Shown here one piece after another: positions 1 through 64,000 of a DNA stretch of 64,000 bases. Numbering within the stretch: the stretch's first letter is position 1; the number at the start of each line of letters is the position of its first letter. The translations under genes were made by a program, and so were the position numbers. The stretch lies in NCBI RefSeq assembly GCF_003018235.1, contig NZ_CP027437.1, one strand, 5' to 3'. The notes beneath the pieces were generated by a model. That model saw nothing but the letters and a program-made list of their open reading frames with translations. It was not told the DNA's origin and ran no database searches. The DNA comes from Escherichia coli (GTDB taxonomy: Bacteria > Pseudomonadota > Gammaproteobacteria > Enterobacterales > Enterobacteriaceae).

Positions 1-864
1 GTGGTGGTTGACGACTGGGATATGGAAATCACCCACGTTATCCGTGGCGAAGACCATATCAACAACACGCCACGCCAGATCAACATTCTTAAAGCACTGA
101 AAGCGCCGGTACCGGTTTACGCGCACGTTTCTATGATCAACGGCGATGACGGCAAAAAACTGTCCAAACGTCACGGGGCGGTCAGCGTAATGCAGTATCG
201 TGATGACGGTTATTTGCCAGAAGCACTGCTGAACTATCTGGTGCGTCTGGGCTGGTCCCACGGCGATCAGGAAATCTTCACTCGTGAAGAGATGATCAAA
301 TACTTCACCCTGAATGCCGTCAGCAAATCTGCCAGTGCGTTCAACACCGACAAGCTGCTGTGGCTGAACCATCACTACATTAACGCGCTGCCGCCGGAGT
401 ATGTTGCTACTCACTTACAGTGGCACATTGAGCAGGAAAATATCGATACCCGTAACGGCCCGCAGCTGGCTGATCTGGTGAAACTGCTGGGCGAACGCTG
501 CAAGACGCTGAAAGAGATGGCACAGAGCTGCCGTTATTTCTACGAAGATTTTGCTGAGTTCGATGCCGACGCCGCGAAAAAACATCTGCGTCCGGTAGCG
601 CGTCAGCCGCTGGAAGTAGTTCGTGACAAACTGGCCGCGATTACTGACTGGACCGCTGAAAACGTTCATCACGCTATTCAGGCGACGGCGGATGAGCTGG
701 AAGTGGGTATGGGTAAAGTTGGTATGCCGCTGCGTGTCGCCGTAACCGGTGCGGGGCAGTCTCCGGCGCTGGATGTTACCGTTCACGCAATCGGTAAGAC
801 CCGCAGTATCGAGCGTATCAACAAAGCGTTGGCTTTTATTGCTGAACGCGAAAATCAGCAGTAA
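1..864 (+). CDS. gltX: glutamyl-tRNA synthetase, C-terminal 287 aa (5' end outside window)
   Basis: ORF open from position 1; sequence recalled as E. coli GltX C-terminal part; synteny with yfeD/yfeC/alaWX. Confidence 0.9.
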
Positions 865-883
865 TTAGCGCATAAAAGATAAA

Positions 884-913
884 CGGCAGGAGAGATACCC
901 CTGCCGTTTTTTA
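884..913. terminator. Rho-independent hairpin between convergent gltX and yfeD (bidirectional)
   Basis: stem cggcagg (884-890) / cctgccg (900-906) followed by T-run 907-913, with A-run upstream. Confidence 0.7.
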
Positions 914-914
914 T

Positions 915-1307
915 TTATTCTGATTCATCTATGTCGAGACGAGCAAGGAAATTACGAATTCCTTCGCGTGACAAAAATTGCGCAACTTTTTCCTGCTCAC
1001 TGTGAGTCATGTTGTCTATTGCGCTGATGATTTGCCGATAAGCAGGAGTGCGAATCCCCGGTGCGTATTCGGCAAGGGGTTCTTCGGCTTCCAGAAGCAT
1101 CGGCGTGTTATGGAAGGCTGGCGTGTTCTGAATAAACTCGCAAACTTGCGTATCGACCAGAATAAGTCTGGCACGACCGCCTTTCACGCCAGGAAATTTT
1201 TCCGTTTTCCAGCCTTTTTCTCTGATCCAACGGTTAACAGTTTGTTTAGCCACACCGAGGCATTCAGCCAGTTCTTCGGTGGTCATTTTATTGCGTAATC
1301 TTTTCAT
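915..1307 (-). CDS. yfeD: small putative HTH DNA-binding protein, 130 aa
   Basis: ORF track; paralogous to adjacent yfeC; K-12 synteny next to gltX. Confidence 0.8.
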   Translation of the reverse strand: MKRLRNKMTTEELAECLGVAKQTVNRWIREKGWKTEKFPGVKGGRARLILVDTQVCEFIQNTPAFHNTPMLLEAEEPLAEYAPGIRTPAYRQIISAIDNMTHSEQEKVAQFLSREGIRNFLARLDIDESE

Positions 1308-1308
1308 A

Positions 1309-1653
1309 TTATTTGCTATCGCGAATCCCTAAGCGTTGTAATAATCCGATAATCCCTTCCCGCAGAAGCAAGGATGTAAACTGTTTTTGTTCAACTGGCG
1401 TCATCTCTTTCGCCAGTGTCACCAGCAACACTTCAAGCGGCGCATCACCAGACAGGGCAGGCGCTTCTCCCTGACCTTCTGGACGTTCAGCATTGCGAAT
1501 ATATTCACGAACCTGTTCATTGACGTGAACCAGTCGGGCTTTGCCACCCTGGACGCCTGGTTTTGGTGACGTTGTCCAGCCTTCCTTGCGTACCCATTTA
1601 TTAATGGTCTGGCGGCTATAGCCGGTCAGTCTGGCAAGTTCATCTGGCGTCAT
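1309..1653 (-). CDS. yfeC: small putative HTH DNA-binding protein, about 114 aa (internal Met start chosen; ORF extends to 1668)
   Basis: ORF track; MTPDELARL start; paralog of yfeD. Confidence 0.75.
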   Translation of the reverse strand: MTPDELARLTGYSRQTINKWVRKEGWTTSPKPGVQGGKARLVHVNEQVREYIRNAERPEGQGEAPALSGDAPLEVLLVTLAKEMTPVEQKQFTSLLLREGIIGLLQRLGIRDSK

Positions 1654-1827
1654 CCTCTCCTTGAACATAACAATTCCCTGAATGTATGTGGGTCTATTAG
1701 TAGTTCATTTTATAACACCACTTTACAGGAAACCGTGACATGAATAACTACTGAATGCGAGCGGTTTTCCAAAATTGTTCATTTGCCTGATTTTTCAGCG
1801 ATTGAAACTACACGTTGCAATTTGCCG

Positions 1828-1856
1828 TTGACACATTCGGGCGGAATTCATATGAT
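1828..1856 (+). promoter_or_regulatory. sigma70 promoter of the tRNA-Ala operon: -35 TTGACA (1828-1833), 17-bp spacer, -10 TATGAT (1851-1856), GC-rich discriminator
   Basis: consensus hexamers read directly about 35 bp upstream of the first tRNA. Confidence 0.6.
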
Positions 1857-1888
1857 GCCGCCCGTCAACTCGACAAGCTTTACGTGAC

Positions 1889-1964
<76 letters not shown>

Positions 1965-2003
1965 AATTTTGCACCCAGCAAATTTGGTACGTAAACGCAT
2001 CGT

Positions 2004-2079
<76 letters not shown>

Positions 2080-2088
2080 AATTTCCAA

Positions 2089-2114
2089 CCCTCGCTGCAA
2101 AGCGGGGGTTTTTT
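2089..2114 (+). terminator. Rho-independent terminator of the tRNA-Ala operon
   Basis: stem cctcgct / agcgggg with loop gcaa, followed by gttttttg. Confidence 0.65.
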
Positions 2115-2286
2115 GTCTCTGCTTTTTGCCGCTTTTGTAATACAGTCTACGTCCGGGTTAGCGCCGCCTGGTGAAAGCATCATTGGATGAAAAATCGGCA
2201 ACAGGCTGGCCCCTGTTTGCTTCGCGATGCGAATAAACTTATTATTTGTGTGCCTGAAAACCCCGATCAGTGAGAGTAGTGTACTC

Positions 2287-4476
2287 ATGTTTGTGGAGCA
2301 TAACCTGATAAAAAATATCAAGATATTCACACTAGCGTTTACGCTCACCGTGGTACTTATTCAGCTATCCCGTTTTATTTCGCCACTTGCCATTATCCAT
2401 TCCAGTTATATCTTTCTGGCGTGGATGCCACTGTGCGTAATGCTGTCAATCTTGTTTATCTTTGGCTGGCGCGGTGTCGTTCCCGTTTTATGCGGGATGT
2501 TTTGCACCAATCTGTGGAACTTTCATCTCTCTTTTTTACAGACCGCGGTCATGCTCGGCAGCCAGACGTTTGTTGTGTTGTGTGCCTGCGCAATATTACG
2601 CTGGCAGCTGGGGACGCGTTGGCGTTATGGATTGACCAGCCGATATGTCTGGCAACGTCTTTTCTGGCTTGGTTTGGTGACGCCGATCGGCATCAAATGC
2701 AGCATGTATCTTGTGGGGAGCTTTTTTGATTTCCCGCTAAAGATATCCACCTTTTTCGGCGATGCGGATGCCATTTTCACAGTCGTTGATTTACTAAGCC
2801 TTTTCACCGCTGTGCTGATTTACAACATGCTTTTCTACTATCTCACTCGCATGATTGTAAGTCCCCACTTTGCGCAGATATTGTGGCGCAGGGATATCGC
2901 TCCGTCGTTGAGCAAAGAGAAACGCGCATTTACCTTAAGCTGGCTGGCAGCTCTTAGCGTGCTGCTACTTCTGATGTGCACACCGTATGAGAATGACTTT
3001 ATTGCCGGTTACCTGGTACCTGTTTTCTTCATTATCTTTACCCTCGGTGTCGGTAAGCTTCGCTATCCGTTTTTAAATCTCACCTGGGCTGTTTCAACGC
3101 TTTGCCTTCTGAATTACAACCAGAACTTTTTGCAAGGGGTACTAACCGAATATTCGCTGGCATTTATTCTCGCGGTGCTGATTTCCTTTAGCGTTTGCCT
3201 GCTCTATATGGTGCGCATTTATCATCGCAGTGAATGGCTTAATCGCCGCTGGCATTTGCAGGCGCTGACCGATCCGTTAACGCTCCTACCCAACTTTCGT
3301 GCGTTGGAGCAAGCGCCGGAGCAAGAGGCGGGCAAGAGTTTTTGCTGCCTGCGCATTGATAATCTTGAGTTTATGAGTCGTCATTACGGCTTAATGATGC
3401 GCGTTCACTGTATCCGCTCAATTTACCGTACGCTGCTGCCGTTGATGCAGGAAAACGAAAAGTTGTATCAATTGCCGGGTAGTGAACTGCTGTTAGTGCT
3501 GAGTGGACCGGAAACGGAAGGGCGACTCCAGCATATGGTTAACATCCTGAATAGTCGGCAAATTCACTGGAACAATACCGGGCTGGATATGGGCTATGGT
3601 GCTGCCTGGGGGCGTTTTGATGGAAATCAGGAAACCCTGCAACCCTTGTTGGGGCAGTTAAGCTGGCTGGCGGAGCAATCCTGCGCACATCACCATGTGC
3701 TGGCGCTGGATAGCAGAGAGGAGATGGTTTCCGGGCAGACCACTAAACAGGTGCTATTGCTGAATACCATTCGCACGGCGTTAGATCAGGGTGATTTGCT
3801 GCTCTACGCCCAGCCAATTCGCAACAAAGAGGGTGAAGGTTATGATGAGATCCTCGCGCGACTGAAATATGACGGTGGCATTATGACCCCGGATAAGTTT
3901 CTGCCCCTTATTGCTCAGTTTAACCTTAGCGCGCGTTTTGATTTGCAAGTGCTGGAATCCCTGTTGAAGTGGCTGGCAACACATCCTTGCGACAAAAAAG
4001 GCCCGCGCTTTTCAGTCAATTTAATGCCGCTCACGCTGCTGCAAAAGAATATTGCCGGGCGGATTATTCGTCTGTTTAAGCGTTATAACATCTCCCCGCA
4101 GGCGGTCATTCTTGAGATCACCGAGGAGCAGGCGTTTTCTAACGCAGAAAGCAGCATGTACAACATCGAGCAACTGCATAAGTTTGGTTTCCGGATTGCG
4201 ATTGATGACTTTGGCACCGGTTATGCCAACTACGAACGGTTAAAGCGTTTGCAGGCTGATATCATCAAAATTGATGGCGTCTTTGTGAAAGATATCGTCA
4301 CGAATACGCTGGATGCGATGATTGTGAGATCAATTACCGATCTGGCGAAAGCGAAGTCATTGAGTGTGGTCGCGGAGTTTGTCGAGACGCAACAGCAGCA
4401 GGCGCTATTGCATAAGCTCGGGGTGCAATATCTGCAAGGGTATTTGATTGGTCGCCCGCAGCCATTAGCTGATTAA
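2287..4476 (+). CDS. pdeA: membrane-anchored c-di-GMP phosphodiesterase (EAL domain), about 729 aa; ORF opens at 2227, internal Met start chosen
   Basis: ORF track; multi-TM N-terminus plus C-terminal EAL-type region; K-12 synteny (yfeA) between the tRNA-Ala genes and nupC. Confidence 0.75.
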   Translation: MFVEHNLIKNIKIFTLAFTLTVVLIQLSRFISPLAIIHSSYIFLAWMPLCVMLSILFIFGWRGVVPVLCGMFCTNLWNFHLSFLQTAVMLGSQTFVVLCACAILRWQLGTRWRYGLTSRYVWQRLFWLGLVTPIGIKCSMYLVGSFFDFPLKISTFFGDADAIFTVVDLLSLFTAVLIYNMLFYYLTRMIVSPHFAQILWRRDIAPSLSKEKRAFTLSWLAALSVLLLLMCTPYENDFIAGYLVPVFFIIFTLGVGKLRYPFLNLTWAVSTLCLLNYNQNFLQGVLTEYSLAFILAVLISFSVCLLYMVRIYHRSEWLNRRWHLQALTDPLTLLPNFRALEQAPEQEAGKSFCCLRIDNLEFMSRHYGLMMRVHCIRSIYRTLLPLMQENEKLYQLPGSELLLVLSGPETEGRLQHMVNILNSRQIHWNNTGLDMGYGAAWGRFDGNQETLQPLLGQLSWLAEQSCAHHHVLALDSREEMVSGQTTKQVLLLNTIRTALDQGDLLLYAQPIRNKEGEGYDEILARLKYDGGIMTPDKFLPLIAQFNLSARFDLQVLESLLKWLATHPCDKKGPRFSVNLMPLTLLQKNIAGRIIRLFKRYNISPQAVILEITEEQAFSNAESSMYNIEQLHKFGFRIAIDDFGTGYANYERLKRLQADIIKIDGVFVKDIVTNTLDAMIVRSITDLAKAKSLSVVAEFVETQQQQALLHKLGVQYLQGYLIGRPQPLAD

Positions 4477-4483
4477 CAGGCGT

Positions 4484-4516
4484 AAAAAAGCCGGGGAATG
4501 ATCCCCGGCTTTTTTA
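4484..4516. terminator. bidirectional Rho-independent terminator between convergent pdeA and nupC
   Basis: stem agccgggga / tccccggct flanked by A-run and T-run. Confidence 0.7.
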
Positions 4517-4525
4517 TGTATGGTT

Positions 4526-5728
4526 TTACAGCACCAGTGCTGCGATTGACGCAGACAGCACACTCACCAGGGTAGAGCCGTAAACCAGTTTCAGACCGAA
4601 GCGAGAAACCACGTTACCTTGCTCTTCATTCAGGCCTTTAACTGCACCGGCGATAATCCCGATTGAAGAGAAGTTAGCGAAGGAAACCAGGAACACAGAG
4701 ATGATGCCTTCAGCACGCGGAGAGAGTGTAGAGGCAATTTTCTGCAGATCCATCATCGCAACGAACTCGTTGGAAACCAGTTTGGTCGCCATGATACTGC
4801 CCACTTGCAGTGCTTCACTGGAAGGAACACCCATCACCCATGCAATCGGATAGAAGATGTAGCCCAGGATGCCCTGGAAGGAGATGCTGTAGCCAAACCA
4901 GCCAGTAACGGTGGCAAACAGTGCGTTCAGCGCGGCGATCAGGGCGATAAAGCCGATCAGCATCGCGGCAACGATAATGGCAACTTTGAAACCTGCCAGA
5001 ATGTATTCACCCAGCATTTCGAAGAAGCTCTGACCTTCGTGCAGGTTGGACATCTGGATGTTTTCTTCACTGGCATCAACACGGTAAGGGTTGATCAGCG
5101 ACAGCACGATAAAGGTGCTGAACATGTTCAGTACCAGTGCCGCAACGACGTATTTCGGTTCCAGCATGGTCATGTATGCACCAACGATGGACATCGACAC
5201 GGTGGACATCGCCGTGGCAGCCATGGTGTACATGCGATTGCGGGAGATTTTGCCGAGGATATCTTTATAGGCAATAAAGTTTTCAGACTGACCCAGAATC
5301 AGGGAGCTGACGGCGTTAAAGGATTCCAGTTTGCCCATGCCGTTGACTTTGGAGAGCAGGAAACCAATTGCGCGGATAATCACCGGCAACACGCGAATGT
5401 GCTGGAGAATACCGATCAGTGCAGAGATAAAGACGATTGGGCACAGCACTTTCAGGAAGAAGAATGCCAGGCCTTGATCATTCATGCTACCAAAGACGAA
5501 GTTAGTCCCTTCGTTGGCAAATCCGAGCAGTTTTTCAAACATTTCGGAGAAGCCTTTCACGAAGCCTAAACCAACGTCGGAGTTCAGGAAGAACCACGCC
5601 AGTAACACTTCGATAACAAGCAGTTGAATAACATAACGGATACGAATTTTTTTGCGGTCGCTGCTTACCAGCAGTGCGAGAATCGCAACAACGGCAAGTG
5701 CCAGTACAAAATGAAGGACGCGGTCCAT
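4526..5728 (-). CDS. nupC: nucleoside:H+ symporter, 400 aa (ORF extends to 5767; start taken at MDRVLHF)
   Basis: ORF track; recalled NupC sequence; synteny. Confidence 0.85.
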
Positions 5729-5994
5729 ATTTGCTCCAAATATGAGGCAGGTTAAATTTCCGTGCACATTCTATGTAACATGGTTAAGGAAAACGAGATC
5801 TGACACACACTATAATGACGTCCTGTGACAAGCTTCAAAAATAGTGAGCTGTCATACATTTCTGCTATGTTGTGTATGGAAGCTGAAAGTTATGTAAATG
5901 TGCTAACATTAAACATAACCATAACATTCAAGTCATCAATCTTTTCGTAGTCATAATCCTGGTCTATCAGAGAAATCACCACAACCCATTTAAA

Positions 5995-6016
5995 TGAATT
6001 TGATAATCATTATCGT
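5995..6016. promoter_or_regulatory. Fur box candidate in the mntH promoter (tgaatttGATAATCATTATCg)
   Basis: GATAATCATTATC matches the Fur consensus core; position about 50 bp upstream of the mntH start. Confidence 0.6.
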
Positions 6017-6029
6017 TTGGCATAGCATG

Positions 6030-6051
6030 AAACATAGCAAAGGCTATGTTT
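6030..6051. promoter_or_regulatory. MntR operator candidate: palindrome AAACATAGC-AAAG-GCTATGTTT
   Basis: near-perfect inverted repeat immediately upstream of the mntH start codon. Confidence 0.6.
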
Positions 6052-6054
6052 TAG

Positions 6055-7302
<1,248 letters not shown>

Positions 7303-7330
7303 TTCAACTGGCGTCGTACCAGGCATCACT

Positions 7331-8702
<1,372 letters not shown>

Positions 8703-8723
8703 GTGCTCCATTGACGGACGCGT

Positions 8724-9050
8724 TTAATGGCGATGCCCATGTCCGCGGCCTTTTCCGCGATGATCGTCACGATCGCGCCAGCCTTCACGATAGCCACGCT
8801 CATACGCTTTACGCTTATCCCAGCCACGATGGTAGCCATTATCATGACGCCACCAGCGGTTCTTACGCCATTCATAATTGCGATGCCAGTAGTCACGGTC
8901 GCGCCAGTGACCACCGTCCCAGTAATTACCGTAATGATCGCGATCGCCAATTTGTAATTTGATTGATGGCAGTAGGGTGATTTCACCTGCGTTTGCCGCA
9001 AGCGGGGTAAATGCCATCAGGGCGGCCGCCAGAAACAGTGACCTGAACAT
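8724..9050 (-). CDS. ypeC: secreted low-complexity protein rich in His/Arg/Trp/Asp/Tyr (DUF2502-like), 108 aa
   Basis: ORF track; signal-peptide-like N-terminus [21 protein letters not shown]; synteny. Confidence 0.8.
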
Positions 9051-9164
9051 TGTTATTCTCCTTCACGATCGAAGCCGTCAGCGGCCTGTTAACGCAATAT
9101 TACGGGGAGGTAAAGCCCCGTATCATCGCCATAACTCTTAAATCATAAAGGAGAGCATTTTTTG

Positions 9165-10421
9165 CTAAACGTTATCGTGGGGTGGCTGTTGCTTCGGACG
9201 ATTGACCATCATCATCGGCTTACCTGCTAATAACAGCCAAGCCGGAAGCATGACGATACAGAGCAGCGGTAGCAATGTGGTATTGGGTACAACGACTGCC
9301 GCCATAAAAAGACTTAACCAGCCATCACGTGTTACCACCAGCACGATGCCGAGAATAGCGCAGGAAACGGTTATTGCCGCTGGAACGGCGGGTACGTGCT
9401 CATGCAGCATCAACCCTAATGCCACGCCGACAAACACTGCCGGGAAGATTCGCCCACCGCGAAAGCCACTGGCGGCAGCAACGACCAGGGCGGCAAGTTT
9501 AATTACCGCCAGCAAAAAGTAATCGCTGGTGCTGAAAGCCTGATTTGCCACCATCTGCTGCATCTCATCCAGCCCTTTAAACAGCGAAACTGGTCCACCA
9601 ATAACCCCCAGAATACCGAGAATAAATCCGCCAATACCCAGCACGAGCACCGGATTTTTTATTTGATGCATCATCGCGTGCAACCGTGGTAAGCACCATA
9701 CGGCGACCATCCCTGCTGCGATGGCAATCGCCGCGACAATTGCACCGCTGAGAATATCGGTCATTTCCATTTTTCCGTAATGCGCAATGGGCAGTGAAAA
9801 ATGGGGATGGAAAAATAATCCGGTAGTAAGTGCACCAGCTGCTGCCGCCATTAACGGCGCAAAAAGACGATCCCATAGCGGAACTTCACTACTACCATTT
9901 AAGGTTTGCGAAAATATCAACGCCGCCGCAACAGGTGTGCCAAACAGTGCGCCGATGGTGCCGGCAGAGGCTAAAATAGTCCACTCCATTCGGTTGACGC
10001 GCGGTAACAGACGAGCGCCAATGGCAACCGCAAGGGCGATATTGACGGTCATGATCGGATGTTCCGGCCCCAGGCTGACGCCGCCAGCAAGACCGAGAAT
10101 TAATGCTACGATAAGTCCAGGTAGCGCAGAGGGCGGAACCGGTGCGCCGATCAGCGGTTCACAGGCGGGGTCTGGTCCAGCATGCCCCTGGCTGAAACGG
10201 ATAACCAACCCCACCGCAATACCTGTTAGCGTTAATATGGCGATGATCCAGAAAGGTGAATCCTGAGCTATCCCCAGAGTTCCCGGCAGTCGTTGCCAGA
10301 GCAAATTCTGTAATACCGAGGCGATTTTCATCACCACAATCAGAATAAGACTGGACGCAATCCCAATTGCCACGGCGGGGAGCGATAATAACAACATGGT
10401 TCTGGCTCGCGGATGGAGCAT
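9165..10421 (-). CDS. yfeO: ClC-type voltage-gated chloride channel family membrane protein, 418 aa
   Basis: ORF track; polytopic membrane protein; synteny next to glk. Confidence 0.8.
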
Positions 10422-10624
10422 GTTCTATTCCTTATGCGGGGTCAGATACTTAGTTTGCCCAGCTTGCAAAAAGGCATCGCTGCAATTGGTGCTGAAACGA
10501 TAAAGTAATTGTGTGACCCAGATCGATATTTACAGGGAGCCTGCCTTTCCGGCGTTGTTGTTATGCCCCCAGGTATTTACAGTGTGAGAAAGAATTATTT
10601 TGACTTTAGCGGAGCAGTTGAAGA

Positions 10625-11590
10625 ATGACAAAGTATGCATTAGTCGGTGATGTGGGCGGCACCAACGCACGTCTTGCTCTGTGTGATATTGCCAGTGGTG
10701 AAATCTCGCAGGCTAAGACCTATTCAGGGCTTGATTACCCCAGCCTCGAAGCGGTCATTCGCGTTTATCTTGAAGAACATAAGGTCGAGGTGAAAGACGG
10801 CTGTATTGCCATCGCTTGCCCAATTACCGGTGACTGGGTGGCAATGACCAACCATACCTGGGCGTTCTCAATTGCCGAAATGAAAAAGAATCTCGGTTTT
10901 AGCCATCTGGAAATTATTAACGATTTTACCGCTGTATCGATGGCGATCCCGATGCTGAAAAAAGAGCATCTGATTCAGTTTGGTGGCGCAGAACCGGTCG
11001 AAGGTAAGCCTATTGCGGTTTACGGTGCCGGAACGGGGCTTGGGGTTGCGCATCTGGTCCATGTCGATAAGCGTTGGGTAAGCTTGCCAGGCGAAGGCGG
11101 TCACGTTGATTTTGCGCCGAATAGTGAAGAAGAGGCCATTATCCTCGAAATACTGCGTGCAGAAATTGGTCATGTTTCGGCAGAGCGCGTGCTTTCTGGC
11201 CCTGGGCTGGTGAATTTGTATCGGGCAATTGTGAAAGCCGACAACCGCCTGCCAGAAAATCTCAAGCCAAAAGATATTACCGAACGCGCGCTGGCTGATA
11301 GCTGCACCGATTGCCGCCGCGCGTTGTCGCTGTTTTGCGTCATTATGGGACGTTTTGGCGGCAATCTGGCGCTCAATCTCGGGACATTTGGCGGCGTGTT
11401 TATTGCGGGCGGTATCGTGCCGCGCTTCCTTGAGTTCTTCAAAGCCTCCGGTTTCCGTGCCGCATTTGAAGATAAAGGGCGCTTTAAAGAATATGTCCAT
11501 GATATTCCGGTGTATCTCATCGTCCATGATAATCCGGGCCTTCTCGGTTCCGGTGCACATTTACGCCAGACCTTAGGTCACATTCTGTAA
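10625..11590 (+). CDS. glk: glucokinase, 321 aa
   Basis: ORF track; [19 protein letters not shown] recalled as E. coli Glk. Confidence 0.9.
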
Positions 11591-11808
11591 ATCCTTCCTG
11601 TTATATCGGGAGATAACTCTCCCGATAATCTTTTAAATCATACAGTTAATTCAATTTTTCTTTGTGTCCCCTCACAAGGCCGACCTGCGTCACACTTCCG
11701 TACAGCGGGATTAATTCTCCAGTAAATGCATTATTTGTCTGGTAACGGCGATTTGTTTTGCACGTTCATAATTTCACTCGTCAACTATCACTGAACGAGG
11801 AATTAACG

Positions 11809-12135
11809 ATGAGTAAGAAACTGATTGCTTTATGTGCCTGCCCGATGGGTCTGGCTCACACCTTTATGGCCGCTCAGGCGCTGGAAGAAGCGGCGGTGGA
11901 AGCAGGCTATGAAGTGAAAATTGAAACTCAGGGCGCGGACGGCATCCAGAATCGCCTGACCGCGCAGGATATCGCCGAAGCGACCATCATCATCCACTCC
12001 GTGGCGGTTACCCCGGAAGATAACGAACGTTTCGAATCACGCGACGTTTATGAAATCACTTTGCAGGACGCAATTAAAAACGCTGCGGGCATCATCAAAG
12101 AAATCGAAGAGATGATTGCCTCTGAACAACAGTAA
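11809..12135 (+). CDS. fryB: PTS fructose-like EIIB component, 108 aa (ORF extends to 11758)
   Basis: ORF track; CACPMGLAHTFMAA PTS IIB-Fru-type motif. Confidence 0.8.
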   Translation: MSKKLIALCACPMGLAHTFMAAQALEEAAVEAGYEVKIETQGADGIQNRLTAQDIAEATIIIHSVAVTPEDNERFESRDVYEITLQDAIKNAAGIIKEIEEMIASEQQ

Positions 12136-12156
12136 TATTCGACAGGGATAATTGTT

Positions 12157-13404
12157 ATGGCCATTAAAAAACGCAGTGCAACCGTTGTGCCTGGCGCATC
12201 CGGTGCGGCAGCGGCAGTTAAGAATCCGCAGGCCTCTAAAAGCAGCTTCTGGGGTGAACTCCCGCAGCATGTGATGTCAGGGATTTCACGCATGGTGCCG
12301 ACCTTAATTATGGGCGGTGTGATCCTCGCTTTCAGCCAGCTTATTGCTTATAGCTGGCTTAAAATTCCTGCTGATATCGGCATCATGGATGCTCTTAATA
12401 GCGGGAAATTCTCCGGTTTCGACCTTTCCTTACTGAAATTTGCCTGGCTGTCGCAGTCCTTCGGCGGCGTGTTGTTTGGTTTCGCCATTCCGATGTTTGC
12501 CGCTTTTGTGGCGAACTCTATCGGCGGCAAACTGGCGTTCCCGGCTGGTTTTATTGGCGGCTTGATGTCTACCCAGCCGACGCAACTGCTGAACTTCGAT
12601 CCCAGCACTATGCAATGGGCGACCTCTTCGCCGGTGCCGTCCACCTTCATTGGTGCGCTGATTATTTCTATCGTTGCTGGTTACCTTGTGAAATGGATGA
12701 ACCAGAAAATCCAGTTACCGGATTTCCTGTTAGCGTTCAAAACCACTTTTTTGCTACCGATTCTTTCCGCCATTTTTGTCATGCTGGCGATGTACTACGT
12801 CATTACCCCCTTTGGCGGCTGGATCAACGGCGGTATCCGTACCGTGCTGACTGCCGCAGGTGAGAAGGGCGCGCTAATGTATGCGATGGGGATCGCCGCG
12901 GCGACAGCAATCGACCTTGGTGGCCCGATCAACAAAGCCGCAGGTTTCGTTGCCTTCAGCTTTACCACGGACCACGTATTACCGGTCACCGCACGTTCTA
13001 TCGCTATCGTTATTCCGCCGATTGGTCTGGGTCTGGCGACCATTATTGACCGTCGTTTAACCGGCAAACGCCTGTTCAACGCTCAACTTTATCCGCAGGG
13101 TAAGACCGCGATGTTCCTGGCCTTTATGGGGATTAGTGAGGGTGCGATTCCGTTTGCGCTGGAAAGCCCCATCACCGCCATCCCGTCGTATATGGTCGGC
13201 GCGATTGTCGGCTCAACTGCAGCTGTCTGGCTGGGCGCAGTGCAATGGTTCCCGGAATCCGCTATCTGGGCATGGCCGCTGGTCACTAACCTGGGCGTCT
13301 ATATGGCGGGGATCGCGCTGGGGGCAGTCATTACTGCGCTGATGGTGGTGTTCCTGCGTCTGATGATGTTCCGTAAAGGCAAATTGTTAATCGATAGCCT
13401 GTAA
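12157..13404 (+). CDS. fryC: PTS fructose-like EIIC permease, 415 aa
   Basis: ORF track; polytopic membrane protein; operon context. Confidence 0.8.
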
Positions 13405-13418
13405 GAAGGAAAATCCAG

Positions 13419-14504
13419 ATGACATTACTCGCTTCGCTGCGTGACTGGCTTAAGGCGCAACAACTGGATGCGGTGCTTCTCTCCTCACGGCAGAACAAAC
13501 AGCCGCATCTGGGGATCTCCAGCGGATCAGGCTATGTGGTGATTAGCCGTGAAAGTGCGCACATTCTGGTGGACTCGCGCTATTACGCGGATGTCGAAGC
13601 CCGCACGCAAGGTTACCAGCTACATTTGCTTGACGCGACGCACACGCTTGCAACCATCGTCAATAAAATCATTGCCGATGAGCAGTTGCAAACGCTCGGT
13701 TTTGAAGGCCAGCAGGTAAATTGGGAAACCGCGCACCGCTGGCAGTCTGAACTCAATGCGAAACTGGTAAGCGCCACGCCGGATGTGCTGCGGCAAATCA
13801 AAACGCCAGAGGAGGTGGAGAAAATCCGCCTCGCCTGTGGGATTGCCGATCGCGGAGCGGAGCATATTCGCCGCTTTATTCAGGCGGGGATGAGCGAATG
13901 CGAGATTGCTGCTGAACTGGAGTGGTTTATGCGCCAGCAGGGCGCAGAAAAAGCCTCTTTCGATACCATTGTCGCCAGTGGCTGGCGTGGGGCGCTGCCG
14001 CACGGCAAAGCCAGCGACAAGATTGTTGCAGCGGGCGAGTTTGTCACTCTCGATTTCGGTGCGCTGTATCAGGGTTACTGCTCTGATATGACGCGTACCT
14101 TGCTTGTGAATGGCGAAGGGGTGAGCGCCGAATTTCACCCGCTGTTTGACGTCTATCAGATTGTTTTGCAGGCACAGCTCGCAGCAATCTCCTCGATTCG
14201 CCCCGGCGTGCGCTGCCAGCAGGTTGACGACGCCGCGCGCCGGGTCATTACAGAAGCAGGTTATGGCGACTATTTCGGTCATAACACCGGTCATGCTATC
14301 GGTATTGAAGTCCATGAAGATCCGCGTTTTTCACCGCGGGACACCACGACGCTACAGCCAGGCATGTTACTGACCGTGGAGCCGGGGATTTATTTGCCAG
14401 GGCAAGGGGGCGTGCGCATCGAAGATGTTGTGCTGGTCACCCCGCAAGGCGCAGAAGTGCTCTACGCCATGCCGAAAACAGTGTTGCTCACGGGAGAGGC
14501 ATAA
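13419..14504 (+). CDS. ypdF: Xaa-Pro aminopeptidase (M24 family), 361 aa
   Basis: ORF track; synteny; stop overlaps the ypdE start (TAATG). Confidence 0.8.
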
Positions 14505-15541
14505 TGGATTTATCGTTATTAAAAGCGTTGAGCGAGGCAGATGCGATCGCCTCCTCGGAACAGGAAGTGCGGCAGATCCTGCTGGAAGAAGCGGATCGCC
14601 TGCAAAAAGAAGTGCGATTTGACGGCCTGGGATCGGTGCTGATCCGCCTCAATGAATCGACAGGTCCGAAGGTGATGATCTGTGCGCATATGGATGAAGT
14701 GGGATTTATTGTACGCAGCATCTCCCGCGAAGGGGCGATCGATGTGTTGCCGGTTGGCAATGTACGCATGGCTGCCCGCCAGCTTCAGTCGGTGCGTATC
14801 ACTACCCGTGAAGAGTGCAAAATTCCAGGCCTGCTTGACGGCGACCGGCAGGGGAATGACATCAGCGCCATGCGCGTGGACATTGGTGCGCGCTCGTATG
14901 ACGAAGTGATGCAGGCGGGAATTCGTCCAGGCGATCGCGTCACCTTTGATACAACTTTTCAGGTTCTCCCTCACCAGCGGGTGATGGGGAAAGCCTTTGA
15001 TGATCGCCTCGGTTGCTATCTGCTGGTGACGTTACTACGTGAGCTGCACGACGCCGAACTGCCTGCGGAGGTGTGGCTGGTGGCCAGCTCCAGCGAAGAG
15101 GTGGGATTACGCGGCGGGCAAACCGCTACCCGTGCGGTTTCACCGGACGTTGCGATTGTGCTGGATACCGCCTGCTGGGCGAAAAACTTTGATTATGGCG
15201 CGGCTAACCATCGCCAGATTGGTAACGGCCCGATGCTGGTATTAAGCGACAAGTCGCTGATTGCGCCGCCAAAACTTACCGCGTGGATTGAAACCGTGGC
15301 GGCAGAAATTGGCGTGCCGTTACAGGCAGATATGTTCAGCAACGGCGGCACGGACGGTGGAGCGGTGCATTTAACTGACACCGGCGTACCCACGGTGGTG
15401 ATGGGGCCAGCGACGCGCCACGGACATTGTGCGGCATCGATTGCCGATTGCCGCGACATTTTGCAGATGCAGCAACTTTTATCTGCCCTTATTCAACGTC
15501 TTACCCGTGAGACGGTTGTTCAACTGACGGATTTCAGATGA
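14504..15541 (+). CDS. ypdE: M42-family aminopeptidase, 345 aa
   Basis: ORF track; synteny. Confidence 0.8.
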
Positions 15542-15565
15542 TCTCCTGATTAACCCGGAGCGGTT

Positions 15566-18061
15566 ATGTTAACGATTCAATTTCTCTGTCCTTTGCCTAA
15601 CGGTATTCATGCTCGTCCGGCGTGGGAACTTAAAGAACAGTGCAGCCAGTGGCAAAGCGAAATCACTTTTATTAACCATCGCCAGAACGCAAAGGCCGAT
15701 GCGAAAAGTTCGCTGGCGCTGATTGGTACCGGCACTTTATTTAATGACAGTTGCAGCCTGAACATTAGCGGCAGCGATGAAGAGCAGGCGCGGCGCGTGC
15801 TGGAAGAGTACATCCAGGTGCGCTTTATCGACAGCGACAGCGTCCAGCCAACGCAGGCAGAACTGACGGCGCATCCGCTGCCGCGTTCATTAAGCCGTCT
15901 GAATCCTGATTTATTGTACGGCAATGTGCTGGCAAGCGGCGTCGGCGTGGGTACGCTGATCCTGTTACAGAGCGACAGCCTCGACAGTTACCGGGCGATC
16001 CCCGCCAGTGCGCAAGATTCCACCCGGCTGGAGCACAGCCTGGCAACGCTTGCCGAGCAACTGAACCAGCAGCTGCGTGAGCGTGACGGCGAAAGCAAAA
16101 CTATCCTCAGCGCCCATTTGTCGCTGATTCAGGATGATGAATTTGCAGGCAATATCCGTCGCCTTATGGCAGAACAGCATCAGGGACTGGGGGCGGCGAT
16201 CATCAGCAATATGGAGCAGGTTTGCGCCAAACTATCTGCTTCTGCCAGCGATTATCTGCGCGAGCGGGTCAGCGACATTCGCGATATCAGCGAACAGTTG
16301 CTGCATATCACCTGGCCGGAACTGAAGCCGCGCAACAATCTGGTGCTGGAAAAACCGACTATTCTGGTGGCCGAGGATTTAACCCCAAGCCAGTTTTTGA
16401 GCCTCGATTTAAAAAATCTTGCGGGCATGATTCTGGAGAAAACCGGGCGCACCTCGCATACCCTGATTCTGGCCCGCGCCTCGGCGATCCCGGTACTAAG
16501 TGGCTTGCCGCTGGATGCGATCGCGCGCTATGCCGGGCAACCGGCGGTGCTTGACGCCCAGTGCGGCGTGCTGGCGATTAATCCTGATGACGCGGTGAGC
16601 GGTTATTATCAGGTTGCGCAGACGCTGGCAGATAAACGTCAGCAGCAGCAGGCGCAGGCTGCCGCGCAGCTGGCCTATTCCCGTGATAACAAGCGCATTG
16701 ATATCGCGGCGAATATTGGCACCGCTCTGGAAGCGCCTGGCGCGTTTGCCAACGGCGCGGAAGGCGTCGGGCTGTTCCGTACCGAAATGCTCTATATGGA
16801 TCGCGACAGCGCGCCGGACGAGCAGGAGCAATTTGAAGCCTACCAGCAGGTGCTACTGGCAGCGGGCGACAAGCCGATTATCTTCCGCACAATGGACATC
16901 GGAGGCGATAAAAGCATTCCTTATCTGAATATTCCCCAGGAAGAGAACCCGTTCCTCGGCTATCGTGCGGTACGAATTTACCCGGAATTTGCTGGCCTGT
17001 TCCGCACTCAACTGCGGGCTATTTTGCGCGCCGCCAGTTTCGGCAACGCCCAGCTGATGATCCCGATGGTTCACAGCCTCGATCAGATCTTATGGGTGAA
17101 GGGTGAGATCCAAAAAGCGATCGTTGAGCTTAAACGCGATGGTCTGCGTCATGCAGAGACGATTACGCTGGGTATCATGGTGGAAGTGCCGTCGGTGTGC
17201 TACATCATCGATCACTTCTGCGATGAGGTCGATTTCTTCAGTATCGGTTCTAACGATATGACCCAGTATCTGTATGCGGTTGATCGTAATAACCCGCGCG
17301 TATCGCCGCTGTATAACCCGATTACGCCATCGTTCCTGCGCATGTTGCAGCAGATTGTTACCACTGCGCATCAGCGGGGTAAATGGGTAGGTATTTGCGG
17401 TGAACTGGGCGGTGAAAGCCGTTATCTGCCGCTACTGCTTGGGCTGGGCCTGGACGAGTTAAGTATGAGTAGCCCGCGCATTCCGGCGGTGAAAAGCCAG
17501 CTTCGTCAACTGGATAGCGAGGCGTGTCGGGAACTGGCGCGTCAGGCGTGTGAATGTCGCAGCGCGCAGGAGATTGAAGCGTTACTCACCGCCTTTACGC
17601 CGGAAGAAGACGTTCGCCCGCTGCTGGCGCTGGAGAATATCTTCGTTGATCAGGCCTTTAGCAATAAAGAGCAGGCGATCCAGTTCCTGTGCGGTAACCT
17701 CGGCGTTAACGGGCGCACTGAACATCCGTTCGAGCTGGAAGAGGATGTCTGGCAACGGGAAGAGATTGTTACCACCGGCGTTGGTTTTGGCGTAGCGATC
17801 CCGCACACCAAATCTCAGTGGATCCGTCATTCCAGTATCAGCATTGCCCGGCTGGTGAAACCGGTTGACTGGCAGTCAGAAATGGGCGAAGTCGAACTGG
17901 TGATCATGCTGACGCTGGGTGCTAACGAAGGGATGAACCATGTGAAAGTCTTCTCGCAGCTGGCGTGTAAACTGGTGAATAAAAACTTCCGCCAGTCGTT
18001 GTTTGCCGCGCAAGATGCACAAAGCATCCTGACGCTGCTGGAAACAGAATTAACCTTCTGA
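15566..18061 (+). CDS. fryA: PTS multiphosphoryl transfer protein (HPr-like, EI-like and EIIA-Fru-like domains), 831 aa
   Basis: ORF track; domain-like segments recognisable; synteny. Confidence 0.8.
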   Translation: MLTIQFLCPLPNGIHARPAWELKEQCSQWQSEITFINHRQNAKADAKSSLALIGTGTLFNDSCSLNISGSDEEQARRVLEEYIQVRFIDSDSVQPTQAELTAHPLPRSLSRLNPDLLYGNVLASGVGVGTLILLQSDSLDSYRAIPASAQDSTRLEHSLATLAEQLNQQLRERDGESKTILSAHLSLIQDDEFAGNIRRLMAEQHQGLGAAIISNMEQVCAKLSASASDYLRERVSDIRDISEQLLHITWPELKPRNNLVLEKPTILVAEDLTPSQFLSLDLKNLAGMILEKTGRTSHTLILARASAIPVLSGLPLDAIARYAGQPAVLDAQCGVLAINPDDAVSGYYQVAQTLADKRQQQQAQAAAQLAYSRDNKRIDIAANIGTALEAPGAFANGAEGVGLFRTEMLYMDRDSAPDEQEQFEAYQQVLLAAGDKPIIFRTMDIGGDKSIPYLNIPQEENPFLGYRAVRIYPEFAGLFRTQLRAILRAASFGNAQLMIPMVHSLDQILWVKGEIQKAIVELKRDGLRHAETITLGIMVEVPSVCYIIDHFCDEVDFFSIGSNDMTQYLYAVDRNNPRVSPLYNPITPSFLRMLQQIVTTAHQRGKWVGICGELGGESRYLPLLLGLGLDELSMSSPRIPAVKSQLRQLDSEACRELARQACECRSAQEIEALLTAFTPEEDVRPLLALENIFVDQAFSNKEQAIQFLCGNLGVNGRTEHPFELEEDVWQREEIVTTGVGFGVAIPHTKSQWIRHSSISIARLVKPVDWQSEMGEVELVIMLTLGANEGMNHVKVFSQLACKLVNKNFRQSLFAAQDAQSILTLLETELTF

Positions 18062-18063
18062 CG

Positions 18064-18921
18064 TTAGCCCTGAAAACGGGCGCTGTACTCTCCCGGCGTC
18101 AGACCAAACTGACGCCGGAAAACGCGACAAAAATAGTCGCTATCCGGAAAACCGCAACGCTGTGCCACTTCATGAATTGACAGATGATATTTCTGCAAAA
18201 TCATCCTCGCCTTCGCCATTCGCACCCAACGCACATACTCGATAAAACGCATCGTTCCATGCTGAGCAAACAGTTTTGACAGATGATTGGGCGTGATATT
18301 AAAAAACTGCGCCACGCTCTCGCGGGTGAGCGGCTGGGCATAATTATCCTGAACCCAGTTACAAATGCTGTGATAGAGAAAATCGCTGCGCGGCTGCGAA
18401 TTGCCCGGTGGCATATTCACCACGTTGCGGCAAAGATGCAGCAAACTTAACACCAGTGGCTGAATGATATTCTGCTCCAGCGGTGAACGGCTAAGATGGG
18501 TGAGGGCAGTAAGCATTGCTTCACCTTCGCCGCGTTGCAGGCTGGGAAGCTGGATCTGGCGAGCAGGATGCAACAACGACGTGGTACGGCTATCGTAAAA
18601 CGATAACCCAAGCCAGGTCGGTGCGAACACCAGGCTTAACAGCATCACCGGTTTGTTGTTGATCGGTAAATTAGCCGCGCGCGCTGGAATAAACAGCATT
18701 TCTCCTTCAACCATACGTTGCTGCTTTGCTTCCAGCAGATTGCCGTATTCGCCGCGCAGCACGATATCCAGACGGGGAAAATCAATACATAAACTGCCCA
18801 CCGGTAACGAGGCAGGCTGGCTGGCAAACCAGACGCGCCCCAGTAGTTGCGGGTTAAGCACCAGGCCGCTGAACAGATCGGCGAAAAATTGTTGATCGGC
18901 GGGCAAGCCTGGTGCTTTCAT
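18064..18921 (-). CDS. ypdC: AraC-family transcriptional regulator, 285 aa
   Basis: ORF track; C-terminal AraC-type HTH; synteny. Confidence 0.8.
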   Translation of the reverse strand: MKAPGLPADQQFFADLFSGLVLNPQLLGRVWFASQPASLPVGSLCIDFPRLDIVLRGEYGNLLEAKQQRMVEGEMLFIPARAANLPINNKPVMLLSLVFAPTWLGLSFYDSRTTSLLHPARQIQLPSLQRGEGEAMLTALTHLSRSPLEQNIIQPLVLSLLHLCRNVVNMPPGNSQPRSDFLYHSICNWVQDNYAQPLTRESVAQFFNITPNHLSKLFAQHGTMRFIEYVRWVRMAKARMILQKYHLSIHEVAQRCGFPDSDYFCRVFRRQFGLTPGEYSARFQG

Positions 18922-18933
18922 GAAAGTTCCCGA

Positions 18934-19668
18934 TTAAAGATGCATTAACTGGCGGAATTCTTTAACTTTGCTGCGGCTGACTGGCACTTCAAAATCCAGA
19001 TCTTTCAGCCGCAGAATGTAGGTGTTATTAAACCACGGTTCGATCTCGCGGATTTTGTTCAGATTGACACAAAATGAGCGATGGCAGCGGAAAAAATGCG
19101 ACGGCGGCAGCTTGCTGCAAAACTCGGTAATGTTCATCGGCATTACGTAGGATTCACGCCGCGTATAGACAAAGGTCATTTTCTCATGCGCTTCGGCGTA
19201 ATAGATATCGTTAATTGGCGTGACGATGATTCGCTCATCTTTCACCAGATTAATGGTGTCATTCTCACGCGTTACCGTCGTGGCAGGCGTACTGCTGGTC
19301 TGCTGTTGTTGCCAGGCTGCTTCCAGTTTTTGTAGCATCCCGGTAATGCGTGACTCCTGATACGGTTTGAGAATGTAGTCAAACGCCTCCAGTTCAAACG
19401 CTTCTACCGCATGTTCTTTCCATGCGGTGATAAACACAATAAACGGTTTATGGGCGAACTGGCTGATGTTTTGCGCCAGCAACACACCGTCCAGCGACGG
19501 AATATTGATATCCAGAAAAATGGCGTCGACGCGGTTATGCTGCAAAAACTTCAACACGTCCAGACCGTCGTCAAAGGTGCCGACAATCTCCATCTGGCTG
19601 TGCTCTTTAATTAGCCAGCTCAGTTCCTGTTGTGCCAGGAATTCGTCTTCAACAATGATGACTTTCAC
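18934..19668 (-). CDS. ypdB: LytTR-family response regulator, about 244 aa (GTG start inferred; ORF extends to 19686)
   Basis: ORF track; receiver plus LytTR domains; partner of ypdA. Confidence 0.75.
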   Translation of the reverse strand: MKVIIVEDEFLAQQELSWLIKEHSQMEIVGTFDDGLDVLKFLQHNRVDAIFLDINIPSLDGVLLAQNISQFAHKPFIVFITAWKEHAVEAFELEAFDYILKPYQESRITGMLQKLEAAWQQQQTSSTPATTVTRENDTINLVKDERIIVTPINDIYYAEAHEKMTFVYTRRESYVMPMNITEFCSKLPPSHFFRCHRSFCVNLNKIREIEPWFNNTYILRLKDLDFEVPVSRSKVKEFRQLMHL

Positions 19669-19682
19669 AATATCACTCCGGC

Positions 19683-21380
19683 TCAAAGCAATAACGTAGC
19701 CTGTGAGGCGACTGGGGTGCGTTGGTTAGGAATGTAAAACGCAATTTCCGTCCCCGGTTCCAGGCGGCGGATATGCAGCCCCTCGCCATACAATAACTTC
19801 ACGCGATGATGGACATTCAGCAGGCCAATTTTATTGCCCGGCATTTCGTTCGCTTCGACCCGCTCAATCACCTTTGGATCGATGCCGTGCCCGGTATCTC
19901 GCACCGCAATACGTACCCGATTACCGCACTCTGCAACGCTGATGGTGACAACGCCTTTACCTTTGCAAGGCTGGATACCGTGGACAATGGCGTTTTCCAC
20001 CAACGGCTGGATCAGCAGGCTGGGAATGCAGCAATTCACCTCTTCATCAATATCATAGATAACCGTCAGCTTGTCGCCAAAGCGGGCCTGCTCAATGGCA
20101 ATATAGTCTTTAATTTGATACAGCTCTTTTTTGATATCGATTTGCTCATCGTCTTTTAATTCAATGTTATAGCGCAGATAACGCGACAGATTAAAGATCA
20201 GCTGGCGAGCGGTATCCGGATTCAGACGGATTGACGATGAAATAGCGTTCAAAGCGTTAAACAGGAAATGGGGATTAATTTTGCTTTGCAGGGCGCGAAG
20301 CTCTGCCTTATTTGCCATTTCACGTAGCTGCTCGGCGCGTGAAACCTCCAGTTGCGTGGAGATGATTTGCGACAGACCGACCGCCATTTCCTGTAATGAT
20401 GACGTAATCTGATGCGCGTGGCAGTAGTAAATTTTCAGTGTTCCGGTCACAACGCCTTTCTCCCACAATGGGATCACCAGCATGGAATGAATCTCTGGTG
20501 TGCGGTGGGCTTCATCATTGTTTTTAATGATGATTTTTCCGTAATTCATCGCCTGTCGGGTAGTCGGGCTAATGAAGTCATCGCCATTCTGATAGTTGTG
20601 TTCACCCACGCCAACATAGGCCAGCACATGATCGGTATTGGTAATCGCCACCGCATCGGCATGAATATCATCGCGGATAATTTCACAAACTTTGCGTAAT
20701 GACTCGCTATTGACATGGCGAAACAGCGGCAGCGTTTTGTTGGCGATATCCAGCGCCAGCTTGGCCTGCCGCGCGGCGCTGGCCTCTTTTTCGCCCTCAA
20801 CGCTTTGCACCAGCAGCACAATAAAGCCGATACAGACGCTACCGAGGATCATCGGAATCCCGATTTTAGAGACGATATCGATCCCCAACGCGGTAGTTGG
20901 TGCCCAGACAATCACCAGAATCATGGTCAACGTTTCACATAACATGCCGCCGAGAATACCGACGCGCCAGCGCTGTGCTTTGGGGATTTTCAGGTTGATC
21001 CAGCCCGATATACAACCCGCCAGAATGCTGGTGATAAAGCAGGGGATCGCCGTCACGCCGCCGATATCAATTAAATACCGGTGAATACCCGCAATCACGC
21101 CGGTAATGATGCCTACCCACGGGCCAAACAGAATCCCGCCTGACATCACCGCGATAATACGAACGTTCACTAGCGAGCCTTCTACGGGAACGCCGGACCA
21201 GGTGCTGAACAGGGCGAACAGCGAGAAAATGGCGGTAACAGCGAGCAGCTCTTTTGGGGAGTGCGCCGACTTGTGCAACAGTTCGCGAAACAGGCGGATA
21301 CGGATGAGAAAGAACAGGCAGATAAGCATTAACGCTGCCCGATCGAAGACCGCCAGCAGCATGTTGAATATTTCGTGCAC
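19683..21380 (-). CDS. ypdA: LytS-type sensor histidine kinase, 565 aa
   Basis: ORF track; 5TM-LYT N-terminus, GAF and HATPase regions; synteny. Confidence 0.8.
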
Positions 21381-21756
21381 GGGTGACTCTGAATAAGGAT
21401 TAAACCTCTATGATAGGTAACCTGAAGGCTGATGACCAGCAGGCCGTTTTTGAGGAAAAACCACAATTTTAAAAGGGGATTGAAAGATAAATGGTGTATT
21501 AGCAATGCATCTCTTGATAATGCACATCTGCTTGGTAAATTTATTGAAATTATAATGTTAATAAAATGAGTGGTAATTTTCTTGTTAGCGCAGATAAATT
21601 TCCTGTTTTTGAAGTGGAGTTCCTCATTTAAAGCCATTGATAAAAATGTTCTAAAACGCTGGACAGACAGAAATTAATCAGGCTATTTTCAAAACAGCCA
21701 CCATCGTGGCAGCGTCGCTCGGACGGTCCGGGCGCTAACGTTAATCTGAGGAAATT

Positions 21757-22995
21757 ATGGCTGACACTCGCCTTGAACGTCGCTTTACGCGCATTGATCG
21801 TCTCCCGCCCTACGTTTTTAATATTACCGCTGAACTGAAAATGGCTGCGCGTCGGCGCGGCGAAGATATTATCGATTTCAGTATGGGTAACCCGGACGGT
21901 GCGACTCCGCCGCATATCGTCGAAAAATTATGTACGGTGGCCCAGCGACTGGACACGCATGGTTACTCTACTTCACGCGGCATTCCGCGGTTACGTCGCG
22001 CCATTTCCCGCTGGTATCAGGATCGCTACGACGTCGAGATCGACCCGGAATCAGAAGCCATCGTCACCATTGGTTCGAAAGAGGGACTGGCGCATCTGAT
22101 GCTGGCGACGCTGGATCATGGTGACACTGTACTGGTGCCTAATCCAAGCTACCCGATTCATATTTACGGCGCGGTGATTGCCGGGGCGCAGGTACGCTCA
22201 GTGCCGCTGGTGGAAGGTGTCGATTTCTTCAACGAACTGGAACGCGCCATTCGCGAAAGTTATCCGAAACCGAAGATGATGATCCTCGGCTTCCCGTCGA
22301 ATCCAACCGCGCAATGCGTGGAGCTGGAGTTCTTCGAAAAGGTTGTGGCGCTGGCGAAACGCTACGATGTGCTGGTGGTCCATGACCTGGCCTATGCGGA
22401 CATCGTCTATGATGGCTGGAAAGCGCCGTCAATCATGCAGGTGCCGGGTGCACGCGATGTGGCGGTCGAGTTCTTTACGCTGTCGAAAAGCTACAACATG
22501 GCGGGCTGGCGTATCGGCTTTATGGTTGGCAACAAAACGCTGGTCAGCGCGCTGGCACGTATTAAAAGCTATCACGATTACGGCACCTTTACGCCGTTGC
22601 AGGTGGCAGCGATTGCGGCGCTGGAGGGCGATCAACAGTGCGTGCGCGACATTGCTGAACAGTACAAACTCCGCCGTGATGTACTGGTAAAAGGGCTGCA
22701 TGAAGCGGGCTGGATGGTCGAAATGCCGAAGGCTTCGATGTATGTCTGGGCGAAAATCCCGGAACCGTATGCTGCCATGGGCTCGCTGGAATTTGCCAAG
22801 AAGCTGCTGAACGAAGCGAAGGTCTGTGTCTCTCCGGGGATTGGCTTTGGCGACTACGGCGACACGCATGTTCGCTTTGCACTGATTGAAAACCGCGACC
22901 GTATTCGTCAGGCGATTCGTGGAATTAAAGCGATGTTCCGTGCCGACGGTTTATTACCCGCCAGCAGCAAACATATTCACGAAAACGCGGAATAA
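21757..22995 (+). CDS. alaC: glutamate-pyruvate aminotransferase (PLP-dependent), 412 aa
   Basis: ORF track; class I aminotransferase; synteny (yfdZ). Confidence 0.85.
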
Positions 22996-23012
22996 ACACC
23001 GACCTCAAAAAT

Positions 23013-23045
23013 GCAAACAGGAGCCTGATGGCTCCTGTTTTTCAT
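23013..23045. terminator. bidirectional Rho-independent terminator after alaC
   Basis: stem aaacaggagcc / ggctcctgttt with loop tgat, T-run downstream and A-run upstream. Confidence 0.7.
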
Positions 23046-23059
23046 TGCACAGTTTGCTT

Positions 23060-23131
23060 TTAGATCATCAGGGCAAAAGTACCGGCCCAAACGATGACCA
23101 TAAAAGAAATGCCCATAAAGAAATATTTCAC
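23060..23131 (-). CDS. ypdK: 23-aa small hydrophobic protein, (V/M)KYFFMGISFMVIVWAGTFALMI, apparent GTG start
   Basis: manual minus-strand translation; matches my recollection of K-12 YpdK; below the ORF-track size cutoff. Confidence 0.6.
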   Translation of the reverse strand: MKYFFMGISFMVIVWAGTFALMI

Positions 23132-23486
23132 TTTACATCTCTCCGCGTAATTACTGTTACGCCTGAATGACTTCATTACACCTGATACAGTGAGTTGACA
23201 CCGGGCAAAACGACCTTAAAAGTCCTGTATTCTACCGTGGGCATCACCCCAGAATTCTGAGCTAAACTGCTCCAGACGGCGCTAATGTACGCCTAAAACT
23301 GAAACGAGACAAGAGGCATTTTCTTATTTACTTTTAGTAACTTACAGGTGTCTCATATCGGCGACAGTTTAATTTCTGACGGTAATAATTAGAGATTCAG
23401 CGAAGGAAAAAACCTTAAGAAAAAAGCCATAAAAACCATGAGGTTATTATGGCTGATTTGAGGAGGGAAAGAGTTAGAGCAGTTTG

Positions 23487-24407
23487 TTAAATGTATAGCG
23501 ACGATTCTCCCACCGGGCGCGTTTTAAAGCGACGGTGGATCCAGAGGTACTGCTCCGGTGCGCGCATGATCTCTTTTTCGATAATCTTGTTCATATAGGC
23601 AGCGGCTTGATTTTCATCTGCCGGGTAGCCTTCCATCTCTGGGGTGATGTACAAACGATATCCGCTGTAATCCGCTTTTCTTACCATCGTTACGGTTAAC
23701 ATGGCTGCGCCAGAGAGACGTGAAAGGACATACGTACCATTGGTTGTGGCGACATTTTCCACCGCAAAGAACGGCGCGAAGGAGCTGCCTTTACGACCAT
23801 AATCCTGATCGGGAGCAAACCATACCGCTTCACCTTTCTTCAGTGCACCGACAATGCCGCGCAGATTATTTCTGCCGATCATCGCTTTGTTAGAGCGCAT
23901 GCGCCCACGGGTCTGCACCCATTCCATCAGCTGATTATTATGTGGACGATAGGTAGCCATCATTGGTTGGCACAGTCCCATCACGCGGCCGCCCAGCTCC
24001 AGCGACATAAAATGGACGCCGACAACCATTACGCCGCGATTTTGCATTTGTGCGCGTTTAAGGTTATCCAACCCTTCAACATCAAACCATTTACGTACGC
24101 GACTGTCGGGCCAGAACCACGCCATGCCGGTTTCTACCAGCGCCATGCCGAGTGAACGAAAGTTTTCGGCAATCATCTTCTCGCGTTCTTCCGCAGAATG
24201 CTGTGGGAAACAAAGTTCCAGGTTTTTACGGGCGATAGATTCACGCCGTTTCAGGAATGGTCGCGCCATTGCGCCAATACGCGTGCCGAGAAAGCAGAGA
24301 ACAGGATAAGGAAGCTGTACCCAAAGCCAGAGTACACCAAGCCCAAACCATGTGAGCCAGTAGCGAGGATGTAGAAACTCGCGGGAAAATTTGCATTGTG
24401 GAAACAT
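23487..24407 (-). CDS. lpxP: lipid A palmitoleoyltransferase (cold-induced), 306 aa (ORF extends to 24473)
   Basis: ORF track; recalled LpxP; start taken at MFPQCKF. Confidence 0.85.
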   Translation of the reverse strand: MFPQCKFSREFLHPRYWLTWFGLGVLWLWVQLPYPVLCFLGTRIGAMARPFLKRRESIARKNLELCFPQHSAEEREKMIAENFRSLGMALVETGMAWFWPDSRVRKWFDVEGLDNLKRAQMQNRGVMVVGVHFMSLELGGRVMGLCQPMMATYRPHNNQLMEWVQTRGRMRSNKAMIGRNNLRGIVGALKKGEAVWFAPDQDYGRKGSSFAPFFAVENVATTNGTYVLSRLSGAAMLTVTMVRKADYSGYRLYITPEMEGYPADENQAAAYMNKIIEKEIMRAPEQYLWIHRRFKTRPVGESSLYI

Positions 24408-24759
24408 AGTTACCTTCTGTAGATACGAATTGTTGTATCGCAGAAGATTCCATGTCGACAGCGGTACACTCAATTGGTTGGGCCATCATGTACGACAATG
24501 GTTCCTGTAAAGAGTGTAAAGACTAGTCAGGACATAACCACGAGGAGCATGAATGCGGTGGCTCTACTTTATCACTGGCTGACTGCTTTCAGCTACTGAT
24601 TATTAATCGTGCAAAGTAAAAAATTTTCCGCACGCAATAGCGTTGCATTTAACGTGCTGTTTTCATTGATGCTTAGCAAAAATTGCCAGAGGTTAAGGAT
24701 TGTCTTACTATTAAAGTGACTGAAGTTACAGGTTTTTTAGCGCGGCAGGAGGTTGAGCT

Positions 24760-25002
24760 ATGATTTATTTATGGATGTTTCTCGCCCTGTGTATTGTCTG
24801 CGTAAGCGGCTACATTGGTCAGGTCCTGAACGTGGTATCGGCGGTCTCTTCTTTCTTCGGCATGGTGATCCTCGCTGCACTCATTTATTACTTCACCATG
24901 TGGTTAACTAGCGGTAATGAACTGGTGACGGGGATATTTATGTTTCTTGCCCCGGCTTGTGGCTTGATGATTCGCTTTATGGTGGGGTATGGCAGGCGGT
25001 AG
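24760..25002 (+). CDS. yfdY: small inner-membrane protein, 80 aa
   Basis: ORF track; two hydrophobic helices; synteny. Confidence 0.7.
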   Translation: MIYLWMFLALCIVCVSGYIGQVLNVVSAVSSFFGMVILAALIYYFTMWLTSGNELVTGIFMFLAPACGLMIRFMVGYGRR

Positions 25003-25078
25003 TGGGTCAGGATGGTTCATTTGGGCAGGTGTTCACATCAGCATCAGACATGATTGTTCACCTGCCGTGTGACAGACG

Positions 25079-25354
25079 CTATCGCACAGGATGGATAAGA
25101 TAATTCGCCTTTGTCGGAAAAGGGGGCGGAATTTCTTCTGTGAGGTTTAATGGTGGCGCATCTTCTCTCATCTTAAACAAAATCGCCTGTGATGGCTGAA
25201 GTTTTGTAGAATGAGTTGTCGTCATCATTGACGTTTTTTCTGTCTCTTTATAGCTCGTCTCACTTCCACCACCAGAAATGGAAAATGCAAAAACATTGCA
25301 TGCCATAATAGAGACCAATAAAAATAAGCTAAAAAGCATTAAGTTTACTTTCAT
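25079..25354 (-). CDS. ypdI: small putative lipoprotein, 91 aa
   Basis: ORF track; signal peptide with lipobox-like IMAC; synteny. Confidence 0.7.
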   Translation of the reverse strand: MKVNLMLFSLFLLVSIMACNVFAFSISGGGSETSYKETEKTSMMTTTHSTKLQPSQAILFKMREDAPPLNLTEEIPPPFPTKANYLIHPVR

Positions 25355-25496
25355 AGAAAGTTATCCTGAAAATGGTTCACTGAAAACCTACGACGTTATT
25401 GCTGTATTTACATATAATTAATCAGTATTTACATCGATATAATAAATGACATCTCTTTTTGGTATATAAGAATAGTTCTCTGTGACAGGAAGCATA

Positions 25497-25514
25497 TTCC
25501 TACAATTGTAAGGC
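25497..25514. promoter_or_regulatory. EvgA-box candidate, TTCCTACA-AT-TGTAAGGC, upstream of yfdX
   Basis: 18-bp inverted repeat matching the EvgA consensus as I recall it (TTCYTACA-N2-TGTARGAA); about 135 bp upstream of yfdX. Confidence 0.55.
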
Positions 25515-25649
25515 TAAAATACTTCTTGCGATAATAACTACAACTGTAAGATAACCCTTTCAAAATGAGCGTTGCTCTCTGATTTCTCATTTCATGCTCA
25601 CCCAATATGATGGCGGCGTTTTCTAAAACTGTTAAAGAATGAGGTAAGT

Positions 25650-26282
25650 ATGAAACGTTTAATTATGGCTACGATGGTCACAGCAATTCTGGCATCTTCA
25701 ACTGTATGGGCGGCTGATAATGCACCGGTAGCGGCACAACAGCAAACTCAGCAAGTTCAGCAAACCCAGAAAACGGCAGCAGCAGAGCGTATCTCTGAAC
25801 AAGGTTTATATGCGATGCGTGACGTGCAGGTAGCGCGCCTGGCTCTGTTTCATGGCGATCCGGAAAAGGCAAAAGAACTGACCAATGAAGCTTCAGCTTT
25901 GTTGTCAGATGACAGTACCGAATGGGCAAAGTTCGCTAAGCCAGGTAAAAAGACCAATGTCAATGATGACCAATATATTGTCATTAATGCATCTATCGGA
26001 ATTTCTGAGAGTTATGTAGCGACACCCGAAAAAGAAGCCGCGATAAAAATTGCCAACGAAAAAATGGCGAAAGGGGATAAAAAGGGCGCAATGGAAGAGC
26101 TTCGCCTGGCCGGTGTTGGCGTAATGGAAAACCAATATCTGATGCCGCTCAAACAGACTCGTAATGCACTTGCTGATGCGCAGAAACTGCTTGATAAAAA
26201 GCAATACTACGAGGCAAACCTGGCGCTTAAAGGTGCGGAAGATGGAATCATCGTCGATAGCGAAGCACTGTTTGTGAACTAA
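25650..26282 (+). CDS. yfdX: periplasmic protein of the EvgA regulon, 210 aa
   Basis: ORF track; signal peptide; synteny. Confidence 0.8.
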
Positions 26283-26339
26283 CGCTGACAGGCAGTATAT
26301 TGAGGTAAAGGATTTAACTCCCTCCAGCCGACAATTTTT

Positions 26340-26370
26340 TATGACCACAATACGACAGATTGTGGTCATA
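26340..26370. repeat. perfect 12-bp-arm inverted repeat tatgaccacaat-N7-attgtggtcata between yfdX and frc (hairpin or operator)
   Basis: read directly; flanked by a T-run upstream and an A-run downstream. Confidence 0.5.
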
Positions 26371-26793
26371 AAATTATTTGGCGCTCGCGGTTCTATAAAC
26401 TCGCATTTTATCTTCCTCAAAGTAAACCGCAATAATCCCGTGTCATCACAAATCATTTATTATGTTATGTTTTATGGTACGCTTTAAAAATCGTAATCAT
26501 ACCCTTACTTGTAAATCACCGGCGCTTCTTACAGTTGTAAGAATAACATCACAAATGTCGCGGCTCTCTCTGATTACCGCGAACCAATATTTATCATATT
26601 CTTCTTTTCGTCCTCACTACTTACCATGCAGAAAGGAATTGGAAGTAGCGATGAAATGATTTTCAGTACTTGATACAGGAATTTAAAAATATCGAGTGCA
26701 GCTACGACGATATTTTGCGGATTATTTATAGAGGCGTTATGTCTTAAATAAACGCTAAATTAACACATATTTAATTAACTAATAGGTATTGCT

Positions 26794-28044
26794 ATGTCAA
26801 CTCCACTTCAAGGAATTAAAGTTCTCGATTTCACCGGTGTGCAATCTGGCCCATCTTGTACTCAAATGCTGGCCTGGTTTGGCGCTGACGTCATTAAAAT
26901 TGAACGTCCCGGCGTTGGTGACGTAACGCGTCACCAGCTGCGAGATATTCCTGATATCGATGCGCTTTACTTCACCATGCTTAACAGTAACAAACGTTCT
27001 ATTGAATTAAATACCAAAACAGCGGAAGGCAAAGAGGTAATGGAAAAGCTGATCCGCGAAGCTGATATCTTAGTCGAGAACTTTCATCCTGGGGCCATTG
27101 ATCACATGGGCTTCACCTGGGAGCATATTCAAGAAATCAATCCACGTTTGATTTTTGGTTCGATCAAAGGGTTTGATGAGTGTTCGCCTTATGTGAATGT
27201 AAAAGCCTATGAAAACGTTGCTCAGGCAGCGGGTGGCGCGGCATCCACTACGGGTTTTTGGGACGGTCCGCCGCTGGTAAGCGCTGCAGCGTTGGGTGAC
27301 AGCAACACCGGAATGCATTTACTGATCGGTTTACTTGCTGCTTTGCTGCATCGCGAAAAAACGGGGCGTGGGCAACGAGTCACCATGTCAATGCAGGATG
27401 CCGTATTGAACCTTTGCCGCGTGAAATTACGCGACCAGCAGCGTCTCGATAAATTGGGTTATCTGGAAGAATACCCGCAGTATCCGAATGGCACATTTGG
27501 TGATGCAGTTCCCCGCGGAGGTAATGCGGGTGGTGGCGGTCAGCCTGGCTGGATCCTGAAATGTAAAGGCTGGGAAACCGATCCTAACGCCTATATTTAT
27601 TTCACTATTCAGGAGCAAAACTGGGAAAACACCTGTAAAGCCATCGGCAAACCAGATTGGATTACCGATCCGGCATACAGTACAGCCCATGCCCGACAGC
27701 CACATATTTTCGATATTTTTGCTGAAATCGAAAAATACACTGTCACTATTGATAAACATGAAGCGGTGGCCTATTTGACTCAGTTTGATATTCCTTGTGC
27801 ACCGGTTTTAAGTATGAAAGAAATTTCACTTGATCCCTCTTTGCGCCAAAGTGGCAGTGTTGTTGAAGTGGAACAACCGTTGCGTGGAAAATATCTGACA
27901 GTTGGTTGTCCAATGAAATTCTCTGCCTTTACGCCGGATATTAAAGCTGCGCCGCTATTAGGTGAACATACCGCTGTGGTATTGCAGGAGCTGGGTTATA
28001 GCGACGATGAAATTGCTGCAATGAAGCAAAACTACGCCATCTGA
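26794..28044 (+). CDS. frc: formyl-CoA:oxalate CoA-transferase, 416 aa
   Basis: ORF track; CoA-transferase family III; synteny (yfdW). Confidence 0.85.
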
Positions 28045-28097
28045 TATTAACGGGGGCTTTTGGCTCCCAATTTATAAAAATTTCGAGGTTATTAATC

Positions 28098-29792
28098 ATG
28101 TCAGATCAACTTCAAATGACAGATGGTATGCATATCATCGTTGAAGCATTAAAACAGAATAATATTGACACTATTTATGGTGTTGTAGGTATTCCTGTGA
28201 CGGATATGGCACGCCATGCCCAGGCGGAAGGCATTCGTTATATTGGTTTTCGTCATGAGCAGTCGGCAGGCTATGCCGCTGCGGCAAGCGGTTTTCTTAC
28301 CCAAAAACCGGGGATCTGCCTGACAGTTTCTGCGCCAGGATTCCTCAATGGTTTGACCGCATTGGCCAACGCAACGGTAAATGGTTTTCCGATGATCATG
28401 ATTAGCGGCTCCAGCGACCGCGCGATCGTCGATCTCCAGCAAGGTGATTATGAAGAGCTGGACCAAATGAATGCGGCAAAACCGTATGCCAAAGCGGCGT
28501 TTCGCGTTAATCAGCCGCAGGATCTTGGCATTGCATTGGCACGCGCTATCCGGGTCTCAGTATCGGGTCGCCCTGGCGGAGTTTATCTTGATTTGCCAGC
28601 AAATGTCCTGGCCGCGACGATGGAAAAAGACGAAGCGTTAACCACGATTGTAAAAGTTGAAAATCCGTCGCCAGCATTATTGCCATGCCCGAAGTCAGTC
28701 GCTAGCGCAATTTCGCTTTTAGCAAAAGCTGAACGACCATTAGTTATCCTTGGCAAAGGCGCGGCGTATTCACAAGCGGATGAACAGCTTCGTGAATTTA
28801 TTGAAAGTGCCCAGATTCCATTCCTGCCAATGTCTATGGCGAAAGGGATCCTCGAAGATACACATCCACTTTCTGCGGCAACTGCGCGTTCGTTTGCCCT
28901 GGCAAATGCTGACGTTGTCATGCTTGTTGGTGCACGACTGAATTGGTTACTGGCACACGGTAAAAAAGGATGGGCGGCAGATACACAGTTTATTCAACTG
29001 GATATTGAACCGCAGGAAATTGACAGCAACCGCCCCATTGCTGTGCCAGTCGTTGGCGATATTGCATCCAGTATGCAAGGTATGCTGGCAGAACTGAAAC
29101 AAAACACATTTACGACTCCACTGGTATGGCGCGATATTTTAAATATCCACAAGCAGCAAAATGCACAAAAAATGCATGAAAAATTAAGTACAGATACTCA
29201 ACCATTAAATTACTTTAATGCATTAAGTGCTGTGCGCGATGTATTGCGCGAGAACCAGGATATTTATTTAGTTAATGAAGGTGCAAATACCCTGGATAAT
29301 GCACGAAATATTATTGATATGTATAAACCACGTCGCCGTCTGGATTGTGGTACCTGGGGTGTCATGGGCATCGGTATGGGCTATGCCATCGGTGCTAGCG
29401 TGACCTCTGGTTCTCCGGTTGTCGCCATTGAAGGTGATAGTGCTTTTGGTTTCAGTGGGATGGAGATTGAAACGATTTGTCGATATAACCTGCCGGTGAC
29501 GATCGTTATTTTTAATAATGGCGGCATCTACAGAGGAGACGGTGTTGATCTCAGTGGCGCTGGTGCACCATCACCAACAGATCTATTGCACCATGCAAGG
29601 TATGACAAATTAATGGATGCGTTTCGTGGCGTTGGCTATAACGTCACTACGACAGATGAACTTCGTCATGCTTTAACCACCGGTATTCAGTCGCGCAAAC
29701 CGACCATTATTAATGTGGTCATCGACCCTGCAGCAGGAACTGAAAGTGGCCATATTACCAAACTTAACCCAAAACAAATCGCTGGTAATTAA
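28098..29792 (+). CDS. oxc: oxalyl-CoA decarboxylase (ThDP-dependent), 564 aa
   Basis: ORF track; ThDP-enzyme fold; synteny (yfdU). Confidence 0.85.
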   Translation: MSDQLQMTDGMHIIVEALKQNNIDTIYGVVGIPVTDMARHAQAEGIRYIGFRHEQSAGYAAAASGFLTQKPGICLTVSAPGFLNGLTALANATVNGFPMIMISGSSDRAIVDLQQGDYEELDQMNAAKPYAKAAFRVNQPQDLGIALARAIRVSVSGRPGGVYLDLPANVLAATMEKDEALTTIVKVENPSPALLPCPKSVASAISLLAKAERPLVILGKGAAYSQADEQLREFIESAQIPFLPMSMAKGILEDTHPLSAATARSFALANADVVMLVGARLNWLLAHGKKGWAADTQFIQLDIEPQEIDSNRPIAVPVVGDIASSMQGMLAELKQNTFTTPLVWRDILNIHKQQNAQKMHEKLSTDTQPLNYFNALSAVRDVLRENQDIYLVNEGANTLDNARNIIDMYKPRRRLDCGTWGVMGIGMGYAIGASVTSGSPVVAIEGDSAFGFSGMEIETICRYNLPVTIVIFNNGGIYRGDGVDLSGAGAPSPTDLLHHARYDKLMDAFRGVGYNVTTTDELRHALTTGIQSRKPTIINVVIDPAAGTESGHITKLNPKQIAGN

Positions 29793-29861
29793 ATACTGAC
29801 ATCGTCTCCTCTTGCCAACTCATTATGCGATGGTGAGGGGACCCTTATCGGAAATACTATT

Positions 29862-30806
29862 ATGCTAACATTTTTTATTGGCGATTTATTGCCTATTATC
29901 GTAATCATGCTGTTGGGTTATTTTAGCGGCAGACGAGAAACTTTTTCAGAAGATCAAGCCCGGGCATTTAATAAACTGGTATTAAACTACGCTCTTCCTG
30001 CGGCTCTATTTGTATCTATTACCCGGGCAAACAGGGAAATGATTTTTGCGGACACTCGTCTGACCCTTGTATCACTTGTGGTTATTGTCGGATGTTTCTT
30101 TTTCTCCTGGTTCGGTTGCTACAAATTTTTTAAACGTACTCATGCAGAAGCAGCAGTATGTGCATTAATTGCAGGTTCACCTACCATTGGATTCCTGGGA
30201 TTTGCAGTTCTCGATCCTATTTATGGTGATTCCGTATCAACAGGTTTAGTTGTAGCAATTATTTCTATTATTGTTAACGCAATTACTATTCCTATTGGTC
30301 TGTATTTGCTGAATCCTTCCTCAGGAGCGGATGGTAAGAAGAATAGTAACCTGAGCGCATTAATTTCTGCGGCAAAGGAGCCAGTAGTATGGGCACCTGT
30401 TCTGGCAACGATCCTGGTGTTGGTTGGGGTAAAAATTCCGGCAGCATGGGACCCAACCTTTAATCTGATTGCGAAGGCTAACTCAGGGGTAGCGGTATTC
30501 GCTGCGGGGTTGACTCTGGCTGCACATAAATTCGAGTTCAGTGCCGAAATTGCTTATAACACCTTCCTGAAGCTGATTCTGATGCCACTGGCGCTGCTTC
30601 TCGTGGGTATGGCATGTCATTTGAACAGCGAACATCTGCAGATGATGGTACTGGCAGGCGCATTACCGCCGGCATTCTCCGGAATCATTATTGCAAGTCG
30701 GTTTAATGTCTACACCCGCACTGGTACAGCGTCATTGGCTGTGAGCGTACTGGGTTTTGTCGTCACGGCTCCCTTGTGGATTTATGTCAGTCGACTGGTT
30801 TCATAA
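29862..30806 (+). CDS. yfdV: AEC-family membrane transporter, 314 aa
   Basis: ORF track; synteny. Confidence 0.8.
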
Positions 30807-30879
30807 TTAATCATGTTATTGATTTTACATAAATGCCGAAGTGTCTTTTCACCTTCGGCTTTTTTCAAGGCATAAGCAA

Positions 30880-32025
30880 ATGACAAATAATGAATGCAAA
30901 GGGCCGTTTGAAGGCTTATTAGTTATCGATATGACACATGTCCTTAATGGACCTTTCGGAACTCAACTTCTTTGTAATATGGGCGCAAGGGTAATTAAAG
31001 TTGAGCCGCCGGGTCATGGTGATGATACCCGCACATTTGGTCCCTATGTGGATGGACAGTCACTCTATTACAGTTTTATTAATCATGGCAAAGAGAGTGT
31101 GGTTCTTGATTTAAAGAATGATCACGATAAAAGTATATTTATAAATATGCTTAAACAAGCTGATGTATTAGCTGAGAATTTTCGCCCAGGTACAATGGAA
31201 AAACTGGGGTTTTCATGGGAAACGCTACAAGAAATCAACCCGCGTCTCATATATGCTTCATCGTCAGGTTTTGGGCATACCGGCCCGCTAAAAGATGCTC
31301 CAGCCTACGATACCATCATTCAGGCAATGAGCGGGATAATGATGGAAACAGGGTACCCTGATGCTCCGCCAGTGCGCGTGGGTACCTCTCTTGCGGATTT
31401 ATGTGGCGGTGTCTATTTATTCAGCGGAATAGTGAGTGCACTTTATGGCCGCGAAAAGAGCCAGAGAGGGGCGCATGTCGATATAGCGATGTTTGATGCC
31501 ACGCTGAGTTTTCTGGAGCATGGTCTGATGGCATATATTGCGACAGGGAAGTCACCACAACGCCTGGGAAATCGCCATCCCTACATGGCACCTTTTGATG
31601 TTTTTGATACTCAGGATAAGCCGATTACTATTTGTTGTGGTAATGACAAGCTTTTTTCTGCGTTATGCCAGGCACTGGAGCTTACGGAACTGGTTAATGA
31701 TCCCCGATTTAGCAGCAATATTTTACGCGTACAAAACCAGGCTATTCTTAAACAATATATTGAGCGAACGTTAAAAACGCAGGCAGCTGAAGTTTGGTTA
31801 GCCAAAATACATGAAGTTGGTGTGCCCGTCGCGCCGTTATTAAGTGTGGCTGAGGCCATTAATTTGCCACAAACTCAGGCGAGAAATATGTTGATTGAAG
31901 CCGGGGGAATAATGATGCCAGGTAATCCGATAAAAATCAGCGGCTGCGCGGACCCGCATGTTATGCCGGGAGCGGCAACGCTCGACCAACATGGGGAACA
32001 AATTCGCCAGGAGTTCTCATCATAA
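30880..32025 (+). CDS. yfdE: CoA-transferase family III protein, about 381 aa (ORF extends to 30841)
   Basis: ORF track; paralogous to frc; synteny. Confidence 0.8.
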   Translation: MTNNECKGPFEGLLVIDMTHVLNGPFGTQLLCNMGARVIKVEPPGHGDDTRTFGPYVDGQSLYYSFINHGKESVVLDLKNDHDKSIFINMLKQADVLAENFRPGTMEKLGFSWETLQEINPRLIYASSSGFGHTGPLKDAPAYDTIIQAMSGIMMETGYPDAPPVRVGTSLADLCGGVYLFSGIVSALYGREKSQRGAHVDIAMFDATLSFLEHGLMAYIATGKSPQRLGNRHPYMAPFDVFDTQDKPITICCGNDKLFSALCQALELTELVNDPRFSSNILRVQNQAILKQYIERTLKTQAAEVWLAKIHEVGVPVAPLLSVAEAINLPQTQARNMLIEAGGIMMPGNPIKISGCADPHVMPGAATLDQHGEQIRQEFSS

Positions 32026-32080
32026 ATGTAAGATGTGCTGGTAAATAGCTCCCACATTTGAATATTGTGGGAGCCGCTAT

Positions 32081-35000
32081 TTAGTCATTTTGTTGACAGA
32101 AAACAGCTATCTCCTGGTCCAGCTCTGCAATGTGTTCTTTAACAGAGTTCAGCAGCTGAAGAATTTCAGGCTTACTGTCATCTGAAACAGGTGTTATTTC
32201 TAACTGATGGCTAAGATTAATCAACTTTTGCAAATTCAGGATGTTAGCTGCACCGTGGATGCGATGAATACACTGATGGAAAGTTCTGTTGTCGCCAGCT
32301 TCTAGTGCATGAAACGCAGCGGGTAGATCTTTATGCGTTTCATGCTGGAAAGTCATGAGAATCTCCTGCATCAGTTGTAGATCGTTCGCCGTATTATTTT
32401 TCAGGGCCTCGATATCAAGGTGGCGATACTGAGGTGCAATAGGCGCAACCTGGTGTAACTGACTTAAATGTGTTTTCAGTACATCCAGGGTCAACGGTTT
32501 GAACAAACATAAGTTCATGCCGCAATTTAACCCTTTTTCACGTTCGTTAGCCTGTGCGTTGGCTGTAAGCCCCCAGATGGGTAAGGAAGAATTTTGCTCA
32601 CGGAGTTTGCGAGTCAACTCAAAACCATCCATATTCGGCATATTAACGTCAGTAATAAGCAGATCATAATGTTGCATACTGACTTTGTGTAGCGCTTGCA
32701 CACCATCAGTTGCTTCATCAACATCATATCCTAATAGGTTTAGCTGGCGTTTGAGTAATAGCCTGTTGGTCGGATGATCATCCGCGATTAATATGCTCAA
32801 CTTTTCAGGGAGTGTCATGGGTTGTTCTGCTTTTGCCTCGACAGTCGCCACTTGTTGGGTAATTTCTACCGGGATTGTGATCGTAAATGTCGTTCCTATG
32901 CCTGGATGACTTTCTAATGACAAATCGCCCTGCATGTTTTTAATTAATTCTTTGCAGATCATTAAGCCTAAACCAGAACCTGTTTGCTGACGACCTGCAC
33001 TTGTTTGGCTATAGCGTTTAAACAGTTGTTGTTGTTCTTCCTGTGATAATCCACTTCCAGAATCCATAATCGTCATTTTGATTACAGCGTGGTTGTCATC
33101 AATGTTAACCAGGGAGGTCGTAATTTTTACTGCCCCCTCGGTGGTAAATTTGAGAGCATTGCTCAGTAAATTAGATAAGACCTGCTTAAACGCCTGAGGG
33201 TCGATCTTAACCAGGTAATGTTCAGGAAACGTACTGCTGCAACTTAATGCGATCGATTTGCTTGCAGCAATCGCACCGAAAGAGTGACAAGTGTTCTGGA
33301 CTAAAGTAGGGATATCGACCCATTGTGGTTGAAGTTGATAGTTACCCGACTCAATTTTGTCGACATCAAGGATTTCACCAATTAAGCCGAGGAGTGATTG
33401 TCCGGTGGCGTAGGCAAGTGAAATCGCCTCCACCCGTTGTTCCTTGCTAAGACCAGAACCCGACAGAAGTTCCAGGAAGCCCATAATGGAGCTTATTGGT
33501 GTTCTTATTTCGTGACTCATTGTTGCCAGAAACTGACTTTTTGCGACAGTTGCATTGATCGCTTTATTTCTCTCTACTTCGAGAGCGTGAATTAAATCAC
33601 GCGTCTCGGTAATATCTTGCCAACCACAAATATAAACAGCATGATCGCTGGCTGGCAGATTGCATAATGTATGCCAGTGATTAATGCATCTTTTCTCGAT
33701 GCCATTATCAATTTCAAATACCTGTGTGTATATTGTTCGATTTTCTTTCGTTTCTGCTGTGACTTCATGCGCATTAGAAAAAACATCTTTAAAGGGTGAG
33801 TCACTGTTTTCTAATGGTAACATTGCATTTTTGTAGTAATCCGCAGTGAAATAATGTTCAAAAGCACTATTATGACTAATGACATTACCTTGCCAGTTTA
33901 CAACATAAGTTGGATTCGGTAAGGAATCCGAGAGTGCTTTTCGGAATGATATTTGGTTTTCTAAATCACCCTGAATGACTTTACGACGACGAACTGAGCG
34001 TAACAGGTAGAATCCCCATAAAAGGCTACTGCCAACTAATAAAACGGATAATGTCGTGACAATATAAAATTGCTCGCTATAGAGGTCCCATGTGTCAATG
34101 GTCACATTGGGCATTTTAATCCATTTTTCCGTCAGGCGCAGAACTTCGCTTGGGGGAATTGCATTCAGTGCTTTATTAATAATATCCTTAAGTTCCGGTT
34201 CTCCGCGAGGAAAAGCGAACGAAAGCGATGCATTCGGAACGCCGGGAATAAGAAAATGATAAAGTTCATTAGGATAGTAATGGTCGATCATGTAACGTGA
34301 ATTTAACTGTGTCGCGACCAGAGCATCAAGTTCGCCTTCCTTGACCTTGTGAAATGCAGCGCTGGCGTTATCGACTTTTATCCACTCTACCTCCGGATAC
34401 ATCTCTTTTAATTGCGAATGAAGCTCATAATAATAGGGAATGGCAACTTTCATTCCTTTTTTTAATGTTTGTTCACTGTCAGGCGCTTTTTGCATGACAA
34501 AAACGTAAGGCGTTGTTATGAAGGCTTCAGCAAATAAAACATTATTTTCTCTATCTTCACTATAAATAGCGGCGGGCAATATATCCCATCCACCGGGGTT
34601 AAGCTGTGTCCCCGCATGAATATTGTGTGAAACGGTGATCGGAGAAAAATTTAAACCTGTTTGCAAGGTAATAATATTAAGAATATCACCCATCACGCCC
34701 CGAACTGAGCCAGTTTCATCTGTCATAGAATAGGGTGGCGAGTAAGGATTTTCCAGCACCTTTAAATCGGGATGCTGCTTAATCCACTGTTTTTCATGTT
34801 CAGTGAGTTCTAATGGTTTGTTCAGAAAGGCCAGGTTTCCTGTATCAAGCCAATTTTGTGATACTTCATAGCGAACTTCATTTGTTAAAGCATCAACAAA
34901 TCGATTGAGTACTTCATTAAGAACGACTGAATCTTTTCTGGTTAAGAAAAAGTTATATTGACGCGGCGAGTTATAATATTTCACTACATTTAAGGAGTGA

Positions 35001-35674
35001 GTGAAATAGCGGGAAATCATACTGCTGGTAATAATGTTACTACCAATAAAGTAATCATTCTGTCCGGCTGAGACGGATGCTAATGCCTGATATAAATTTG
35101 TAAAAGAGATAATTGTTGCTTTTGGAAATGATTGATGAATTACCTCATCTGGAGGGTAATTTGCTACCCGAGCAATATTTACTGGTTTTGATGAGGTAAG
35201 CGGTCTCATTGAATCGTGAAGGGTGGTGACCAGCGCCGGAAAGGTAATTATCAGCGGTTTGGTTGCAGCAATGTCATCATTAAGAGGCGGCGAAGCAACT
35301 AAATGTGATAACACTATATCGACTTCCCCTTCTGTAAGCGCGTCCATTGCTTTTTGATGATCTGCGTATTCCCGGAGTGTTAATTTGATATTTAACGCTC
35401 TTTTTAAAAGATTTAAATAATCAGCATTAATACCACGAACCCGTTGCTGCGAATCGGTATGCAACAAAGTAGCTGTTTGGGACTTGTGTACTGCAATCAC
35501 AAGATTTTTTTTGCTCGCTAACCAACGTAATTCCTTGTTGCTCAGACGTAGTGGATCAAGCGTGACACGGTTGTTACTACTGATGCCACGATATTCGATG
35601 TAATCTTCGTCTGCGAAACTTATGGTCGACCAAAGACCACAACAGAGAAGAATAATATAGGGTAAAAACTTCAT
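32081..35674 (-). CDS. evgS: hybrid sensor histidine kinase with periplasmic binding domains, HisKA/HATPase, receiver and HPt, 1197 aa
   Basis: ORF track; domain order recognisable; synteny. Confidence 0.9.
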   Translation of the reverse strand: MKFLPYIILLCCGLWSTISFADEDYIEYRGISSNNRVTLDPLRLSNKELRWLASKKNLVIAVHKSQTATLLHTDSQQRVRGINADYLNLLKRALNIKLTLREYADHQKAMDALTEGEVDIVLSHLVASPPLNDDIAATKPLIITFPALVTTLHDSMRPLTSSKPVNIARVANYPPDEVIHQSFPKATIISFTNLYQALASVSAGQNDYFIGSNIITSSMISRYFTHSLNVVKYYNSPRQYNFFLTRKDSVVLNEVLNRFVDALTNEVRYEVSQNWLDTGNLAFLNKPLELTEHEKQWIKQHPDLKVLENPYSPPYSMTDETGSVRGVMGDILNIITLQTGLNFSPITVSHNIHAGTQLNPGGWDILPAAIYSEDRENNVLFAEAFITTPYVFVMQKAPDSEQTLKKGMKVAIPYYYELHSQLKEMYPEVEWIKVDNASAAFHKVKEGELDALVATQLNSRYMIDHYYPNELYHFLIPGVPNASLSFAFPRGEPELKDIINKALNAIPPSEVLRLTEKWIKMPNVTIDTWDLYSEQFYIVTTLSVLLVGSSLLWGFYLLRSVRRRKVIQGDLENQISFRKALSDSLPNPTYVVNWQGNVISHNSAFEHYFTADYYKNAMLPLENSDSPFKDVFSNAHEVTAETKENRTIYTQVFEIDNGIEKRCINHWHTLCNLPASDHAVYICGWQDITETRDLIHALEVERNKAINATVAKSQFLATMSHEIRTPISSIMGFLELLSGSGLSKEQRVEAISLAYATGQSLLGLIGEILDVDKIESGNYQLQPQWVDIPTLVQNTCHSFGAIAASKSIALSCSSTFPEHYLVKIDPQAFKQVLSNLLSNALKFTTEGAVKITTSLVNIDDNHAVIKMTIMDSGSGLSQEEQQQLFKRYSQTSAGRQQTGSGLGLMICKELIKNMQGDLSLESHPGIGTTFTITIPVEITQQVATVEAKAEQPMTLPEKLSILIADDHPTNRLLLKRQLNLLGYDVDEATDGVQALHKVSMQHYDLLITDVNMPNMDGFELTRKLREQNSSLPIWGLTANAQANEREKGLNCGMNLCLFKPLTLDVLKTHLSQLHQVAPIAPQYRHLDIEALKNNTANDLQLMQEILMTFQHETHKDLPAAFHALEAGDNRTFHQCIHRIHGAANILNLQKLINLSHQLEITPVSDDSKPEILQLLNSVKEHIAELDQEIAVFCQQND

Positions 35675-35678
35675 GTGG

Positions 35679-36293
35679 TTAGCCGATTTTGTTACGTTGT
35701 GCGAATGTGTAAAGATCCATCAGTGATTTACATTCTAATTTTTCCATCAGGCGACTTTTATAAGTGCTGACAGTTTTGTTGCTGATGAACATTTTTTCCG
35801 CAATGTCATTATTATCCTTGCCATCAAGAATATATCGCATGACACTAATTTCTTGTTTCGATAAGGAGTCGAGTTTTTGCTGGTCGGACGTTAAACTTCC
35901 AACAAACCGGTTGAGAGAGAAGGGGAAATAGCAGTAGCCATTTTTTGCAGCTTCAATAGCCGCAATGATATTGTTCATGCCTTCTTTTTTACTCACGAAT
36001 CCATTAGCGCCAGCATCAGCACAATGTTTCCCGTAAAAATGGTCATTTTTAGCGGAGACGATAATAATAATTCCGCTATATTGGCGCTTCCTCAGCGTTT
36101 CTAACACCTGGATACCGTTAACTCCGGGGATATCGACATCAATGATGACGATATCAGGCTTAAGTGTTTCCACCCGCTGAACGGCACTTCCCCCTTCAGT
36201 CAACTCCGCTAAGATTTCAATATCGTTTTTGATCAATAAATTACGAATTGCTGCGATAGCAAGAGGATGGTCATCAATAATTATTGCGTTCAT
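35679..36293 (-). CDS. evgA: NarL/FixJ-family response regulator, 204 aa
   Basis: ORF track; receiver plus LuxR-type HTH. Confidence 0.9.
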   Translation of the reverse strand: MNAIIIDDHPLAIAAIRNLLIKNDIEILAELTEGGSAVQRVETLKPDIVIIDVDIPGVNGIQVLETLRKRQYSGIIIIVSAKNDHFYGKHCADAGANGFVSKKEGMNNIIAAIEAAKNGYCYFPFSLNRFVGSLTSDQQKLDSLSKQEISVMRYILDGKDNNDIAEKMFISNKTVSTYKSRLMEKLECKSLMDLYTFAQRNKIG

Positions 36294-36517
36294 AGATTAT
36301 TCCCTTTGCAATGAAGCATCTCCCTTCTCCCTGTAGTAATACAGACATAAGGCATCATCTCATTTTCTCAATAAAAATAAGAAAATTTGAGCTTCCTTTA
36401 AGATAATTCGACAAGTATACCATATAAATAGTCGGCATAAATGAAATGTCAACAATAAAATCAGGGATTGTACCGATGATTTATAGTTTCACATTAGCAC
36501 TATAAGTCTTCTCACTA

Positions 36518-36535
36518 ATCCTACATGCGTAAGAA
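36518..36535. promoter_or_regulatory. EvgA-box candidate, aTCCTACA-TG-CGTAAGAA, in the evgA–emrK divergent region
   Basis: 18-bp imperfect inverted repeat resembling the yfdX box; lies between evgA and emrK. Confidence 0.5.
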
Positions 36536-36708
36536 TTGTATTGCAAAAGCCACGGTTTAGTCCTCTGTTGTTTTTTTTGCACCTCATTTAAATTAGGCCT
36601 CCAACGTTCCTGGGACAATGTGCAACACATGCACTGTGTTTGATATGAAGAATGAATACTCTTTTCATTCAATTCATAAATTTCATCTATGCGAAATGAG
36701 AGATAATA

Positions 36709-37872
36709 GTGGAACAGATTAATTCAAATAAAAAACATTCTAACAGAAGAAAATACTTTTCTTTATTGGCGGTAGTTTTATTTATTGCGTTTTCAGGTGC
36801 CTATGCCTATTGGTCAATGGAATTAGAAGACATGATTAGTACAGATGACGCCTATGTCACGGGGAATGCAGATCCAATTTCTGCACAAGTTTCAGGCAGC
36901 GTCACTGTCGTTAATCATAAAGATACGAACTACGTTCGACAGGGTGACATTTTAGTCTCACTGGATAAGACTGATGCCACTATCGCACTCAATAAAGCTA
37001 AAAATAATCTGGCCAATATTGTTCGGCAAACGAATAAACTGTACTTACAGGATAAACAATACAGTGCCGAAGTCGCTTCAGCACGTATTCAGTATCAACA
37101 ATCTTTAGAAGATTATAACCGTCGTGTACCTTTAGCGAAGCAGGGGGTTATTTCAAAAGAAACGCTGGAGCATACCAAAGATACGTTAATAAGTAGCAAA
37201 GCGGCATTGAATGCTGCTATTCAGGCTTATAAAGCGAATAAAGCTTTAGTAATGAACACACCATTAAACCGTCAGCCACAAGTCGTTGAAGCTGCGGATG
37301 CAACCAAAGAAGCCTGGTTGGCGCTTAAACGTACGGATATTAAGAGTCCGGTTACCGGCTATATTGCCCAGCGAAGTGTTCAGGTCGGCGAAACAGTGAG
37401 TCCCGGACAATCGTTAATGGCTGTCGTACCGGCACGTCAAATGTGGGTTAATGCTAACTTTAAAGAAACACAACTCACGGATGTACGGATTGGTCAATCG
37501 GTCAATATTATCAGCGATCTTTATGGTGAAAATGTTGTGTTTCATGGTCGGGTGACAGGGATCAATATGGGAACCGGCAATGCGTTCTCCTTATTACCTG
37601 CACAAAATGCGACAGGGAATTGGATCAAAATCGTTCAGCGTGTACCGGTTGAGGTTTCTCTTGATCCAAAAGAACTCATGGAACATCCCTTGCGTATTGG
37701 TTTATCGATGACTGCAACTATTGATACCAGGAACGAAGACATTGCCGATATGCCCGATCTGGCTTCAACCGTGACGTCCATGCCTGCTTATACCAGTAAG
37801 GCTTTAGTTATCGATACCAGTCCGATAGAAAAAGAAATTAGCAACATTATTTCGCATAATGGACAACTTTAA
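36709..37872 (+). CDS. emrK: multidrug efflux membrane fusion protein (EmrA paralog), 387 aa
   Basis: ORF track; HlyD-family; synteny. Confidence 0.85.
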   Translation: MEQINSNKKHSNRRKYFSLLAVVLFIAFSGAYAYWSMELEDMISTDDAYVTGNADPISAQVSGSVTVVNHKDTNYVRQGDILVSLDKTDATIALNKAKNNLANIVRQTNKLYLQDKQYSAEVASARIQYQQSLEDYNRRVPLAKQGVISKETLEHTKDTLISSKAALNAAIQAYKANKALVMNTPLNRQPQVVEAADATKEAWLALKRTDIKSPVTGYIAQRSVQVGETVSPGQSLMAVVPARQMWVNANFKETQLTDVRIGQSVNIISDLYGENVVFHGRVTGINMGTGNAFSLLPAQNATGNWIKIVQRVPVEVSLDPKELMEHPLRIGLSMTATIDTRNEDIADMPDLASTVTSMPAYTSKALVIDTSPIEKEISNIISHNGQL

Positions 37873-39410
37873 TGGCAATCACTAAATCAACTCCGGCACC
37901 ATTAACCGGTGGGACGTTATGGTGCGTTACTATTGCATTGTCATTAGCGACGTTTATGCAAATGTTGGATTCCACTATTTCTAACGTCGCAATACCGACA
38001 ATATCTGGCTTTCTGGGAGCATCAACAGACGAAGGCACCTGGGTTATCACTTCGTTTGGCGTAGCAAATGCCATTGCGATCCCTGTTACCGGCAGGCTGG
38101 CACAAAGAATAGGCGAATTAAGATTATTTTTACTTTCAGTCACTTTTTTTTCGCTGTCTTCCTTAATGTGTAGTTTATCGACCAATCTTGATGTGCTGAT
38201 ATTTTTTAGAGTCGTTCAGGGATTAATGGCGGGGCCGTTAATTCCACTGTCACAGAGTTTATTATTAAGGAATTATCCACCAGAAAAAAGAACATTTGCT
38301 CTGGCATTATGGTCTATGACCGTGATTATCGCGCCGATATGTGGGCCGATATTGGGCGGTTATATTTGTGATAACTTTAGCTGGGGTTGGATATTTTTAA
38401 TCAATGTCCCTATGGGGATTATCGTCCTGACATTATGCTTAACCTTACTTAAAGGAAGAGAAACTGAGACTTCACCGGTCAAAATGAATCTACCAGGACT
38501 GACCCTGTTAGTGCTCGGTGTTGGTGGCTTGCAAATTATGCTCGATAAAGGGCGCGATCTGGATTGGTTCAACTCGAGTACAATAATAATACTAACAGTA
38601 GTGTCAGTTATTTCTCTGATCTCTTTAGTCATTTGGGAGTCGACCTCAGAGAATCCGATTCTTGACCTCAGTTTGTTTAAGTCCCGTAATTTCACCATTG
38701 GTATTGTGAGTATCACATGCGCGTATTTATTTTACTCTGGGGCAATAGTCCTTATGCCGCAATTACTCCAGGAAACGATGGGGTATAATGCGATATGGGC
38801 CGGACTTGCCTATGCGCCCATCGGCATCATGCCGCTATTAATATCACCTTTGATAGGACGTTATGGCAACAAAATTGATATGCGGTTGTTGGTGACATTT
38901 AGTTTTTTAATGTATGCGGTTTGCTATTACTGGCGTTCTGTGACATTTATGCCAACGATTGATTTTACAGGCATCATTTTGCCACAGTTTTTCCAGGGAT
39001 TCGCCGTCGCCTGTTTCTTTTTACCCTTAACAACGATTTCGTTTTCAGGTTTGCCAGATAATAAATTTGCCAATGCCTCGAGTATGAGTAATTTTTTTCG
39101 TACCTTGTCAGGATCAGTTGGTACGTCGTTGACAATGACGCTGTGGGGACGACGCGAATCGTTACACCATAGTCAGTTGACAGCAACCATCGATCAATTT
39201 AACCCCGTGTTTAATTCATCGTCACAAATTATGGATAAATACTATGGTTCGCTTTCAGGGGTTCTTAATGAAATTAATAATGAAATAACTCAGCAGTCAC
39301 TTTCAATTTCTGCAAATGAGATTTTCCGTATGGCGGCTATTGCTTTTATCTTACTTACGGTTTTGGTTTGGTTTGCGAAACCGCCGTTTACAGCGAAAGG
39401 CGTTGGGTGA
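37872..39410 (+). CDS. emrY: MFS multidrug efflux pump (EmrB paralog), 512 aa
   Basis: ORF track; 14-TMS MFS; start overlaps the emrK stop. Confidence 0.85.
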   Translation: MAITKSTPAPLTGGTLWCVTIALSLATFMQMLDSTISNVAIPTISGFLGASTDEGTWVITSFGVANAIAIPVTGRLAQRIGELRLFLLSVTFFSLSSLMCSLSTNLDVLIFFRVVQGLMAGPLIPLSQSLLLRNYPPEKRTFALALWSMTVIIAPICGPILGGYICDNFSWGWIFLINVPMGIIVLTLCLTLLKGRETETSPVKMNLPGLTLLVLGVGGLQIMLDKGRDLDWFNSSTIIILTVVSVISLISLVIWESTSENPILDLSLFKSRNFTIGIVSITCAYLFYSGAIVLMPQLLQETMGYNAIWAGLAYAPIGIMPLLISPLIGRYGNKIDMRLLVTFSFLMYAVCYYWRSVTFMPTIDFTGIILPQFFQGFAVACFFLPLTTISFSGLPDNKFANASSMSNFFRTLSGSVGTSLTMTLWGRRESLHHSQLTATIDQFNPVFNSSSQIMDKYYGSLSGVLNEINNEITQQSLSISANEIFRMAAIAFILLTVLVWFAKPPFTAKGVG

Positions 39411-39515
39411 TGGTAAAAAGAGAGAGCTATAGCAGGTAAGACGGTAGAATCTTAAGTCTGCGCCATCGGCAGCATCGCTCACCCAGGGAAAGGATGGCGA
39501 TGCTGCGTTGAAACG

Positions 39516-40847
39516 TTATGAACGGCCTTTTGCCAGATATTGCTCCATCTCTTCTTCCGGCACCATTCCACCTCCCGTCGCCCACACCAGATGAGTGGCA
39601 TTACGCAGTTGTTCTGCGCTGAAACCGTGCATCTGTTGGTAACTTACTGATGCGCACACGCGCTGAGGCCCGGCCATACCCGCCAGTGCCGAAGGTTCAA
39701 GACGAATACCTTCTTCCTGCGCCAGCCAGCCAAGCATGTCATACATGGTTTGATCGCTAAGGGTATAGAAGCCATCCAGTAGACGCTCCATTGCCCGCCC
39801 GACAAAGCCTGATGCGCGACCAACTGCAAGGCCATCCGCTGCGGTAAGGTTGTCGATACCAATATCCTGAACAGAAATCTGATCGTGTAATCCTGTATGG
39901 ACGCCTAACAGCATACAAGGGGAGTGCGTTGGTTCGGCAAAAAAGCAGTGAACATGATCGCCAAATGCCAGTTTAAGCCCGAATGCGACGCCACCAGGAC
40001 CACCGCCAACACCACACGGCAGATAGACAAACAGAGGGTTATCAGCATCGACAATACGACCTTGCTCGGCAAATTGCGCTTTAAGACGCTGGCCTGCGAC
40101 GGAATACCCAAGGAACAACGTGCGGGAATTCTCGTCATCAATAAAGAAACAGTTCGGGTCAGACTGCGCTACTTTACGTCCTTCCTCGACTGCAACACCA
40201 TAATCTTGCTCATATTCCACGACCGTAACGCCATGGCTGCGCAGTTTCGCTTTTTTCCATGCCCGGGCATCAGCAGACATATGTACTGTCACCTTAAAGC
40301 CAATGCGGGCGCTCATAATGCCGATTGATAACCCCAGATTTCCGGTTGAGCCCACAGCAATGCTGTATTGACTAAAGAACTGTTTAAACTCCGGAGAAAG
40401 CAGTTTGCTGTAGTCATCTTCAAGCGTCAGCAACCCCGCTTCCAGAGCCAGTTTTTCTGCATGTGCCAGGACTTCATAAATCCCGCCGCGTGCTTTTATG
40501 GAGCCGGAAATGGGCAAATGGCTATCTTTTTTCAGTAGCAGTTGCCTGCTGATCGGTTGTTGATATTCCTTTTCCAGCCGTTTTTGCATAGCCGGAATGG
40601 CAACCAGTTCTGATTCAATAATCCCCCCAGTAGCAGCAGTTTCAGGAAATGCTTTTGCCAGATAGGGTGCAAAACGGGATAAGCGCGCATGGGCGTCCTG
40701 AACATCCTGTTCGGTCAGGCCAACATAAGGTAAACCTTCAGCCAATGAGGTCGTGCCAGGATTAAACCAGGTGGTTTCTTTAAGAGCAACCAGATCCTTT
40801 ACCAACGGATACTGGGCGATGAGCGAGTTCATTTTAGCGTTTTCCAT
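39516..40847 (-). CDS. dsdA: D-serine ammonia-lyase (PLP-dependent), about 442 aa
   Basis: ORF track; [19 protein letters not shown] recalled as DsdA. Confidence 0.9.
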
Positions 40848-40864
40848 AGTACGTCTCTTTGCGC

Positions 40865-41095
40865 TTAGATGATAAATGACAGCAGGAATGTGCCCGCCAG
40901 AGCGACGACTGAAGCGATAAATGTCGCGGTCGTATAGTATTTAAATGTTTCATTGAGCGTAGCGCCGCAATATTGCTTCACCAGCCAGAAAAGCGAGTCC
41001 GTAACGATCGTGCAGCCAATCGCACCTGAACCGATAGCAATCGCAATAATTTCCGGGCTGATGTCGGGATACAGCGGCAGCACAATGATCCATAT
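40865..41095 (-). pseudogene. dsdX: 3' remnant of the D-serine permease gene (about 72 C-terminal codons); the rest was replaced by the csc island
   Basis: minus-strand frame ...IVLPLYPDISPEIIAIAIGSGAIGCTIV...SFII matches the DsdX C-terminus; in-frame stop just upstream; no dsdC present. Confidence 0.7.
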
Positions 41096-41325
41096 TTATA
41101 TTTTCTTCTCCAGGTTGGCGATGCCAGTTGGCATGTTTTACCTACTTGCCTACATGGTTACTCGTTGGCGAGAACAGAGGCGGAATTGGGTACAATTGTC
41201 CGGGAATTATTGTTATTTTTTATTGTATTGCCGTGTCGGGTGATAGGGCGTCGAGAATATCGTTGGATCTCGCCAGTGACGTCTGTTTCTGCTACAGTGC
41301 CCGTTTTACGGCAAACGGCTTGGGT

Positions 41326-42321
41326 ATGGCTTCATTAAAGGATGTCGCACGCCTGGCGGGAGTGTCGATGATGACAGTCTCCCGGGTGATGCATAATGCA
41401 GAATCTGTGCGTCCTGCAACGCGTGACCGCGTATTGCAGGCAATCCAGACCCTGAATTATGTTCCTGATCTTTCCGCCCGTAAGATGCGCGCTCAAGGAC
41501 GTAAGCCGTCGACTCTCGCCGTGCTGGCGCAGGACACTGCTACCACTCCTTTCTCTGTTGATATTCTGCTTGCCATTGAGCAAACCGCCAGCGAGTTCGG
41601 CTGGAATAGTTTTTTAATCAATATTTTTTCTGAAGATGACGCTGCCCGTGCTGCTCGTCAGCTGCTTGCCCACCGTCCGGATGGCATTATCTATACTACA
41701 ATGGGGCTGCGACATATCACGCTGCCTGAGTCTCTGTATGGTGAAAATATTGTATTGGCGAACTGTGTGGCGGATGACCCAGCGTTACCCAGTTATATCC
41801 CTGATGATTACACTGCACAATATGAATCAACACAGCATTTGCTCGCGGCGGGCTATCGTCAACCGTTATGCTTCTGGCTACCGGAAAGTGCGTTGGCAAC
41901 AGGGTATCGTCGGCAGGGATTTGAGCAGGCCTGGCGTGATGCTGGACGAGATCTGGCTGAGGTGAAACAATTTCACATGGCAACAGGTGATGATCACTAC
42001 ACCGATCTCGCAAGTTTACTCAATGCCCACTTCAAATCTGGCAAACCAGATTTTGATGTTCTGATATGTGGTAACGATCGCGCAGCCTTTGTCGCTTATC
42101 AGGTTCTCCTGGCGAAGGGGGTACGTATCCCGCAGGATGTCGCCGTAATGGGCTTTGATAATCTGGTTGGCGTCGGGCATCTGTTTTTACCGCCGCTGAC
42201 CACAATTCAGCTTCCACATGACATTATCGGGCGGGAAGCTGCATTGCATATTATTGAAGATCGTGAAGGGGGAAGAGTGACGCGGATCCCTTGCCCGCTG
42301 TTGATCCGTTGTTCCACCTGA
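41326..42321 (+). CDS. cscR: LacI-family sucrose operon repressor, 331 aa (ORF extends to 41128)
   Basis: ORF track; N-terminal LacI-type HTH MASLKDVARLAGVSMMTVSRV; csc context. Confidence 0.85.
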   Translation: MASLKDVARLAGVSMMTVSRVMHNAESVRPATRDRVLQAIQTLNYVPDLSARKMRAQGRKPSTLAVLAQDTATTPFSVDILLAIEQTASEFGWNSFLINIFSEDDAARAARQLLAHRPDGIIYTTMGLRHITLPESLYGENIVLANCVADDPALPSYIPDDYTAQYESTQHLLAAGYRQPLCFWLPESALATGYRRQGFEQAWRDAGRDLAEVKQFHMATGDDHYTDLASLLNAHFKSGKPDFDVLICGNDRAAFVAYQVLLAKGVRIPQDVAVMGFDNLVGVGHLFLPPLTTIQLPHDIIGREAALHIIEDREGGRVTRIPCPLLIRCST

Positions 42322-42328
42322 TATTATG

Positions 42329-43762
42329 TTAACCCAGTTGCCAGAGTGCTCCATGTTGCAGCACAGCCACTCCGTGGGAGGCATAGAGCGACAGTTCCCG
42401 TTCTTCTGGCTGCGGATATATTCGGCTACTCATCACCGCCTCCCCGTCGTTAATAAATACTTCCACGGATGATGTATCGATAAATATCCTTAGGGCGAGC
42501 ATGTCACCCTGCGGGAGGGGAATACTACGGTAGCCATCTAAATTCTCGTGTGGGTAATACCGCCACAAAACAAGTCGCTCAGATTGGTTATCAATATACA
42601 GCCGCATTCCAGTGCCGAGCTGTAATCCGTAATGTTCGGCATCACTGTTCTTCAGCGCCCACTGCAACTGAATCTCAACTGCTTGCGCGTTTTCCTGCAA
42701 AACATATTTATTGCTGATTGTGCGGGGAGAGATAGATTGATGCTGCTGGCGTAACGACTCAGCTTCGTGTACCGGGCGTTGTAGAAGTTTGCCATTGCTC
42801 TCTGATAGCTCGCGCGCCAGCGTCATGCAGCCTGCCCAGCCTTCACGTTTTGAGGGCATTGGCGATTCCCACATATCCATCCAGCCGATAACAATACGCC
42901 GACCATCCTTCGCTAAAAAGCTTTGTGGTGCATAAAAGTCATGCCCGTTATCAAGTTCAGTAAAATGCCCGGATTGTGCAAAAAGTCGTCCTGGCGACCA
43001 CATTCCGGGTATTACGCCACTTTGAAAGCGATTTCGGTAACTGTATCCCTCGGCATTCATTCCCTGCGGGGAAAACATCAGATAATGCTGATCGCCAAGG
43101 CTGAAAAAGTCCGGACATTCCCACATATAGCTTTCACCCGCATCAGCGTGGGCCAGTACGCGATCGAAGGTCCATTCACGCAATGAACTGCCGCGATAAA
43201 GCAGGATCTGCCCCGTGTTGCCTGGATCTTTCGCCCCGACAACCATCCACCATGTGTCGGCTTCACGCCACACTTTAGGATCGCGGAAGTGCATGATTCC
43301 TTCTGGTGGAGTGAGGATCACACCCTGTTTCTCGAAATGAATACCATCCCGACTGGTAGCCAGACATTGTACTTCGCGAATTGCATCGTCATTACCTGCA
43401 CCATCGAGCCAGACGTGTCCGGTGTAGATAAGTGAGAGGACACCATTGTCATCGACAGCACTACCTGAAAAACACCCGTCTTTGTCATTCTCGTCTCCTG
43501 GCGCTAGCGCAATAGGCTCATGCTGCCAGTGGATCATATCGTCGCTGGTGGCATGTCCCCAGTGCATTGGCCCCCAGTGTTCGCTCATCGGGTGATGTTG
43601 ATAAAACGCGTGATAACGATCGTTAAACCAGATCAGGCCGTTTGGATCGTTCATCCACCCGGCAGGAGGCGCGAGGTGAAAATGGGGATAGAAAGTGTTA
43701 CCTCGGCGCTCGTGAAGTTTTGCTAGTGCGTTTTGCGCCGCATGTAATCGAGATTGCGTCAT
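42329..43762 (-). CDS. cscA: sucrose-6-phosphate hydrolase / invertase (GH32), 477 aa
   Basis: ORF track; GH32 WMNDPNG motif; recalled CscA. Confidence 0.85.
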   Translation of the reverse strand: MTQSRLHAAQNALAKLHERRGNTFYPHFHLAPPAGWMNDPNGLIWFNDRYHAFYQHHPMSEHWGPMHWGHATSDDMIHWQHEPIALAPGDENDKDGCFSGSAVDDNGVLSLIYTGHVWLDGAGNDDAIREVQCLATSRDGIHFEKQGVILTPPEGIMHFRDPKVWREADTWWMVVGAKDPGNTGQILLYRGSSLREWTFDRVLAHADAGESYMWECPDFFSLGDQHYLMFSPQGMNAEGYSYRNRFQSGVIPGMWSPGRLFAQSGHFTELDNGHDFYAPQSFLAKDGRRIVIGWMDMWESPMPSKREGWAGCMTLARELSESNGKLLQRPVHEAESLRQQHQSISPRTISNKYVLQENAQAVEIQLQWALKNSDAEHYGLQLGTGMRLYIDNQSERLVLWRYYPHENLDGYRSIPLPQGDMLALRIFIDTSSVEVFINDGEAVMSSRIYPQPEERELSLYASHGVAVLQHGALWQLG

Positions 43763-43796
43763 TTTTATCATCCTGGTTAAGCAAATTTGGTGAATT

Positions 43797-43808
43797 GTTA
43801 ACGTTAAC
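43797..43808. promoter_or_regulatory. perfect palindrome GTTAACGTTAAC, candidate CscR operator 1 in the cscA–cscK divergent region
   Basis: 12-bp perfect palindrome read directly. Confidence 0.5.
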
Positions 43809-43860
43809 TTTTATAAAAATAAAGTCCCTTACTTTCATAAATGCGATGAATATCACAAAT

Positions 43861-43872
43861 GTTAACGTTAAC
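43861..43872. promoter_or_regulatory. second perfect palindrome GTTAACGTTAAC, candidate CscR operator 2, nested in a larger TCACAAA...TTTGTGA inverted repeat
   Basis: identical 12-mer 64 bp from the first copy. Confidence 0.5.
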
Positions 43873-43977
43873 TATGACGTTTTGTGATCGAATATGCATG
43901 TTTTAGTAAATCCATGACGATTTTGCGAAAAAGAGGTTTATCACTATGCGTAAGTCAGATGAATTTAAGGGAAAAAA

Positions 43978-44901
43978 ATGTCAGCCAAAGTATGGGTTTT
44001 AGGGGATGCGGTCGTAGATCTCTTGCCAGAATCAGACGGGCGGCTACTGCCTTGTCCTGGCGGTGCGCCAGCTAACGTTGCGGTGGGAATCGCCAGATTA
44101 GGCGGAATAAGTGGGTTTATAGGTCGGGTGGGGGATGATCCTTTTGGTGCGTTAATGCAAAGAACGCTGCTAACTGAGGGAGTCGATATCACGTATCTGA
44201 AGCAAGATGAATGGCACCGGACATCCACGGTGCTTGTCGATCTGAACGATCAAGGGGAACGTTCATTTACGTTTATGGTCCGCCCCAGTGCCGATCTTTT
44301 TTTAGAGACGACAGACTTGCCCTGCTGGCGACATGGCGAATGGTTACATCTCTGTTCAATTGCGTTGTCTGCCGAGCCTTCGCGTTCCAGCGCATTTACT
44401 GCGATGACGGCGATCCGGCATGCCGGAGGTTTTGTCAGCTTCGATCCCAATATTCGTGAAGATCTATGGCAAGACGAGCATTTGCTCCGCTTGTGTTTGC
44501 GGCAGGCGCTACAACTGGCGGATGTCGTCAAGCTCTCGGAAGAAGAATGGCGACTTATCAGTGGAAAAACACAGAACGATCGGGATATATGCGCCCTGGC
44601 AAAAGAGTATGAGATCGCCATGCTGTTGGTGACTAAAGGTGCAGAAGGGGTGGTGGTCTGTTATCGAGGACAAGTCCACCATTTTGCTGGAATGTCTGTG
44701 AATTGTGTCGATAGCACTGGGGCGGGAGATGCGTTCGTTGCCGGGTTACTCACAGGTCTGTCCTCTACGGGATTATCTACAGATGAGAGAGAAATGCGAC
44801 GAATTATCGATCTCGCTCAACGTTGCGGAGCGCTTGCAGTAACAGCGAAAGGGGCAATGACAGCGCTGCCATGTCGACAAGAACTGGAAAGTGAGAAGTA
44901 A
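43978..44901 (+). CDS. cscK: fructokinase (PfkB family), 307 aa
   Basis: ORF track; ribokinase/PfkB-like; csc context. Confidence 0.85.
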   Translation: MSAKVWVLGDAVVDLLPESDGRLLPCPGGAPANVAVGIARLGGISGFIGRVGDDPFGALMQRTLLTEGVDITYLKQDEWHRTSTVLVDLNDQGERSFTFMVRPSADLFLETTDLPCWRHGEWLHLCSIALSAEPSRSSAFTAMTAIRHAGGFVSFDPNIREDLWQDEHLLRLCLRQALQLADVVKLSEEEWRLISGKTQNDRDICALAKEYEIAMLLVTKGAEGVVVCYRGQVHHFAGMSVNCVDSTGAGDAFVAGLLTGLSSTGLSTDEREMRRIIDLAQRCGALAVTAKGAMTALPCRQELESEK

Positions 44902-44962
44902 ACGGCGAGGCCGCTCTTATCTCTAAATAGGACATGAATTTTTTAACGACAGGCAGGTAATT

Positions 44963-46210
44963 ATGGCACTGAATATTCCATTCAGAAATGCATACTATCG
45001 TTTTGCATCCAGTTACTCATTTCTCTTTTTTATTTCCTGGTCGCTGTGGTGGTCGTTATACGCTATTTGGCTGAAAGGACATCTAGGATTAACAGGGACG
45101 GAATTAGGTACACTTTATTCGGTCAACCAGTTTACCAGCATTCTATTTATGATGTTCTACGGCATCGTTCAGGATAAACTCGGTCTGAAGAAACCGCTCA
45201 TCTGGTGTATGAGTTTCATTCTGGTCTTGACCGGACCGTTTATGATTTACGTTTATGAACCGTTACTGCAAAGCAATTTTTCTGTAGGTCTAATTCTGGG
45301 GGCGCTCTTTTTTGGCCTGGGGTATCTGGCGGGATGTGGTTTGCTTGACAGCTTCACTGAAAAAATGGCGCGAAATTTTCATTTCGAATATGGAACAGCG
45401 CGCGCCTGGGGATCTTTTGGCTATGCTATTGGCGCGTTCTTTGCCGGCATATTTTTTAGTATCAGTCCCCATATCAACTTCTGGTTGGTCTCGCTATTTG
45501 GCGCTGTATTTATGATGATCAACATGCGTTTTAAAGATAAGGGTCACCAGTGTGTAGCGGTGGATGCAGGAGGGGTAAAAAAAGAGGATTTTATCGCAGT
45601 TTTCAAGGATCGAAACTTCTGGGTTTTCGTCATATTTATTGTGGGGACGTGGTCTTTCTATAACATTTTTGATCAACAACTCTTTCCTGTCTTTTATGCA
45701 GGTTTATTCGAATCACACGATGTAGGAACGCGCCTGTATGGTTATCTCAACTCATTCCAGGTGGTACTCGAAGCGCTGTGCATGGCGATTATTCCTTTCT
45801 TTGTGAATCGGGTAGGGCCAAAAAATGCATTACTTATCGGTGTTGTGATTATGGCGTTGCGTATCCTTTCCTGCGCGCTGTTCGTTAACCCCTGGATTAT
45901 TTCATTAGTGAAGCTGTTACATGCCATTGAGGTTCCACTTTGTGTCATATCCGTCTTCAAATACAGCGTGGCAAACTTTGATAAACGCCTGTCGTCGACG
46001 ATCTTTCTGATTGGTTTTCAAATTGCCAGTTCGCTTGGGATTGTGCTGCTTTCAACGCCGACTGGGATACTCTTTGACCACGCAGGCTACCAGACAGTTT
46101 TCTTCGCAATTTCGGGTATTGTCTGCCTGATGTTGCTATTTGGCATTTTCTTCCTGAGTAAAAAACGCGAGCAAATAGTTATGGAAACGCCTGTACCTTC
46201 AGCAATATAG
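44963..46210 (+). CDS. cscB: sucrose:H+ symporter (LacY-like MFS), 415 aa
   Basis: ORF track; oligosaccharide:H+ symporter family; csc context. Confidence 0.85.
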   Translation: MALNIPFRNAYYRFASSYSFLFFISWSLWWSLYAIWLKGHLGLTGTELGTLYSVNQFTSILFMMFYGIVQDKLGLKKPLIWCMSFILVLTGPFMIYVYEPLLQSNFSVGLILGALFFGLGYLAGCGLLDSFTEKMARNFHFEYGTARAWGSFGYAIGAFFAGIFFSISPHINFWLVSLFGAVFMMINMRFKDKGHQCVAVDAGGVKKEDFIAVFKDRNFWVFVIFIVGTWSFYNIFDQQLFPVFYAGLFESHDVGTRLYGYLNSFQVVLEALCMAIIPFFVNRVGPKNALLIGVVIMALRILSCALFVNPWIISLVKLLHAIEVPLCVISVFKYSVANFDKRLSSTIFLIGFQIASSLGIVLLSTPTGILFDHAGYQTVFFAISGIVCLMLLFGIFFLSKKREQIVMETPVPSAI

Positions 46211-46289
46211 ACGTAAACTTTTTCCGGTTGTTGTCGATATCTCCATATCCCTCAACCGGAAAATAATAATACAAAAATGCTTAGCCCAA

Positions 46290-46520
46290 CTAATAATCAC
46301 CTAATCCAAACGCCTCATTCATGTTCTGGTACAGTCGCTCAAATGTACTCCGGATACGCGGTTCGCTGATTTCCAGGACATTGTCGTCATTCAGCGACCT
46401 GTCCCGAGTATCACGGGCCTGCGAATTCATCAAGGAATGCATTGCAGAGTGAAGTATCGAGTCACGCCATATTTCGCTATCAGGATTCTGTATGATGGTT
46501 ACATCGCCCGGCCCAGGGCT
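46290..46520 (-). other. start-less ORF remnant of about 60 codons (…IWRDSILHSAMHSLMNSQARDTRDRSLNDDNVLEISEPRIRSTFERLYQNMNEAFGLGDY*) in the cscB–argW spacer
   Basis: manual translation; open frame bounded upstream by a stop, with no plausible start or RBS; identity unknown. Confidence 0.3.
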
Positions 46521-46651
46521 GTTTAGTCATCAGCGCTTTCTGACAGTGCTGAGATTTCAACCTGTTGCAGTAAAAATGAGTAAATATAGGGCAAGTGTGC
46601 TGCCAAACCCATCTTTTACGGGGTGAAGGTAGATATTGTTAGAAGGGTATC

Positions 46652-46726
46652 TGGTGTCCCCTGCAGGAATCGAACCTGCAATTAGCCCTTAGGAGGGGCT
46701 CGTTATATCCATTTAACTAAGAGGAC
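46652..46726 (-). tRNA. argW: tRNA-Arg(CCU), 75 nt
   Basis: reverse complement GTCCTCTTAGTTAAATGGATATAACGAGCCCCTCCTAAGGGCTAATTGCAGGTTCGATTCCTGCAGGGGACACCA. Confidence 0.9.
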
Positions 46727-46801
46727 AATGCGGCATGAGTATACCCGCTAATGGACTGCGGGGTAAGTACGCTGCCGCTCGATTGCTTAAACCCTCGCCA
46801 T

Positions 46802-64000: not shown

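Follow-up and report, generated by a model that had tools for sequence, protein, structure and literature searches.

The stretch of Escherichia coli DNA analysed here (the window, 64,000 nucleotides in all) carries two adjacent small genes on the minus strand, wedged between gltX and a tRNA-Ala operon, which raise the question of where such a pair of putative DNA-binding proteins comes from and what it does. An earlier note had named them yfeD and yfeC, placed them at this position and called their function unassigned. The names (RefSeq, PF07037) and the position hold, and yfeC/yfeD are in fact an already annotated and partly studied gene pair; the lack of a function is an outdated statement, since ChIP-exo data, RNA-seq of a yfeC knockout and the name "DNA-binding transcriptional dual regulator", given to YfeC in NC_000913.3, are all available. 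We consider it probable that the pair forms a two-gene operon, fixed in the Enterobacteriaceae chromosome, that encodes paralogous transcription factors of ~120-130 amino acids derived from the repressor c of phage Mu.

The first gene of the operon is yfeC (1309..1668, minus strand; PF07037, E=3.6e-51; annotated in RefSeq) and the second is its paralogue yfeD (915..1307, minus strand; 130 amino acids; PF07037, E=2e-61). YfeC has 119 amino acids if translation starts at the ATG at 1668, while the K-12 RefSeq start is the internal Met6 (1653 in the window), which gives 114 amino acids; the N-terminus M-x-K-E-R-M and an AGGAA Shine-Dalgarno-like block ahead of the first ATG are both kept across 17 genera. 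At the junction (TAA-T-ATG, 1305..1311, minus strand), stop and start are separated by 1 nt, a gap that implies co-transcription of the two genes and makes translational coupling probable. Of the 80 species loci, 78 show close spacing, with a gap anywhere between -4 and +19 nt and in most cases of 1 nt. A terminator-like hairpin of 12 pairs followed by a T-run (881..909, minus strand), called by a consensus scan only, lies in the 50-nt spacer between the convergent gltX and yfeD genes and is likely to be the end of the yfeCD transcript. On the other side, two tRNA-Ala(GGC) genes (1889-1964 and 2004-2079, plus strand; ARAGORN, Rfam) are the divergent neighbour of yfeC at a constant ~220 nt (18 of 19 loci, each from another species), and pdeA and nupC complete the flanks.

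The paralogy proposed in the earlier note was borne out by pairwise alignment of YfeC and YfeD (36% identity, E=5e-27), as was their description as small HTH proteins, since a winged HTH is predicted for each and binding was detected in vivo by ChIP-exo. Both proteins cover positions 1-122 of the 122 of PF07037 (173.0 bits for YfeC and 206.1 bits for YfeD, against a gathering score of 22.9 bits), and they are the proteins that define this family, "Transcription regulator YfeC-like" (formerly DUF1323). It is a tiny family, represented at E<=1e-3 by 191 of 1.84 billion cluster representatives, a number that includes many fragments and generic multi-HTH proteins, and the full-length members whose source name was looked up all come from Enterobacteriaceae and from Chimaeribacter (Yersiniaceae). 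By prediction, each protein begins with a Mu-type winged HTH whose recognition helix reads (R/K)QT(I/V)N(K/R)W and whose wing reads GV.GG.A; a disordered linker comes next, and a helical hairpin forms the C-terminal part. The DNA-reading head is 47% identical between the paralogues and the linker and tail 26%, a pattern in keeping with some targets in common and with partners or affinities that differ; the two proteins would thus have kept the head and diverged mainly in the linker and tail. YfeD also scores above the cut-off of HTH_17 (31.3 bits). The PGAP name of YfeD, "MerR family", was rejected, as the combination of a winged HTH with a long antiparallel coiled-coil dimerisation helix and an effector-binding region was not found in it. 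Oligomers of YfeC and YfeD are putative. An AlphaFold2 model of a YfeC-(G4S)6-YfeD fusion gave no confident inter-subunit arrangement (pTM 0.31) and the hairpin pLDDT went from ~92 to ~75, values to be read with the 33-row paired, shallower alignment, the artificial linker and the lack of a returned PAE in mind.

From these alignments, YfeC and YfeD seem to descend from the repressor c of the transposable phage Mu, and this ancestry is what seems new here. The PF07037 family aligns by hhalign with Mu c (95.7%, E=1e-8, 109 columns, c residues 16-132) and with residues 1-100 of MuA (96%, E=4e-9), a phmmer match to the MuA domain 1tns has E=0.01, and the PF07037 profile in turn picks up Mu c with 23.1 bits (cut-off 22.9). 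Homology to the Mu-type domain (PF02316, 1qpm, 1tns) covers the winged HTH at the N-terminus together with its GV.GG.A wing. E. coli YfeC reaches 14.6 bits on PF02316 (E=0.041), under the 23.3-bit gathering threshold, and YfeD was not listed in the PF02316 search; sister proteins (the bridging proteins of Yersinia and Chimaeribacter) exceed the thresholds of both PF02316 and PF07037, and one of them matches Mu c by BLASTP with E=5e-12. The likeness extends beyond the head, as Mu c residues 100-132 align with YfeC helices 78-112, the central helical region. Residues ~100-132 are the oligomerisation region of c. The alignment stops where YfeC and YfeD stop (119 and 130 amino acids, against 196 in c), so that the C-terminal regulatory tail of c (~135-196) is missing in both. 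In the literature searched, with older subscription papers outside its coverage, we found no published connection between c/ner and YfeC.

The E. coli homologue of the Mu ner gene is sfsB (nlp), whose product is 64% identical to Mu Ner. A Ner-like gene (sfsB/nlp) lies divergently beside one or more c-like genes at ispB in Yersinia, Photorhabdus, Pragia and one further contig (L083), and the same divergent pairing is found at a different locus in Frischella. In E. coli, sfsB is ~0.8 Mb away from yfeCD; the divergent neighbour of yfeCD is the tRNA-Ala operon instead of a ner-type gene, and tblastn found no Ner homologue in the 64-kb window. As a tentative extension, which we regard as possible but doubtful, YfeC/YfeD and SfsB could be the two halves of a domesticated, since split, Mu-type c/ner switch. 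The switch would be intact at ispB in Yersinia, Photorhabdus and Pragia and at the other locus in Frischella; the c-like gene would have moved to the pdeA-gltX region and been duplicated there into yfeC and yfeD, with sfsB staying beside ispB in Enterobacteriaceae. YfeC and YfeD would still repress sfsB and their own operon, SfsB may act back, and the result would be a trans-acting, possibly bistable, circuit of the core genome, which would account for two sets of E. coli regulators with a role that is still poorly understood.

In vivo, YfeC and YfeD have each been mapped to tens of chromosomal sites, the ChIP-exo lists of Gao 2021 holding 50 entries for YfeC and 43 for YfeD (PMC8464067; raw reads GSE159777). 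The only peak position common to the two lists covers codons 8-18 of sfsB (the ispB-sfsB spacer and the sfsB 5' end span K-12 3334700-3334990). Of all YfeD peaks it has the highest signal-to-noise value, and this exact position occurs in no other transcription factor list of the dataset, a weaker YciT peak lying ~40-70 nt upstream of it. On this basis YfeC and YfeD may both act on sfsB, the cellular homologue of Mu Ner. The shared peak is intragenic and its best match to TTCCGGAA has 3 mismatches; sfsB is absent from the list of genes with changed expression in the yfeC knockout (M9 glucose), its expression being known from an hns or bglJ-constitutive background, and a 2025 CRISPRa/i preprint holds nothing specific on the sfsB link.

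According to Gao 2021 (PMC8464067), the YfeC motif consists of "TTC-rich inverted repeats", and 124 genes are up and 81 down in the yfeC knockout. We found a TTCCGGAA-like core centred in the chaA, mukF, fdoG, araJ and ybbB peaks, and 6 of 18 peak windows have at most 2 mismatches to it, compared with 4% of background windows, the consensus having been derived from the same peaks used for this comparison; the core is missing in the other 12. The chaB-chaC site reads TGTCCGGAAG. YfeC and YfeD would bind such short TTC/GAA inverted repeats as oligomers formed through the hairpin. A yfeC mutant has reported extracellular-DNA and gut-colonisation phenotypes.

The same data could be read in another way, namely that YfeC and YfeD are architectural or nucleoid-associated proteins of low specificity that coat or bend AT/TTC-rich DNA, as Xis, BldC and RacA do. 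In that case most of the "targets" would be weak or artefacts, and there would be neither a dedicated regulon nor a connection with sfsB. A sequence search for solved structures found none of close relatives, and the closest folds belong to the architectural proteins Xis, BldC, RacA and Par. Several peaks recur in the lists of unrelated transcription factors (e.g., mdtL), 8 of the 50 YfeC entries cluster within one 51-kb region (390-441 kb), the palindrome occurs in just one third of the peaks examined, 40% of YfeC peaks are intragenic and the expression phenotype is broad and diffuse. Against this stand the centred palindrome common to the top peaks, the sfsB position shared by both paralogues and by no other factor of the dataset, the strong constraint on YfeC (69-100% identity over the fetched loci) and the Ner-like adjacency, which is kept at two separate loci and speaks for a specific partnership. 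We hold the architectural reading to be rather unlikely.

For the operon itself, a candidate promoter with an extended -10 (TGnTATAAA, 1709..1717, minus strand) was read from the sequence inside a block conserved in 17 genera (TGCTATAA[AC]AT); it has no good -35, and a simple sigma-70 scan gave no call. Directly upstream of this -10, also in a conserved block, lies a candidate operator at 1721..1734 (CTTTACAGGAAACC on the plus strand, GGTTTCCTGTAAAG on the yfeC strand), which resembles both the TTCCGGAA-type YfeC sites and Mu-type CTTTTC..TAA repeats and has 2 mismatches to TTTCCGGAAA. In 26 loci the string TTTTCNNGTAAAA occupies positions -65 to -53 relative to the ATG; the fetched loci hold one other match to it, and the same 11-mer recurs in K-12 ~95 nt ahead of the sfsB ATG. 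The element at 1721..1734 may act as an operator, and YfeC would repress the yfeCD promoter through this conserved TTTCC-N3-TAAA beside the extended -10. The authors of Gao 2021 (PMC8464067) list yfeCD as a direct YfeC target and report yfeD as up by log2 4.33 (~20-fold) in the yfeC knockout. This rise could also stem from the deletion cassette.

The published YfeC peak assigned to "yfeC" (NC_000913.2 2516052-2516085; 2057..2090 in the window) falls on the 3' end and terminator of the second tRNA-Ala gene, ~400 nt from the yfeC start; the NC_000913.2 coordinate offset of +1978 was checked at the yqhC-yqhD site and against the K-12 annotation. As tRNA 3' ends are typical hyper-ChIPable places, we rejected this peak as promoter evidence and did not count it toward direct autoregulation.

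The rest of the spacer holds a palindrome remnant (6-N4-6, 1756..1771), TGCGAG-N4-CTCGCA in most genera of the 17-genera alignment, one arm of which has decayed in E. coli, Salmonella and Citrobacter. An RNA hairpin was considered for it and rejected; the changes break pairing without compensation and the spacer is variable, and the element therefore reads as a DNA site. Farther on, a block of invariant columns in the same alignment (CGCTGAAAAA(G/T)CAGGCAA on the yfeC strand, 1783..1800) lies ~30-45 nt upstream of the -35 of the tRNA promoter; we presume that this block may belong to the alaWX promoter as a Fis/UP-type element. That promoter (TTGACA-17-TATGAT, 1828..1856, plus strand; 11/12 in the promoter scan) is divergent from yfeCD, is followed by a GC-rich discriminator and is invariant in 17 genera.

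A further possibility is that YfeC and YfeD are dedicated regulators of their conserved neighbours, the tRNA-Ala(GGC) operon and/or gltX, or of other translation genes. The constant synteny with the two tRNA-Ala genes, the convergent gltX in most genera, the YfeC peak on the tRNA-Ala 3' end, the YfeC peaks listed near rpsU, rplU, rpmB, rpmH, trmA and selU and the higher expression of rpmH and rpmJ in the yfeC knockout would all agree with it. However, tRNA and ribosomal-protein genes are classic ChIP false positives, the spacer blocks nearest the tRNA promoter resemble ordinary UP/Fis elements, most Kosakonia loci lack gltX as an adjoining gene and the Serratia relative sits at another locus. 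No effect on gltX or alaWX was found in the passages covered, and we regard regulation of the neighbours as very unlikely.

The mobile-element link raised in the earlier note survives only as ancestry, through the Mu repressor: the pair itself is absent from phage and true plasmid collections, and no integrase or transposase lies near it. By tblastn, YfeC and YfeD had no match in 50,697 phage records; the 13 plasmid matches include megabase-sized, chromosome-like records and 12 of them are typed as non-mobilizable; and IMG/VR gave matches to the N-terminal HTH domain only (29-50% identity), so a present association with mobile elements was rejected. This also leaves very little room for the idea of an inert relic, an excisionase/RDF or prophage repressor left by the tRNA genes, which is largely refuted. 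Such an origin would suit the excisionase/Mu-type N-terminal domain, the name "AlpA" that JGI gives to relatives and the adjoining tRNA genes, but the pair faces the 5' end of these genes and not the 3' end used for integration, and the integrase and attachment site that accompany excisionases/RDFs (Xis, AlpA, TorI; TIGR01764, HTH_17) were not found alongside. Moreover, the tandem is fixed in Enterobacteriaceae (78 of 80 species loci), the locus is the same in 80 species, Chimaeribacter carries a single-copy form next to gltX, both reading frames are intact in all fetched loci, and knockout phenotypes exist.

The label of a type II toxin-antitoxin pair goes back to a RASTA-Bacteria prediction of 2007 and was taken up again by a TraDIS paper in 2018. 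The small size and tight coupling of the two genes, and the HTH of one of them, would suit it, but this reading is scarcely credible and was ruled out by architecture and knockout viability. Both proteins are paralogous with the same DNA-binding fold and no toxin domain, and neither Pfam nor NCBIfam gives a toxin family match (the NCBIfam matches, one of which is to the MqsA antitoxin family, are sub-threshold and HTH-type). Inheritance of the pair is vertical and not patchy, and yfeC deletions are viable, an E. coli K1 mutant reportedly growing at a normal rate, despite the 20-fold rise of yfeD in the knockout.

The analysis corrects three points in circulation, namely the toxin-antitoxin label of yfeC, the family name of YfeD and the "yfeC" peak as a promoter site. 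It also adds a hypothesis that is cheap to test on YfeC, YfeD and SfsB/Nlp, E. coli regulators that are all three still poorly understood: they would be the remains of one phage-Mu-type repressor/anti-repressor module now in the core genome. If true, this would be a clear case of a lysis-lysogeny switch that was domesticated and then physically split, and the "Ner-like protein" of 1989 would gain a partner.

Among known systems, the closest to YfeC and YfeD are Mu c and the MuA I-alpha domain (PF02316, HTH_Tnp_Mu_1; 1qpm/1g4d and 1tns), with a homologous winged HTH and the wing GV(K/Q)GG(K/R)A. Mu c and YfeC both have T/C-rich binding repeats, and Mu c, like the sister proteins of YfeC and YfeD, is encoded divergently to a ner-type gene; unlike Mu c, YfeC and YfeD are chromosomal, vertically inherited and tandemly duplicated, and E. 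coli yfeCD adjoins neither a ner gene nor a transposase. SfsB/Nlp (PF13693, HTH_35) is another domesticated regulator of the Mu early region; its fold family is not that of YfeC and YfeD and it is no paralogue of theirs, but the YfeC-like sister proteins have its orthologues as their conserved divergent neighbour. Small effector-less MerR/excisionase-like winged-HTH proteins (BldC, mycobacteriophage Pukovnik Xis and the DNA-binding domains of RacA and pSK1 Par) have only 10-21% identity to YfeC and YfeD, and they consist of a bare domain of ~50-70 amino acids or carry other oligomerisation modules, whereas YfeC and YfeD add a linker and a helical hairpin of the Mu c type.

The minus-strand ORFs yfeD (915-1307, 130 amino acids) and yfeC (1309-1668, 119 amino acids) belong to the E. 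coli chromosome and are separated by a single base between the yfeC stop and the yfeD start (TAA-T-ATG). They lie, as the earlier note had placed them, between gltX (3' end at 1-864, plus strand) and the tRNA-Ala operon, composed of two tRNA-Ala(GGC) genes (1889-1964 and 2004-2079, plus strand); the ORFs, the tRNA genes and the RefSeq annotation (yfeD, yfeC, gltX, two tRNA-Ala genes and pdeA) agree. A terminator-like hairpin is present 3' of yfeD (881-909). The two proteins align over their full length with 36% identity (E=5e-27), which bears out the description of the pair as tandem paralogues; identity amounts to 47% in the DNA-binding head and 26% in the linker and hairpin, with the recognition helix and wing being almost identical. 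YfeD and YfeC each match Pfam PF07037, 'YfeC-like', from end to end (E=2e-61 and 3.6e-51, respectively). As a discovery the pair is ordinary, being already annotated, partly characterised and included in an existing Pfam family. The present analysis adds an assignment of fold and ancestry, an evolutionary history, a map of the conserved regulatory spacer and the hypothesis of a c/ner module with SfsB/Nlp.

In the K-12 RefSeq annotation yfeC starts at an internal Met (114 amino acids), and in PGAP genomes, as in the ORF analysed here, it codes for 119 amino acids (start region at 1653-1668). Since 17 genera conserve an N-terminal M-x-K-E-R-M, and with it the five residues (M-x-K-E-R) that the shorter form lacks, as well as an AGGAA block preceding the first ATG, we favour the longer protein. 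YfeC is 100% identical to its K-12 counterpart and 94% to that of E. albertii; the corresponding values for YfeD, 93% and 96%, suggest that yfeD alleles have diverged or recombined within E. coli. At least 80% of a 1.6-kb query is present in 5245 of 5426 complete E. coli genomes. Elsewhere in the window, a tRNA-Arg(CCU) gene is located at 46652-46726, and ORF coordinates from about 37 kb on differ by about 1.3 kb from those of strain SC418, which is 99.9% identical; this offset indicates an indel or mobile element somewhere in 25-37 kb. In the corresponding part (about 25-46 kb), SC418 contains sucrose (csc) genes and a prophage.

By sequence, the sole solved relatives are the N-terminal domain of MuA (E=0.01) and, more weakly, the repressor c of the transposable phage Mu (E=1.1). 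Profile comparisons matched the family to Mu c (95.7% probability, E=1e-8, 109 columns) across c residues 16-132, that is, the DNA-binding domain and the helical region after it, and to MuA 1-100 (96%, E=4e-9); furthermore, Mu c itself scores 23.1 bits on PF07037, above the threshold of 22.9. These matches make the link firm: YfeC and YfeD are shortened chromosomal homologues of the Mu repressor, from which they differ by the absence of its C-terminal tail. We firmly predict a shortened Mu c-type repressor fold, rather than MerR, Xis or a toxin-antitoxin pair, and the earlier suggestion of a small DNA-binding module is in line with the PF07037 membership, the Mu c homology and published ChIP-exo data.

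The YfeC-like family is very small: among 1.84 billion cluster representatives, searched exhaustively with an HMM, there were 191 matches (E<=1e-3), many of which are fragments or generic multi-HTH proteins, and those full-length members that were looked up and have a source name belong to Enterobacteriaceae and Chimaeribacter (Yersiniaceae). The representative search also returned long proteins (P0182, P0190, P0202 and P0204) with 4-14 tandem HTH units like the YfeC N-terminal region, one having 628 amino acids and 10 repeats of ...GVS..TV..WVR.AGH.PR...; these are unrelated to the yfeC/yfeD locus. Among 80 species loci fetched from GTDB genomes, all of Enterobacteriaceae, a paralogue directly follows yfeC in 78 (gap of -4 to +19 nt, mostly 1 nt), the remaining two being contigs too short to reveal a second gene. 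gltX is convergent downstream in most loci, with the exception of most Kosakonia; Cedecea has the usual yfeC-yfeD-gltX order. Two divergent tRNA-Ala(GGC) genes are found at a nearly constant 220 nt upstream of yfeC in 18 of 19 loci scanned (one per species), the 19th having one such gene. Identity to the window protein across the fetched loci is 69-100% for YfeC and falls to 38-50% for YfeD. Co-occurrence with mobile elements, which the earlier note proposed to check, was not observed: 50,697 phage records contained no relative, matches in IMG/VR were confined to the N-terminal HTH domain, and the 13 plasmid matches, of which 12 were typed as non-mobilizable, included megabase-sized chromosome-like records.

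In a neighbour-joining tree, YfeC forms a clade in 60/60 bootstraps and core YfeD in 59/60, with much longer YfeD branches, which indicates a single ancient duplication after which the copies diverged asymmetrically. Monophyly of the gltX-linked lineage is recovered in 58/60 bootstraps, and the Yersinia pair arose by a separate duplication (56/60). Tandem duplication recurs in the family, with independent pairs in Yersinia, Photorhabdus, Pragia and a gammaproteobacterial contig (L083). Enterobacter sp. BIGb0383 (locus L051, 6001-7144) has three tandem paralogues before gltX, yfeC and two of yfeD type, with overlapping stop and start codons. Chimaeribacter contains one YfeC-like gene, convergent with gltX, and the history reconstructed here leads from such a lone gltX-linked gene in a member of the Yersiniaceae to the ancient, asymmetrically diverged tandem pair of Enterobacteriaceae. 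In Serratia liquefaciens (locus L097, 453-4357), a single YfeC-like/Mu-HTH gene is directly downstream of a MASE1-PAS-GGDEF-EAL gene resembling pdeA (MASE1-GGDEF-EAL), located beside tRNA-Ala/yfeC in E. coli and Cedecea; this arrangement may reflect an older association with a gene for a c-di-GMP enzyme.

The earlier view of the function as unassigned is outdated, since ChIP-exo and knockout data have been published and the annotation of NC_000913.3 names YfeC a 'DNA-binding transcriptional dual regulator'. Gao et al. (2021; PMC8464067) tagged both proteins, which yielded 50 ChIP-exo entries for YfeC and 43 for YfeD, and their yfeC knockout showed 124 genes up and 81 down, 20 being called direct targets; the authors related these effects to the increased release of extracellular DNA that earlier work had found in a yfeC mutant. 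An E. coli K1 yfeC::kan mutant is a poor coloniser of the small intestine in neonatal rats and shows reduced lethality, and yfeC deletion does not lower LEE1 expression in EHEC.

We aligned the tRNA-Ala/yfeC spacer from 17 genera and identified several conserved blocks: the tRNA promoter TTGACA-17-TATGAT (1828-1856); CGCTGAAAAA(G/T)CAGGCAA (1783-1800), which from its position could be a Fis/UP element; a 16-bp palindrome, TGCGAG-N4-CTCGCA (6-N4-6; 1756-1771, columns 131-146 of the spacer alignment), conserved in most Enterobacteriaceae genera; and GTTTTCC-N-GTAAAA (GGTTTCCTGTAAAG in E. coli; 1721-1734), abutting the proposed yfeCD extended -10, TGnTATAAA (1709-1717). The palindrome lies about 55 nt upstream of this -10. 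In E. coli, Salmonella and Citrobacter one of its arms has degenerated, and the changes in the palindrome are not compensatory, which argues for a protein site. The pattern TTTTCNNGTAAAA has a fixed position in 26 loci and one other occurrence in all fetched loci.

K-12 sequence was fetched beneath 18 YfeC peaks, the strongest of which have a centred TTCCGGAA-like palindrome in common (chaB-chaC, TGTCCGGAAG; mukF, TTTCGGAAACTTCCGGAA; fdoG, ATTCCGGAAA; araJ, TTTCCGAAAA; ybbB, TTGCCGAAAA). Up to two mismatches to TTTCCGGAAA were found in 6/18 peak windows versus 4% of background windows, a partly circular comparison, the consensus deriving from the same peaks; this motif type agrees with the verbal description of Gao et al. 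(2021). The conserved yfeC promoter block is TTTCCTGTAA, with two mismatches to TTTCCGGAAA, and its 11-mer CTTTACAGGAA also occurs about 95 nt upstream of the sfsB ATG; we estimate that about 0.02 shared 11-mers are expected by chance between two regions of about 220 nt. Another exact copy, inside yfdX (24502-24512), is absent from the published peak lists and is probably due to chance (three matches with up to one mismatch in the window versus 0.85 expected). Given CTTTACAGGAA at yfeC and sfsB, and the 20-fold rise of yfeD mRNA reported for the yfeC knockout (Gao et al., 2021), YfeC autorepression via this candidate promoter element is plausible; the rise could also stem from the deletion cassette. 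Nor does the ChIP-exo peak assigned by the authors to yfeC fall on its promoter: it converts to 2057-2090, where the second tRNA-Ala gene ends and its terminator lies. The two tRNA-Ala genes are identical, so that reads multi-map. This peak is probably artefactual; otherwise it would mark unexpected binding to the tRNA operon. In the same knockout, in which yfeD is 20-fold up, ybaQ (b0483) mRNA is 36-fold down, and one of the strong YfeD peaks is at ybaQ (signal-to-noise 29.7). These data suggest repression of ybaQ by YfeD, and some of the 'YfeC regulon' may accordingly reflect YfeD overproduction.

Many peaks are intragenic, and eight of the 50 YfeC entries (yaiT, adrA, yaiA, aroM, araJ, sbcC, yajI and xseB), several with high signal-to-noise, cluster in about 51 kb (NC_000913.2, 390-441 kb; locus L100), about 1% of the genome, where about 0.5 would be expected. 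Either a locally amplified segment of the tagged strain or a genuine binding domain could account for the cluster. With the nearest folds being those of architectural proteins, these features would fit low-specificity architectural proteins, a role that we consider unlikely. Dedication to the adjoining tRNA-Ala/gltX genes would fit the constant synteny and the peaks close to translation genes, which are, however, classic ChIP artefact sites, so that we regard it as quite improbable. A toxin-antitoxin pair, predicted for yfeD/yfeC by a 2007 tool and repeated as a label in 2018, is rejected: the two proteins are paralogous, share a single DNA-binding fold and contain no toxin domain, and strains deleted for yfeC grow normally while yfeD is overexpressed. 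Gene context and vertical inheritance make an excisionase or relic very unlikely. An AlphaFold2 model of an artificial YfeC-YfeD fusion, a weak probe of heterodimer formation, lent it no support (pTM 0.31).

Published peaks were converted from NC_000913.2 with a +1978 offset, verified on the YqhC site, whose position is in the yqhC-yqhD spacer after conversion but not before. Exactly one position, 3332954, is common to the YfeC and YfeD lists; it converts to 3334932-3334961, codons 8-18 of sfsB, with a signal-to-noise of 57.6 for YfeD (the highest in its list) and a solid 28.6 for YfeC. This exact position is absent from all other transcription factor lists of the dataset, YciT having a weaker peak about 40-70 nt upstream. 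Against a surviving YfeC/YfeD-sfsB link, the peak has no good match to TTTCCGGAAA, the dataset holds recurrent peaks common to unrelated factors, and sfsB is not among the differentially expressed genes of the yfeC knockout in M9 glucose. sfsB is, however, an H-NS-type silenced gene activated by BglJ-RcsB, and YfeD is 20-fold up in that knockout strain.

On contig L083, two tandem proteins matching PF02316 (Mu DNA-binding domain) and PF07037 are encoded between a divergent Ner-like gene (PF13693) and ispB, and a search with one of them revealed a sister group of 114-133 amino acids in Photorhabdus, Yersinia, Serratia, Budvicia, Pragia and Frischella. The gene order in Yersinia, Photorhabdus and Pragia is mdh, Ner-like (-), two c-like (+), ispB (-), rplU and rpmA; in Frischella, a Ner-like gene is divergent from one c-like gene at another locus, beside proQ. 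The sister-lineage Ner-like genes are orthologues of E. coli sfsB (nlp), whose product is 64% identical to Mu Ner. We tentatively propose, as a possibility short of an even chance, that YfeC/YfeD and SfsB/Nlp are two halves of a domesticated Mu-type c/ner module, a hypothesis that we did not find in the searchable literature. The layout of the Ner-like and c-like genes in the sister lineages is the same as that of c and ner in phage Mu. The Yersinia spacer contains runs of ATTTC(C)AAAT and an inverted repeat, GTTAGT-N6-ACTAAC, whose geometry matches that of the repeat annotated in Mu as bound by Ner, CTAAGT-N6-ACTTAG; these features are only suggestive. In E. coli, ispB adjoins sfsB across a 227-nt spacer with no c-like gene there, an arrangement that corresponds to that of Yersinia minus the c-like pair.

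Follow-up and report, generated by a model that had tools for sequence, protein, structure and literature searches.

Our results make it very probable that positions 5953–6063 of the window (the whole stretch of 64,000 nucleotides that was analysed) form the composite regulatory region of Escherichia coli mntH. The finding is correct but ordinary, because the motifs are the well-known iron and manganese repressor sites of mntH; the control region of this gene, with Fur and MntR (plus OxyR), has already been described. The dual-repression promoter for iron and manganese is intact in this strain in its textbook form and adds nothing new for regulation. A rare base of the strain makes the Fur box more consensus-like. 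A preliminary description of the same DNA had regarded the adjacent Fur and MntR motifs as an expected feature that confirms the identity of the locus, and the nupC–mntH gene order and the known promoter architecture agree with this. It had recognised these two motifs rightly, but overlooked an OxyR-like site and the open reading frame ypeD.

The window is part of an E. coli chromosome. According to the list of open reading frames and the RefSeq annotation of identical DNA, the gene order is pdeA-nupC-mntH-ypeC:

2227–4476, plus strand: pdeA, from the open reading frame list and the RefSeq annotation.
4526–5728, minus strand: nupC, divergent, with its annotated ATG at 5728, from the open reading frame list and the RefSeq annotation.
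6064–7302, plus strand: mntH, with its ATG at 6064, a Nramp-family Mn2+/H+ symporter of 412 amino acids, from the open reading frame list and RefSeq.
8724–9050, minus strand: ypeC, from the open reading frame list and the RefSeq annotation.

The nupC–mntH intergenic region measures 335 bp. The 401 bases from 5700 to 6100 are found with at least 90% identity in 5,424 of 5,426 complete E. coli genomes, all but one of which reach at least 95%, and the matches invariably lie between nupC and mntH.

Some features of the neighbourhood concern insertion sequences. In the window pdeA directly adjoins nupC (4477–4525), whereas K-12 and strain WP8-S18-ESBL-07 have IS186/IS421 between these genes. Between mntH and ypeC (about 7303–8723) lies an insertion sequence of the IS621 family (IS110, RNA-guided), whose open reading frame occupies 7493–8473 on the minus strand. 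The element is flanked by REP-derived naRNA4 matches at 7281–7362 and 8667–8746. These were the sole matches in an Rfam scan of 5600–9100, which found no RNA family at the promoter. The insertion site is empty in K-12, O157 and WP8-S18-ESBL-07, and among complete E. coli genomes the element's best full-length matches reach about 97% identity.

Our comparison across species is based on MntH orthologues (at least 89% identity) and their upstream DNA from 80 species of Enterobacteriaceae; locus L091 was left out because its upstream DNA was too short. A promoter scan of the mntH strand found a single sigma-70-like promoter, TTGATA-17-TAGCAT. The elements in and around this promoter are as follows:

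5953–5989, plus strand: OxyR-like site of the type ATAG-N7-CTAT-N7-ATAG-N7-CTAT, from a consensus match, with its centre at about −64 from the predicted start.
5994–6083, plus strand: ypeD (b4819 in K-12), 29 amino acids, from the RefSeq annotation and the translation of the window.
5996–6020, no strand: putative Fur operator of two overlapping 19-bp sites (5996–6014 and 6002–6020) with an offset of 6 bp, from a position weight matrix (PWM) and conservation.
6000–6005, plus strand: −35 hexamer TTGATA of the proximal mntH promoter, from the promoter scan; present in 80 of 80 species.
6012, plus strand: polymorphic base in the Fur core, A in the window and C in K-12, from alignments.
6023–6028, plus strand: −10 hexamer TAGCAT, from the promoter scan; present in 53 of 80 species, the others having single-base variants.
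6030–6051, no strand: putative MntR operator, the perfect 9-4-9 palindrome AAACATAGC AAAG GCTATGTTT, from an exact match, a PWM and conservation.
6053–6057, plus strand: Shine-Dalgarno sequence AGAGG of mntH, read from the sequence, 6 nt 5′ of the ATG.

The assignment of these sites to regulators is a prediction based on our scans together with reviews and later studies.

From the spacing of the hexamers, transcription of mntH is predicted to start at about 6034–6036, which leaves a leader of about 29 nt. Of the 80 species, 53 have a promoter spacer of 16 nt and 27 one of 17 nt, and the GAGG of the Shine-Dalgarno sequence is conserved in the species set. The proximal start stays a prediction: it is absent from the table of Kim et al. 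2012 (PMC3415461 Table S1), where the only starts on the mntH strand are upstream and weak, at window positions 5878 (11 reads) and 5917 (5 reads). These lie 186 and 147 nt 5′ of the mntH ATG. Finding upstream starts only is consistent with repression of the proximal promoter in those growth conditions, although it is not proof of it. The start at 5917 is preceded by an extended −10 element, TGCTAACAT (5901–5909). We also noticed that AAATGA (5991–5996), between the OxyR-like site and the −35 hexamer, is at least 90% conserved in the 80 species. The Fur matrix does not explain this conservation, as a third site at 5990–6008 scores only 3.2 bits. AAATGA may mark the beginning of a short upstream open reading frame, or represent an UP-like element or the extension of a footprint.

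The Fur-like motif of the preliminary description is present: GATAATCATTATC occurs as an exact match at 6002–6014, 50–62 nt upstream of the mntH ATG, and this is its sole exact copy in the window. It is a near-perfect 6-1-6 inverted repeat, and the opposite strand matches at the same place with one mismatch. Simple arithmetic predicts about 0.002 occurrences of an exact 13-mer in 128 kb, both strands counted. When up to two mismatches are allowed, six copies are found in the window against 1.8 expected, a marginal enrichment that is unimpressive alone.

A PWM scan for both regulators, which had been proposed as a check, gave the mntH sites as the window's best in each case. The Fur matrix was symmetrised and built from the best sites of nine other Fur-regulated regions of K-12 (fepA-fes, fepD-entS, fepB-entC, fhuA, cirA, fecA, fecI, exbB and fhuF). 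Its top two scores in the 64-kb window are 18.4 bits at 5996–6014 and 15.6 bits at 6002–6020, followed by a third best of 15.1 bits. The maxima of 30 random 64-kb sequences had a mean of 13.7 bits and a highest value of 17.7, and 18.4 was never reached. With leave-one-out scoring the training sites range from 11.2 to 20.0 bits, and the 18.4 bits of mntH fall inside this range. The site agrees with a 19-bp GATAATGATAATCATTATC-type consensus at 16 of 19 positions, and TGATAATCATTATCG agrees with the 7-1-7 Fur motif at 13 of 14. In their information-theory model, Chen et al. 2007 place a cluster of two Fur sites at mntH, 25 bp long, with 19.9 bits and at −56 from the ATG (PMC2189734). This published centre corresponds to window position 6008 and agrees with the two-site, 25-bp cluster found here, which spans about −39 to −15 of the predicted start and takes in the −35 hexamer together with most of the spacer.

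The second motif, AAACATAGC-N4-GCTATGTTT, which had been called MntR-like, is an exact, unique and perfect palindrome at 6030–6051. It begins 2 nt past the −10 hexamer, extends from about −5 to +17 of the predicted start, which it covers, and lies 13–34 nt upstream of the mntH ATG. Both motifs are therefore within about 70 bp of the start codon, as had been claimed, and the span originally given for the pair (5995–6051) agrees with the extended Fur site (5996–6014) plus the MntR palindrome. The full palindrome, AAACATAGCAAAGGCTATGTTT, has no other match in the window even at three mismatches, where 0.04 would be expected, and apart from the mntH site the window holds no palindrome match above 13 of 18 positions. 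In the 13 kb of K-12 sequence examined, related palindromes with 14–15 of 18 positions are found only upstream of dps, at the 5′ end of rybA/mntS and, twice, upstream of mntP. A matrix built from these four K-12 sites, with mntH left out, gives 26.6 bits at 6030–6051; the next score is 14.0 and the random maximum 19.6. These scores are partly circular, because the training sites were found by their similarity to the mntH palindrome. The training sites do sit at genes assigned to the MntR regulon in the literature (PMC8632737). The mntR gene itself lies outside the window, its K-12 copy being at 853 kb. A literature search with the letters of AAACATAGC and GCTATGTTT returned unrelated primers only.

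Across the 80 species the two operators are almost invariant, whereas the flanks drift. The information content per column is 1.81 bits over 6000–6014 and 1.92 over 6030–6051, compared with 0.75–0.78 in the flanks. The rows of three of the 80 species were mis-anchored, at a second TTGATAA within the −10 region, which can only lower the apparent conservation of the Fur/−35 block. TTGATAATCATT is nearly invariant, and the Fur score has a median of 17.7 bits with a minimum of 9.9 in a few Citrobacter. The MntR site scores 25.3–28.3 bits in every species, its spacing to the −10 hexamer is constant, and in 79 of 80 species it starts 31–35 nt before the ATG. Among six divergent E. coli alleles there is variation in the spacer (6015–6022) and none in either operator. 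The one altered spacing among the 80 species is seen in Trabulsiella odontotermitis TbOT1.10, where the MntR box is at −50 from the ATG; the shift is caused by a 16-nt tandem duplication of the Shine-Dalgarno region (ATATTTCAGAGGCAGA twice).

Conservation of the −35 hexamer would be expected even without Fur, and one could argue that the Fur-like 13-mer is only a chance AT-rich match over this hexamer with no Fur function. That TTGATA would be kept as a −35 element in either case fits such an argument, as does the marginal enrichment of the 13-mer in the window once two mismatches are allowed. We nevertheless consider a chance match extremely unlikely and rejected it on PWM rank and conservation: the two overlapping sites, 6 bp apart, hold the top two scores in 64 kb, and the spacer bases ATCATTCTC, which are dispensable for the promoter, are kept in nearly all 80 species. 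In addition, fur-dependent regulation (PMC4676285) and a model site at the same position (PMC2189734) have both been published. Conservation of the whole block could also have a different cause, namely that the DNA is kept for encoding the YpeD protein (5994–6083) and not for the operators. The frame covers both operators and overlaps mntH codons 1–7; RefSeq annotates ypeD in the block, and 72 of 80 species have its ATG. The gene was called from Ribo-RET/Ribo-Api profiling, which indicates initiation at the ypeD ATG, and Salmonella and Citrobacter have been reported to contain homologues (bioRxiv 10.1101/2021.07.02.450978). However, the frame is not kept. There is a stop at codon 9 in the E. 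coli alleles AJ5, Nord8 and EC69 and in several other Escherichia sequences, and across genera the open reading frame has a length of 0, 8, 11, 23, 24, 25, 29, 31 or 43 amino acids, which varies because the promoter spacer is either 16 or 17 nt. Third positions of codons are conserved to the same degree as the other two, conservation ends at the operator edges and not at the edges of the open reading frame, and ypeD has no NCBIfam match. Translation of the frame and operator function can also coexist. With broken frames and no codon periodicity, we rejected coding constraint as the cause, and think it highly improbable. Because of the premature stops and the lengths of 0–43 amino acids, the apparent conservation of ypeD is that of operator DNA and not of a protein. 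A small open reading frame that lies on operator DNA without protein-level conservation is a reason for caution in small-ORF catalogues.

A third alternative concerns the palindrome, which could be read as a hairpin of the mntH leader RNA that controls translation or termination, rather than as a DNA site bound by a protein. The segment 6024–6066 does fold well, with −14 kcal/mol and a z-score of −4.8, the hairpin ends 2 nt before the Shine-Dalgarno sequence, and transcripts from 5878 and 5917 would include the palindrome. Yet the predicted start (about 6035) falls inside the left arm, and therefore the main transcript cannot form the stem. The pair 6033–6048 is C·A in 59 of 80 species and the pair 6031–6050 is A·C in 13; compensatory changes are absent, because the left arm is unchanged where the right arm varies. 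The four loop nucleotides do not vary, as expected of a protein contact but unusual in a hairpin loop. Rfam has no match to the hairpin, and the same motif is found upstream of the promoters at mntP and dps. Without compensatory changes we rejected the hairpin, which is very unlikely to explain the palindrome; a pair of Fur and MntR operators on the mntH promoter is the reading that we adopt.

The base at 6012 deserves separate attention. The perfect 13-mer is real in the window but represents a rare allele, as K-12 reads GATAATCATTCTC. This is also the Fur core of O157 and of four other E. coli alleles, and the window differs from it by A for C at 6012. Only 11 of 5,183 E. coli genomes matching the 66-nt segment 5986–6051 have it in exactly the form of the window. 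Within the set of 80 sequences the base is C in 74 and A in the window and two subspecies of Salmonella enterica (arizonae and diarizonae), the remaining three rows being the mis-anchored ones. The A raises the two Fur scores from 17.3 to 18.4 bits (+1.2) and from 13.1 to 15.6 bits (+2.5), and makes the core the perfect GATAATCATTATC, nearer to the Fur consensus than that of K-12. Fur repression as described in the literature concerns the K-12 allele with C at 6012 (PMC4676285; PMC8632737). A6012 might be a naturally occurring allele with tighter Fur repression.

Directly upstream, and abutting the promoter, is the likely OxyR site, which ends at 5989, the −35 hexamer starting at 6000. It matches 13 of 20 consensus positions, and no more than 10 places in the window do as well or better. 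Across the 80 species, conservation of the core CTATCAGAGAAATCA is about 80%, and the site as a whole is partly conserved. An OxyR site separate from those of MntR and Fur has been reported for the mntH promoter (PMC8632737), and 5953–5989 is the likely candidate for it.

How would these elements work together? Protein binding and metal dependence we infer or take from the literature, in which E. coli mntH is repressed by Fur and MntR (PMC8632737; PMC4676285) and MntR repression of mntH in particular is reported (PMC8632737; PMC4191405). The sigma-70 promoter TTGATA-17-TAGCAT, with its start near 6035, would bear two independent repressor operators. Dimers of Fe2+-Fur on 5996–6020 would mask the −35 hexamer together with most of the spacer, and RNA polymerase would thus be denied access to the promoter. 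Mn2+-MntR on 6030–6051 would sit just past the −10 hexamer, across the start, where it would block open-complex formation or escape. OxyR at 5953–5989 probably gives activation by peroxide. Manganese import would then be on only at low iron and manganese, or with peroxide. Dual repression by iron and manganese, as originally proposed, is supported by the placement of both sites on the predicted promoter and by the literature (PMC8632737; PMC4676285; PMC2189734).

The intergenic region had also been said to serve the divergent nupC. That the region is shared is correct, but the operators are more than 230 bp from the proximal nupC start, which is at window position 5761, 33 nt before the nupC ATG (PMC3415461 Table S1). 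At this distance, the operators probably do not regulate the proximal nupC promoter. A second start on the nupC strand lies at 6076 (minus), inside mntH codon 5, with a 348-nt leader and 13 reads (PMC3415461 Table S1). Its transcript would cross the mntH promoter and both operators in antisense, and on the minus strand this start is preceded by a TTGCGC-16-TACTCT element. In the half of the region nearer to nupC (5847–5930) there are imperfect inverted repeats, 5884–5901 / 5913–5930 and 5847–5858 / 5873–5884, which may be candidate CRP/CytR-type sites for nupC.

The upstream starts on the mntH strand allow a further layer of control to be imagined. Long leaders from the weak promoters at 5878 and 5917 would read through the Fur and MntR sites, where bound repressors may act as roadblocks. 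On such a leader the −14 kcal/mol hairpin beside the Shine-Dalgarno sequence may form, and ypeD may be translated across the palindrome and coupled to the translation of mntH. Since the ypeD ATG is upstream of the −35 hexamer, its translation needs these upstream transcripts. Roadblocks, hairpin and coupling on long leaders and, separately, tighter Fur repression through A6012 make up an extension of the composite-operator reading that we regard as unlikely.

The region can finally be compared with mntH promoters and operators that are already known. The K-12 comparison that had been suggested turned out largely as anticipated: the locus and gene order are the same, the −35 and −10 hexamers, the MntR palindrome, the Shine-Dalgarno sequence and start codon do not differ, and the Fur cluster occupies an unchanged place, but its core is one base off, with C at 6012 in K-12 against A in the window. 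Three further substitutions are found elsewhere in the intergenic region. K-12 has IS186 beside nupC and no IS621 after mntH, and the window has the reverse. For enterobacterial mntH in general, an OxyR activator site, Fur over the −35 hexamer and MntR between the −10 hexamer and the ribosome site have been reviewed (PMC8632737). Salmonella enterica subsp. arizonae and diarizonae have TTGATAATCATTATC and a palindrome identical to that of the window, whereas the spacer and flanks of Salmonella enterica differ and the open reading frame in the ypeD frame has 25 amino acids. For Salmonella enterica mntH, the 2002 work of Kehres and colleagues reportedly gave an OxyR site, Fur over the −35 hexamer and an inverted repeat between the −10 hexamer and the ribosome site. 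The window has the same order of OxyR, Fur and inverted repeat.

Compared with classical Fur boxes (fhuF, fepD-entS, fepB-entC, fecI, cirA and others), the mntH site has the same 19-bp 9-1-9 / 7-1-7 architecture. The target, however, is a manganese importer and not an iron importer, and unlike the boxes of iron uptake genes it shares its promoter with a second metal-sensing repressor. The MntR operators of mntH, mntS/rybA, mntP (two sites) and dps have in common the core ATAGC-N4-GCTAT with A/T-rich flanks. Only that of mntH is a perfect palindrome, the mntS/rybA, mntP and dps sites being imperfect. At mntP the sites are about 400 nt upstream of the ATG, and there MntR is reported to activate rather than repress.

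Follow-up and report, generated by a model that had tools for sequence, protein, structure and literature searches.

Transcription of ypeC rises 42-60 fold when LolCDE is inhibited, together with that of the Rcs regulon genes osmB, ycfJ, bdm and wca (PMC5105897), and falls 24-fold in an O157 strain in which rcsB is disrupted (PMC5343319). YaaX, the paralogue of YpeC within the DUF2502 group, has likewise been published as Rcs-regulated. The gene has also been linked to the MarA and SoxS activators: the 15-mer GCATTTTTTGCTAAA is the MarA ChIP-seq site assigned to ypeC in ETEC and ypeC is among the SoxS ChIP-exo targets (PMC5684230), and the same 15-mer is a SoxS ChIP-seq site in Salmonella (PMC10268841). 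We found no experimental function for YpeC in the searchable literature, and a 2025 paper still calls the protein uncharacterized. Few periplasmic proteins are induced by Rcs as strongly as YpeC and YaaX, and their biochemistry represents a modest annotation gap. REP elements, one of which lies beside ypeC, are a known target of the insertion sequence IS621 (Durrant et al. 2024, PMC11208160).

Here we describe ypeC and its surroundings in a stretch of 64,000 nucleotides of Escherichia coli DNA (the window). The protein, the neighbouring genes (nupC-mntH / ypeC-yfeO-glk) and the upstream marbox are those of K-12, and the K-12 ypeC locus differs from that of the window only by the presence in the latter of a 1.28-kb IS621 in the REP and by nine synonymous substitutions. 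The main outcome of our analysis is that the IS lies 3' of both of the convergent genes mntH and ypeC, leaving the putative stress-responsive promoter of ypeC untouched. Insertion of IS621 into a REP is textbook behaviour for this element, and there is little that is new at the locus.

Identity and conservation of ypeC

8724..9050, minus strand: coding sequence of ypeC, an ATG-to-stop open reading frame of 108 codons plus stop, encoding the DUF2502 protein YpeC

The peptide quoted in a preliminary description of this DNA is the exact product of this open reading frame, and is 100% identical to YpeC of E. coli K-12 (b2390, UniProt P64542). It matches the Pfam family DUF2502 (PF10697) over the full length of the profile, from position 1 to 90 of 90 (E=3.1e-24), with a score of 85.4 bits where the cut-off is 27, and RefSeq labels it ypeC, 'DUF2502 domain-containing protein YpeC'. 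The locus has the order nupC-mntH / ypeC-yfeO-glk, as in MG1655 except for the IS, and orthology to b2390 is supported by both protein identity and yfeO/glk - mntH/nupC synteny. The gene name that had been proposed from the sequence is thus borne out by identity to the K-12 protein, by Pfam and by the RefSeq annotation, and it is practically certain that the gene is ypeC, the orthologue of b2390. The nine nucleotide differences from K-12 are all synonymous third-position changes, indicating that the reading frame is under purifying selection. Of the 5,426 complete E. coli genomes, 5,421 have the ypeC region (481-bp query of ypeC and its flanks, covered at 80% or more), and ypeC is an ordinary, annotated, widely conserved core gene that was already known. 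DUF2502 is a narrow family, with 278 matches in a collection of 5.8 billion sequences; a set of 1.84 billion proteins yields 85 representatives when clustered at 50% identity. In E. coli EC488 (NZ_CP109874.1, near 1514051) ypeC is split, with a gene for a DUF4158-domain protein (Tn3-type transposase) annotated at the break, so that loss of ypeC is tolerated in at least one isolate.

A non-coding frame left open by chance in biased sequence would be the simplest alternative, and the skewed composition of the gene does yield other long open reading frames in overlapping frames, such as 8591..9001 on the minus strand (136 aa) and 8711..8962 on the plus strand (83 aa). The conservation pattern rules this out, with nine of nine differences from K-12 synonymous in the ypeC frame; the 278 homologues with the same Pfam domain, the conserved signal peptide and ribosome-binding site and the published strong, regulated transcription of ypeC argue in the same direction, and the probability of a chance frame is negligible. 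A further alternative-frame ORF lies over ypeC at 8727-8957 on the plus strand (76 aa); these overlapping frames result from the skewed codon composition and show no sign of being genes.

Structure of the YpeC protein

8988..9050, minus strand: predicted signal peptide, residues 1-21 (read by hand; putative cleavage after A-N-A)
8841..8960, minus strand: conserved DUF2502 core module, residues 31-70 (from invariant residues, pLDDT and identity with YaaX)
8727..8840, minus strand: variable basic His/Gly/Arg-rich tail, residues 71-108, predicted to be disordered (from pLDDT and alignments)

Read manually, the N-terminus of YpeC has n-, h- and c-regions and an A-x-A cleavage motif followed by GE, with no lipobox cysteine, and the hydrophobic core and A-x-A preceding (G/A)E are kept in the family alignments (A2-A4). 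The signal peptide that had been claimed for the protein is borne out by these observations, which point to Sec-type export. The mature protein of 87 aa and about 11 kDa would consist of 18% R, 15% G (14.9%), 11.5% D, 10% H, 9% W and 8% Y, with a pI of about 10 and a GRAVY of -2.1 (-2.12). Within a core of 74 aa, R, D, H, W, Y and G account for 62 residues against a background of 24% in the long ORFs of the 64,000-nt window (binomial P about 6e-27), while A, V, L, I, M, F, C, P, S and T together contribute a single residue where 58% would be expected.

This strong compositional skew is what the preliminary description had reported as a low-complexity, H/R/W/D/Y-rich peptide, and that part of the claim stands. 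However, mature YpeC is not pure or featureless low complexity, since residues ~28-70 form a module that is conserved across the Enterobacteriaceae and in the paralogue YaaX. Conservation was judged over 61 orthologues and then over 23 distant members with identities as low as about 30%. Residues P28, G35, D36, D38, G41, Y43, W44, D45, G46, W49 and W55 are invariant or near-invariant in the family, and the motif I-G-D-R-D-x2-G-x-Y-W-D-G-x2-W-R-D-x2-W is nearly invariant in the DUF2502 alignments; YpeC carries both of the features of this group, the signal peptide and the IGDRD-x2-G-x-YWDG-x2-WR module. Tandem Repeats Finder detected no DNA repeats inside ypeC, so the repetitiveness of the protein does not stem from recent DNA slippage. 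After about residue 70 the tails of DUF2502 proteins differ between genera in both length and sequence, with variants that include HGHGHGHH extensions, other His/Gly-rich tails, Pro/Arg-rich tails and duplications of the HRGWDK unit; in a few proteins the whole module occurs twice.

An AlphaFold2 model built on the 61-sequence alignment has pLDDT of 82-90 at residues 31-70 and below 50 at residues 75-108. The core is thus predicted to be folded, with short strands, one helix and a hairpin in the model, and the tail (residues 71-108) is probably disordered. A sequence profile search of the PDB with YpeC gave nothing meaningful (best E=0.43), and Foldseek of the model against the PDB gave no match at an E of 0.001 or better. 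With Pfam at E up to 10 the only family matched was DUF2502; kinship with cell-wall-binding, YXWGXW or RcnB-type families, which we had suspected, received no Pfam match within this limit. Across the Pfam, PDB profile and Foldseek searches no similarity to known carbohydrate-, peptidoglycan- or lipid-binding domains was detected.

The ypeC upstream region and its regulation

9058..9063, minus strand: Shine-Dalgarno sequence AAGGAG, 7 nt upstream of the ATG (read from the sequence)
9074..9085, minus strand: small hairpin GCCG-CTGA-CGGC in the putative ypeC leader (alignment A1)
9097..9102, minus strand: candidate -10 hexamer TAATAT (proposed from conservation)
9155..9169, plus strand: marbox GCATTTTTTGCTAAA, a MarA/SoxS site (exact 15-mer match), in reverse orientation relative to ypeC

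The spacer between yfeO and ypeC is 115 bp long, and the marbox overlaps the yfeO stop codon. The identical 15-mer places ypeC of the window in the MarA/SoxS/Rob regulon, with binding in vivo known from ETEC and Salmonella, and its reverse orientation, distal to the core promoter, corresponds to the class I arrangement of PMC10268841. Six genera (Escherichia, with E. coli, and Citrobacter, Klebsiella, Enterobacter, Cronobacter and Shimwellia) share the marbox, a block around GAGT...CGATG, the element CGTAATAT, which is invariant among them, the leader hairpin and the ribosome-binding site GAAGGAGA; these upstream elements are lost in more distant relatives. The leader hairpin, a GGCC(N)..GGCC-type stem that is kept in the six genera with a loop that varies, may be a regulatory or stabilising element. 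A scan of positions 7250-9250 on both strands with the sigma-70 consensus found no complete -35/-10 promoter. The lack of a full -35/-10 pair upstream of ypeC fits an activator-dependent promoter, and with no consensus match the promoter was assigned by conservation and by the published ChIP site. The best explanation of these features would be that the yfeO-ypeC spacer (9051..9170) contains an activator-dependent promoter that belongs to ypeC itself.

The published dependence of ypeC on Rcs was not mirrored by a recognisable binding site, as no convincing RcsB or RcsAB box was seen in the 150 bp upstream of the gene. Neither TN(G/A)GAN4TC(T/C)NA nor (G/A)GAN4TC(T/C) was matched in this interval, and the best match to TAAGAATATTCCTA was 7 of 14. 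Since no canonical RcsB box was found, Rcs control of ypeC may be indirect.

Gene arrangement and the IS621 copy

6064..7302, plus strand: mntH, encoding an Nramp Mn2+/H+ symporter (Pfam Nramp, E=1.8e-128; RefSeq)
7388..8665, minus strand: IS621 copy of the IS110 family, 1.28 kb (from empty-site alignment)
7386-7387 and 8666-8667: CT core dinucleotide flanking IS621 (CT on the minus strand, AG on the plus strand), present in duplicate
7493..8473, minus strand: IS621 recombinase gene, 326 aa (Pfam DEDD_Tnp_IS110 and Transposase_20; NCBIfam)
8474..8665, minus strand: IS621 left end, the bridge-RNA-coding non-coding region, with -10 TATTAT and target guide ATCGGGCCT
8668..8699, minus strand: REP hairpin immediately 3' of ypeC, preserved between the gene and the IS (from RNA folding)

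The genes mntH, on the plus strand, and ypeC, on the minus strand, are convergent. Placing ypeC downstream of mntH, as had been done before, is therefore wrong in transcriptional terms, and the arrangement on opposite strands is conserved across genera: the convergent pair is also found in Klebsiella, Enterobacter, Cronobacter, Shimwellia and two relatives with only 36-40% identity. The gene upstream of ypeC varies in spite of the upstream block that the six genera share, being yfeO in E. coli and an aldo-keto reductase gene elsewhere, and one relative keeps the glk-side synteny without mntH. At the other end of mntH, an 18-codon ORF at 6027-6083 on the plus strand overlaps the start codon of mntH. 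Its counterpart in strains C5 and VCSW7 is annotated as a small 'hypothetical protein', and it has the position of ypeD (b4819) in K-12.

The preliminary description was right that an IS separates mntH from ypeC, and Pfam, NCBIfam and the empty-site alignment agree in placing an IS621 copy physically between them. Its breakpoints were set by aligning the window with K-12 and strain VCSW7, both of which have an empty site here; the flanks in VCSW7 are 100% identical to the window. Membership in IS621 is supported by a DEDD/IS110 recombinase (which also matches NCBIfam NF033542, 'IS110 family RNA-guided transposase', with E=6e-76), a non-coding left end upstream of the gene, the CT core and the REP target. 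The left end was assigned by comparing the sequence with the description in PMC11208160; an Rfam scan returned no bridge-RNA family, only sub-threshold matches of REP type (naRNA4), including one to this REP-derived family at 8667..8746. The termini, ...ACAGTAT|CT|TGTAT..., are those of the published IS621 donor (PMC11208160). The right end carries a -35, TTGCAG, which would be joined to the -10 TATTAT of the left end only in the excised circle. This IS621 copy is a routine bridge-RNA-directed insertion into a REP between convergent 3' ends.

The same REP carries IS621 elsewhere in the species, and it appears to be a hot spot that IS621 has entered repeatedly and independently, not in one inherited event. 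The copy in the window is about 2.4% divergent from the same-site copies in other genomes, and copies 99.8-99.9% identical to it occur elsewhere in E. coli. In strain C5, the only same-site genome that was checked, the IS is 97.6% and the flanks are 96.8-98.1% identical to the window, while in VCSW7, with its identical flanks, the site is empty. VCSW7 also lacks about 15 bp (CGTTAAAGAGACGGT) beside the IS621 target (positions 1770-1790 of its locus, L009, against 7366-7385 of the window); this segment is present in both the window and K-12. The difference is a small indel between the two REPs.

It had been suggested that the IS could affect ypeC expression, and this finds no support, because the IS and the control region of ypeC are at opposite ends of the gene. 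What we find in 9051..9170 is a putative promoter region of ypeC's own, essentially what the preliminary description had named as refuting such an effect, and it is very probable that the promoter is unaffected by the IS. A material change in ypeC expression could still have come about through 3'-end formation, mRNA stability or blocked mntH read-through, but we consider this highly improbable. Only 58 nt separate the stop codon of ypeC from the IS, which is inserted at the 3' foot of the REP and lies 3' of both genes, but the promoter region, leader, coding sequence and REP hairpin of ypeC are all outside the IS and intact. The REP stem is somewhat weaker than the same hairpin in K-12 (-22.7 kcal/mol, z=-2.5, against -30.1 kcal/mol), but most of this weakening is due to a G-to-A change that VCSW7, with its empty site, shares. 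No promoter in the IS or reading out of it in either direction was predicted by the consensus sigma-70 scan, and among hybrid promoters at the integrated junctions there was none at the ypeC flank with the left end and a poor match at the mntH flank with the right end. Among 5,426 complete E. coli genomes, 54 have IS621 at the same REP, with the ypeC annotation intact. Only subtle effects of the IS, on the 3' end of ypeC or through convergent transcription, are conceivable.

Two observations concern transcription across the IS itself. In the IS621 right end, at 7450-7469 on the plus strand, a strong hairpin of intrinsic-terminator type (8-bp stem with 6 G-C pairs and then T7) is oriented against the recombinase gene and would stop transcription entering the IS from mntH. 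Such read-through would otherwise be antisense to ypeC, which is a point in favour of an IS effect, although the terminator would, if anything, shield ypeC. From the other side, ypeC points into the promoter-less IS621 left end (8474-8730, minus strand), and between them lies only the REP hairpin, with no U-tract terminator. Transcripts running on from ypeC, which is inducible 40-60 fold, could extend through the bridge RNA region and the recombinase gene.

Proposed role of YpeC

We propose that ypeC is transcribed leftwards from its own activator-dependent promoter, with the marbox and the -10-like element in the yfeO-ypeC spacer, and that Sec export would yield a hydrophilic, basic mature protein with a folded W/Y/D/G module and a disordered Arg/His/Gly tail. 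On envelope stress, YpeC and its paralogue YaaX would accumulate in the periplasm, where they may attach to anionic polymers or surfaces of the envelope by stacking of their aromatic residues and by the charge of Arg and His, and so act as a protective or buffering factor. Candidate ligands would be peptidoglycan, LPS or phospholipid head groups, periplasmic glucans or colanic-acid precursors. As an explanation of YpeC as a whole this is the best that we can offer, with a probability of roughly 0.45. The binding of anionic envelope polymers by YpeC, taken on its own, is a tentative suggestion, prompted by an invariant set of residues that is aromatic, acidic or glycine and not His or Cys, by the cationic disordered tail and by membership in an envelope-damage regulon. 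Invariant W, Y, D, G and P are typical of glycan-binding or stacking surfaces, not of metal sites. The negative outcome of the searches for kinship with known carbohydrate-, peptidoglycan- or lipid-binding domains speaks against the suggestion.

YpeC could instead be a periplasmic metal-binding or metal-buffering protein, acting through its His-rich tail and Asp clusters and coupled to MntH. The adjacency of ypeC and mntH, kept from E. coli to relatives only 36-40% identical, would be in agreement with such a coupling, but the two genes are convergent and so cannot be co-transcribed, and the relative with glk-side synteny (L012) has kept this context without mntH. Mature YpeC is 10% His and has a C-terminal GHGHRH, with HGHGHGHH in other genera, and the recurrence of His-rich tails in orthologues and in YaaX keeps this alternative alive. 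However, these tails are frequent and not universal, as some members have a Pro/Arg-rich tail in place of the His-rich one, and no His or Cys is invariant in the family: H104 is the only such residue invariant among close orthologues, and none is among distant members. The reported regulators are Rcs and MarA/SoxS, with no metal regulator in the literature searched. The preliminary description had suggested metal or envelope-polymer binding, a guess made from composition. Given the invariant P/G/D/Y/W residues and regulation by Rcs and MarA/SoxS, polymer binding is somewhat likelier than specific metal binding, and we regard a metal-buffering role as unlikely.

Alternatively, YpeC may have no specific ligand and be a disordered periplasmic protectant, hydrophilin/LEA-like or chaperone-like, that would act in bulk against osmotic, desiccation or aggregation stress. 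Hydrophilins have a glycine content above 6% and high hydrophilicity, and are a compositional class, not a homologous family. With 14.9% Gly and a GRAVY of -2.1, YpeC fits this composition, about half of the protein is predicted to be disordered, and ypeC is co-induced with osmB, yjbJ and spy. The conserved 40-residue module, with its invariant W/Y/D/G residues and confident AlphaFold2 prediction, points instead to a specific fold and a partner, and a protectant role without a ligand seems to us improbable.

Comparison with known systems

The IS621 copy shares with the published IS621/IS110 elements (PMC11208160) the recombinase domains, the termini, the CT core, the location at the 3' foot of a REP and the split -35/-10. 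Its target in the window, ATCAGACCTAC (ATCAGAC-CT-AC), is one base off the common natural IS621 target ATCAGGCCTAC. When the target (window 8666-8676 and 7380-7387) is compared with the guide ATCGGGCCT, there are mismatches at positions 4 and 6, which would both be a guide G opposite a target-strand T, that is, G:T wobbles. The A is already present in the empty-site relative VCSW7, and so was part of the target at insertion, which suggests that the IS621 guide tolerates a wobble at a second position.

With respect to regulation, YpeC resembles OsmB, YcfJ, Bdm, YpfG, YaiY, Ivy and Spy, small exported or envelope proteins of unknown or protective function that are co-induced with ypeC under Lol inhibition and depend on rcsB. 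This likeness is regulatory only, as no similarity to YpeC in sequence or fold was detected. YaaX (b0005), in contrast, is a true relative, the one DUF2502 paralogue in E. coli, and is 62% identical to YpeC over 65 aa of signal peptide and module. It shares with YpeC the signal peptide, the EITL(L/V)PS(I/V)... module, a His-rich tail and published Rcs regulation, and differs in its locus (thrC-yaaX-yaaA) and in the character of its tail, which is Pro/His-rich (HGPPPPPRHHKK...) in YaaX and RD/W/Y-rich in YpeC.

Follow-up and report, generated by a model that had tools for sequence, protein, structure and literature searches.

The fry operon of Escherichia coli couples a self-contained fructose-type PTS to two aminopeptidases and may serve the uptake of a sugar-amino-acid compound

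The E. coli genes fryBC-ypdFE-fryA, together with ypdC, probably encode a self-contained phosphotransferase system (PTS) that imports a sugar with an amino-acyl or peptidyl moiety; trimming would then fall to the two co-encoded peptidases. From the comparative sequence evidence we assign this reading a probability of roughly 0.55. The transporter and both peptidases are found together across bacterial phyla, suggesting that they act on the same imported sugar-amino-acid compound. Gene-order conservation is evidence of coupling and not of mechanism. The E. coli fry operon itself is already named and known, and the structures of YpdE and YpdF have been solved. Its substrate, which the initial annotation had described as lacking an assignment, was still given as unknown or 'fructose-like' in papers of 2017 and 2023 (PMC5364489, PMC10305011), and a literature search returned no described fry substrate and no account of the Firmicute cassette described below.

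The window is the whole stretch of 64,000 nucleotides that was analysed. An ORF scan and profile matches revealed intact fryB, fryC, ypdF, ypdE and fryA genes on the plus strand at 11809-18061. The gene identities and order proposed in the initial annotation were borne out by the ORFs, Pfam, NCBIfam and the E. coli annotation, as was the tight packing of the genes. The successive intergenic gaps are 21, 14, -1 and 24 bases, none exceeding 24, and the ypdF stop and ypdE start codons overlap at TAATG (gcaTAATGgat), with one base, 14504, common to both. In matching E. coli genomes the genes are annotated as fryB, fryC, ypdF, ypdE and 'ptsP' (= fryA). This 6.25-kb stretch is 98.4% identical in nucleotide sequence to E. 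coli AST215 at 100% coverage, with the same annotation and with proteins that are 96-100% identical. The genes, order, lengths and spacing are also the same as in fryBC-ypdFE-fryA (b2387-b2383) and ypdC (b2382) of K-12. There is no essential difference from the K-12 operon, and the ypdF allele of the window is rare, with only three records at least 99% identical. Upstream, a terminator-like hairpin after glk (11604..11627, plus strand), a perfect inverted repeat (10-bp stem, 4-nt loop) that runs into a T-rich tail, is likely to mark the edge of the fry unit. The spacing, the single conserved promoter and the published assignment of the five genes to a single transcription unit (PMC2731931) suggest that they form one transcript.

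The three PTS genes are predicted to encode a complete private phosphotransfer chain in which all phosphorylation-site motifs are intact. FryB (11809-12135, plus strand; 108 aa) is a fructose-type enzyme IIB (Pfam PTS_IIB, 71 bits against a cut-off of 23.6) and is 100% identical to E. coli FryB. Its phosphorylation site, Cys11, lies in the CPxGxAHT-type IIB motif CACPMGLAHT at residues 9-18. FryC (12157-13404, plus strand; 415 aa) is an enzyme IIC permease of the FryC subfamily (Pfam PTS_EIIC, 51.8 against a cut-off of 30.7) that scored just under the cut-off of the fructose-subfamily profile TIGR01427 (157.5 against 157.55). Its identity to IIC proteins from Firmicutes and Fusobacteria is 50-67%, whereas that to K-12 FrwC, MngA and FrvB is no more than 27-29%. 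FryA (15566-18061, plus strand; 831 aa) is a multiphosphoryl transfer protein in which five Pfam domains make up HPr (6-84), EI (119-650) and IIA-Fru (687-826), the fusion order that had been claimed for it. It carries the motifs GIHARPA (HPr His15), GRTSHTLILAR (EI His), GICGE and VAIPH (IIA His) and is 45% identical to K-12 PtsA (b3947). An in-frame fryA deletion has been reported to be advantageous for growth following prolonged LB culture (PMC5364489).

YpdF and YpdE are both predicted to act as metallo-aminopeptidases in the cytoplasm, and their metal sites are intact. YpdF (13419-14504, plus strand; 361 aa) is an M24B Xaa-Pro-type aminopeptidase with Creatinase_N and Peptidase_M24 domains (Pfam), and it matched the equivalog NF007310 at 807 bits (cut-off 393) and PDB entry 5CNX, 'Aminopeptidase YpdF', at E = 2e-232. 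Its metal ligands D212, D223, H292, E321 and E335 are present and are kept in 56 of 57 relatives. YpdE (14504-15541, plus strand; 345 aa) is an M42 aminopeptidase (Pfam Peptidase_M42; equivalog NF007421, 677 bits against a cut-off of 412) that matched PDB entry 1YLO (Shigella SF2450) at E = 7e-223, and its metal ligands and catalytic Glu pair (H62, D64, D166, E198, E199, D221 and H308) are kept in all 44 of 44 relatives. The 2005 enzymology paper on YpdE and YpdF reportedly describes assays on plain peptide substrates. The activity of YpdE is reported as characterised in PMC3511314, with reference to 'Characterization of two new aminopeptidases in Escherichia coli'. Two further candidate links were rejected: YpdE relatives of 700-790 residues are tandem M42-M42 proteins rather than M24-M42 fusions, and the paper behind a connection of YpdF to thioproline uses YpdF solely as an outgroup clade.

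The pairing of a PTS with peptidases had been called unusual, which holds in general but not for the M42 family, where it is recurrent: the three K-12 M42 paralogues, YpdE, FrvX and SgcX, are all encoded within PTS operons. A comparison with 80 other genomes yielded 76 informative FryC-anchored loci with enough downstream DNA, drawn from Enterobacterales, Firmicutes and Rahnella. An M24 YpdF-like gene lies directly 3' of the FryC-type IIC gene in 61 of these 76 loci and is followed by an M42 YpdE-like gene in 47, while M42 without M24 occurs in none of the 76. A failure of the peptidases to be co-conserved with the fry PTS had been set beforehand as the refutation of their pairing, and these counts leave the pairing unrefuted. 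At 14 of the remaining 15 loci, the place of the peptidases is taken by an MngB-like GH38 alpha-mannosidase. Non-enterobacterial FryC loci have further additions: a PatB-family C-S lyase in 23 (TIGR04350, 340-360 bits), an M20 dipeptidase in 12 and an adjoining class I mannose-6-phosphate isomerase in five. Other Firmicute neighbours (PfkB kinase, ABC transporter, ProRS and racemase) showed no consistency across the FryC loci. Orthology of alaC with the Firmicute aminotransferase was rejected. The identity is 20-27% and the Firmicute gene belongs to the PatB family, so the adjacency of alaC in E. coli is probably coincidental.

YpdF and YpdE could alternatively be unrelated passengers that serve general peptide turnover beside a PTS for a plain fructose- or mannose-like sugar. 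Their description in the literature as ordinary aminopeptidases and the many redundant peptidases of E. coli are consistent with this, as is the absence from the operon of any glycosidase, deglycase, kinase or lyase that could split a sugar from an amino acid. Both the description as ordinary aminopeptidases and this absence also count against our main reading. We nevertheless consider the passenger explanation unlikely, since the IIB-IIC-M24(-M42) order extends from E. coli as far as Clostridia (FryC identity 50-67%) even though regulators and phosphocarriers have been exchanged. The five nearest informative non-enterobacterial relatives of YpdE (41-44% identity) are moreover all PTS-linked, and in one of these loci M42, M24, PatB and alanine dehydrogenase genes are grouped around a lactose-family PTS; a second PTS family is here joined by the same M42, M24 and PatB set. 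YpdE is also 42% identical to the Firmicute PTS-linked M42 proteins, compared to 34% for FrvX and 31% for SgcX. This greater closeness to Firmicute operon partners than to E. coli paralogues was counted as orthology support for the coupling.

A single conserved promoter is predicted before fryB. It combines a good -10 with a conserved operator block but has no -35; a consensus scan of this region found no sigma-70 promoter with a good -35. The -10 hexamer CATAAT (11767..11772, plus strand) is kept as cATAaT across genera and lies 20 nt past an operator-like block, TCCAGTAAATGCATTATTTGTCTGGTAAC (11718..11746, plus strand), which abuts the -35 position and is a putative site for the AraC-type regulator YpdC. 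This block occurs once in the window, against 0 occurrences expected from shuffled sequence. A degenerate form of the operator pattern was found exactly once in each of 27 enterobacterial loci, always about 60-140 nt and mostly about 60-90 nt from the fryB start codon. An upstream box, GTCACACTTCC (11689..11699, plus strand), may form the distal part of the activator site, and in an alignment of 27 enterobacterial loci on the operator its TCACA.TTC is kept in all 27, irrespective of the gene upstream. The possibility of a CRP site in the fryB promoter was rejected because the TGTGT-N4-TCACA spacing is wrong. Internal promoters and terminators in the operon were no more numerous than in shuffled sequence, and no riboswitch or leader RNA was matched in Rfam across 10000-23500 at E up to 0.1.

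YpdC is encoded on the minus strand at 18064-18921, has HTH_18 and HTH_AraC domains (Pfam) and is a putative activator of the fry operon that would bind at the predicted operator block. ChIP-exo of YpdC gave no sites under laboratory conditions (PMC8464067). The two-component pair ypdB (18934-19668/19686) and ypdA (19683-21380) lies beside ypdC on the same strand. The initial annotation had placed all three genes immediately downstream; they are indeed adjacent, but they are convergent with fryA rather than co-directional, with two bases between the fryA and ypdC stop codons. The five fry genes and ypdC lie beside glk in Escherichia, Citrobacter and Salmonella, and the same six genes lie beside dcuC and an RNase T2 gene in Enterobacter, Lelliottia and Pluralibacter, with the operator and -10 kept in both settings. 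The fry module moves as a block. Among 32 informative enterobacterial loci, ypdC adjoins the fry genes in 29, including loci without ypdAB and glk. Of the regulators noted as neighbours, ypdC, along with the promoter and operator, belongs to the conserved enterobacterial module; ypdAB does not, and nor does glk.

FryABC might instead be a regulatory chain, like the nitrogen PTS, that senses the PEP/pyruvate ratio and adjusts gene expression or the activity of the peptidases. With an EI of its own in FryA, the chain would not depend on PtsI and HPr; the operon contains no sugar-catabolic enzyme; and ypdABC is adjacent, with YpdAB responding to pyruvate (PMC5552118). We regard this as improbable, because FryC is a full-length permease under strong constraint (fryC dN/dS 0.03-0.05), because sister loci join the same transporter to catabolic enzymes (the MngB-like GH38 and mannose-6-phosphate isomerase) and because most genera with the fry module have no ypdAB. 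The pyruvate-sensing YpdAB is simply a lineage-specific neighbour of the operon.

Relative to Citrobacter and Salmonella, the five fry genes gave dN/dS values of 0.016-0.133, indicating purifying selection; the values for glk were 0.027-0.038. That the operon is a silent relic drifting to loss in E. coli, as might be read from the lack of a known expression condition or phenotype in K-12, the missing consensus -35, the divergence of ypdF and fryA within E. coli at about twice that of flanking glk and ypdA, a 27-residue in-frame deletion in YpdE of some strains, an interrupted ypdE in one Escherichia species representative and a truncated fryA in one Citrobacter, is very improbable given these dN/dS values, the retention of all catalytic and phosphorylation residues, a promoter and operator conserved across genera, the match of 5415 among 5426 complete E. 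coli genomes to the 6.25-kb stretch over at least 80% of its length, and the finding that a ypdE deletion mutant was outcompeted in the mouse bladder (competitive index 0.30; PMC8767336).

For the import of a sugar-amino-acid compound we propose the following scheme. YpdC would activate the five-gene transcript when inducer is present, and phosphate would pass from PEP through the EI, HPr and IIA domains of FryA to Cys11 of FryB and on to the substrate in the FryC permease. FryBC would in this way import and phosphorylate a hexose, possibly mannose-like, carrying an amino-acyl or peptidyl group, and YpdF and YpdE would hydrolyse peptide or amide bonds of the imported compound in the cytoplasm. 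In Firmicutes the last step may be performed by the PatB-type C-S/beta-lyase. In the sister loci, a GH38 enzyme of the 6-phospho-mannosidase type would replace the peptidases, and the substrate may be a mannoside without an amino-acid part.

Uptake of amino-acid-bound sugars is known from frl of E. coli (fructoselysine) and gfr of Salmonella (a gluco-/fructoselysine PTS), which use mannose-family PTS or permeases together with a kinase or deglycase and are not known to include peptidases. They provide a precedent for such uptake, by a PTS in gfr, but fry differs in gene set, and Pfam and NCBIfam detected no fructosamine kinase or SIS-type deglycase domains in the five fry products. In mngR-mngA-mngB (mannosylglycerate), a fructose-family PTS takes up a hexose glycoside, from which a cytoplasmic enzyme then releases the sugar phosphate, and the GH38 of this system has a counterpart in the 14 FryC-type loci exactly at the peptidase position. 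The window operon, in contrast, has no GH38 6-phospho-alpha-mannosidase, which is present only in those sister loci; it has peptidases in the glycosidase's stead, and FryC is 27% identical to the IIC part of MngA. The cryptic E. coli operons frvABXR and sgcXBCQAER resemble fry in combining a PTS enzyme II with an M42 paralogue (FrvX, SgcX), but both lack an M24 gene and a fused EI-HPr-IIA. The sgc PTS is also of the galactitol family, unlike fry. The regulator FrvR is of the PRD type, as are those found in the Firmicute FryC loci. PatB/MalY-family C-S lyases are paired with a PTS in malX-malY of E. coli and, as MalY, in C. difficile CD3027-CD3030 (PMC6143707), and the Staphylococcus hominis thioalcohol pathway uses PatB and PepA, an M20 dipeptidase, on Cys-Gly conjugates (PMC7385124). 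PatB is likewise present in the Firmicute FryC loci, some of which also have a PepV-like M20, whereas the enterobacterial fry operon has no C-S lyase. The malXY PTS is of the glucose family, and none of the three systems combines M24 with M42. Identification of CD3027-CD3030 with the compared locus L072 was rejected, as the gene order suggests a different locus.

The K-12 'cryptic' PTS operons fry, frv, frw and sgc have had no assigned substrate since they were named. The transporter-peptidase linkage, the GH38 substitution and the Firmicute C-S lyase together focus the search on conjugates of a sugar with an amino acid or a peptide, perhaps built on mannose. The substrate may come from the host, since ypdE has been reported as a bladder fitness gene in uropathogenic E. 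coli. Experimental handles are available in YpdC, the Firmicute PRD regulators and the putative operator (11689-11746). More tentatively, and at well below even odds, the FryC-type PTS and the parallel lactose-family PTS with M24 and M42 (and PatB, M20 and alanine dehydrogenase) could represent an undescribed pathway for glycosylated amino acids or short glycopeptides that is widespread in gut Firmicutes and Enterobacterales. Candidate substrates would be O- or S-hexosyl (mannosyl) Ser/Cys peptides or N-aminoacyl amino sugars, from which the peptidases would trim the peptide and the Firmicute lyase would release sugar phosphate, pyruvate and ammonia. If true, this pathway would constitute a new class of PTS substrate and would account for the location of all three E. 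coli M42 peptidases in 'cryptic' PTS operons.

The initial annotation of a fry phosphotransferase (PTS) operon with two embedded aminopeptidase genes, in the order fryB, fryC, ypdF, ypdE and fryA and with ypdF and ypdE overlapping at TAATG, was borne out by the open reading frames, by Pfam and NCBIfam matches and by the annotation of other E. coli genomes. On the plus strand, fryB (PTS IIB, 11809-12135) and fryC (fructose-type PTS IIC, 12157-13404) are followed by ypdF (13419-14504), encoding an M24B peptidase that also has a Creatinase_N domain (807 bits to the YpdF equivalog NF007310, cut-off 393), ypdE (14504-15541), encoding an M42 peptidase (677 bits to the YpdE equivalog NF007421, cut-off 412), and fryA (15566-18061), encoding an 831-residue HPr-EI-IIA(Fru) fusion. 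Intergenic spacings from fryB to fryA are 21, 14, -1 and 24 bases. The regulatory genes said to lie next to the operon, ypdC (AraC family), ypdB (LytTR response regulator) and ypdA (histidine kinase), are present; they are on the opposite strand, convergent with fryA. Only 2 bases separate the stop codons of fryA and ypdC (18059-18066) and no terminator-like hairpin was found between them; transcripts from each side would read antisense into the other gene. The operon stretch was found in 5415 of 5426 complete E. coli genomes, with full-length chromosomal matches of up to 98.4% identity annotated as fryB, fryC, ypdF, ypdE and 'ptsP'. The last is the RefSeq label of fryA (locus L001 and the RefSeq annotation of the matches) and K-12 has a FryA paralogue, PtsA (b3947; locus L095, 721-3222), which is 45% identical and adjoins frwCBD, all of which makes it easy to mix up the names fryA, ptsA and ptsP.

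The five fry genes have been described as one transcription unit that is mildly induced by Cpx (PMC2731931). The FryABC substrate is still unassigned in one study, in which an in-frame deletion of 48 bp in fryA led to better growth after prolonged LB culture (PMC5364489); fryB and fryC were still 'fructose-like' in a 2023 review (PMC10305011). Another study (PMC3511314) presents YpdE as a dodecamer of characterised activity and the 'cellulase' annotations of M42 proteins as wrong. In the mouse bladder, a ypdE deletion mutant of uropathogenic strain UTI89 is outcompeted (competitive index 0.30; PMC8767336). The operon is real, correctly read and already known.

The phosphorylation site of FryB (Cys11 within CPMGLAHT), the HPr site of FryA (His15 within GIHARPA), both of its EI motifs (GRTSHTLILAR and GICGE) and VAIPH in its IIA domain are intact, predicting a phosphotransfer chain that is complete and private to the operon. 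YpdF carries all five M24 metal ligands, as do 56 of 57 M24 relatives, and YpdE carries all seven M42 ligand and catalytic residues, as do 44 of 44 M42 relatives; structures are available for E. coli YpdF (5CNX) and Shigella YpdE (1YLO). Both are predicted to be intact cytoplasmic aminopeptidases. dN/dS computed against Citrobacter and Salmonella was 0.016-0.018 for fryB, 0.028-0.049 for fryC, 0.052-0.063 for fryA, 0.067-0.076 for ypdE and 0.133 for ypdF, with glk as comparison gene at 0.027-0.038. Although possibly silent under laboratory conditions, the operon is not decaying.

Allelic variation was observed within E. coli. Many E. coli and Shigella YpdE entries (P0025 and similar proteins) have 318-319 residues, having lost residues 72-98 in frame between two 'VR' repeats with all metal ligands kept; the YpdE of the window is the full 345-residue form. 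Divergence of ypdF and fryA is about twice that of the flanking genes: compared with the window, records have a median identity of ~95.7% for ypdF (1766 records below 95%) and ~95.9% for fryA (1145 records), against ~98.3% for glk (10625-11590; 0 records) and ~97.8% for ypdA (19683-21380; 4 records). Only 3 records are at least 99% identical to the window ypdF allele. This divergence could be low-expression codon drift or reflect old recombining alleles. In the species representative Escherichia sp. MOD1-EC7003 (L005, ~12348-13330) ypdE is interrupted, its best match covering 46%, and Citrobacter amalonaticus S646 (L013, from ~13411 onward) has a truncated fryA (51%) and lacks ypdC; both cases look like sporadic, lineage-specific losses.

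A FryC scan of one genome per species yielded 80 loci, in which the window proteins were mapped by tblastn and all neighbouring ORFs clustered. Within Enterobacterales, the order fryB-fryC-ypdF-ypdE-fryA was unchanged wherever the contig was long enough (Escherichia, Citrobacter, Salmonella, Kluyvera, Enterobacter, Lelliottia, Pluralibacter, Superficieibacter, Hafnia and Serratia). Of 32 informative enterobacterial loci, 29 have ypdC adjoining the fry genes, and in 28 of these it is convergent after fryA. This six-gene block adjoins glk in Escherichia, Citrobacter, Salmonella and Kluyvera, and dcuC plus an RNase T2 gene in Enterobacter and relatives, while ypdAB was found in just 11 loci; the block therefore moves as a unit. 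ypdC belongs to this module, and ypdAB and glk do not. YpdAB is pyruvate-responsive and acts on yhjX (PMC5552118 and others), and the YpdAB literature reports no link to fry. One locus labelled Chryseobacterium sp. 18061 (L026) is Enterobacter-like both in sequence, its FryB and FryA sharing 87% and 76% identity with those of the window, and in context, with citrate-transporter-like and RNase T2 genes upstream; this assembly is probably contaminated or mislabelled.

Beyond Enterobacterales, FryC relatives at 50-67% identity were found in several gene arrangements. FryC is only 27-29% identical to other K-12 fructose-family permeases, so these cross-phylum relatives form a distinct subfamily. 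Clostridia, Erysipelotrichia and related groups carry a PRD/Mga-type regulator, IIA, IIB, IIC, M24, M42 and a PatB-family C-S lyase; other loci, including C. difficile, carry an M20 PepV-like dipeptidase, regulator, IIA, IIB, IIC, M24 and PatB, and Rahnella carries LacI, M20, IIB, IIC and M24. Co-conservation of the peptidases with the fry PTS, a check proposed with the initial annotation, held across genomes: among the 76 loci in which over 2.6 kb of sequence follows IIC, M24 lies directly 3' of IIC in 61, M24 and M42 occur together in 47, and M42 without M24 in none. The 15 loci lacking M24 have a GH38 alpha-mannosidase at that position (14 loci) or PatB alone (1 locus). The GH38 protein gave a full-length alignment to the MngB model (960 bits) and is 35% identical to K-12 MngB. 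It replaces the peptidases after FryC-type IIA-IIB-IIC in L038, L039, L041, L058, L060, L061, L064-L066, L068, L069, L071, L073 and L076; in L068 the PTS genes are also tandemly duplicated. A class I mannose-6-phosphate isomerase gene adjoins five peptidase-type loci. A neighbour-joining tree of IIC places the enterobacterial proteins and the Firmicute M24+M42+PatB proteins in sister clades, and GH38-type and peptidase-type loci are interleaved. As a counterpart of the terminal class I/II PLP enzyme of the Firmicute loci we considered the alanine transaminase gene alaC (21757-22995), just beyond ypdA; identity is no more than 20-27% and the Firmicute enzyme belongs to the PatB family, which makes a chance resemblance probable.

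With YpdE as the anchor, we searched 1.84 billion representative proteins and looked up genomic contexts. All five of the nearest informative non-enterobacterial relatives (P0126, P0127, P0128, P0132 and P0134; 41-44% identity) were PTS-linked, two in the same IIA-IIB-IIC-M24-M42-aminotransferase order and three adjoining a lactose/cellobiose-family PTS; the context of a relative at 38% identity showed no PTS linkage. One of these three, on the metagenome contigs L087 (6001-12624) and L088, has around it a PRD regulator, M42, IIA, IIB, IIC, M24, PatB (360 bits) and alanine dehydrogenase; here the same enzyme set is carried by a lactose/cellobiose-family PTS. Each of the three M42 paralogues of K-12 belongs to a PTS operon (frvABXR, sgcXBCQAER and fry), and YpdE is 42% identical to its Firmicute operon partner versus 34% to FrvX and 31% to SgcX. 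Collectively, the linkage of the nearest relatives, the K-12 paralogues and the closeness of YpdE to the Firmicute partner show that the PTS-peptidase pairing is recurrent and ancient, not accidental. Across phyla, transporter and peptidases are coupled.

Upstream of the operon, a clean terminator-like hairpin follows glk (11604-11627). Alignment of 19 sequences upstream of fryB revealed a single conserved block within otherwise unalignable sequence, comprising an upstream box, GTCACACTTCC (11689-11699), an operator-like block, TCCAGTAAATGCATTATTTGTCTGGTAAC (11718-11746), CATAAT (11767-11772), which lies 20 bases past the operator-like block, and a Shine-Dalgarno sequence preceding the fryB ATG. 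A degenerate operator pattern occurs exactly once per locus in 27 enterobacterial loci, always upstream of fryB, and matches the window once versus 0 expected by chance. A promoter scan found no consensus -35 before fryB which, with an operator next to the -35 position, fits a promoter needing a bound activator. YpdC is the obvious candidate for this putative role; it had no ChIP-exo sites under laboratory conditions (PMC8464067). Internal promoters or terminators within the operon were not above chance and no Rfam element was found. Judged from the DNA itself, the operon has one conserved promoter.

We propose that FryBC would import and phosphorylate a hexose bearing an amino-acyl or peptidyl part, and that YpdF and YpdE would then cleave peptide or amide bonds of the imported compound inside the cell. 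The GH38 6-phospho-mannosidase-type enzyme replacing the peptidases in sister loci, and the mannose-6-phosphate isomerase near some peptidase-type loci, hint at a mannose-like sugar. In Firmicutes, beta-elimination by the PatB lyase could free the sugar phosphate from Ser or Cys; another option is that this enzyme would just break down released cysteine conjugates. The E. coli operon has no PatB-type enzyme, which is the main gap of the model. Together, this analysis adds to the known operon a cross-phylum cassette of PTS and M24, with or without M42 and PatB, a GH38 alternative to the peptidases, a conserved operator, and the placing of ypdC inside the module and of ypdAB outside it.

Follow-up and report, generated by a model that had tools for sequence, protein, structure and literature searches.

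The 23-codon reading frame at 23060-23131 on the minus strand of the analysed DNA (the window, a stretch of 64,000 nucleotides from Escherichia coli) is a real gene, ypdK, which had already been annotated, so that the original prediction of this frame was correct yet not new. Our work makes it very probable that ypdK is a chromosomal single-copy gene for a 23-residue protein with one transmembrane helix. Moreover, the gene forms an autonomous unit with its own promoter, a structured leader and its own terminator. Neither Rfam nor the searchable literature appears to contain a description of this conserved promoter, of the structured leader or of the GUG start codon, which is invariant.

The predicted frame is ypdK

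On the minus strand, the frame 23131..23060 reads GTG-KYFFMGISFMVIVWAGTFALMI-TAA; it opens with GTG AAA TAT TTC and closes with ATG ATC TAA, with the GTG at 23131..23129 and the TAA at 23062..23060. The translation of 23060-23131, VKYFFMGISFMVIVWAGTFALMI followed by the stop, corresponds to the product M/V-KYFFMGISFMVIVWAGTFALMI and is the very peptide that had been deduced from the letters of the sequence, and both the extent of the frame and its GTG start proved to be right. The same holds for the gene name: the RefSeq coding sequence ypdK (WP_010723117.1, "membrane protein YpdK"; locus 1601..1672, minus strand, in NZ_CP023820.1) maps exactly to 23060..23131 (minus strand), and an identical ORF is annotated as b4680, "putative membrane protein YpdK", in E. 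coli K-12 MG1655. The 23-residue form had been called unlisted, and so it is, since the mechanical ORF list merges the frame into a 38-residue ORF with an ATG start (23060..23176) that is listed in its place. The gene and its ribosome binding site are:

23060..23131, minus strand: ypdK coding sequence, 23 codons (translation, RefSeq, NF033437, conservation, K-12 footprints)
23141..23144, minus strand: Shine-Dalgarno sequence GGAG, 9 nt 5' of the GTG (sequence and conservation)

The peptide matches the NCBIfam equivalog model NF033437, which has 23 positions and a curated cut-off of 30 bits, with 57.5 bits (E = 9.4e-16; residues 1-23 on model positions 1-23 of 23). NCBI and UniRef list the exact 23-residue sequence under the name "membrane protein YpdK", and it is found on at least 1000 contigs. 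In a megablast search, the segment 22960-23500 of the window matched 5422 of the 5426 complete E. coli genomes, at a median of one site in each, and the features beneath these matches are ypdK, alaC and lpxP. The sequence of ypdK has no matches in Pfam, PADLOC, PHROGs or Rfam, and the supplements of the Salmonella small-protein census do not mention the gene. As compared to K-12, the window has the same amino acids, length, GTG codon and 15 nt of upstream sequence, and ypdK lies between lpxP and alaC in both. The leaders of K-12 and of the window are collinear and differ at four positions; three further differences lie 3' of the ypdK stop codon, and there are none in the ORF.

In E. coli, ypdK has been annotated since the small-protein survey of 2008, and the family has its own curated NCBI model. 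That survey, by Hemm et al. (2008), reportedly included an immunoblot of the tagged YpdK protein. For the genome scan, ypdK is thus a true positive in a class of genes that is missed by ORF-length cut-offs, and it adds nothing new. A tiling-array study (PMC3009722) lists ypdK among the 18 small membrane proteins that it attributes to Hemm et al. 2008.

The mere occurrence of a short hydrophobic ORF does not exceed chance in this window: 72 ORFs of at least 20 amino acids overlap the 4.5-kb stretch around ypdK, and among the 811 start-to-stop ORFs of 20-30 amino acids in the window ypdK ranks only 13th by its best 19-residue hydropathy. What raises ypdK above this background is that the reading frame, the GTG, the Shine-Dalgarno sequence and the residues are conserved in 75 species, and that the gene is already annotated. 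Short ORFs that are more hydrophobic than ypdK are found at 49732..49818 (minus strand), 58868..58945 (minus strand) and 7237..7302 (plus strand), an example being MILALTPMIQTILLLILILILILKIKNQ; these may be chance or antisense artefacts.

Frame, start codon and residues are conserved

Since circularity was to be avoided, the comparative set of loci from 80 Enterobacterales species was anchored on alaC rather than on ypdK. A YpdK-like ORF of 23-24 codons is present in 75 of the 80 loci. As for the other five, one contig is cut 53 nt past alaC, and four loci (Erwinia endophytica, Symbiopectobacterium, Lonsdalea and a contig labelled Pseudomonas) have no such ORF within 2.5 kb. The last of these, NZ_AUIE01000007.1 (L077, labelled Pseudomonas resinovorans DSM 21078), encodes an AlaC that is 91% identical to the E. 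coli protein, with no ypdK nearby. This identity is unexpectedly high for a Pseudomonas, and contamination, mislabelling or gene transfer are possible.

The start codon is GTG in all 75 ypdK loci, across three families. ATG and GTG usually interchange; an invariant GTG thus suggests that a weak or regulated start has been selected for. In 75 of 76 sequences, a GGAG motif precedes the GTG by 6-10 nt, and in 47 of these by 9 nt. Conservation of the frame and of the ribosome binding site among relatives had been proposed as a check of the prediction, and both are kept across the Enterobacteriaceae and beyond.

The substitution pattern is that of a coding sequence. Over 69 distinct nucleotide versions, the entropies of codon positions 1, 2 and 3 are 0.57, 0.18 and 1.13, respectively. 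The residues M1, Y3, M6, G7, S9, G17, T18 and F19 are invariant and K2, W15 and M22 nearly so; at each of G7, S9, G17 and T18 all four synonymous codons are used. The pooled pN/pS ratio is 0.27 in the annotated frame, whereas the two shifted frames give 1.18 and 2.23. Purifying selection, as judged from these alignments, holds the frame, the GTG, the GGAG and eight residues across the Enterobacteriaceae, the Erwiniaceae and Serratia. From the conservation of frame, GTG, Shine-Dalgarno sequence and residues and from the pN/pS ratios we conclude that the product is the 23-residue peptide and that its sequence is under selection.

ypdK is an autonomous transcription unit

The original prediction had placed the gene between alaC and lpxP. 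In the window, this location agrees with the RefSeq annotation; as a conserved partner, lpxP drops out, and it is alaC that is the conserved neighbour. The two genes stand tail-to-tail, and in about 70 of the 75 species ypdK is separated from the alaC stop codon by 36-106 nt. The neighbour on the other side is lpxP in only about 18-20 of the 75 species and an EmrA-like gene in 16 Erwiniaceae; at least 13 gene families occur there, including at least 11 besides lpxP and the EmrA-like gene, in either orientation. Since the upstream neighbour varies and lpxP has its own terminator-like hairpin, ypdK must carry its own signals, and co-transcription with lpxP was rejected as the main mode for the same reasons. 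The hairpin, AGCCATAA...TTATGGCT followed by a T-run at 23419..23454 (minus strand), lies about 33 nt past the lpxP stop codon and is probably the lpxP terminator; the terminator scan had missed it because its loop is long. The signals that we assign to ypdK are the following:

23317..23338, minus strand: A/T-rich block 5' of the -35 element (aaattaaataaaaaaat-type sequence, conserved in Enterobacteriaceae)
23307..23312, minus strand: -35 element TTGTCT, 17 nt from the -10 element
23284..23289, minus strand: -10 element TACATT (motif conserved across leaders)
23005..23040, minus strand: intrinsic terminator AAACAGGAGCC-atca-GGCTCCTGTTT followed by a T-run (terminator scan)

A motif TA[C/A/G/T]ATT occurs in all 70 distinct leaders, 120-192 nt (median 157) 5' of the GTG. 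At a spacing of 17-18 nt it is preceded by a -35 element that reads TTGTnn in Enterobacteriaceae and TTTATT in Erwiniaceae. The promoter, present in about 70 species, is of the sigma-70 type. The pair in the window has 8 of 12 matches, just below the threshold of the promoter scanner, which for this reason left it unlisted. The A/T-rich block resembles an UP element, a reading that we take from its sequence. Transcription is predicted to start about 7 nt past the -10 element, near 23277 (23277-23279), as judged from the motif and from a tiling array, in which a K-12 transcript runs from 148 nt 5' of the GTG into the ypdK ORF (PMC3009722 file S3). At the other end, the terminator hairpin (23040..23015) begins 19 nt past the ypdK stop codon, and a G+C-rich hairpin is present 3' of the stop codon in nearly all of the 76 loci. 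The convergent alaC gene ends at 22995, and since A-runs and T-runs flank the hairpin on both sides, it probably terminates alaC as well.

The synteny breaks exactly at the A/T-rich block 5' of the promoter (loci L002-L081). The families found beyond the promoter include lpxP, EmrA/EmrB-like genes and a beta-lactamase-like gene, among others, and in an O26 strain an stx prophage has inserted in the mlaA-ypdK interval (PMC6667211). The region beyond the ypdK promoter may be a hotspot of integration or rearrangement.

A second promoter-like motif lies within the leader: the window has CTGTATC at 23184..23190 (minus strand), where most Enterobacteriaceae have CTCTATACTCAG or CTCTATAATCAG about 50 nt 5' of the GTG (columns about 107-116 of the Enterobacteriaceae leader alignment A1). 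The motif, which is degenerate in E. coli and Citrobacter, resembles an extended -10 element of the sigma-S type (C-TATACT) and could be a second promoter or a part of the leader.

ypdK is transcribed and weakly translated

In K-12, ypdK is transcribed and bears ribosome footprints, and its translation efficiency is low. Ribosome profiling had been named as a second check of the prediction, and it was positive, since ypdK is present in the published data, where it is classed with the sORFs known before and given a GTG start (PMC10746267, Tables S3, S8). In that study, the Ribo-seq values are 1.6-14 rpkm in nine samples and the RNA-seq values 17-175 rpkm; the translation efficiency is 0.016-0.37, and these values are noisy for short ORFs and the footprint density is low. 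At pH 5.8 as compared to pH 7.6, the ypdK mRNA rises by 1.55 log2 (padj 0.003), the ribosome occupancy changes by -0.27 log2, which is not significant, and the translation efficiency falls by 2.6 log2 (p 0.0015, padj 0.088; PMC10746267). The tiling-array transcript increases by 1.06 log2 after UV irradiation (PMC3009722 file S3); a search by eye for a LexA box that would account for this induction found none.

The leader contains covarying helices

Between the predicted transcription start and the GTG, the ypdK mRNA has a leader for which three helices can be drawn:

23132..23279, minus strand: 5' leader of the ypdK mRNA, about 146-148 nt (predicted start and tiling-array transcript)
23257..23275, minus strand: 5' hairpin H1, CTGGAGC-agttta-GCTCAG, just past the predicted transcription start
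23192..23250, minus strand: long-range helix H2 (RNAalifold, A1 columns 43-53/96-106)
23145..23162, minus strand: hairpin H3, GCGTAA-cagtaa-TTACGC, abutting the 5' side of the Shine-Dalgarno sequence (RNAalifold, A1 columns 139-144/154-159)

We aligned the leaders of 35 Enterobacteriaceae (A1) and of 16 Erwiniaceae species (A2). The arms of H2, GGGGTGATGCC on the 5' side (23250..23240) and GGTGTCAACTC on the 3' side (23202..23192), enclose an insert of variable length; 94% of the cells are paired, and four pairs have changed on both sides (e.g. AU 13 / UG 11 / UA 7). In H3, which is also found in the single-sequence fold, 91% of the cells are paired and four of the six pairs show compensatory changes. 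Taken together, H2 and H3 are 93% paired in A1, with 57 double-change cells as compared to 21.9 ± 4.7 in shuffles. In A2, the 5' hairpin and a long hairpin next to the Shine-Dalgarno sequence are 95% paired, with 20 double-change cells as compared to 5.2 ± 2.0 in shuffles. With slid partners as controls, only 29-51% of the cells are paired, as opposed to the actual 93-95%. A hairpin at the position of H1 is seen across species with differing stem sequences, and covariation supports it in the Erwiniaceae only (A2 columns 20-29/34-41, five of eight pairs compensatory). The conserved 5' part of the leader contains single-nucleotide gaps, which speak against a coding function there, and no Rfam family matches the leader.

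It is tempting to regard this leader of about 146 nt as an undescribed cis-regulatory RNA that gates translation and thus uncouples protein synthesis from the induction of the mRNA, a proposal that we put forward tentatively and consider possible rather than probable. It is based on the three helices with compensatory changes, on the conserved promoter and on the invariant GUG in 75 species; the threefold increase of the mRNA at pH 5.8 with unchanged ribosome occupancy also counts in its favour. Translational restraint is suggested because the invariant GUG and the leader helices coincide with a low translation efficiency and with this rise of the RNA at pH 5.8 that the ribosomes do not follow. 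Possible signals are a small RNA, a metabolite, the temperature, or a cue related to the membrane or to acid.

Some further pairings deserve mention. In the Erwiniaceae (L054-L081), a conserved UCCU lies 5' of the first leader hairpin (A2 columns 16-19 with 142-145) and could pair with the AGGA of the Shine-Dalgarno region as an anti-Shine-Dalgarno sequence, with pairs that hardly vary. A stem of GGAGAGAUGU with codons 3-6, which appears in the single-sequence fold and would sequester the Shine-Dalgarno sequence and the start codon, is not claimed here, because it is absent from the consensus fold and would also be broken by the variable base after the GGAG. Similarly, a pairing of the -10 hexamer with the Shine-Dalgarno region that RNAalifold proposed was discarded: the hexamer probably lies outside the transcript, and the proposed pairs are invariant.

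YpdK may be a membrane-embedded partner of a larger protein

YpdK has a GRAVY value of 1.73, and K2 is its only charged residue. The single transmembrane helix that had been predicted for the protein fits its sequence, as residues 3-23 are uncharged and form one hydrophobic segment of bilayer length. YpdK would insert in the inner membrane and, by the positive-inside rule, do so with the N-terminus (fMet-Lys) in the cytoplasm and the C-terminus in the periplasm. The conserved residues form two blocks, K2-Y3-x-x-M6-G7-x-S9 and W15-x-G17-T18-F19-x-L21-M22, which are separated by five variable aliphatic positions. The two blocks might pack against a larger inner membrane protein, and the structured leader and the invariant GUG would keep the synthesis of YpdK at a low and probably conditional level.

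The most likely role of YpdK, although at somewhat less than an even chance, would be that of a membrane-embedded partner, i. e. a stabilising or regulatory subunit, of a larger protein. Such a role is played by AcrZ, KdpF, CydX, MgtS and MgrB, which like PmrR belong to the small single-pass inner membrane proteins of E. coli with larger membrane proteins as binding partners. Like them, YpdK is a protein of no more than 50 amino acids with a single hydrophobic helix, and its gene is chromosomal and conserved among enterobacteria. Unlike kdpF or cydX, ypdK does not share an operon with the genes of a membrane complex, and unlike proteins of the AcrZ type, YpdK with its 23 amino acids has almost no residues outside the membrane. 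The conservation of small residues suggests tight helix packing; the conserved positions are grouped at the two helix ends, however, and do not follow a single continuous face, so that an interface for packing is weakly grounded. In the alaC-anchored loci, no membrane protein gene that would hint at the partner is conserved beside ypdK, and we found no experimental report on the function, partner, location or topology of YpdK in the searchable literature. The invariant residues, the invariant GUG and the autonomous unit at the 3' end of alaC provide handles for the study of ypdK, as does the low translation efficiency despite the inducible mRNA.

Alternatively, ypdK might be the toxin of a module similar to type I toxin-antitoxin systems, in which the structured 5' UTR and possibly an antisense RNA hold synthesis low, while over-production damages the membrane. 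ShoB, ZorO and TisB are type I toxins with long processed 5' UTRs, and Ibs is another small hydrophobic toxin. Like ShoB, ZorO and TisB, ypdK encodes a hydrophobic peptide of only 23 amino acids, has a long structured leader, is weakly translated from a weak start codon (translation efficiency 0.02-0.37), and its mRNA responds to stress, i. e. to UV and mild acid. Type I toxins are, however, patchy in their distribution, duplicated and fast-evolving, whereas ypdK is a core-like single-copy gene (in 5422 of 5426 E. coli genomes) that lies strictly syntenic beside alaC in three families and 75 of 80 species, and specific polar and small residues of YpdK are under strong purifying selection. Moreover, ypdK is practically missing from true plasmids: it matches only 14 of 72,556 records, and most of these 14 are chromosome-sized or large and non-mobilizable. 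Both Rfam and the promoter scan were negative with respect to an antisense RNA: no sRNA family matches at ypdK, and the plus strand, the only promoter-like site of which lies at 23361-23389, has none within the unit. We therefore judge a toxin function to be quite improbable.

Even less probable, and in our view very unlikely, is the idea that ypdK is a regulatory mini-ORF for which the act of translation matters and the peptide has no function; translation would then affect the stability of the mRNA, the termination of transcription or the interference with the convergent transcription of alaC. The weak translation, the probably bidirectional terminator that ypdK has in common with alaC across the short gap kept in about 70 species, and a leader that is more elaborate than a gene of 23 codons seems to require would all fit. 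If only the act of translation counted, however, neither the use of all synonymous codons at invariant residues nor a pN/pS ratio of 0.27 in this frame as opposed to values above 1 in the others would be expected. In addition, no gene on the same strand lies 3' of ypdK and the terminator follows 19 nt past the stop codon, so there is nothing to attenuate; the same arrangement, a terminator and then the convergent alaC with no regulated gene downstream, also sets ypdK apart from the uORFs of leader peptides and attenuators.

Other start codons and small frames at the locus

That the true product is the listed 38-residue protein from the ATG at 23176, which has an AGGTG just 5' of it, is hardly credible and was rejected, since this distance is only 2 nt, the upstream in-frame ATG is found in E. 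coli sequences only and elsewhere the extension is absent, variable or stopped in frame, the 23-position NCBIfam model aligns to residues 17-38 of the longer form, and RefSeq and the K-12 annotation both use the GTG.

In another frame, an ATG is located 7 nt 5' of the GTG; in E. coli it is followed directly by a stop codon (ATG-TAA, 23138..23133, minus strand). This ATG is present in 43 of 76 sequences, where it opens frames of 1 to more than 60 codons; it was rejected as a coding start since the frame is not conserved and the ATG, at 2 nt from the GGAG, is too near to the Shine-Dalgarno sequence. Finally, the leader itself contains a 23-residue ORF with a GTG start, MMPTVEYRTFKVVLPGVNSLYQV (23176..23247, minus strand), which overlaps the variable insert within H2. 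Other genera conserve neither its length nor its sequence; in the E. coli representative L002, the frame is kept after a deletion of 33 nt.

Follow-up and report, generated by a model that had tools for sequence, protein, structure and literature searches.

The window, that is, the whole stretch of 64,000 nucleotides of Escherichia coli DNA analysed here, carries the genes yfdX-frc-oxc-yfdV-yfdE in this order, next to which lie evgS and evgA, encoded on the other strand, and then emrK. Divergently oriented from yfdX lies ypdI (25079-25354, minus strand), a colanic-acid lipoprotein gene, and the 295-bp intergenic region between these two genes is present in 5411 of 5426 complete E. coli genomes. 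Within this region we studied an 18-bp site, here called box 1, which reads TTCCTACAATTGTAAGGC on the plus strand, lies 143 nt from the start codon of ypdI, and is followed 136 nt downstream by the ATG of yfdX (25650). Its placement upstream of yfdX as the first gene of the yfdX-frc-oxc-yfdV-yfdE cluster, as given in a previous reading made from the DNA letters (the sequence-only reading), is thus correct with respect to both position and gene order. The features discussed in the following are compiled in Table 1.

Table 1. Positions of EvgA boxes, promoter elements and genes within the window
Feature	Position	Strand	Basis or remark
EvgA box 1, TTCCTACA-AT-TGTAAGGC	25497..25514	.	consensus scan, K-12 alignment, PWM, arm conservation
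38-bp unit: box core CTACAATTGTAAGGC plus 23-nt spacer, between two near-identical 15-nt box cores	25500..25537		direct repeat, spacing 38
Substitution inside box 1, G (A in nearly all E. coli)	25513..25513		box position 17, away from consensus
Extended -10-like element TTGCGATAAT in the inter-box spacer	25526..25535	+	promoter scan, TG present
EvgA box 2, TAACTACA-AC-TGTAAGAT (= TAACTACAACTGTAAGAT)	25535..25552	.	scan, PWM, register; 3 mismatches, good promoter-proximal arm
Promoter-proximal element CTCTGATT	25577..25584	+	starts 25 nt after box 2 end (24 intervening nt)
Candidate yfdX core promoter TTCTCA-16-TATGAT	25584..25611	+	promoter scan, offset regularity
yfdX coding sequence	25650..26282	+	210 aa
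Intrinsic-terminator-like hairpin, 15-bp stem, then TTATTT	26337..26380	+	terminator scan, folding
Perfect EvgA box TTCTTACA-GT-TGTAAGAA, upstream of frc-oxc-yfdV-yfdE	26526..26543	.	0 mismatches
evgS, full length	32081-35674	-	97.74% identical to K-12
evgA, response regulator, 204 aa	35679..36293	-	100% identical to K-12 EvgA
EvgA box ATCCTACA-TG-CGTAAGAA, divergent evgA-emrK intergenic region	36518..36535	.	PWM 20.2 bits

Two further features of the ypdI-yfdX intergenic region lie on the ypdI side of box 1. At 25404-25443 there are two tandem 21-bp copies beginning GTATTTACAT, conserved throughout E. coli and picked up by TRF in other strains as well; they may be connected with the promoter of ypdI or with some other regulator. 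A short way upstream of box 1, the sequence TAAGAATAGTTCTC (25467-25480) is invariant in the aligned strains and resembles an RcsB/RcsAB box. Control of yfdX by RcsB has been described for Klebsiella (PMC6394985).

Considered as a bare inverted repeat, box 1 is not beyond chance. The sequence-only reading had described it as a near-perfect 18-bp inverted repeat, but no more than six of its nine position pairs are complementary, namely those of a perfect 10-bp core (TACAATTGTA) and one additional C-G pair. Within the window, 706 18-mers with at least six of nine complementary pairs were counted, against about 640 expected, and 58 18-mers have a perfect central 10-bp palindrome. The match of box 1 to the EvgA consensus, unlike the palindrome alone, does exceed chance. 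This consensus, taken here as TTCYTACA-N2-TGTARGAA (Masuda and Church 2003), is an 18-bp inverted repeat of 8-2-8 structure, and box 1 agrees with it at 14 of the 16 specified positions (left arm 8/8, right arm 6/8). With at most two mismatches allowed, a scan with the consensus TTCYTACANNTGTARGAA returned three matches in 64 kb where 0.06 would be expected, a number that was reached in none of 100 shuffled sequences. All three are intergenic and adjoin EvgA-regulated genes, i.e. yfdX, frc and evgA/emrK. Raising the limit to three mismatches added one fourth match in the window, at 25535-25552, which is located 38 bp downstream of box 1 and is referred to as box 2.

This consensus was checked on K-12 loci, where matches with at most two mismatches were found upstream of emrK/evgA, frc, yfdX, safA, ydeP and yegR. 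The promoters of all these genes are among those given as EvgA-bound in a review (PMC8147483). No consensus match with up to three mismatches was found in the K-12 gadE upstream region, although gadE has been reported as EvgA-bound. A match with two mismatches inside the K-12 mdtE coding region (TTCTTACGCATGAAAGAA; locus L011, 5887-5904) was considered as an EvgA site and taken as probably due to chance. A motif scan with an EvgA matrix, which the sequence-only reading had named as a check, placed box 1 third in the window. The position weight matrix (PWM) was trained on five K-12 sites other than yfdX which had themselves been found with this same consensus, so that the ranking is partly circular: the four highest-scoring among about 64,000 positions of the window are the frc box with 24.7 bits, the evgA/emrK box with 20.2, box 1 with 14.8 and box 2 with 14.6 bits, followed after a clear gap by a fifth-best position with 10.65 bits.

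Box 1 occupies the position orthologous to the yfdX site of K-12 (MG1655), TTCCTACAATTGTAAGAC, with which it shares 17 of 18 bases, and the flanking sequences are 98-99% identical. The two loci have the position, the 18-bp box, box 2, the core promoter and a 100% identical EvgA in common and differ by one base (25513) in the right arm of box 1, which is TGTAAGAC in K-12 and TGTAAGGC in the window. Among about 5411 E. coli genomes, at least 5316, belonging to three haplotypes of 4096, 904 and 316 genomes, show no change in the arms of box 1. Within box 1 these haplotypes differ solely at the central position 10 (T/C), whereas the spacer just downstream differs between them at up to six positions. 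Box 2 (AC/GT) and the evgA/emrK box (TG/GG) likewise vary in the two central nucleotides only, the central NN being the sole difference of the evgA/emrK box to its K-12 orthologue. A divergent GTDB E. coli representative retains box 1 exactly, its arms included. On this comparison, constrained arms together with a freely varying centre and spacer are a good phylogenetic footprint for box 1.

Regulation of yfdX by EvgA has been described before. According to the legend to Fig. 2 of PMC3720670, which cites Masuda and Church (2003), EvgA binds inverted repeats upstream of yfdX and yfdWUVE, and binding of EvgA to the yfdX and frc promoter regions is given in PMC8147483. A PyfdX-yfp fusion serves as the standard EvgA reporter and was stated to be 'directly activated by phosphorylated EvgA', with an 8- to 60-fold acid induction outside phylogroup B2 (PMC5706723); yfdX as an EvgA-induced gene and PyfdX as a reporter of EvgA activity also appear in PMC8067161 and PMC3720670. 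These published data on binding and on direct activation of PyfdX and the frc promoter pertain to the K-12 allele. The identification of the repeat as an EvgA box by the sequence-only reading is therefore borne out by orthology, consensus match, conserved arms and published PyfdX activation; box 1 is the already described K-12 EvgA operator of yfdX, and its regulation is already known and nothing new.

In order to compare the architecture of EvgA promoters, box 1 and nine other sites were aligned at their boxes in the direction of transcription. In seven of the nine other sites, a -10-like hexamer was found 53-54 nt after the end of the box, namely at yfdX box 2, emrK, safA, yegR, frc, the Buttiauxella yfdX promoter and Yersinia frc; the exceptions are ydeP (+48) and the evgA side of the evgA/emrK box. 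At box 2 the hexamer starts 54 nt past the box end. Box 1 showed neither a -10-like hexamer 53-54 nt downstream nor a proximal element in this alignment, the regularity of which was itself inferred in the present analysis. The proximal element CTCTGATT, which follows box 2, is also found after the frc box (26568-26575) and after the Buttiauxella box, and GTCCTATT-like elements occur at the same offset in the K-12 safA, ydeP and yegR promoters. These elements may represent an extra EvgA half-site overlapping the -35 region. Box 2 is conserved in every E. coli genome sampled, its left arm carrying an A at the otherwise invariant C3.

Transcription of yfdX is tentatively assigned to the TTCTCA-16-TATGAT promoter, the -10 hexamer of which is located at 25606-25611 in a region that is invariant among the aligned strains. 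The predicted start lies about 7 nt further on, near 25618, which would place the centre of box 2 near -74.5 and that of box 1 near -112.5. Coordinates of the yfdX site or a transcription start site were not found in the CsrA/EvgA papers, the SELEX promoter papers or the Reg-Seq preprint. The distance of 38 bp corresponds to about 3.6 helical turns, so that box 1 and box 2 would lie on different faces of the helix. Taken over all aligned sites, the regularity suggests a common layout of EvgA promoters with the box centre near -74.5 and a proximal half-site-like element. The spacer between the two boxes holds a possible alternative promoter overlapping box 1, which is composed of TTGTAA (25506-25511), an 18-nt spacer and TTGCGATAAT. 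The E. coli haplotypes, the GTDB representative of E. coli and the homologue from Yersinia vastinensis all keep the latter element, while the remainder of the spacer diverges.

Downstream of yfdX, a hairpin (26337-26373) that starts 55 nt past the stop codon separates yfdX from frc. It folds with -25.8 kcal/mol (z = -7.83), and none of 200 shuffled sequences folded as well. The hairpin fits the pattern of a Rho-independent terminator, but its T tract is interrupted and the stem contains only four G-C pairs. The sole Rfam match was a sub-threshold microRNA model on the hairpin, which was taken as chance. Beyond the hairpin, frc-oxc-yfdV-yfdE is preceded by an EvgA box of its own, which is identical in K-12 and outscores every other window position in the PWM. 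Behind it come CTCTGATT and two -10-like hexamers, TATCAT (26592-26597) and TATTCT (26597-26602). About 250 nt lie between this box and the frc start codon, implying an frc leader of about 190-200 nt. With the same 8-2-8 palindrome, the CTCTGATT element and a similar -10 offset, the frc box looks homologous to box 2 of yfdX. The two promoters differ in that frc has a single perfect box and a long leader, whereas yfdX has two boxes which are both imperfect. In agreement with this, yfdX and yfdWUVE have been described as separately induced units (PMC3720670). Because a terminator-like hairpin follows yfdX and frc has its own perfect box, the box at yfdX gives weak and indirect support to control of the oxalate genes by EvgA. 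The conclusion of the sequence-only reading that EvgA controls the oxalate/formyl-CoA genes can be retained, but the evidence has to be exchanged, the relevant element being the frc box and not the box at yfdX.

Judged by length and identity, the genes for both EvgS and EvgA are intact in this strain. EvgS carries 27 substitutions compared to K-12, about half of them in the N-terminal periplasmic region. Its identity to K-12 is close to the value of EDL933 and above that of B2 strains with acid-unresponsive EvgS (PMC5706723, Table 1); natural EvgS variants are known to differ in acid responsiveness, and some of them do not respond (PMC5706723).

Copy numbers of the 38-bp unit were counted with junction-specific 30-mers across 5426 complete E. 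coli genomes. The window represents the common two-box state. The junction of an extra unit, indicating at least three boxes, was detected in 414 of the 5426 genomes (strain 503440 and 413 others), and strain IBS28 has 3.4 copies with a period of 38 and 98% matches, which corresponds to four boxes. In strain A10 one unit is lost and a single hybrid box, TTCCTACAACTGTAAGAC, remains, a state found in one genome of 5426. We rejected an origin of the two boxes by recent tandem duplication, as box 2 is not followed by a second copy of the 23-nt spacer and the stretch preceding box 1 is unlike this spacer. The one-, three- and four-box alleles are more readily accounted for if the two cores of the common two-box state recombined. 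A third copy of D1, the direct repeat with spacing 38 (25623-25639, 76% identity), was treated as chance. In strain ETEC6 (locus L021, 452-700), a remnant of an IS5-family element of about 250 bp lies between box 1 and box 2; it has terminal inverted repeats GGCTTTGTTGAATAAAT... and is flanked by duplicated GATAATAAC. No description of a box copy-number polymorphism was found in the searchable literature.

Outside of E. coli, a scan of species-representative genomes for YfdX yielded nine loci, from E. coli, Yersinia vastinensis, six Buttiauxella and one contaminant-like fragment; no Escherichia species other than E. coli was among them. In Y. vastinensis IP38594 the yfdX-frc cluster is located next to arsB/arsC and YfdX is 83% identical to that of E. 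coli. The promoter there is homologous, with degenerate yfdX boxes and an frc box with one mismatch, and the cluster as a whole suggests horizontal transfer. In Buttiauxella, yfdX lies between hdeD/hdeB and a gene for an EvgS-like hybrid kinase, an arrangement resembled by the kvhAS-yfdX-hdeDB cluster of Klebsiella (PMC6394985). Its promoter holds an 18-bp palindrome at the position of box 2, TTCTGACA-TA-TGTAAGAC or TCTGACA-AG-TGTCAGA, which precedes CTCTGATT by 22-24 nt and the -10-like hexamer by 54 nt, as at yfdX box 2. The differences to E. coli are a G for T at half-site position 5 (TCTGACA-NN-TGTCAGA or TTCTGACATATGTAAGAC), the presence of one box only and the neighbouring genes. Since the yfdX promoters of Yersinia and Buttiauxella have homologous or related sites, a palindromic operator at this promoter position predates the two-box arrangement of E. 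coli.

A comparable arrangement is known from Bordetella promoters such as fha, where BvgA, a NarL/FixJ-type regulator, acts on inverted TTTCCTA-like half-sites and where an upstream repeat of high affinity is joined by weaker sites extending downstream toward the -35 region. Box 1, box 2 and the proximal half-site-like element at yfdX resemble these BvgA sites. The organism and the details of the consensus are different, and cooperativity of multiple dimers at yfdX would be an extrapolation from the arrangement of sites. EvgA owes its name to this homologue, BvgA (PMC9496106).

Taking all lines of evidence together, the best overall explanation for box 1 is that of an operator in the promoter region of yfdX to which phosphorylated EvgA binds as a dimer and with high affinity, a reading to which we assign a probability of about 0.85. 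That box 1 might instead be a chance palindrome, or the operator of another regulator such as a LuxR/NarL-family protein or a ypdI regulator without relation to EvgA, would be in keeping with its unremarkable quality as a bare inverted repeat and with its location between two divergent genes, not far from the ypdI start codon. We regard this as highly improbable given the specific consensus match far above the expected 0.06, the presence of EvgA's own locus and of two further boxes in the window, the conserved arms next to a spacer that is free to vary, and the published direct activation of PyfdX by phosphorylated EvgA (PMC5706723, PMC3720670, PMC8147483). A separate question is whether the site functions in this particular strain; the sequence-only reading had taken the repeat to support EvgA control of the oxalate/formyl-CoA genes in it. 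The G at 25513 moves the box away from the consensus and is rare: it is the sole difference from the nearest relative XJ6.1 in 296 bp, and a 35-mer with the G allele was found in one of 5426 complete genomes (strain 266917_2), compared to 4096 of 5426 for the 35-mer with the A allele, the A being also present in the further haplotypes of 904 and 316 genomes. Whereas the common allele agrees with the consensus at 15/16 positions and scores 18.8 bits in the PWM, the G allele reaches 14/16 and 14.8 bits, a 4-bit penalty that is poorly estimated as a G at this position is without counterpart in the training sites. The second mismatch, the lower score and the A in essentially all other genomes, which suggests constraint, could be taken to mean that the change disables box 1 and that EvgA control of yfdX is lost or strongly reduced in this strain. 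This is unlikely in our view, as accepted sites have one arm that is degenerate at its two outermost positions (TGCC... at safA, AGCC... at ydeP, AT... at evgA/emrK), box 2 and the core promoter are intact, and 266917_2, the other natural isolate with the G allele, belongs to a different haplotype. Because accepted sites tolerate degeneracy at these outer positions, we expect the A-to-G change to weaken EvgA binding rather than to abolish it.

The division of labour between the two boxes is less clear-cut. It is a real, if tentative, possibility that box 2 and not box 1 activates yfdX, with box 1 being auxiliary, e.g. for occupancy or cooperative nucleation, or dispensable; this would refine the operator reading. 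The -10-like register common to seven of nine other sites and the element about 24 nt after the box that most aligned sites share are both lacking at box 1, the one box retained by A10 is a good one exactly at the position of box 2, and the single Buttiauxella box is found there as well. On the other hand, box 2 has its three mismatches, including the A at C3, box 1 is the better match with arms just as strongly conserved, and the single-box state of A10 is confined to that one genome. In another arrangement box 1 would be a class II-type site over the -35 element of TTGTAA(25506)-18-TGcGATAAT(25535), with a start near 25542 and box 2 just downstream. The extended -10 promoter scan gave 9/12 matches plus the TG for this candidate, and TTGCGATAAT is invariant across the E. 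coli haplotypes and the Yersinia homologue despite the diverging spacer. We consider such use improbable nonetheless, as the centre of box 1 would fall near -36.5, an uncommon place for an activator, safA, ydeP, frc and emrK show no corresponding -10 at that offset, the TTGCGATAAT element is absent from A10, and box 2, at +1 to +11, would presumably impede transcription.

For the operator reading of box 1, the following course of events can be proposed. Mild acid would activate EvgS and lead to phosphorylation of EvgA, dimers of which would then occupy box 1 and, probably in a cooperative manner, the weaker box 2. From the register of box 2, RNA polymerase would be recruited to the weak core promoter TTCTCA-16-TATGAT, and yfdX would be transcribed as a short unit ending at the hairpin. 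The frc-oxc-yfdV-yfdE genes would be turned on in parallel from their own perfect box.

As it has been known since 2002-2003 that EvgA controls yfdX and frc-oxc-yfdV-yfdE, the site has little value as a discovery. Mildly new are the rare substitution in box 1, the copy-number polymorphism of the 38-bp box unit and the common promoter layout inferred here. If confirmed, this layout could guide mechanistic work on the contact between EvgA and RNA polymerase. The polymorphism raises the somewhat doubtful idea that box 1 is part of a copy-variable 38-bp unit, ranging from one to at least four boxes by recombination between the cores, which together with rare point variants may tune the induction of yfdX between lineages. 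PyfdX is in any case not uniform in E. coli, with one to at least four boxes depending on the strain and with occasional point variants or an IS remnant. Such promoter variation is relevant to users of PyfdX reporters and to comparisons of the acid response between isolates, as those published so far credited EvgS alone.

Follow-up and report, generated by a model that had tools for sequence, protein, structure and literature searches.

The 3′ untranslated region of yfdX in Escherichia coli carries a conserved, single-copy RNA stem-loop with perfectly complementary 15-bp arms, an element of an ordinary kind which, as far as could be found, has not previously been singled out. Its structure, position and conservation suggest that it would define the 3′ terminus of yfdX mRNA and protect it; in E. 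coli some leaky intrinsic termination may occur as well. We assign this reading a probability of about 0.6. The stem-loop was studied within a 64-kb segment of the E. coli chromosome (64,000 nucleotides, hereafter ‘the window’) with the gene order ypdA-alaC-lpxP-yfdY-ypdI-yfdX-frc-oxc-yfdV-yfdE-evgS, gene identities being confirmed by the RefSeq annotation of a 99.8%-identical E. coli genome. The coordinates of yfdX and frc confirm a gap of 511 bp between the two genes, and the hairpin begins 55 nt after the yfdX stop codon, on the same strand:

25650-26282, + strand: yfdX coding sequence.
26337-26373, + strand: stem-loop; 15-bp arms, 100% complementary (26337-26351 and 26359-26373), 7-nt loop ACGACAG.
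26340-26351 and 26359-26370: the 12-bp arms named in an earlier note on this DNA.
26794-28044, + strand: frc (formyl-CoA transferase), which opens the downstream unit frc-oxc-yfdV-yfdE.

The earlier note had described tatgaccacaat-acgacag-attgtggtcata as a perfect palindrome at 26340-26370, and exactly that sequence is found there. Its pairing is perfect as stated, but the arms had been drawn too short: three further pairs extend them to 15 bp, giving a left arm TTTTATGACCACAAT (26337-26351) and a right arm ATTGTGGTCATAAAA (26359-26373). Such a repeat is far beyond chance. Perfect inverted repeats with arms of at least 12 nt and loops of 3-12 nt appeared in 0/100 dinucleotide-preserving shuffles of the window, the real window holds just two perfect inverted repeats with 15-bp arms (this hairpin included), and the 37-mer folds as RNA with a free energy of -18.4 kcal/mol (z = -7.0 against shuffles). 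The stem is G-C in 4 of its 15 pairs, and its four basal pairs, next to the tail, are A-U. The other 15-bp-arm repeat of the window, at 4483-4516, has the textbook form of a bidirectional terminator. Elsewhere, an inverted repeat with perfect 13-bp arms, TAAAGTCACCTGC-ATA-GCAGGTGACTTTA (50566-50594), has a T-tract on neither strand and is another candidate hairpin of a kind other than an intrinsic terminator.

Relatives of the locus were collected by scanning one genome per species for YfdX, which gave few loci, and by adding metagenomic loci from protein searches. Yersinia alsatica and Y. vastinensis carry a yfdX-frc-oxc island beside IS remnants, with YfdX proteins 82-84% identical to that of the window. 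Against this island the hairpin is 33/37 identical (89%), compared with 54% for the spacer outside it, which makes it the second most conserved 37-nt stretch of the spacer after a 92% block that adjoins a binding site for EvgA (an EvgA box). At the level of the arms, 29/30 bases are the same in E. coli and in the first Yersinia lineage (A), where the pair 26344/26366 is A-U; in a second lineage, Yersinia B (L012 and L013), the same pair is G.U. In Y. alsatica, Y. vastinensis and their metagenomic relatives (L014-L017, L003, L012), yfdX-frc-oxc and the EvgA box sit beside IS1 and IS3 fragments, and this adjacency suggests that the Yersinia-type cluster was acquired horizontally.

More distant loci have different stems at the same place. 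L011 (YfdX 68% identical) has the perfect hairpin GGCCACAACC-ACGGAAC-GGTTGTGGCC, preceded by GCCGACAAT as in E. coli, and L023 (YfdX 65% identical) has another, GCCATATGC-ATAAACG-GCATATGGC. Both have 7-nt loops, lie 64-70 nt after the yfdX stop and lack a U-tract, and in both the gene order is yfdX then frc. Each of these loci is a single metagenomic contig, with hairpin homology resting on synteny: MAFFT could not align either hairpin with the others, and the covariance model found L011 only at E ~2 and did not find L023, so the two were used as syntenic analogues only. The yfdX-frc spacer of L023 is only 124 nt long and contains no EvgA box; frc there must therefore be read through the hairpin, which argues for a conserved role other than efficient termination.

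Beyond these loci, yfdX in Klebsiella and Buttiauxella is followed by an unrelated G+C-rich hairpin, likewise with no U-tract. In these genera (L019, L021 and L022 for Klebsiella, L004-L009 for Buttiauxella) yfdX lies between divergent hdeA-hdeD and a convergent evgS-like hybrid kinase gene and frc is absent, an arrangement that is a different wiring of the same acid-response genes. One further match, a 241-bp scaffold labelled Limosilactobacillus vaginalis (L010, NZ_GG693475.1), encodes the last 54 residues of YfdX with 100% identity to the window protein and is almost certainly E. coli contamination of that assembly. Matches in the plasmid collection were limited to distant yfdX paralogues and to E. 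coli chromosomes entered there as plasmids.

Within E. coli the element is nearly universal, and its alleles vary at few positions. The 66-nt hairpin region is present in 5404/5426 complete genomes, at a median of one place per genome. The perfect 15-bp form (and with it the 12-bp form) is a minority allele, with ~394 records at least 99% identical over the 66 nt; a G replaces the A at 26359 in 4674 records, K-12 among them (~86% of complete E. coli genomes), so that the loop-closing pair becomes U.G. The pair 26344/26366 is A-U in most E. coli, but in 257 records, reading ATGGCC...GGCCAT, A-T has been replaced by G-C on both arms. At most four records are one mismatch from this G-C allele, single-change intermediates being almost absent, and the allele may go back to a single evolutionary event. 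Replacement of A-U by G-C inside one species, with hardly an intermediate in 5400 genomes, illustrates on a small scale how a 3′ UTR hairpin can evolve by compensatory change. One strain, E. coli O19:H7 730V1 (NZ_CP061764.1; L029 421-1540), carries IS903B in the hairpin loop, flanked by the 9-bp target duplication TACGACAGG, and has an IS5 copy directly upstream in place of yfdX.

The hairpin does not belong to a dispersed family. Neither a second copy of its half-site nor a further match to its covariance model occurred in the 64-kb window, and neither the half-site search nor the model (R1) found an additional copy in any fetched locus; with one copy per E. coli genome, a repeated palindromic element (REP/BIME or a MITE end) was rejected. 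A search of 24500-28500 against Rfam at a permissive threshold gave no match at or above gathering score, and its two sub-threshold hits, to eukaryotic miRNA precursors (31.6 against 92 bits, and 18.6 against 50), were dismissed as generic hairpin matches.

The control signals of the spacer place the hairpin between two transcription units:

25497-25514, + strand: EvgA-like box with 2 mismatches, upstream of yfdX.
26526-26543, + strand: perfect EvgA box TTCTTACAGTTGTAAGAA (0 mismatches), between the hairpin and frc.
26541-26577, + strand: most conserved block of the spacer, 92% against the Yersinia island (54% background), adjoining the EvgA box.

The consensus searched was TTCYTACA-N2-TGTARGAA, for which 0.06 matches at ≤2 mismatches are expected by chance; one further match with 2 mismatches lies at 36518-36535. 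The perfect box is kept in the Yersinia loci and, together with the adjoining block (26526-26577), is presumably the EvgA-dependent core promoter of frc. According to PMC3720670, which cites Masuda and Church 2003, EvgA binds inverted repeats before both yfdX and yfdWUVE and induces both. A perfect EvgA box separates the hairpin from frc, which presumably gives frc-oxc a promoter of its own; the hairpin is therefore placed at the end of one EvgA-driven unit, and the control region of the following unit lies ~155 bp further on. The proposal that the amount of EvgA-driven transcript arriving at frc and oxc is set by the hairpin was not borne out, because with an EvgA box of its own 3′ of the hairpin, frc, and oxc with it, would receive read-through from yfdX as at most a secondary input. 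The EvgA box is also the known palindromic operator of this locus and resembles the hairpin in being a conserved palindrome of the same spacer, but the two are unrelated in sequence and differ in form (8-bp arms and a 2-nt spacer for the box, 15 bp and 7 nt for the hairpin), with the box 155 bp further downstream.

Other signals have been proposed, or could be read, in the same spacer. Genomic SELEX listed an RpoD promoter and H-NS in the frc-yfdX spacer, and the putative sigma-70 frc promoter proposed from it, TTTATA-18-AATAAT in K-12 (PMC3946193), maps to 26407-26436 of the window, 35 nt 3′ of the hairpin; its -35 element reads TTTATC in the window and the stretch is not conserved in Yersinia. 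Two further blocks, 26587-26623 and 26725-26760, are 78% conserved and lie within what would be an frc leader of ~200 nt; no analysis run on the spacer suggested a function for them. A promoter-like TTGTGA-18-TATATT (26272-26301), from which a ~75-nt RNA ending at the hairpin might have started, was discarded, as the scan gave 6 sites against 5.0 in shuffles and the -10 element is lost in Yersinia. A 48-aa ORF (26341-26487) with its ATG inside the left arm was likewise discarded, having no Shine-Dalgarno sequence and stopping after 4 codons in its Yersinia version.

How the yfdX transcript would end depends on what follows the stem:

26374-26381, + strand: weak U-rich tail TTATTTGG, directly after the stem and in all E. 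coli alleles examined.
26380-26640, + strand: untranslated stretch richer in C than in G (GC skew -0.10 to -0.42, mostly -0.2 to -0.4).

The U-rich part of the tail is UUAUUUGG; it is present only on the + strand, with none on the - strand, and is absent from the non-E. coli relatives, which have CTCTCTG (Yersinia), ATGTCCTG (L011) or GTTGTAGA (L023) at this position. In a loose consensus scan the + strand passes as terminator-like (15 pairs, 4 of them G-C, a 7-nt loop and the tail TTATTTGG with 5 T in 8 nt). Under a stricter score combining hairpin energy and T-tract, whose formula follows d'Aubenton-Carafa 1990 and serves as a rough guide rather than an independent tool, the E. coli hairpin reaches -16 and its relatives -33 to -53, compared with +5 to +29 for the four canonical terminators of the window (six strand readings) and -7 for a fifth terminator-like hairpin at 23015-23040; on the T-tract component alone the hairpin scores 2.9, against 2.6-5.3 for the canonical terminators. 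The earlier note had seen no convincing U-tract and had counted an RNA hairpin other than a simple terminator among its readings. Both views hold up: the combined score is low, the tail is missing in every non-E. coli relative, and given so weak and unconserved a tail that reading is the best one.

These measurements bear directly on the possibility that the hairpin acts in E. coli as a working Rho-independent terminator of yfdX with moderate efficiency, releasing most transcripts at UUAUUU while the relatives use other means. It shares with canonical intrinsic terminators a hairpin after the gene followed by U residues, a 7-nt loop and a free energy in the normal range; it is in the right place and orientation 3′ of yfdX, its stem is strong (-18.4 kcal/mol), the loose scan is positive and every E. 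coli allele examined has the identical tail. It departs from them, however, in a stem base of four A-U rather than G-C pairs, in the low G-C content of the stem as a whole, in having only UUAUUUGG for a tail, and in a combined score below those of the canonical terminators in the same window; moreover, Yersinia, L011 and L023 have kept the hairpin and not the tail, that is, the tail is unconserved in orthologous loci. Intrinsic termination is the main rival to the preferred reading, but rather unlikely as the whole explanation. Another candidate role is in the processing or stability of a yfdX-frc-oxc polycistron, as an intercistronic element with cleavage downstream by RNase E or in the stem by RNase III, leaving the yfdX segment longer-lived than the enzyme genes. 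The yfdXWUVE genes have been treated as one operon (PMC3720670, PMC6339873), the hairpin of L023 stands in a 124-nt spacer with no room for a promoter, and many E. coli operons show differential decay in which 3′ structures are protective (PMC5927463); as in those operons, the hairpin stands between the first and the later genes of a so-called operon and would protect the upstream segment. Unlike there, an EvgA-box promoter of their own serves the genes 3′ of the hairpin in E. coli, co-transcription across the hairpin is putative, and frc is likewise preceded by an EvgA or EvgA-like box in Yersinia and L011. At pH 4.4 the induction of yfdX mRNA (log2 4.9) is about the same as that of frc (log2 4.8; PMC10746267), so no large polarity is evident. 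The 15-bp helix is also short for cleavage within the stem. Typical substrates of RNase III have ~20 bp or more. An outer 5-bp helix, GCCGA/UUGGC, that appears in minimum-free-energy folds would lengthen the stem, but it is at chance level (about one such match is expected) and its Yersinia counterpart, CUGCA/UGCAG, is shifted in register, for which it was rejected. Taken with the separate EvgA boxes, these points make the processing element an unlikely explanation.

A different class of alternative places the function in the DNA. A dimeric transcription factor bound to two ATGACCACAAT half-sites, modulating yfdX or frc, would account for a perfect palindrome with no change at 13/15 arm positions between E. 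coli and Yersinia, against 54% identity in the flanks; the relatives lack a canonical terminator tail, and the promoter proposed from SELEX lies 35 nt downstream (PMC3946193). Several points speak against it. The A-T to G-C change affected both arms at once in L011 as well as in the 257 E. coli records; a second copy is lacking from the 64-kb window and from E. coli genomes; Yersinia has not kept the SELEX promoter; and the hairpin follows the yfdX stop at a distance of more than 150 bp from the frc EvgA box further downstream, overlapping or adjoining no conserved promoter. The half-site resembles no operator known to us. The wobbles are also asymmetric between the strands: both G.U at 26344/26366 and the loop-closing U.G pair only in + strand RNA and become C.A mismatches on the - strand. 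The Yersinia B allele accordingly folds at -17.5 kcal/mol on the + strand and -12.1 kcal/mol on the - strand, and in 7/8 alleles folding of the + strand is no less stable than that of the - strand. A function of the - strand was rejected on these wobbles and on the want of a T-tract after the stem. Formal covariation is weak and not significant, as 13/15 pairs never vary in the alignable set (E. coli and Yersinia) and the one double change was reached by 245/500 shuffles. Because pairing has been kept through substitution (A-U, G-C and G.U at one pair, U-A and U.G at the other) and different stems occupy the same place in distant loci, the sequences fit a sense-strand RNA stem-loop better than a protein operator, in a way that is suggestive rather than conclusive. 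The operator that the earlier note had offered as an alternative is disfavoured by the compensatory arm change, the + strand wobbles, the single copy and the lack of an adjoining conserved promoter, and we regard it as very improbable. Hardly more credible is a stem-loop bound sequence-specifically, by an RNA-binding protein or a DNA-binding regulator, and switching EvgA-driven yfdX transcription into frc-oxc; such recognition would explain arms that are near-invariant from E. coli to the Yersinia island and, if true, would be a second control layer on oxalate-dependent acid-tolerance genes. As for the hairpin having no present function, as a relic (a mobile-element end) or a chance palindrome, a point in its favour is that one strain tolerates IS903B in the loop; nevertheless, with no such repeat in 100 shuffles, a single copy rather than a repeated element, and an island of conservation within a diverged spacer whose hairpin is maintained in four lineages, this is the least probable of the explanations.

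The reading we prefer, in which the stem-loop defines and protects the yfdX 3′ end, draws on a described class of transcript ends. In Rho-dependent transcripts, the steady-state 3′ end lies precisely just after a stable stem-loop without a U-tract, with a rut site immediately downstream, and the stem-loop is reported to guard against PNPase and RNase II (Dar and Sorek, PMC6061677). The yfdX hairpin is similar in being a stable sense-strand stem-loop soon after the stop codon, in lacking a proper U-tract (wholly in Yersinia, L011 and L023, and in part in E. coli, where the weak tail remains), and in being followed by untranslated sequence with more C than G. It differs in the weak U-rich tail of E. 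coli and in a stem that is unusually long (15 bp) and A/U-rich. From its composition we infer that the untranslated stretch 26380-26640 is a candidate Rho-loading region for read-through RNA, although the C excess is modest: the GC skew taken over 26320-26640 is -0.15 to -0.42, and over the 120 nt after the hairpin C/G is 1.3-1.5 in E. coli and 1.7-2.5 in Yersinia, with no excess in L011 and L023 (C/G 0.9-1.1). The PMC7815308 supplement records a BCM-sensitive (Rho-dependent) site within yfdX.

Under the proposed mechanism, transcription from the EvgA-activated yfdX promoter would continue beyond the stop codon, and in E. coli part of the polymerases may stop at the weak UUAUUU tail, amounting to leaky intrinsic termination. 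The remainder would enter the 500-nt untranslated, C-rich spacer, where Rho would be expected to terminate them, and 3′-to-5′ exonucleases would then trim the RNA back to the stem-loop and be blocked by it. The predicted outcome is a stable monocistronic yfdX mRNA, uncoupled from frc-oxc-yfdVE; most transcription of the latter would come from its own EvgA-box promoter, ~155 bp beyond the hairpin. Hairpins are a generic feature of gene ends, and conservation of arm sequence is also expected of an operator. None of the Term-seq, TRS and SMRT-Cappable-seq supplements examined contains a 3′ end at the yfdX hairpin: those of TRS, SMRT-Cappable-seq and Dar 2018 PLoS Genetics have no entry for yfdX at all, and that of Adams 2021 has only the internal yfdX site. 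The probable reason is that yfdX is hardly expressed unless acid or EvgA induces it; the literature and supplements examined likewise held no Northern or footprint data for the site.

The stem-loop is of little importance beyond annotation and of low general interest. It does, however, refine the picture of yfdXWUVE as a transcription unit: yfdX probably ends at its own stem-loop, and frc-oxc-yfdV-yfdE starts at a separate EvgA-box promoter, a division that is relevant to the construction of reporters or deletions in this acid and oxalate tolerance locus.

Follow-up and report, generated by a model that had tools for sequence, protein, structure and literature searches.

The closest counterparts of the element analysed here are inverted repeats bound by related regulators. 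In Bordetella, BvgA binds at the fha and bvg promoters to TTTCCTA heptads in inverted arrangement; these sites have the half-site core TTCCTA in common with the EvgA box of Escherichia coli, and both systems have an upstream inverted repeat of high affinity, possibly joined by a weaker element close to −35. The two differ in spacing and in flanking bases, and BvgA autoregulation is well established whereas that of EvgA is disputed. For EvgA, a second downstream contact may be proposed by analogy with the secondary BvgA sites. The 7-2-7 heptamer pairs of NarL and the RcsB/RcsAB box are likewise recognized by a helix-turn-helix dimer of the GerE/LuxR type, and are likewise inverted repeats with a 2-bp spacer. 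Their half-site sequences differ from those of the EvgA box, and the order of the TAAGAA and TTCCTA halves is reversed in the RcsAB box (TAAGAAT-ATTCCTA). Within E. coli, the closest homologue of BvgA is EvgA (PMC5573083).

For the EvgA regulon itself, inverted repeats upstream of yfdX and yfdW are bound by EvgA (PMC3720670), and the list of EvgA-bound operons includes the safA, ydeP, yegR, yfdX and frc operons (PMC8147483). Direct EvgA binding to, and regulation of, the emrKY promoter region is credited to Kato 2000 in the citing passages of PMC9496106, PMC8174306 and PMC5706723. In deletion mutants of evgA and of evgS, the induction of emrK was lost and the emrK reporter was silent (PMC6393483), while EvgS1 induces an emrK reporter (PMC5706723). 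The box between emrK and evgA shares with the EvgA boxes of ydeP, safA-ydeO, yegR, yfdX and frc (yfdW) the same 18-bp 8-2-8 inverted repeat, the same register and a −10-like hexamer. In contrast to these boxes, it has two mismatches that are absent from its sister lineages, lies in a divergent gap beside the gene of the regulator itself and is followed by an emrK-specific flank, TTGTATTGCAAAAG. The safA and ydeP boxes resemble the emrK box in that the promoter-distal half is degenerate and the proximal half ends in GTAAGAA.

A probable EvgA box in the emrK–evgA gap

The window (the whole 64,000-nucleotide stretch of DNA analysed) is chromosomal DNA of E. coli and runs in reverse orientation relative to K-12. 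Read directly from the plus strand, positions 36518–36535 are ATCCTACATGCGTAAGAA. This element is located inside a 415-bp gap between the evgA ORF of 204 codons on the minus strand and the emrK ORF of 387 codons on the plus strand (Table 1). The gap is 100% identical to that of E. coli EcPF15, for which the RefSeq annotation places evgS/evgA on one side and emrK/emrY on the other, with yfdX, frc, oxc, yfdV and yfdE farther off. Alignment with K-12 showed 10 substitutions in the 415 columns of the gap, and the EvgA protein encoded in the window is identical to K-12 EvgA.

The search pattern was TTCYTACA-NN-TGTARGAA (TTCYTACANNTGTARGAA), an 8-2-8 arrangement with 16 specified bases; this EvgA-box consensus reportedly goes back to Masuda and Church in 2003 and Itou in 2009. 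The emrK–evgA box matched 14 of the 16 specified bases, the two mismatches being A at position 1 and C at position 11. At up to two mismatches, three matches were detected in 64 kb against an expectation of 0.06, a number reached in none of 100 shuffles, and the corresponding expectation for the 415-bp gap was about 4e-4. At up to three mismatches, four matches were detected against 0.68 expected. All of the matches in the window were confined to three regulatory gaps, namely, those upstream of yfdX (two matches), upstream of frc and between emrK and evgA. In K-12, the pattern was also matched upstream of safA (1 mismatch), ydeP (2 mismatches) and yegR (1 mismatch). The emrK–evgA box is imperfect as a palindrome, with five of the eight half-site positions self-complementary, and it therefore counts as an EvgA box by its consensus match, not by symmetry.

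Table 1. Coordinates of the box, the neighbouring genes and promoter features, the other EvgA-type sites of the window and the boxes of two diverged loci (window positions unless a locus is named)
Feature	Position	Strand	Details and basis
EvgA box, ATCCTACA-TG-CGTAAGAA	36518–36535	.	Half-sites 36518–36525 and 36528–36535; spacer 36526–36527
Conserved flank TTGTATTGCAAAAG, emrK side of box	36536–36549	+	Spanned by the longest invariant run; invariant in 7 lineages
AGTCCT element	36559–36564	+	Offsets 24–29 after the box; AGTCCT in safA, AGTCTT in ydeP, AATCCT in yegR
Inferred −10 region TTAAATT of the EvgA-dependent emrK promoter	36588–36594	+	−10-like hexamer at offset 53–54
emrK (36709–37872) and emrY (37872–39410), regulated operon	36709–39410	+	ORFs; RefSeq annotation of EcPF15
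evgS (32081–35674) and evgA (35679–36293), sensor kinase and box-binding regulator	32081–36293	−	ORFs; EcPF15 annotation
evgA promoter core: extended −10 TGGTATACT (36422–36414), transcription start 36407	36407–36422	−	Mapped via K-12 alignment
evgL leader peptide MLHCKGNNL, translationally coupled to evgA	36290–36319	−	Translation; K-12 b4781; PMC11210196
Two EvgA-box-like sites upstream of yfdX	25497–25552	.	25497–25514, 2 mismatches; 25535–25552, 3 mismatches
Perfect EvgA box, palindrome TTCTTACAGTTGTAAGAA, upstream of frc (yfdW)	26526–26543	.	Pattern match
Box TTCTTACACCTGTAGGAA of L005, labelled E. coli SCPM-O-B-8794	2260–2277 (L005)		EvgA 98% identical; intergenic region about 85%; 0 mismatches
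Box TTCTTACACGTGTAGGCA of L006, labelled Yersinia vastinensis	2288–2305 (L006)		EvgA 94% identical; intergenic region 65%; 1 mismatch

An earlier, sequence-only reading had described an element with the architecture of the yfdX box between the divergent evgAS and emrKY operons. Both parts of this description were borne out: two 8-base halves and a 2-base spacer are present in both boxes, and the sequence and its position in the gap are as described. The motif scan agreed with it, and so did the comparison with the K-12 evgA–emrK region, which carries the same box bar one spacer base. A full-text literature search for the box sequences themselves gave no match, and phrases naming the box gave secondary mentions only. 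The consensus was probably derived in part from the same promoters and, for this reason, the agreement of the pattern across the regulon is partly circular; independent evidence was therefore sought.

Conservation within and beyond E. coli

To count the forms of the box among complete E. coli genomes, we used a 32-mer centred on the box and required an exact 28-base word, which necessarily covers the whole box. The intergenic region was present in 5,398 of the 5,426 genomes. Among those with the region, the exact K-12 form of the box was found in 4,866 and the window form in 369, so that approximately 97% of the 5,398 carry one or the other; the sole difference between these two forms is one unspecified spacer base (T in the window, G in K-12). 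The exact box was also found in all six divergent E. coli inspected, namely, FEA3, AVS0786, GF4-3, IAI39, JJ1886 and AST85. In AST85, five substitutions fell within 58 bp, none of them in the box or the emrK-side flank. Even where the sampled E. coli diverge most, every substitution lay outside the box.

Several further observations concern this intergenic region in E. coli. The polymorphisms seen within window positions 36294–36708 lay outside the box, and the host-informative loci of an E. coli source-tracking study include the emrKY–evgAS intergenic region (PMC11267920). Of the plasmid records in this E. coli collection, approximately 20 contain the emrK–evgA intergenic region. On plasmid pCFSAN061762 (L090, NZ_CP042902.1, 114 kb; locus 2273–6859), evgAS lies between IS1 copies, the box-bearing upstream region is kept and emrKY is replaced by IS1. 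E. coli NCTC10444 (L087, locus 2501–3388) is a naturally occurring strain that has evgAS but no box: it also lacks emrKY, and an IS1 located 179 bp upstream of evgA is followed by fimbrial genes.

Beyond these genomes, a scan for EvgA with one genome per species identified two diverged orthologous loci with a divergent emrK, L005 and L006 (Table 1). In both, a box stands at the aligned position and is nearer to the consensus than the E. coli box. Absence or degeneration of the site in relatives had been named beforehand as the outcome that would count against it; when examined, the box was present in E. coli, L005 and L006. In L006, 63% of codon third positions are identical in evgA and 54% in emrK. 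Plain identity between the E. coli and L006 boxes is 14 of 18, no higher than the intergenic background, and the conservation argument therefore rests on the box being kept as a box. The longest invariant run in the intergenic alignment of four lineages, AATACAATTCTTAC when read on the evgA strand, measures 14 bp and spans the emrK-proximal half-site and the emrK-side flank.

At box positions 1 and 11, E. coli proper has A and C, and both L005 and L006 have the consensus T. Judged from these sequences, the E. coli box looks like a fixed, slightly weakened version. L006 lies on a 590-kb contig of a genome labelled Yersinia vastinensis IP38594 and carries emrK–evgAS, with an EvgA 94% identical and silent sites nearly saturated, which suggests either a long-past transfer or wrong labelling of the lineage. 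No match labelled E. albertii, E. fergusonii or E. marmotae was obtained in the one-genome-per-species scan, reflecting either a lack of evgA or a miss of the scan. A 398-bp contig labelled Rhizobium cauense (L010) carries evgA 100% identical to that of E. coli, most likely as contamination.

Inferred layout of the promoter on the emrK side

Six EvgA-type promoters (emrK, safA, ydeP, yegR, frc and yfdX) were anchored on their boxes and compared downstream. Five offsets after the box, C9, A10, T26, C27 and T31, were invariant in all six. Only 0.22 invariant columns were expected, and none of 5,000 random registers reached five; an adjacent invariant pair, as at T26-C27, occurred in 4 of 10,000 random registers. 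This pattern suggests that a fixed promoter architecture extends past the 18-bp box. When emrK was held out, its emrK-facing flank matched five of the eight positions invariant in the other five promoters, and did so in all three lineages, compared with one to three of the eight for the evgA-facing flank. From the box centre to the emrK start codon, the distance is 182.5 bp in the window, 182.5 bp in L005 and 184.5 bp in L006, and that to evgA is 233.5, 232.5 and 204.5 bp, respectively. The distance, the shared downstream pattern and the position of the evgA start all point to emrK as the gene served by the box.

Within this layout, and counted from the TCCTA core in the first half-site, the TCCT core of the AGTCCT element starts 42 bp, or four helical turns, further on. 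By analogy, AGTCCT may be a second, low-affinity EvgA contact beside the −35 position. A −10-like hexamer lies 53–54 bases after the box at emrK, safA, yegR and yfdX, and also at emrK in L005 and L006, where it reads TAGAAT in L006. The shared layout predicts an emrK start site near 36600 (about 2483447 in K-12), which would place the box centre near −74. A generic sigma-70 scan returned nothing at the inferred emrK promoter and gave one weak promoter-like site, at 36432–36461 on the plus strand, fewer than in shuffled sequences. The lack of a generic sigma-70 match, together with the lack of a usable −35, fits an activator-dependent emrK promoter.

Other features of the gap and of the yfdX region were recorded separately. 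A sigma-70-like arrangement, TTGCAA-17-TAGGAT, faces evgA and overlaps the box; it was rejected as a promoter candidate, the last T of its −10 being lost in L005 and L006. Within the inferred emrK leader, a terminator-like hairpin (GTGCAACACATGCAC) is followed by a T-rich run at 36620–36634. In L005, one change in its stem is compensatory and one deletion is disruptive; an Rfam search of 36200–36800 returned no RNA family. Upstream of yfdX, the two box-like sites are 38 bp apart, and the weaker of them (3 mismatches), not the stronger, is in the regulon-wide register, with a −10-like TATGAT.

Possible autoregulation, alternative readings and the proposed role of the box

On the evgA side, the transcription start corresponds to K-12 position 2483641, that is, window position 36407, seven bases after the extended −10; a second evgA start site was reportedly described by Tanabe in 1998. 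The ATG of evgL is placed at +89 (PMC11210196). Relative to the evgA start used in that study, the box centre is at −119.5, which is outside the working distance looked for in an autoregulatory operator.

The sequence-only reading had also taken the box as a bidirectional operator, through which EvgA would both activate emrKY and regulate its own evgAS operon, and we regard this as doubtful. The published statements conflict. Early work is credited with placing an EvgA-bound region upstream of evgAS and with finding both operons under EvgA control (Tanabe 1998, in the citing passage of PMC5573083), and EvgA is described as ‘reported to be autoregulatory’ in the passage of PMC11210196 that cites the same work; however, evgA fusions were unresponsive to acid (PMC11210196), the passage of PMC8174306 citing Eguchi 2003 gives evgAS as not autoregulated and EvgS levels as constant, and in macrophages evgA mRNA was unchanged while emrK was induced (PMC6393483). 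The geometry of the locus also argues against it: a box centre at −119.5 is far for direct activation of evgA, the evgA-facing flank is without the shared downstream pattern and the distance from box to evgA is not kept in L006. Support comes from distant EvgA homologues (66–71% identical): upstream of each regulator gene stands a box-like sequence that departs from the pattern at 4 positions, and in Klebsiella and Buttiauxella no divergent emrK accompanies it. The joint chance of box-like matches at the four distant loci together is about 2e-5. In Buttiauxella, no divergent efflux gene lies beside the EvgA homologue. From these sites, some ancestral self-control by EvgA is possible. What stood of the earlier claim is thus the EvgA box controlling emrKY, on the grounds of motif, conservation and reviews, while its autoregulatory part stayed doubtful, given the conflicting papers, the −119.5 position and the lack of the pattern on the evgA side.

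Some details of these distant loci may be added. An identical 18-mer, TTCCTACAGCTGTCATCC, lies upstream of the EvgA homologues of Klebsiella pneumoniae (L008, 203–220) and Buttiauxella sp. B2 (L011, 2196–2213). Its left half is a perfect EvgA half-site and its right half is not, and the surrounding DNA is otherwise unalignable. Positional homology of the two 18-mers was rejected, as alignment of the upstream regions did not bring them into register. Hafnia alvei has a box-like palindrome, GTCCTACGTATGTAGGCG (L007, 2065–2082), in the space separating the EvgA homologue from an amino-acid permease gene, which hints at a different acid-related target in this genus.

Two further explanations bear on the emrK side. 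Related regulators of the LuxR/NarL type read similar cores, as in the RcsAB box and the BvgA heptad, and the site could be the target of another such regulator (RcsB or GadE) recognizing a TCCTA/TAAGA core, not of EvgA. The 8-2-8 arrangement and the downstream register are nevertheless those of the other EvgA-bound promoters, emrK induction is abolished when evgA or evgS is deleted (PMC6393483) and, according to EcoCyc as quoted in the relevant passage of PMC8174306, EvgA is the sole regulator common to emrKY and ydeP, which leaves this explanation very improbable. Less probable still is a functionless chance resemblance. Two mismatches, a poor palindrome (five of eight positions) and an AT-rich gap are what such a resemblance in AT-rich intergenic DNA might look like, but only about 4e-4 such matches are expected in the gap, the box is fixed across E. 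coli, and it is kept, nearer to the consensus, in loci with nearly saturated silent sites. Conservation thus effectively excludes chance resemblance.

We therefore return to EvgA control of emrKY. The box shows the features of an EvgA box that were tested: a match to the consensus, an EvgA/EvgS-dependent operon downstream, a conserved position and the shared register. We put the probability that the element is the EvgA operator for the emrKY promoter at about 0.88, and we infer that these exact 18 bases are the footprinted EvgA contact site. In the mechanism proposed here, mild acid and alkali metals would activate EvgS and thereby yield phosphorylated EvgA (EvgA~P), a helix-turn-helix protein of the NarL/FixJ type that would bind as a dimer to the two 8-base half-sites. 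The half-site centres are 10 bp apart, and both would therefore face the same side of the helix. From there, the dimer would help sigma-70 RNA polymerase to start at a weak promoter approximately 74 bp downstream, which is predicted to have the −10-like TTAAATT and no recognizable −35, possibly with a second weak EvgA contact at AGTCCT near the −35 position. A more speculative proposal, which we consider rather unlikely as it stands, is that EvgA-activated promoters, including emrK, are bipartite, consisting of the box and T26-C27 within AGTCCT, and, separately, that the EvgA~P threshold of emrKY could be higher because of the fixed E. coli changes at positions 1 and 11.

The operator is almost certainly real, conserved and already known as a member of the known EvgA regulon. 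As such, the site serves as a positive control for the genome scan, in which the sequence-only reading recovered a true regulon operator, and adds nothing new on the biology of EvgA. The box wires the EmrKY efflux pump to EvgS, the sensor of acid and alkali metals, and this EvgS–EmrKY link concerns tolerance to bile salts and drugs and the survival of Shigella in macrophages (PMC6393483).

Follow-up and report, generated by a model that had tools for sequence, protein, structure and literature searches.

The 64,000-nt stretch of Escherichia coli DNA analysed here (the window) carries a dsdA gene lying between the emrY gene and a sucrose gene island that is bounded on its far side by the tRNA gene argW. 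Before dsdA, the order is evgS and evgA on the minus strand, then emrK and emrY on the plus strand. emrY (37872..39410, plus strand) forms the conserved flank downstream of dsdA; it is collinear with K-12 emrY and is annotated under that name in matching genomes. It is followed by dsdA (39516..40847, minus strand), the native dsdX-dsdA spacer containing the dsdA ribosome-binding region (40848..40864, minus strand), which is the same as K-12 in alignments, and a remnant of dsdX (40865..41082, minus strand). The sucrose island, with the gene order cscR-cscA-cscK-cscB, spans 5.6 kb (41083-46651) between the dsdX remnant and argW.

The dsdA gene is an intact 443-aa ORF, with family, structure and K-12 matches to D-serine ammonia-lyase. 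Its product is 98.6% identical to K-12 DsdA across all 442 residues, differing by six substitutions (G101R, D143E, A226V, Q261E, T417A and N435E) and by one additional C-terminal Ser. The E. coli D-serine dehydratase structure (PDB 3SS7, residues 1-442) aligns to residues 1-442 with the same number of substitutions (E = 9e-297). The TIGR02035 model scores 807.8 bits (cutoff 368.25) over profile positions 1-431 of 431, and NF002823 scores 773.4 bits (cutoff 246). The PLP-binding lysine, K118, is found inside an SGSIKARGG motif. By the equivalog models, and by the uninterrupted ORF retaining K118, DsdA can be assigned to the fold-type II PLP enzymes (EC 4.3.1.18), and the orphan gene apparently encodes an active enzyme. 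The original prediction that dsdA is full length is thus borne out, with end-to-end alignment to 3SS7, a TIGR02035 score above cutoff and K118 kept. Exactly the same protein is recorded in 48 blocks of public assemblies. The G101R change, 17 residues ahead of the PLP lysine, is private to the window lineage among the 18 distinct alleles sampled. The window allele, at 443 aa and with G101R, is 15-19 nt apart from the sampled O157:H7 dsdA alleles.

Only the 3′ end of dsdX is present. A 72-codon minus-strand ORF at 40865-41083 corresponds to the DsdX C-terminus; by tblastn, only residues 374-445 of K-12 DsdX align (window 41083-40868), and only profile positions 374-445 of 445 are matched in the NF007395 DsdX model. 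In nucleotide alignments, K-12 homology extends as far as window 41082, equivalent to nt 1121 of K-12 dsdX (1338 nt in all), and the ATG codon of Met374 is GTG in the window. By nucleotide alignment, tblastn and profile, the remnant therefore consists of the final 71 codons plus the stop (K-12 dsdX nt 1121-1338). Ahead of it is an in-frame TAA (41096-41098, minus strand), situated within DNA that is not dsdX, as are the 13 nt at 41083-41095 that had been counted with the dsdA-dsdX interval. The original prediction of about 72 C-terminal dsdX codons behind an in-frame stop was accordingly right about the stub and the TAA, but the coding remnant is 71 codons plus stop, and the TAA does not belong to dsdX. 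Automated annotation (PGAP) labels the equivalent 219 nt as a partial pseudogene ('DsdX, incomplete, missing N-terminus'). A partial DsdX pseudogene is annotated in 12/12 csc-type records fetched, 11 of which have the canonical 219-nt stub, while O157:H7 TR01 has a 264-nt variant.

The activator gene dsdC had also been predicted to be missing, and this holds within the 64-kb window: a tblastn search of the whole window with K-12 DsdC returned a best E of 0.5, and blastn with K-12 dsdC returned no matches. The K-12 dsdC-dsdX intergenic promoter region likewise has no blastn matches in the window. Of the components of an intact dsdCXA operon, the locus is without dsdC, without a full-length dsdX (445 codons) and without the intergenic promoter. 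Neither the gene for the activator nor the DsdC-dependent promoter region is physically present; instead, cscA lies upstream of dsdA, with cscR on the opposite strand between them. Since both dsdC and the dsdX promoter are absent, induction by D-serine would be impossible at this locus. As the DsdC-dependent promoter lies in the deleted intergenic region, DsdC supplied in trans could not induce the window dsdA via the dsdX promoter either.

From the junction at 41082/41083, where K-12 homology ends, non-coding DNA of the csc side (41083..41325) leads to cscR (41326..42321, plus strand), an open 331-aa frame for the LacI-family repressor of the csc genes, identified by its family match and annotated 'sucrose operon repressor CscR' in H9. 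cscA (42329..43762, minus strand) is open over 477 aa and encodes a sucrose hydrolase/invertase (TIGR01322, 478 bits, cutoff 356); it is convergent with cscR and lies on the same strand as dsdA. A divergent cscA / cscKB control region (43763..43977) was found by repeat search to contain two copies of the palindrome TTAACGTTAAC (43794-43812 and 43857-43875), which are putative CscR operators. Beyond it are the open genes cscK (43978..44901, plus strand), encoding a fructokinase of 307 aa (NF006957, 506.7 bits, cutoff 450), and cscB (44963..46210, plus strand), encoding a sucrose:H+ symporter of 415 aa (TIGR00882, 590 bits). A short ORF remnant with a DUF4942 domain (46290..46472, minus strand), taken from gene calls mapped from near-identical contigs and annotated in further csc-type loci, separates cscB from argW. 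The latter, a tRNA-Arg(CCU) gene (46652..46726, minus strand), is an integration/recombination hotspot that bounds the island, and K-12 homology restarts here.

Around the locus, K-12 matches the window in two blocks only, one from the dsdX 3′ end through evgS (window 41082-34048, K-12 locus positions 12968-20001) and the other covering yfdC-argW (window 47035-46652). Between them (41083-46651) there are no K-12 matches, and in K-12 this interval is taken up by prophage CPS-53, dsdC and dsdX up to nt 1120. The loss of dsdC and most of dsdX is caused by their replacement with the cscRAKB island, a cause absent from the original prediction. The dsdX junction was also searched for direct repeats of the 3′ end of argW that might be att-like; only short ones, at chance level, were found.

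Transcription signals were scanned for between 39300 and 44000. A consensus scan for sigma-70-like sites gave 0 on either strand, against 5.7 expected by chance, and so neither located the published internal dsdA promoter nor lent support to it. Five terminator-like sites were found, against a chance expectation of 4.9, none of them between cscA and the dsdX stub on their shared strand.

Compared with the dsdCXA loci of K-12 and the uropathogenic strain CFT073, the window retains dsdA, the spacer and 218 nt at the 3′ end of dsdX, all in the same order as in K-12, to which they are about 97-99% identical, together with the same downstream neighbours, emrYK and evgAS. It differs from them by the lack of dsdC, the divergent dsdC/dsdX promoter region and dsdX codons 1-373. 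The loci of O157:H7 EDL933, E. coli W and EC3132 all have the window's order of emrY, dsdA, dsdX stub, cscR, cscA, cscK, cscB and argW. In O157:H7 strains PV15-279 and Z892, and in many further genomes, a 69-nt stretch over the junction is 100% identical to the window, and the 219-nt stub of csc-type strains is the same. At the locus itself, the window departs from these strains in its alleles only.

This arrangement is not unusual, being present in about 49% of complete E. coli genomes. When 69 nt spanning the junction (41068-41136) were used as a probe, 2663 of 5426 complete genomes matched, including O157:H7, 2124 of them at 99% identity or more, and a 3.1-kb probe for emrY-dsdA-dsdX′-cscR-cscA was found at 80% coverage or more in 2660/5426. 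An uninterrupted dsdX over the breakpoint occurs in 2764/5426 complete genomes, and dsdC plus the 5′ part of dsdX in 2771/5426 (at 2969 places). The csc and dsd states therefore split the species almost exactly.

Apart from O157:H7 TR01 (NZ_CP033605.1), no breakpoints differing between lineages were seen. TR01 has a hybrid junction with 39-45 extra nt of dsdX, in which an equal length of genuine dsdX stands in for 39 nt of csc-side sequence at the canonical junction, giving a 264-nt stub (7995-8258 of its locus). The idea of a second junction type was rejected, as a specific probe for it matched 1/5426 genomes and the window junction is the canonical one; the TR01 junction is either a private variant, perhaps a gene conversion, or an assembly quirk. 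The TR01 cscB is an annotated pseudogene with an internal stop, whereas the window copy is intact. Two genomes show other ways to a disabled D-serine locus. O145 strain RM8995-C1 has a frameshifted dsdX adjoining dsdC, with dsdA intact, and in RM14723, again with dsdA intact, a deletion has joined a shortened dsdC to a dsdX that lacks its N-terminal part, immediately next to argW.

The dsdA genes of 13 csc-type and 8 dsd-type loci were compared, a small sample with 11 distinct csc-type alleles. The ORF is full length in 13/13 csc-type genomes. Comparing pairs of genomes within each type gave a pN/pS of 0.064 for csc-type and 0.068 for dsd-type, and the private variants (synonymous:non-synonymous) number 20:11 and 25:17, respectively (Fisher p = 0.81). 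Under neutrality 24% of variants would be synonymous, and both types lie well away from that (p about 2e-6). No relaxed constraint on the orphan dsdA is visible, which is weak evidence, as recombination between the locus states confounds the comparison: where dsdA alleles have recombined between csc and dsd loci, much of the polymorphism may have been filtered during the gene's time in a working operon. The absence of decay in this sample fits less well with a completely useless gene.

The dsdA alleles track strain background and not locus state. For example, the csc-type HB-Coli0 and the dsd-type K-12 are only 3 nt apart in dsdA, while the csc-type MS10860 and the window are 72 nt apart in dsdA but differ at 3/235 nt in the stub and 13/996 nt in cscR. 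Among csc-type genomes, the stub differs by at most 3.0% and cscR by at most 1.3%, whereas dsdA alleles differ by up to 5.5%. The pattern is consistent with a junction of single origin that homologous recombination, with crossovers within dsdA or close to it, would have spread.

Taken together, the locus is very probably (probability about 0.92) the canonical replacement of dsdCX by csc genes at the argW hotspot of E. coli. The csc island occupies the place of CPS-53, dsdC, the control region between dsdC and dsdX, and dsdX as far as nt 1120, leaving the last 218 nt of dsdX and a complete dsdA. To judge from the genomes sampled, the junction probably arose once and then moved among E. coli lineages by homologous recombination of its flanks. 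With DsdC and the DsdC-dependent dsdX promoter gone, transcription of dsdA is expected to be weak and constitutive, coming from a promoter internal to the stub or from leakage. Cells lacking inducible deamination would not grow on D-serine, and since dsdA would be only weakly transcribed, D-serine entering by other transporters, such as CycA, would not be degraded and would build up. What would be gained in return is slow, CscR-repressed use of sucrose. The orphan dsdA would also be open to re-activation by cscR deletions, through read-through from the cscA promoter.

Replacement of dsdCX by cscRAKB and its consequences have already been published (Connolly 2015; O'Boyle 2020; and Jahreis 2002 and Moritz & Welch 2006, as cited in passages of PMC4366372 and PMC3032704), namely lost D-serine catabolism, medium-dependent D-serine toxicity and a silent dsdA open to re-activation. 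Most strains without dsdCX have cscBKAR instead, and argW is a recombination hotspot (PMC4366372). In E. coli W, D-serine use was lost by the same insertion (PMC3032704), and in a 2026 strain panel with configurations typed by PCR, D-serine use was strictly tied to the dsd configuration (PMC13054288). The use of sucrose (csc) and of D-serine is mutually exclusive in most strains (PMC11251922). The window strain is thus predicted to be sucrose-positive (slow), D-serine non-utilising and D-serine-sensitive in minimal medium; the slow sucrose-positive, D-serine non-utilising phenotype has been published for strains with the same locus (PMC3032704, PMC13054288, PMC7486766).

The original prediction of poor D-serine catabolism and tolerance can be divided on this basis. 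Loss of catabolism is well supported by what is published for the same arrangement, while poor tolerance depends on the medium (PMC4699771, PMC7486766). EHEC with a csc-type locus grew normally at 1 mM D-serine in MEM-HEPES (PMC4699771), while D-serine impaired EHEC growth in O'Boyle 2020, in which M9 and MEM-HEPES were the media used to score mutants for tolerance (PMC7486766).

A possible though unlikely alternative is that purifying selection keeps the orphan dsdA as a working or latent gene. It would then be expressed without DsdC, either at a low level from the promoter internal to the stub or by cscA-promoter read-through once sucrose lifts CscR repression, so that csc-type strains would keep some low-level or sucrose-linked detoxification of D-serine. 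The 13/13 full-length dsdA genes, a pN/pS like that of dsd-type genomes and the non-neutral private variants all agree with such a role, but the test for constraint is confounded by csc/dsd recombination and includes only 11 distinct csc-type alleles. Read-through is made plausible by cscA and dsdA being on one strand, with no terminator-like site between them on that strand in the scan, and by the finding that EHEC dsdA transcription follows the cscA promoter (cscAp) after cscR is deleted (PMC7486766). Spontaneous cscR deletions in that work raised dsdA 33-fold and brought back D-serine consumption by cscAp read-through, showing the orphan dsdA to be functional though silent (O'Boyle 2020, PMC7486766). 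The mutants, LCV2 and LCV10B, started from the same layout as the window, with cscA upstream of a co-directional dsdA and cscR between (O'Boyle 2020, PMC7486766). They carry a re-activated dsdA, whereas the window keeps cscR and cscA complete, which is the un-activated wild-type state. In wild-type EHEC, dsdA reporter fusions with the native upstream region gave low fluorescence, that is, low basal dsdA expression (PMC7486766), which counts against a working gene. A weak internal dsdA promoter has been placed inside the dsdX remnant, about 115 bp upstream of the dsdA start (O'Boyle 2020, PMC7486766), and 'silent' is a relative term, given the low basal dsdA in these reporters and the tolerance of EHEC for 1 mM D-serine in a rich-type medium (PMC4699771). 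Wild-type EHEC also accumulates D-serine and grows on it only when functional dsdA is supplied (PMC4699771), and induction of dsdA by sucrose was not found in the literature examined on csc-type strains.

It is much less probable that a second, complete dsdCXA elsewhere in the genome, as in many K1-type strains, makes this strain D-serine-positive. Genomes with two copies do exist: the 2969 places with dsdC and the dsdX 5′ part fall in 2771 genomes, and dsdCXA without a following emrY is found in FDAARGOS_1257 and MS 69-1. At least one genome must carry both the junction and an uninterrupted dsdX, as the two counts (2663 + 2764 = 5427) exceed 5426, and 4 of the best 25 junction matches contain part of the 3.1-kb query at a further place. 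However, an estimated 1-3% or so of csc-type genomes also have an uninterrupted dsdX (a figure derived from the counts and not a direct tally), there is no sign of a second copy inside the 64-kb window, and csc and D-serine use are described as mutually exclusive in most strains (PMC11251922). An error of assembly or sequencing, or a recent deletion private to this isolate, is scarcely credible as the source of the truncation, given the identical breakpoint in 2663 complete genomes and three independent assemblies (drafts GCA_012128275.1 and GCA_052706125.1, and run SRR21507360) that match the window at 99.96-99.995% identity over the 21 kb spanning the junction.

The backbone of the window has no close relative among the 5426 complete E. 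coli genomes, the best identity over positions 1-24000 being 97.3%. Control segments of 3.1 kb gave best identities of 98.1% (13000-16100) and 99.0% (53000-56100), compared with 99.5% at the dsdA-csc junction, so that the csc segment is less diverse than the backbone. Identity per kb to a single genome is mosaic, ranging from 95.7% to 100%. The idea that the csc-dsdA segment recently introgressed into a divergent backbone was considered and rejected, as the identity differences are too small and the per-kb pattern is mosaic.

Three other features were seen in the comparison with isolate 362. An insertion sequence of the IS621 family (IS110-like, RNA-guided) lies between mntH and ypeC (7387-8665; ORF 7493-8473, minus strand); it is missing in isolate 362, but at least 1587 complete E. 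coli genomes have it at this site, with a best identity of only 96.4%. A hypothetical 426-aa ORF between mlaA and fadL (48965-50245, minus strand) has no NCBIfam family matches and falls in the most divergent kb of the window (87% identity to isolate 362 vs 96-100% elsewhere). The distal fimbrial (yfc-like) operon at 61700-64000 has no megablast matches to its isolate 362 counterpart, which suggests variable fimbrial genes.

Metabolic trade-offs linked to niche have a textbook case in the csc/dsd switch at argW. D-serine is abundant in urine, and dsdCXA is enriched in uropathogens, while the csc replacement is enriched in LEE-carrying intestinal pathotypes. The trade-off relevant to the urinary niche that had been proposed for this locus agrees with the sequence and with published experiments on the same arrangement (PMC4366372, PMC7486766, PMC3032704, PMC13054288). 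The locus in the window represents the standard csc/dsd polymorphism of about half of E. coli, which is already known, and is real but ordinary. The intactness of the orphan dsdA over thousands of genomes is a mildly interesting point. Were the gene selectively kept after all, dsdA would be a reserve for D-serine catabolism that is one deletion away and not decaying, and this would explain why it is intact in about half of the species.
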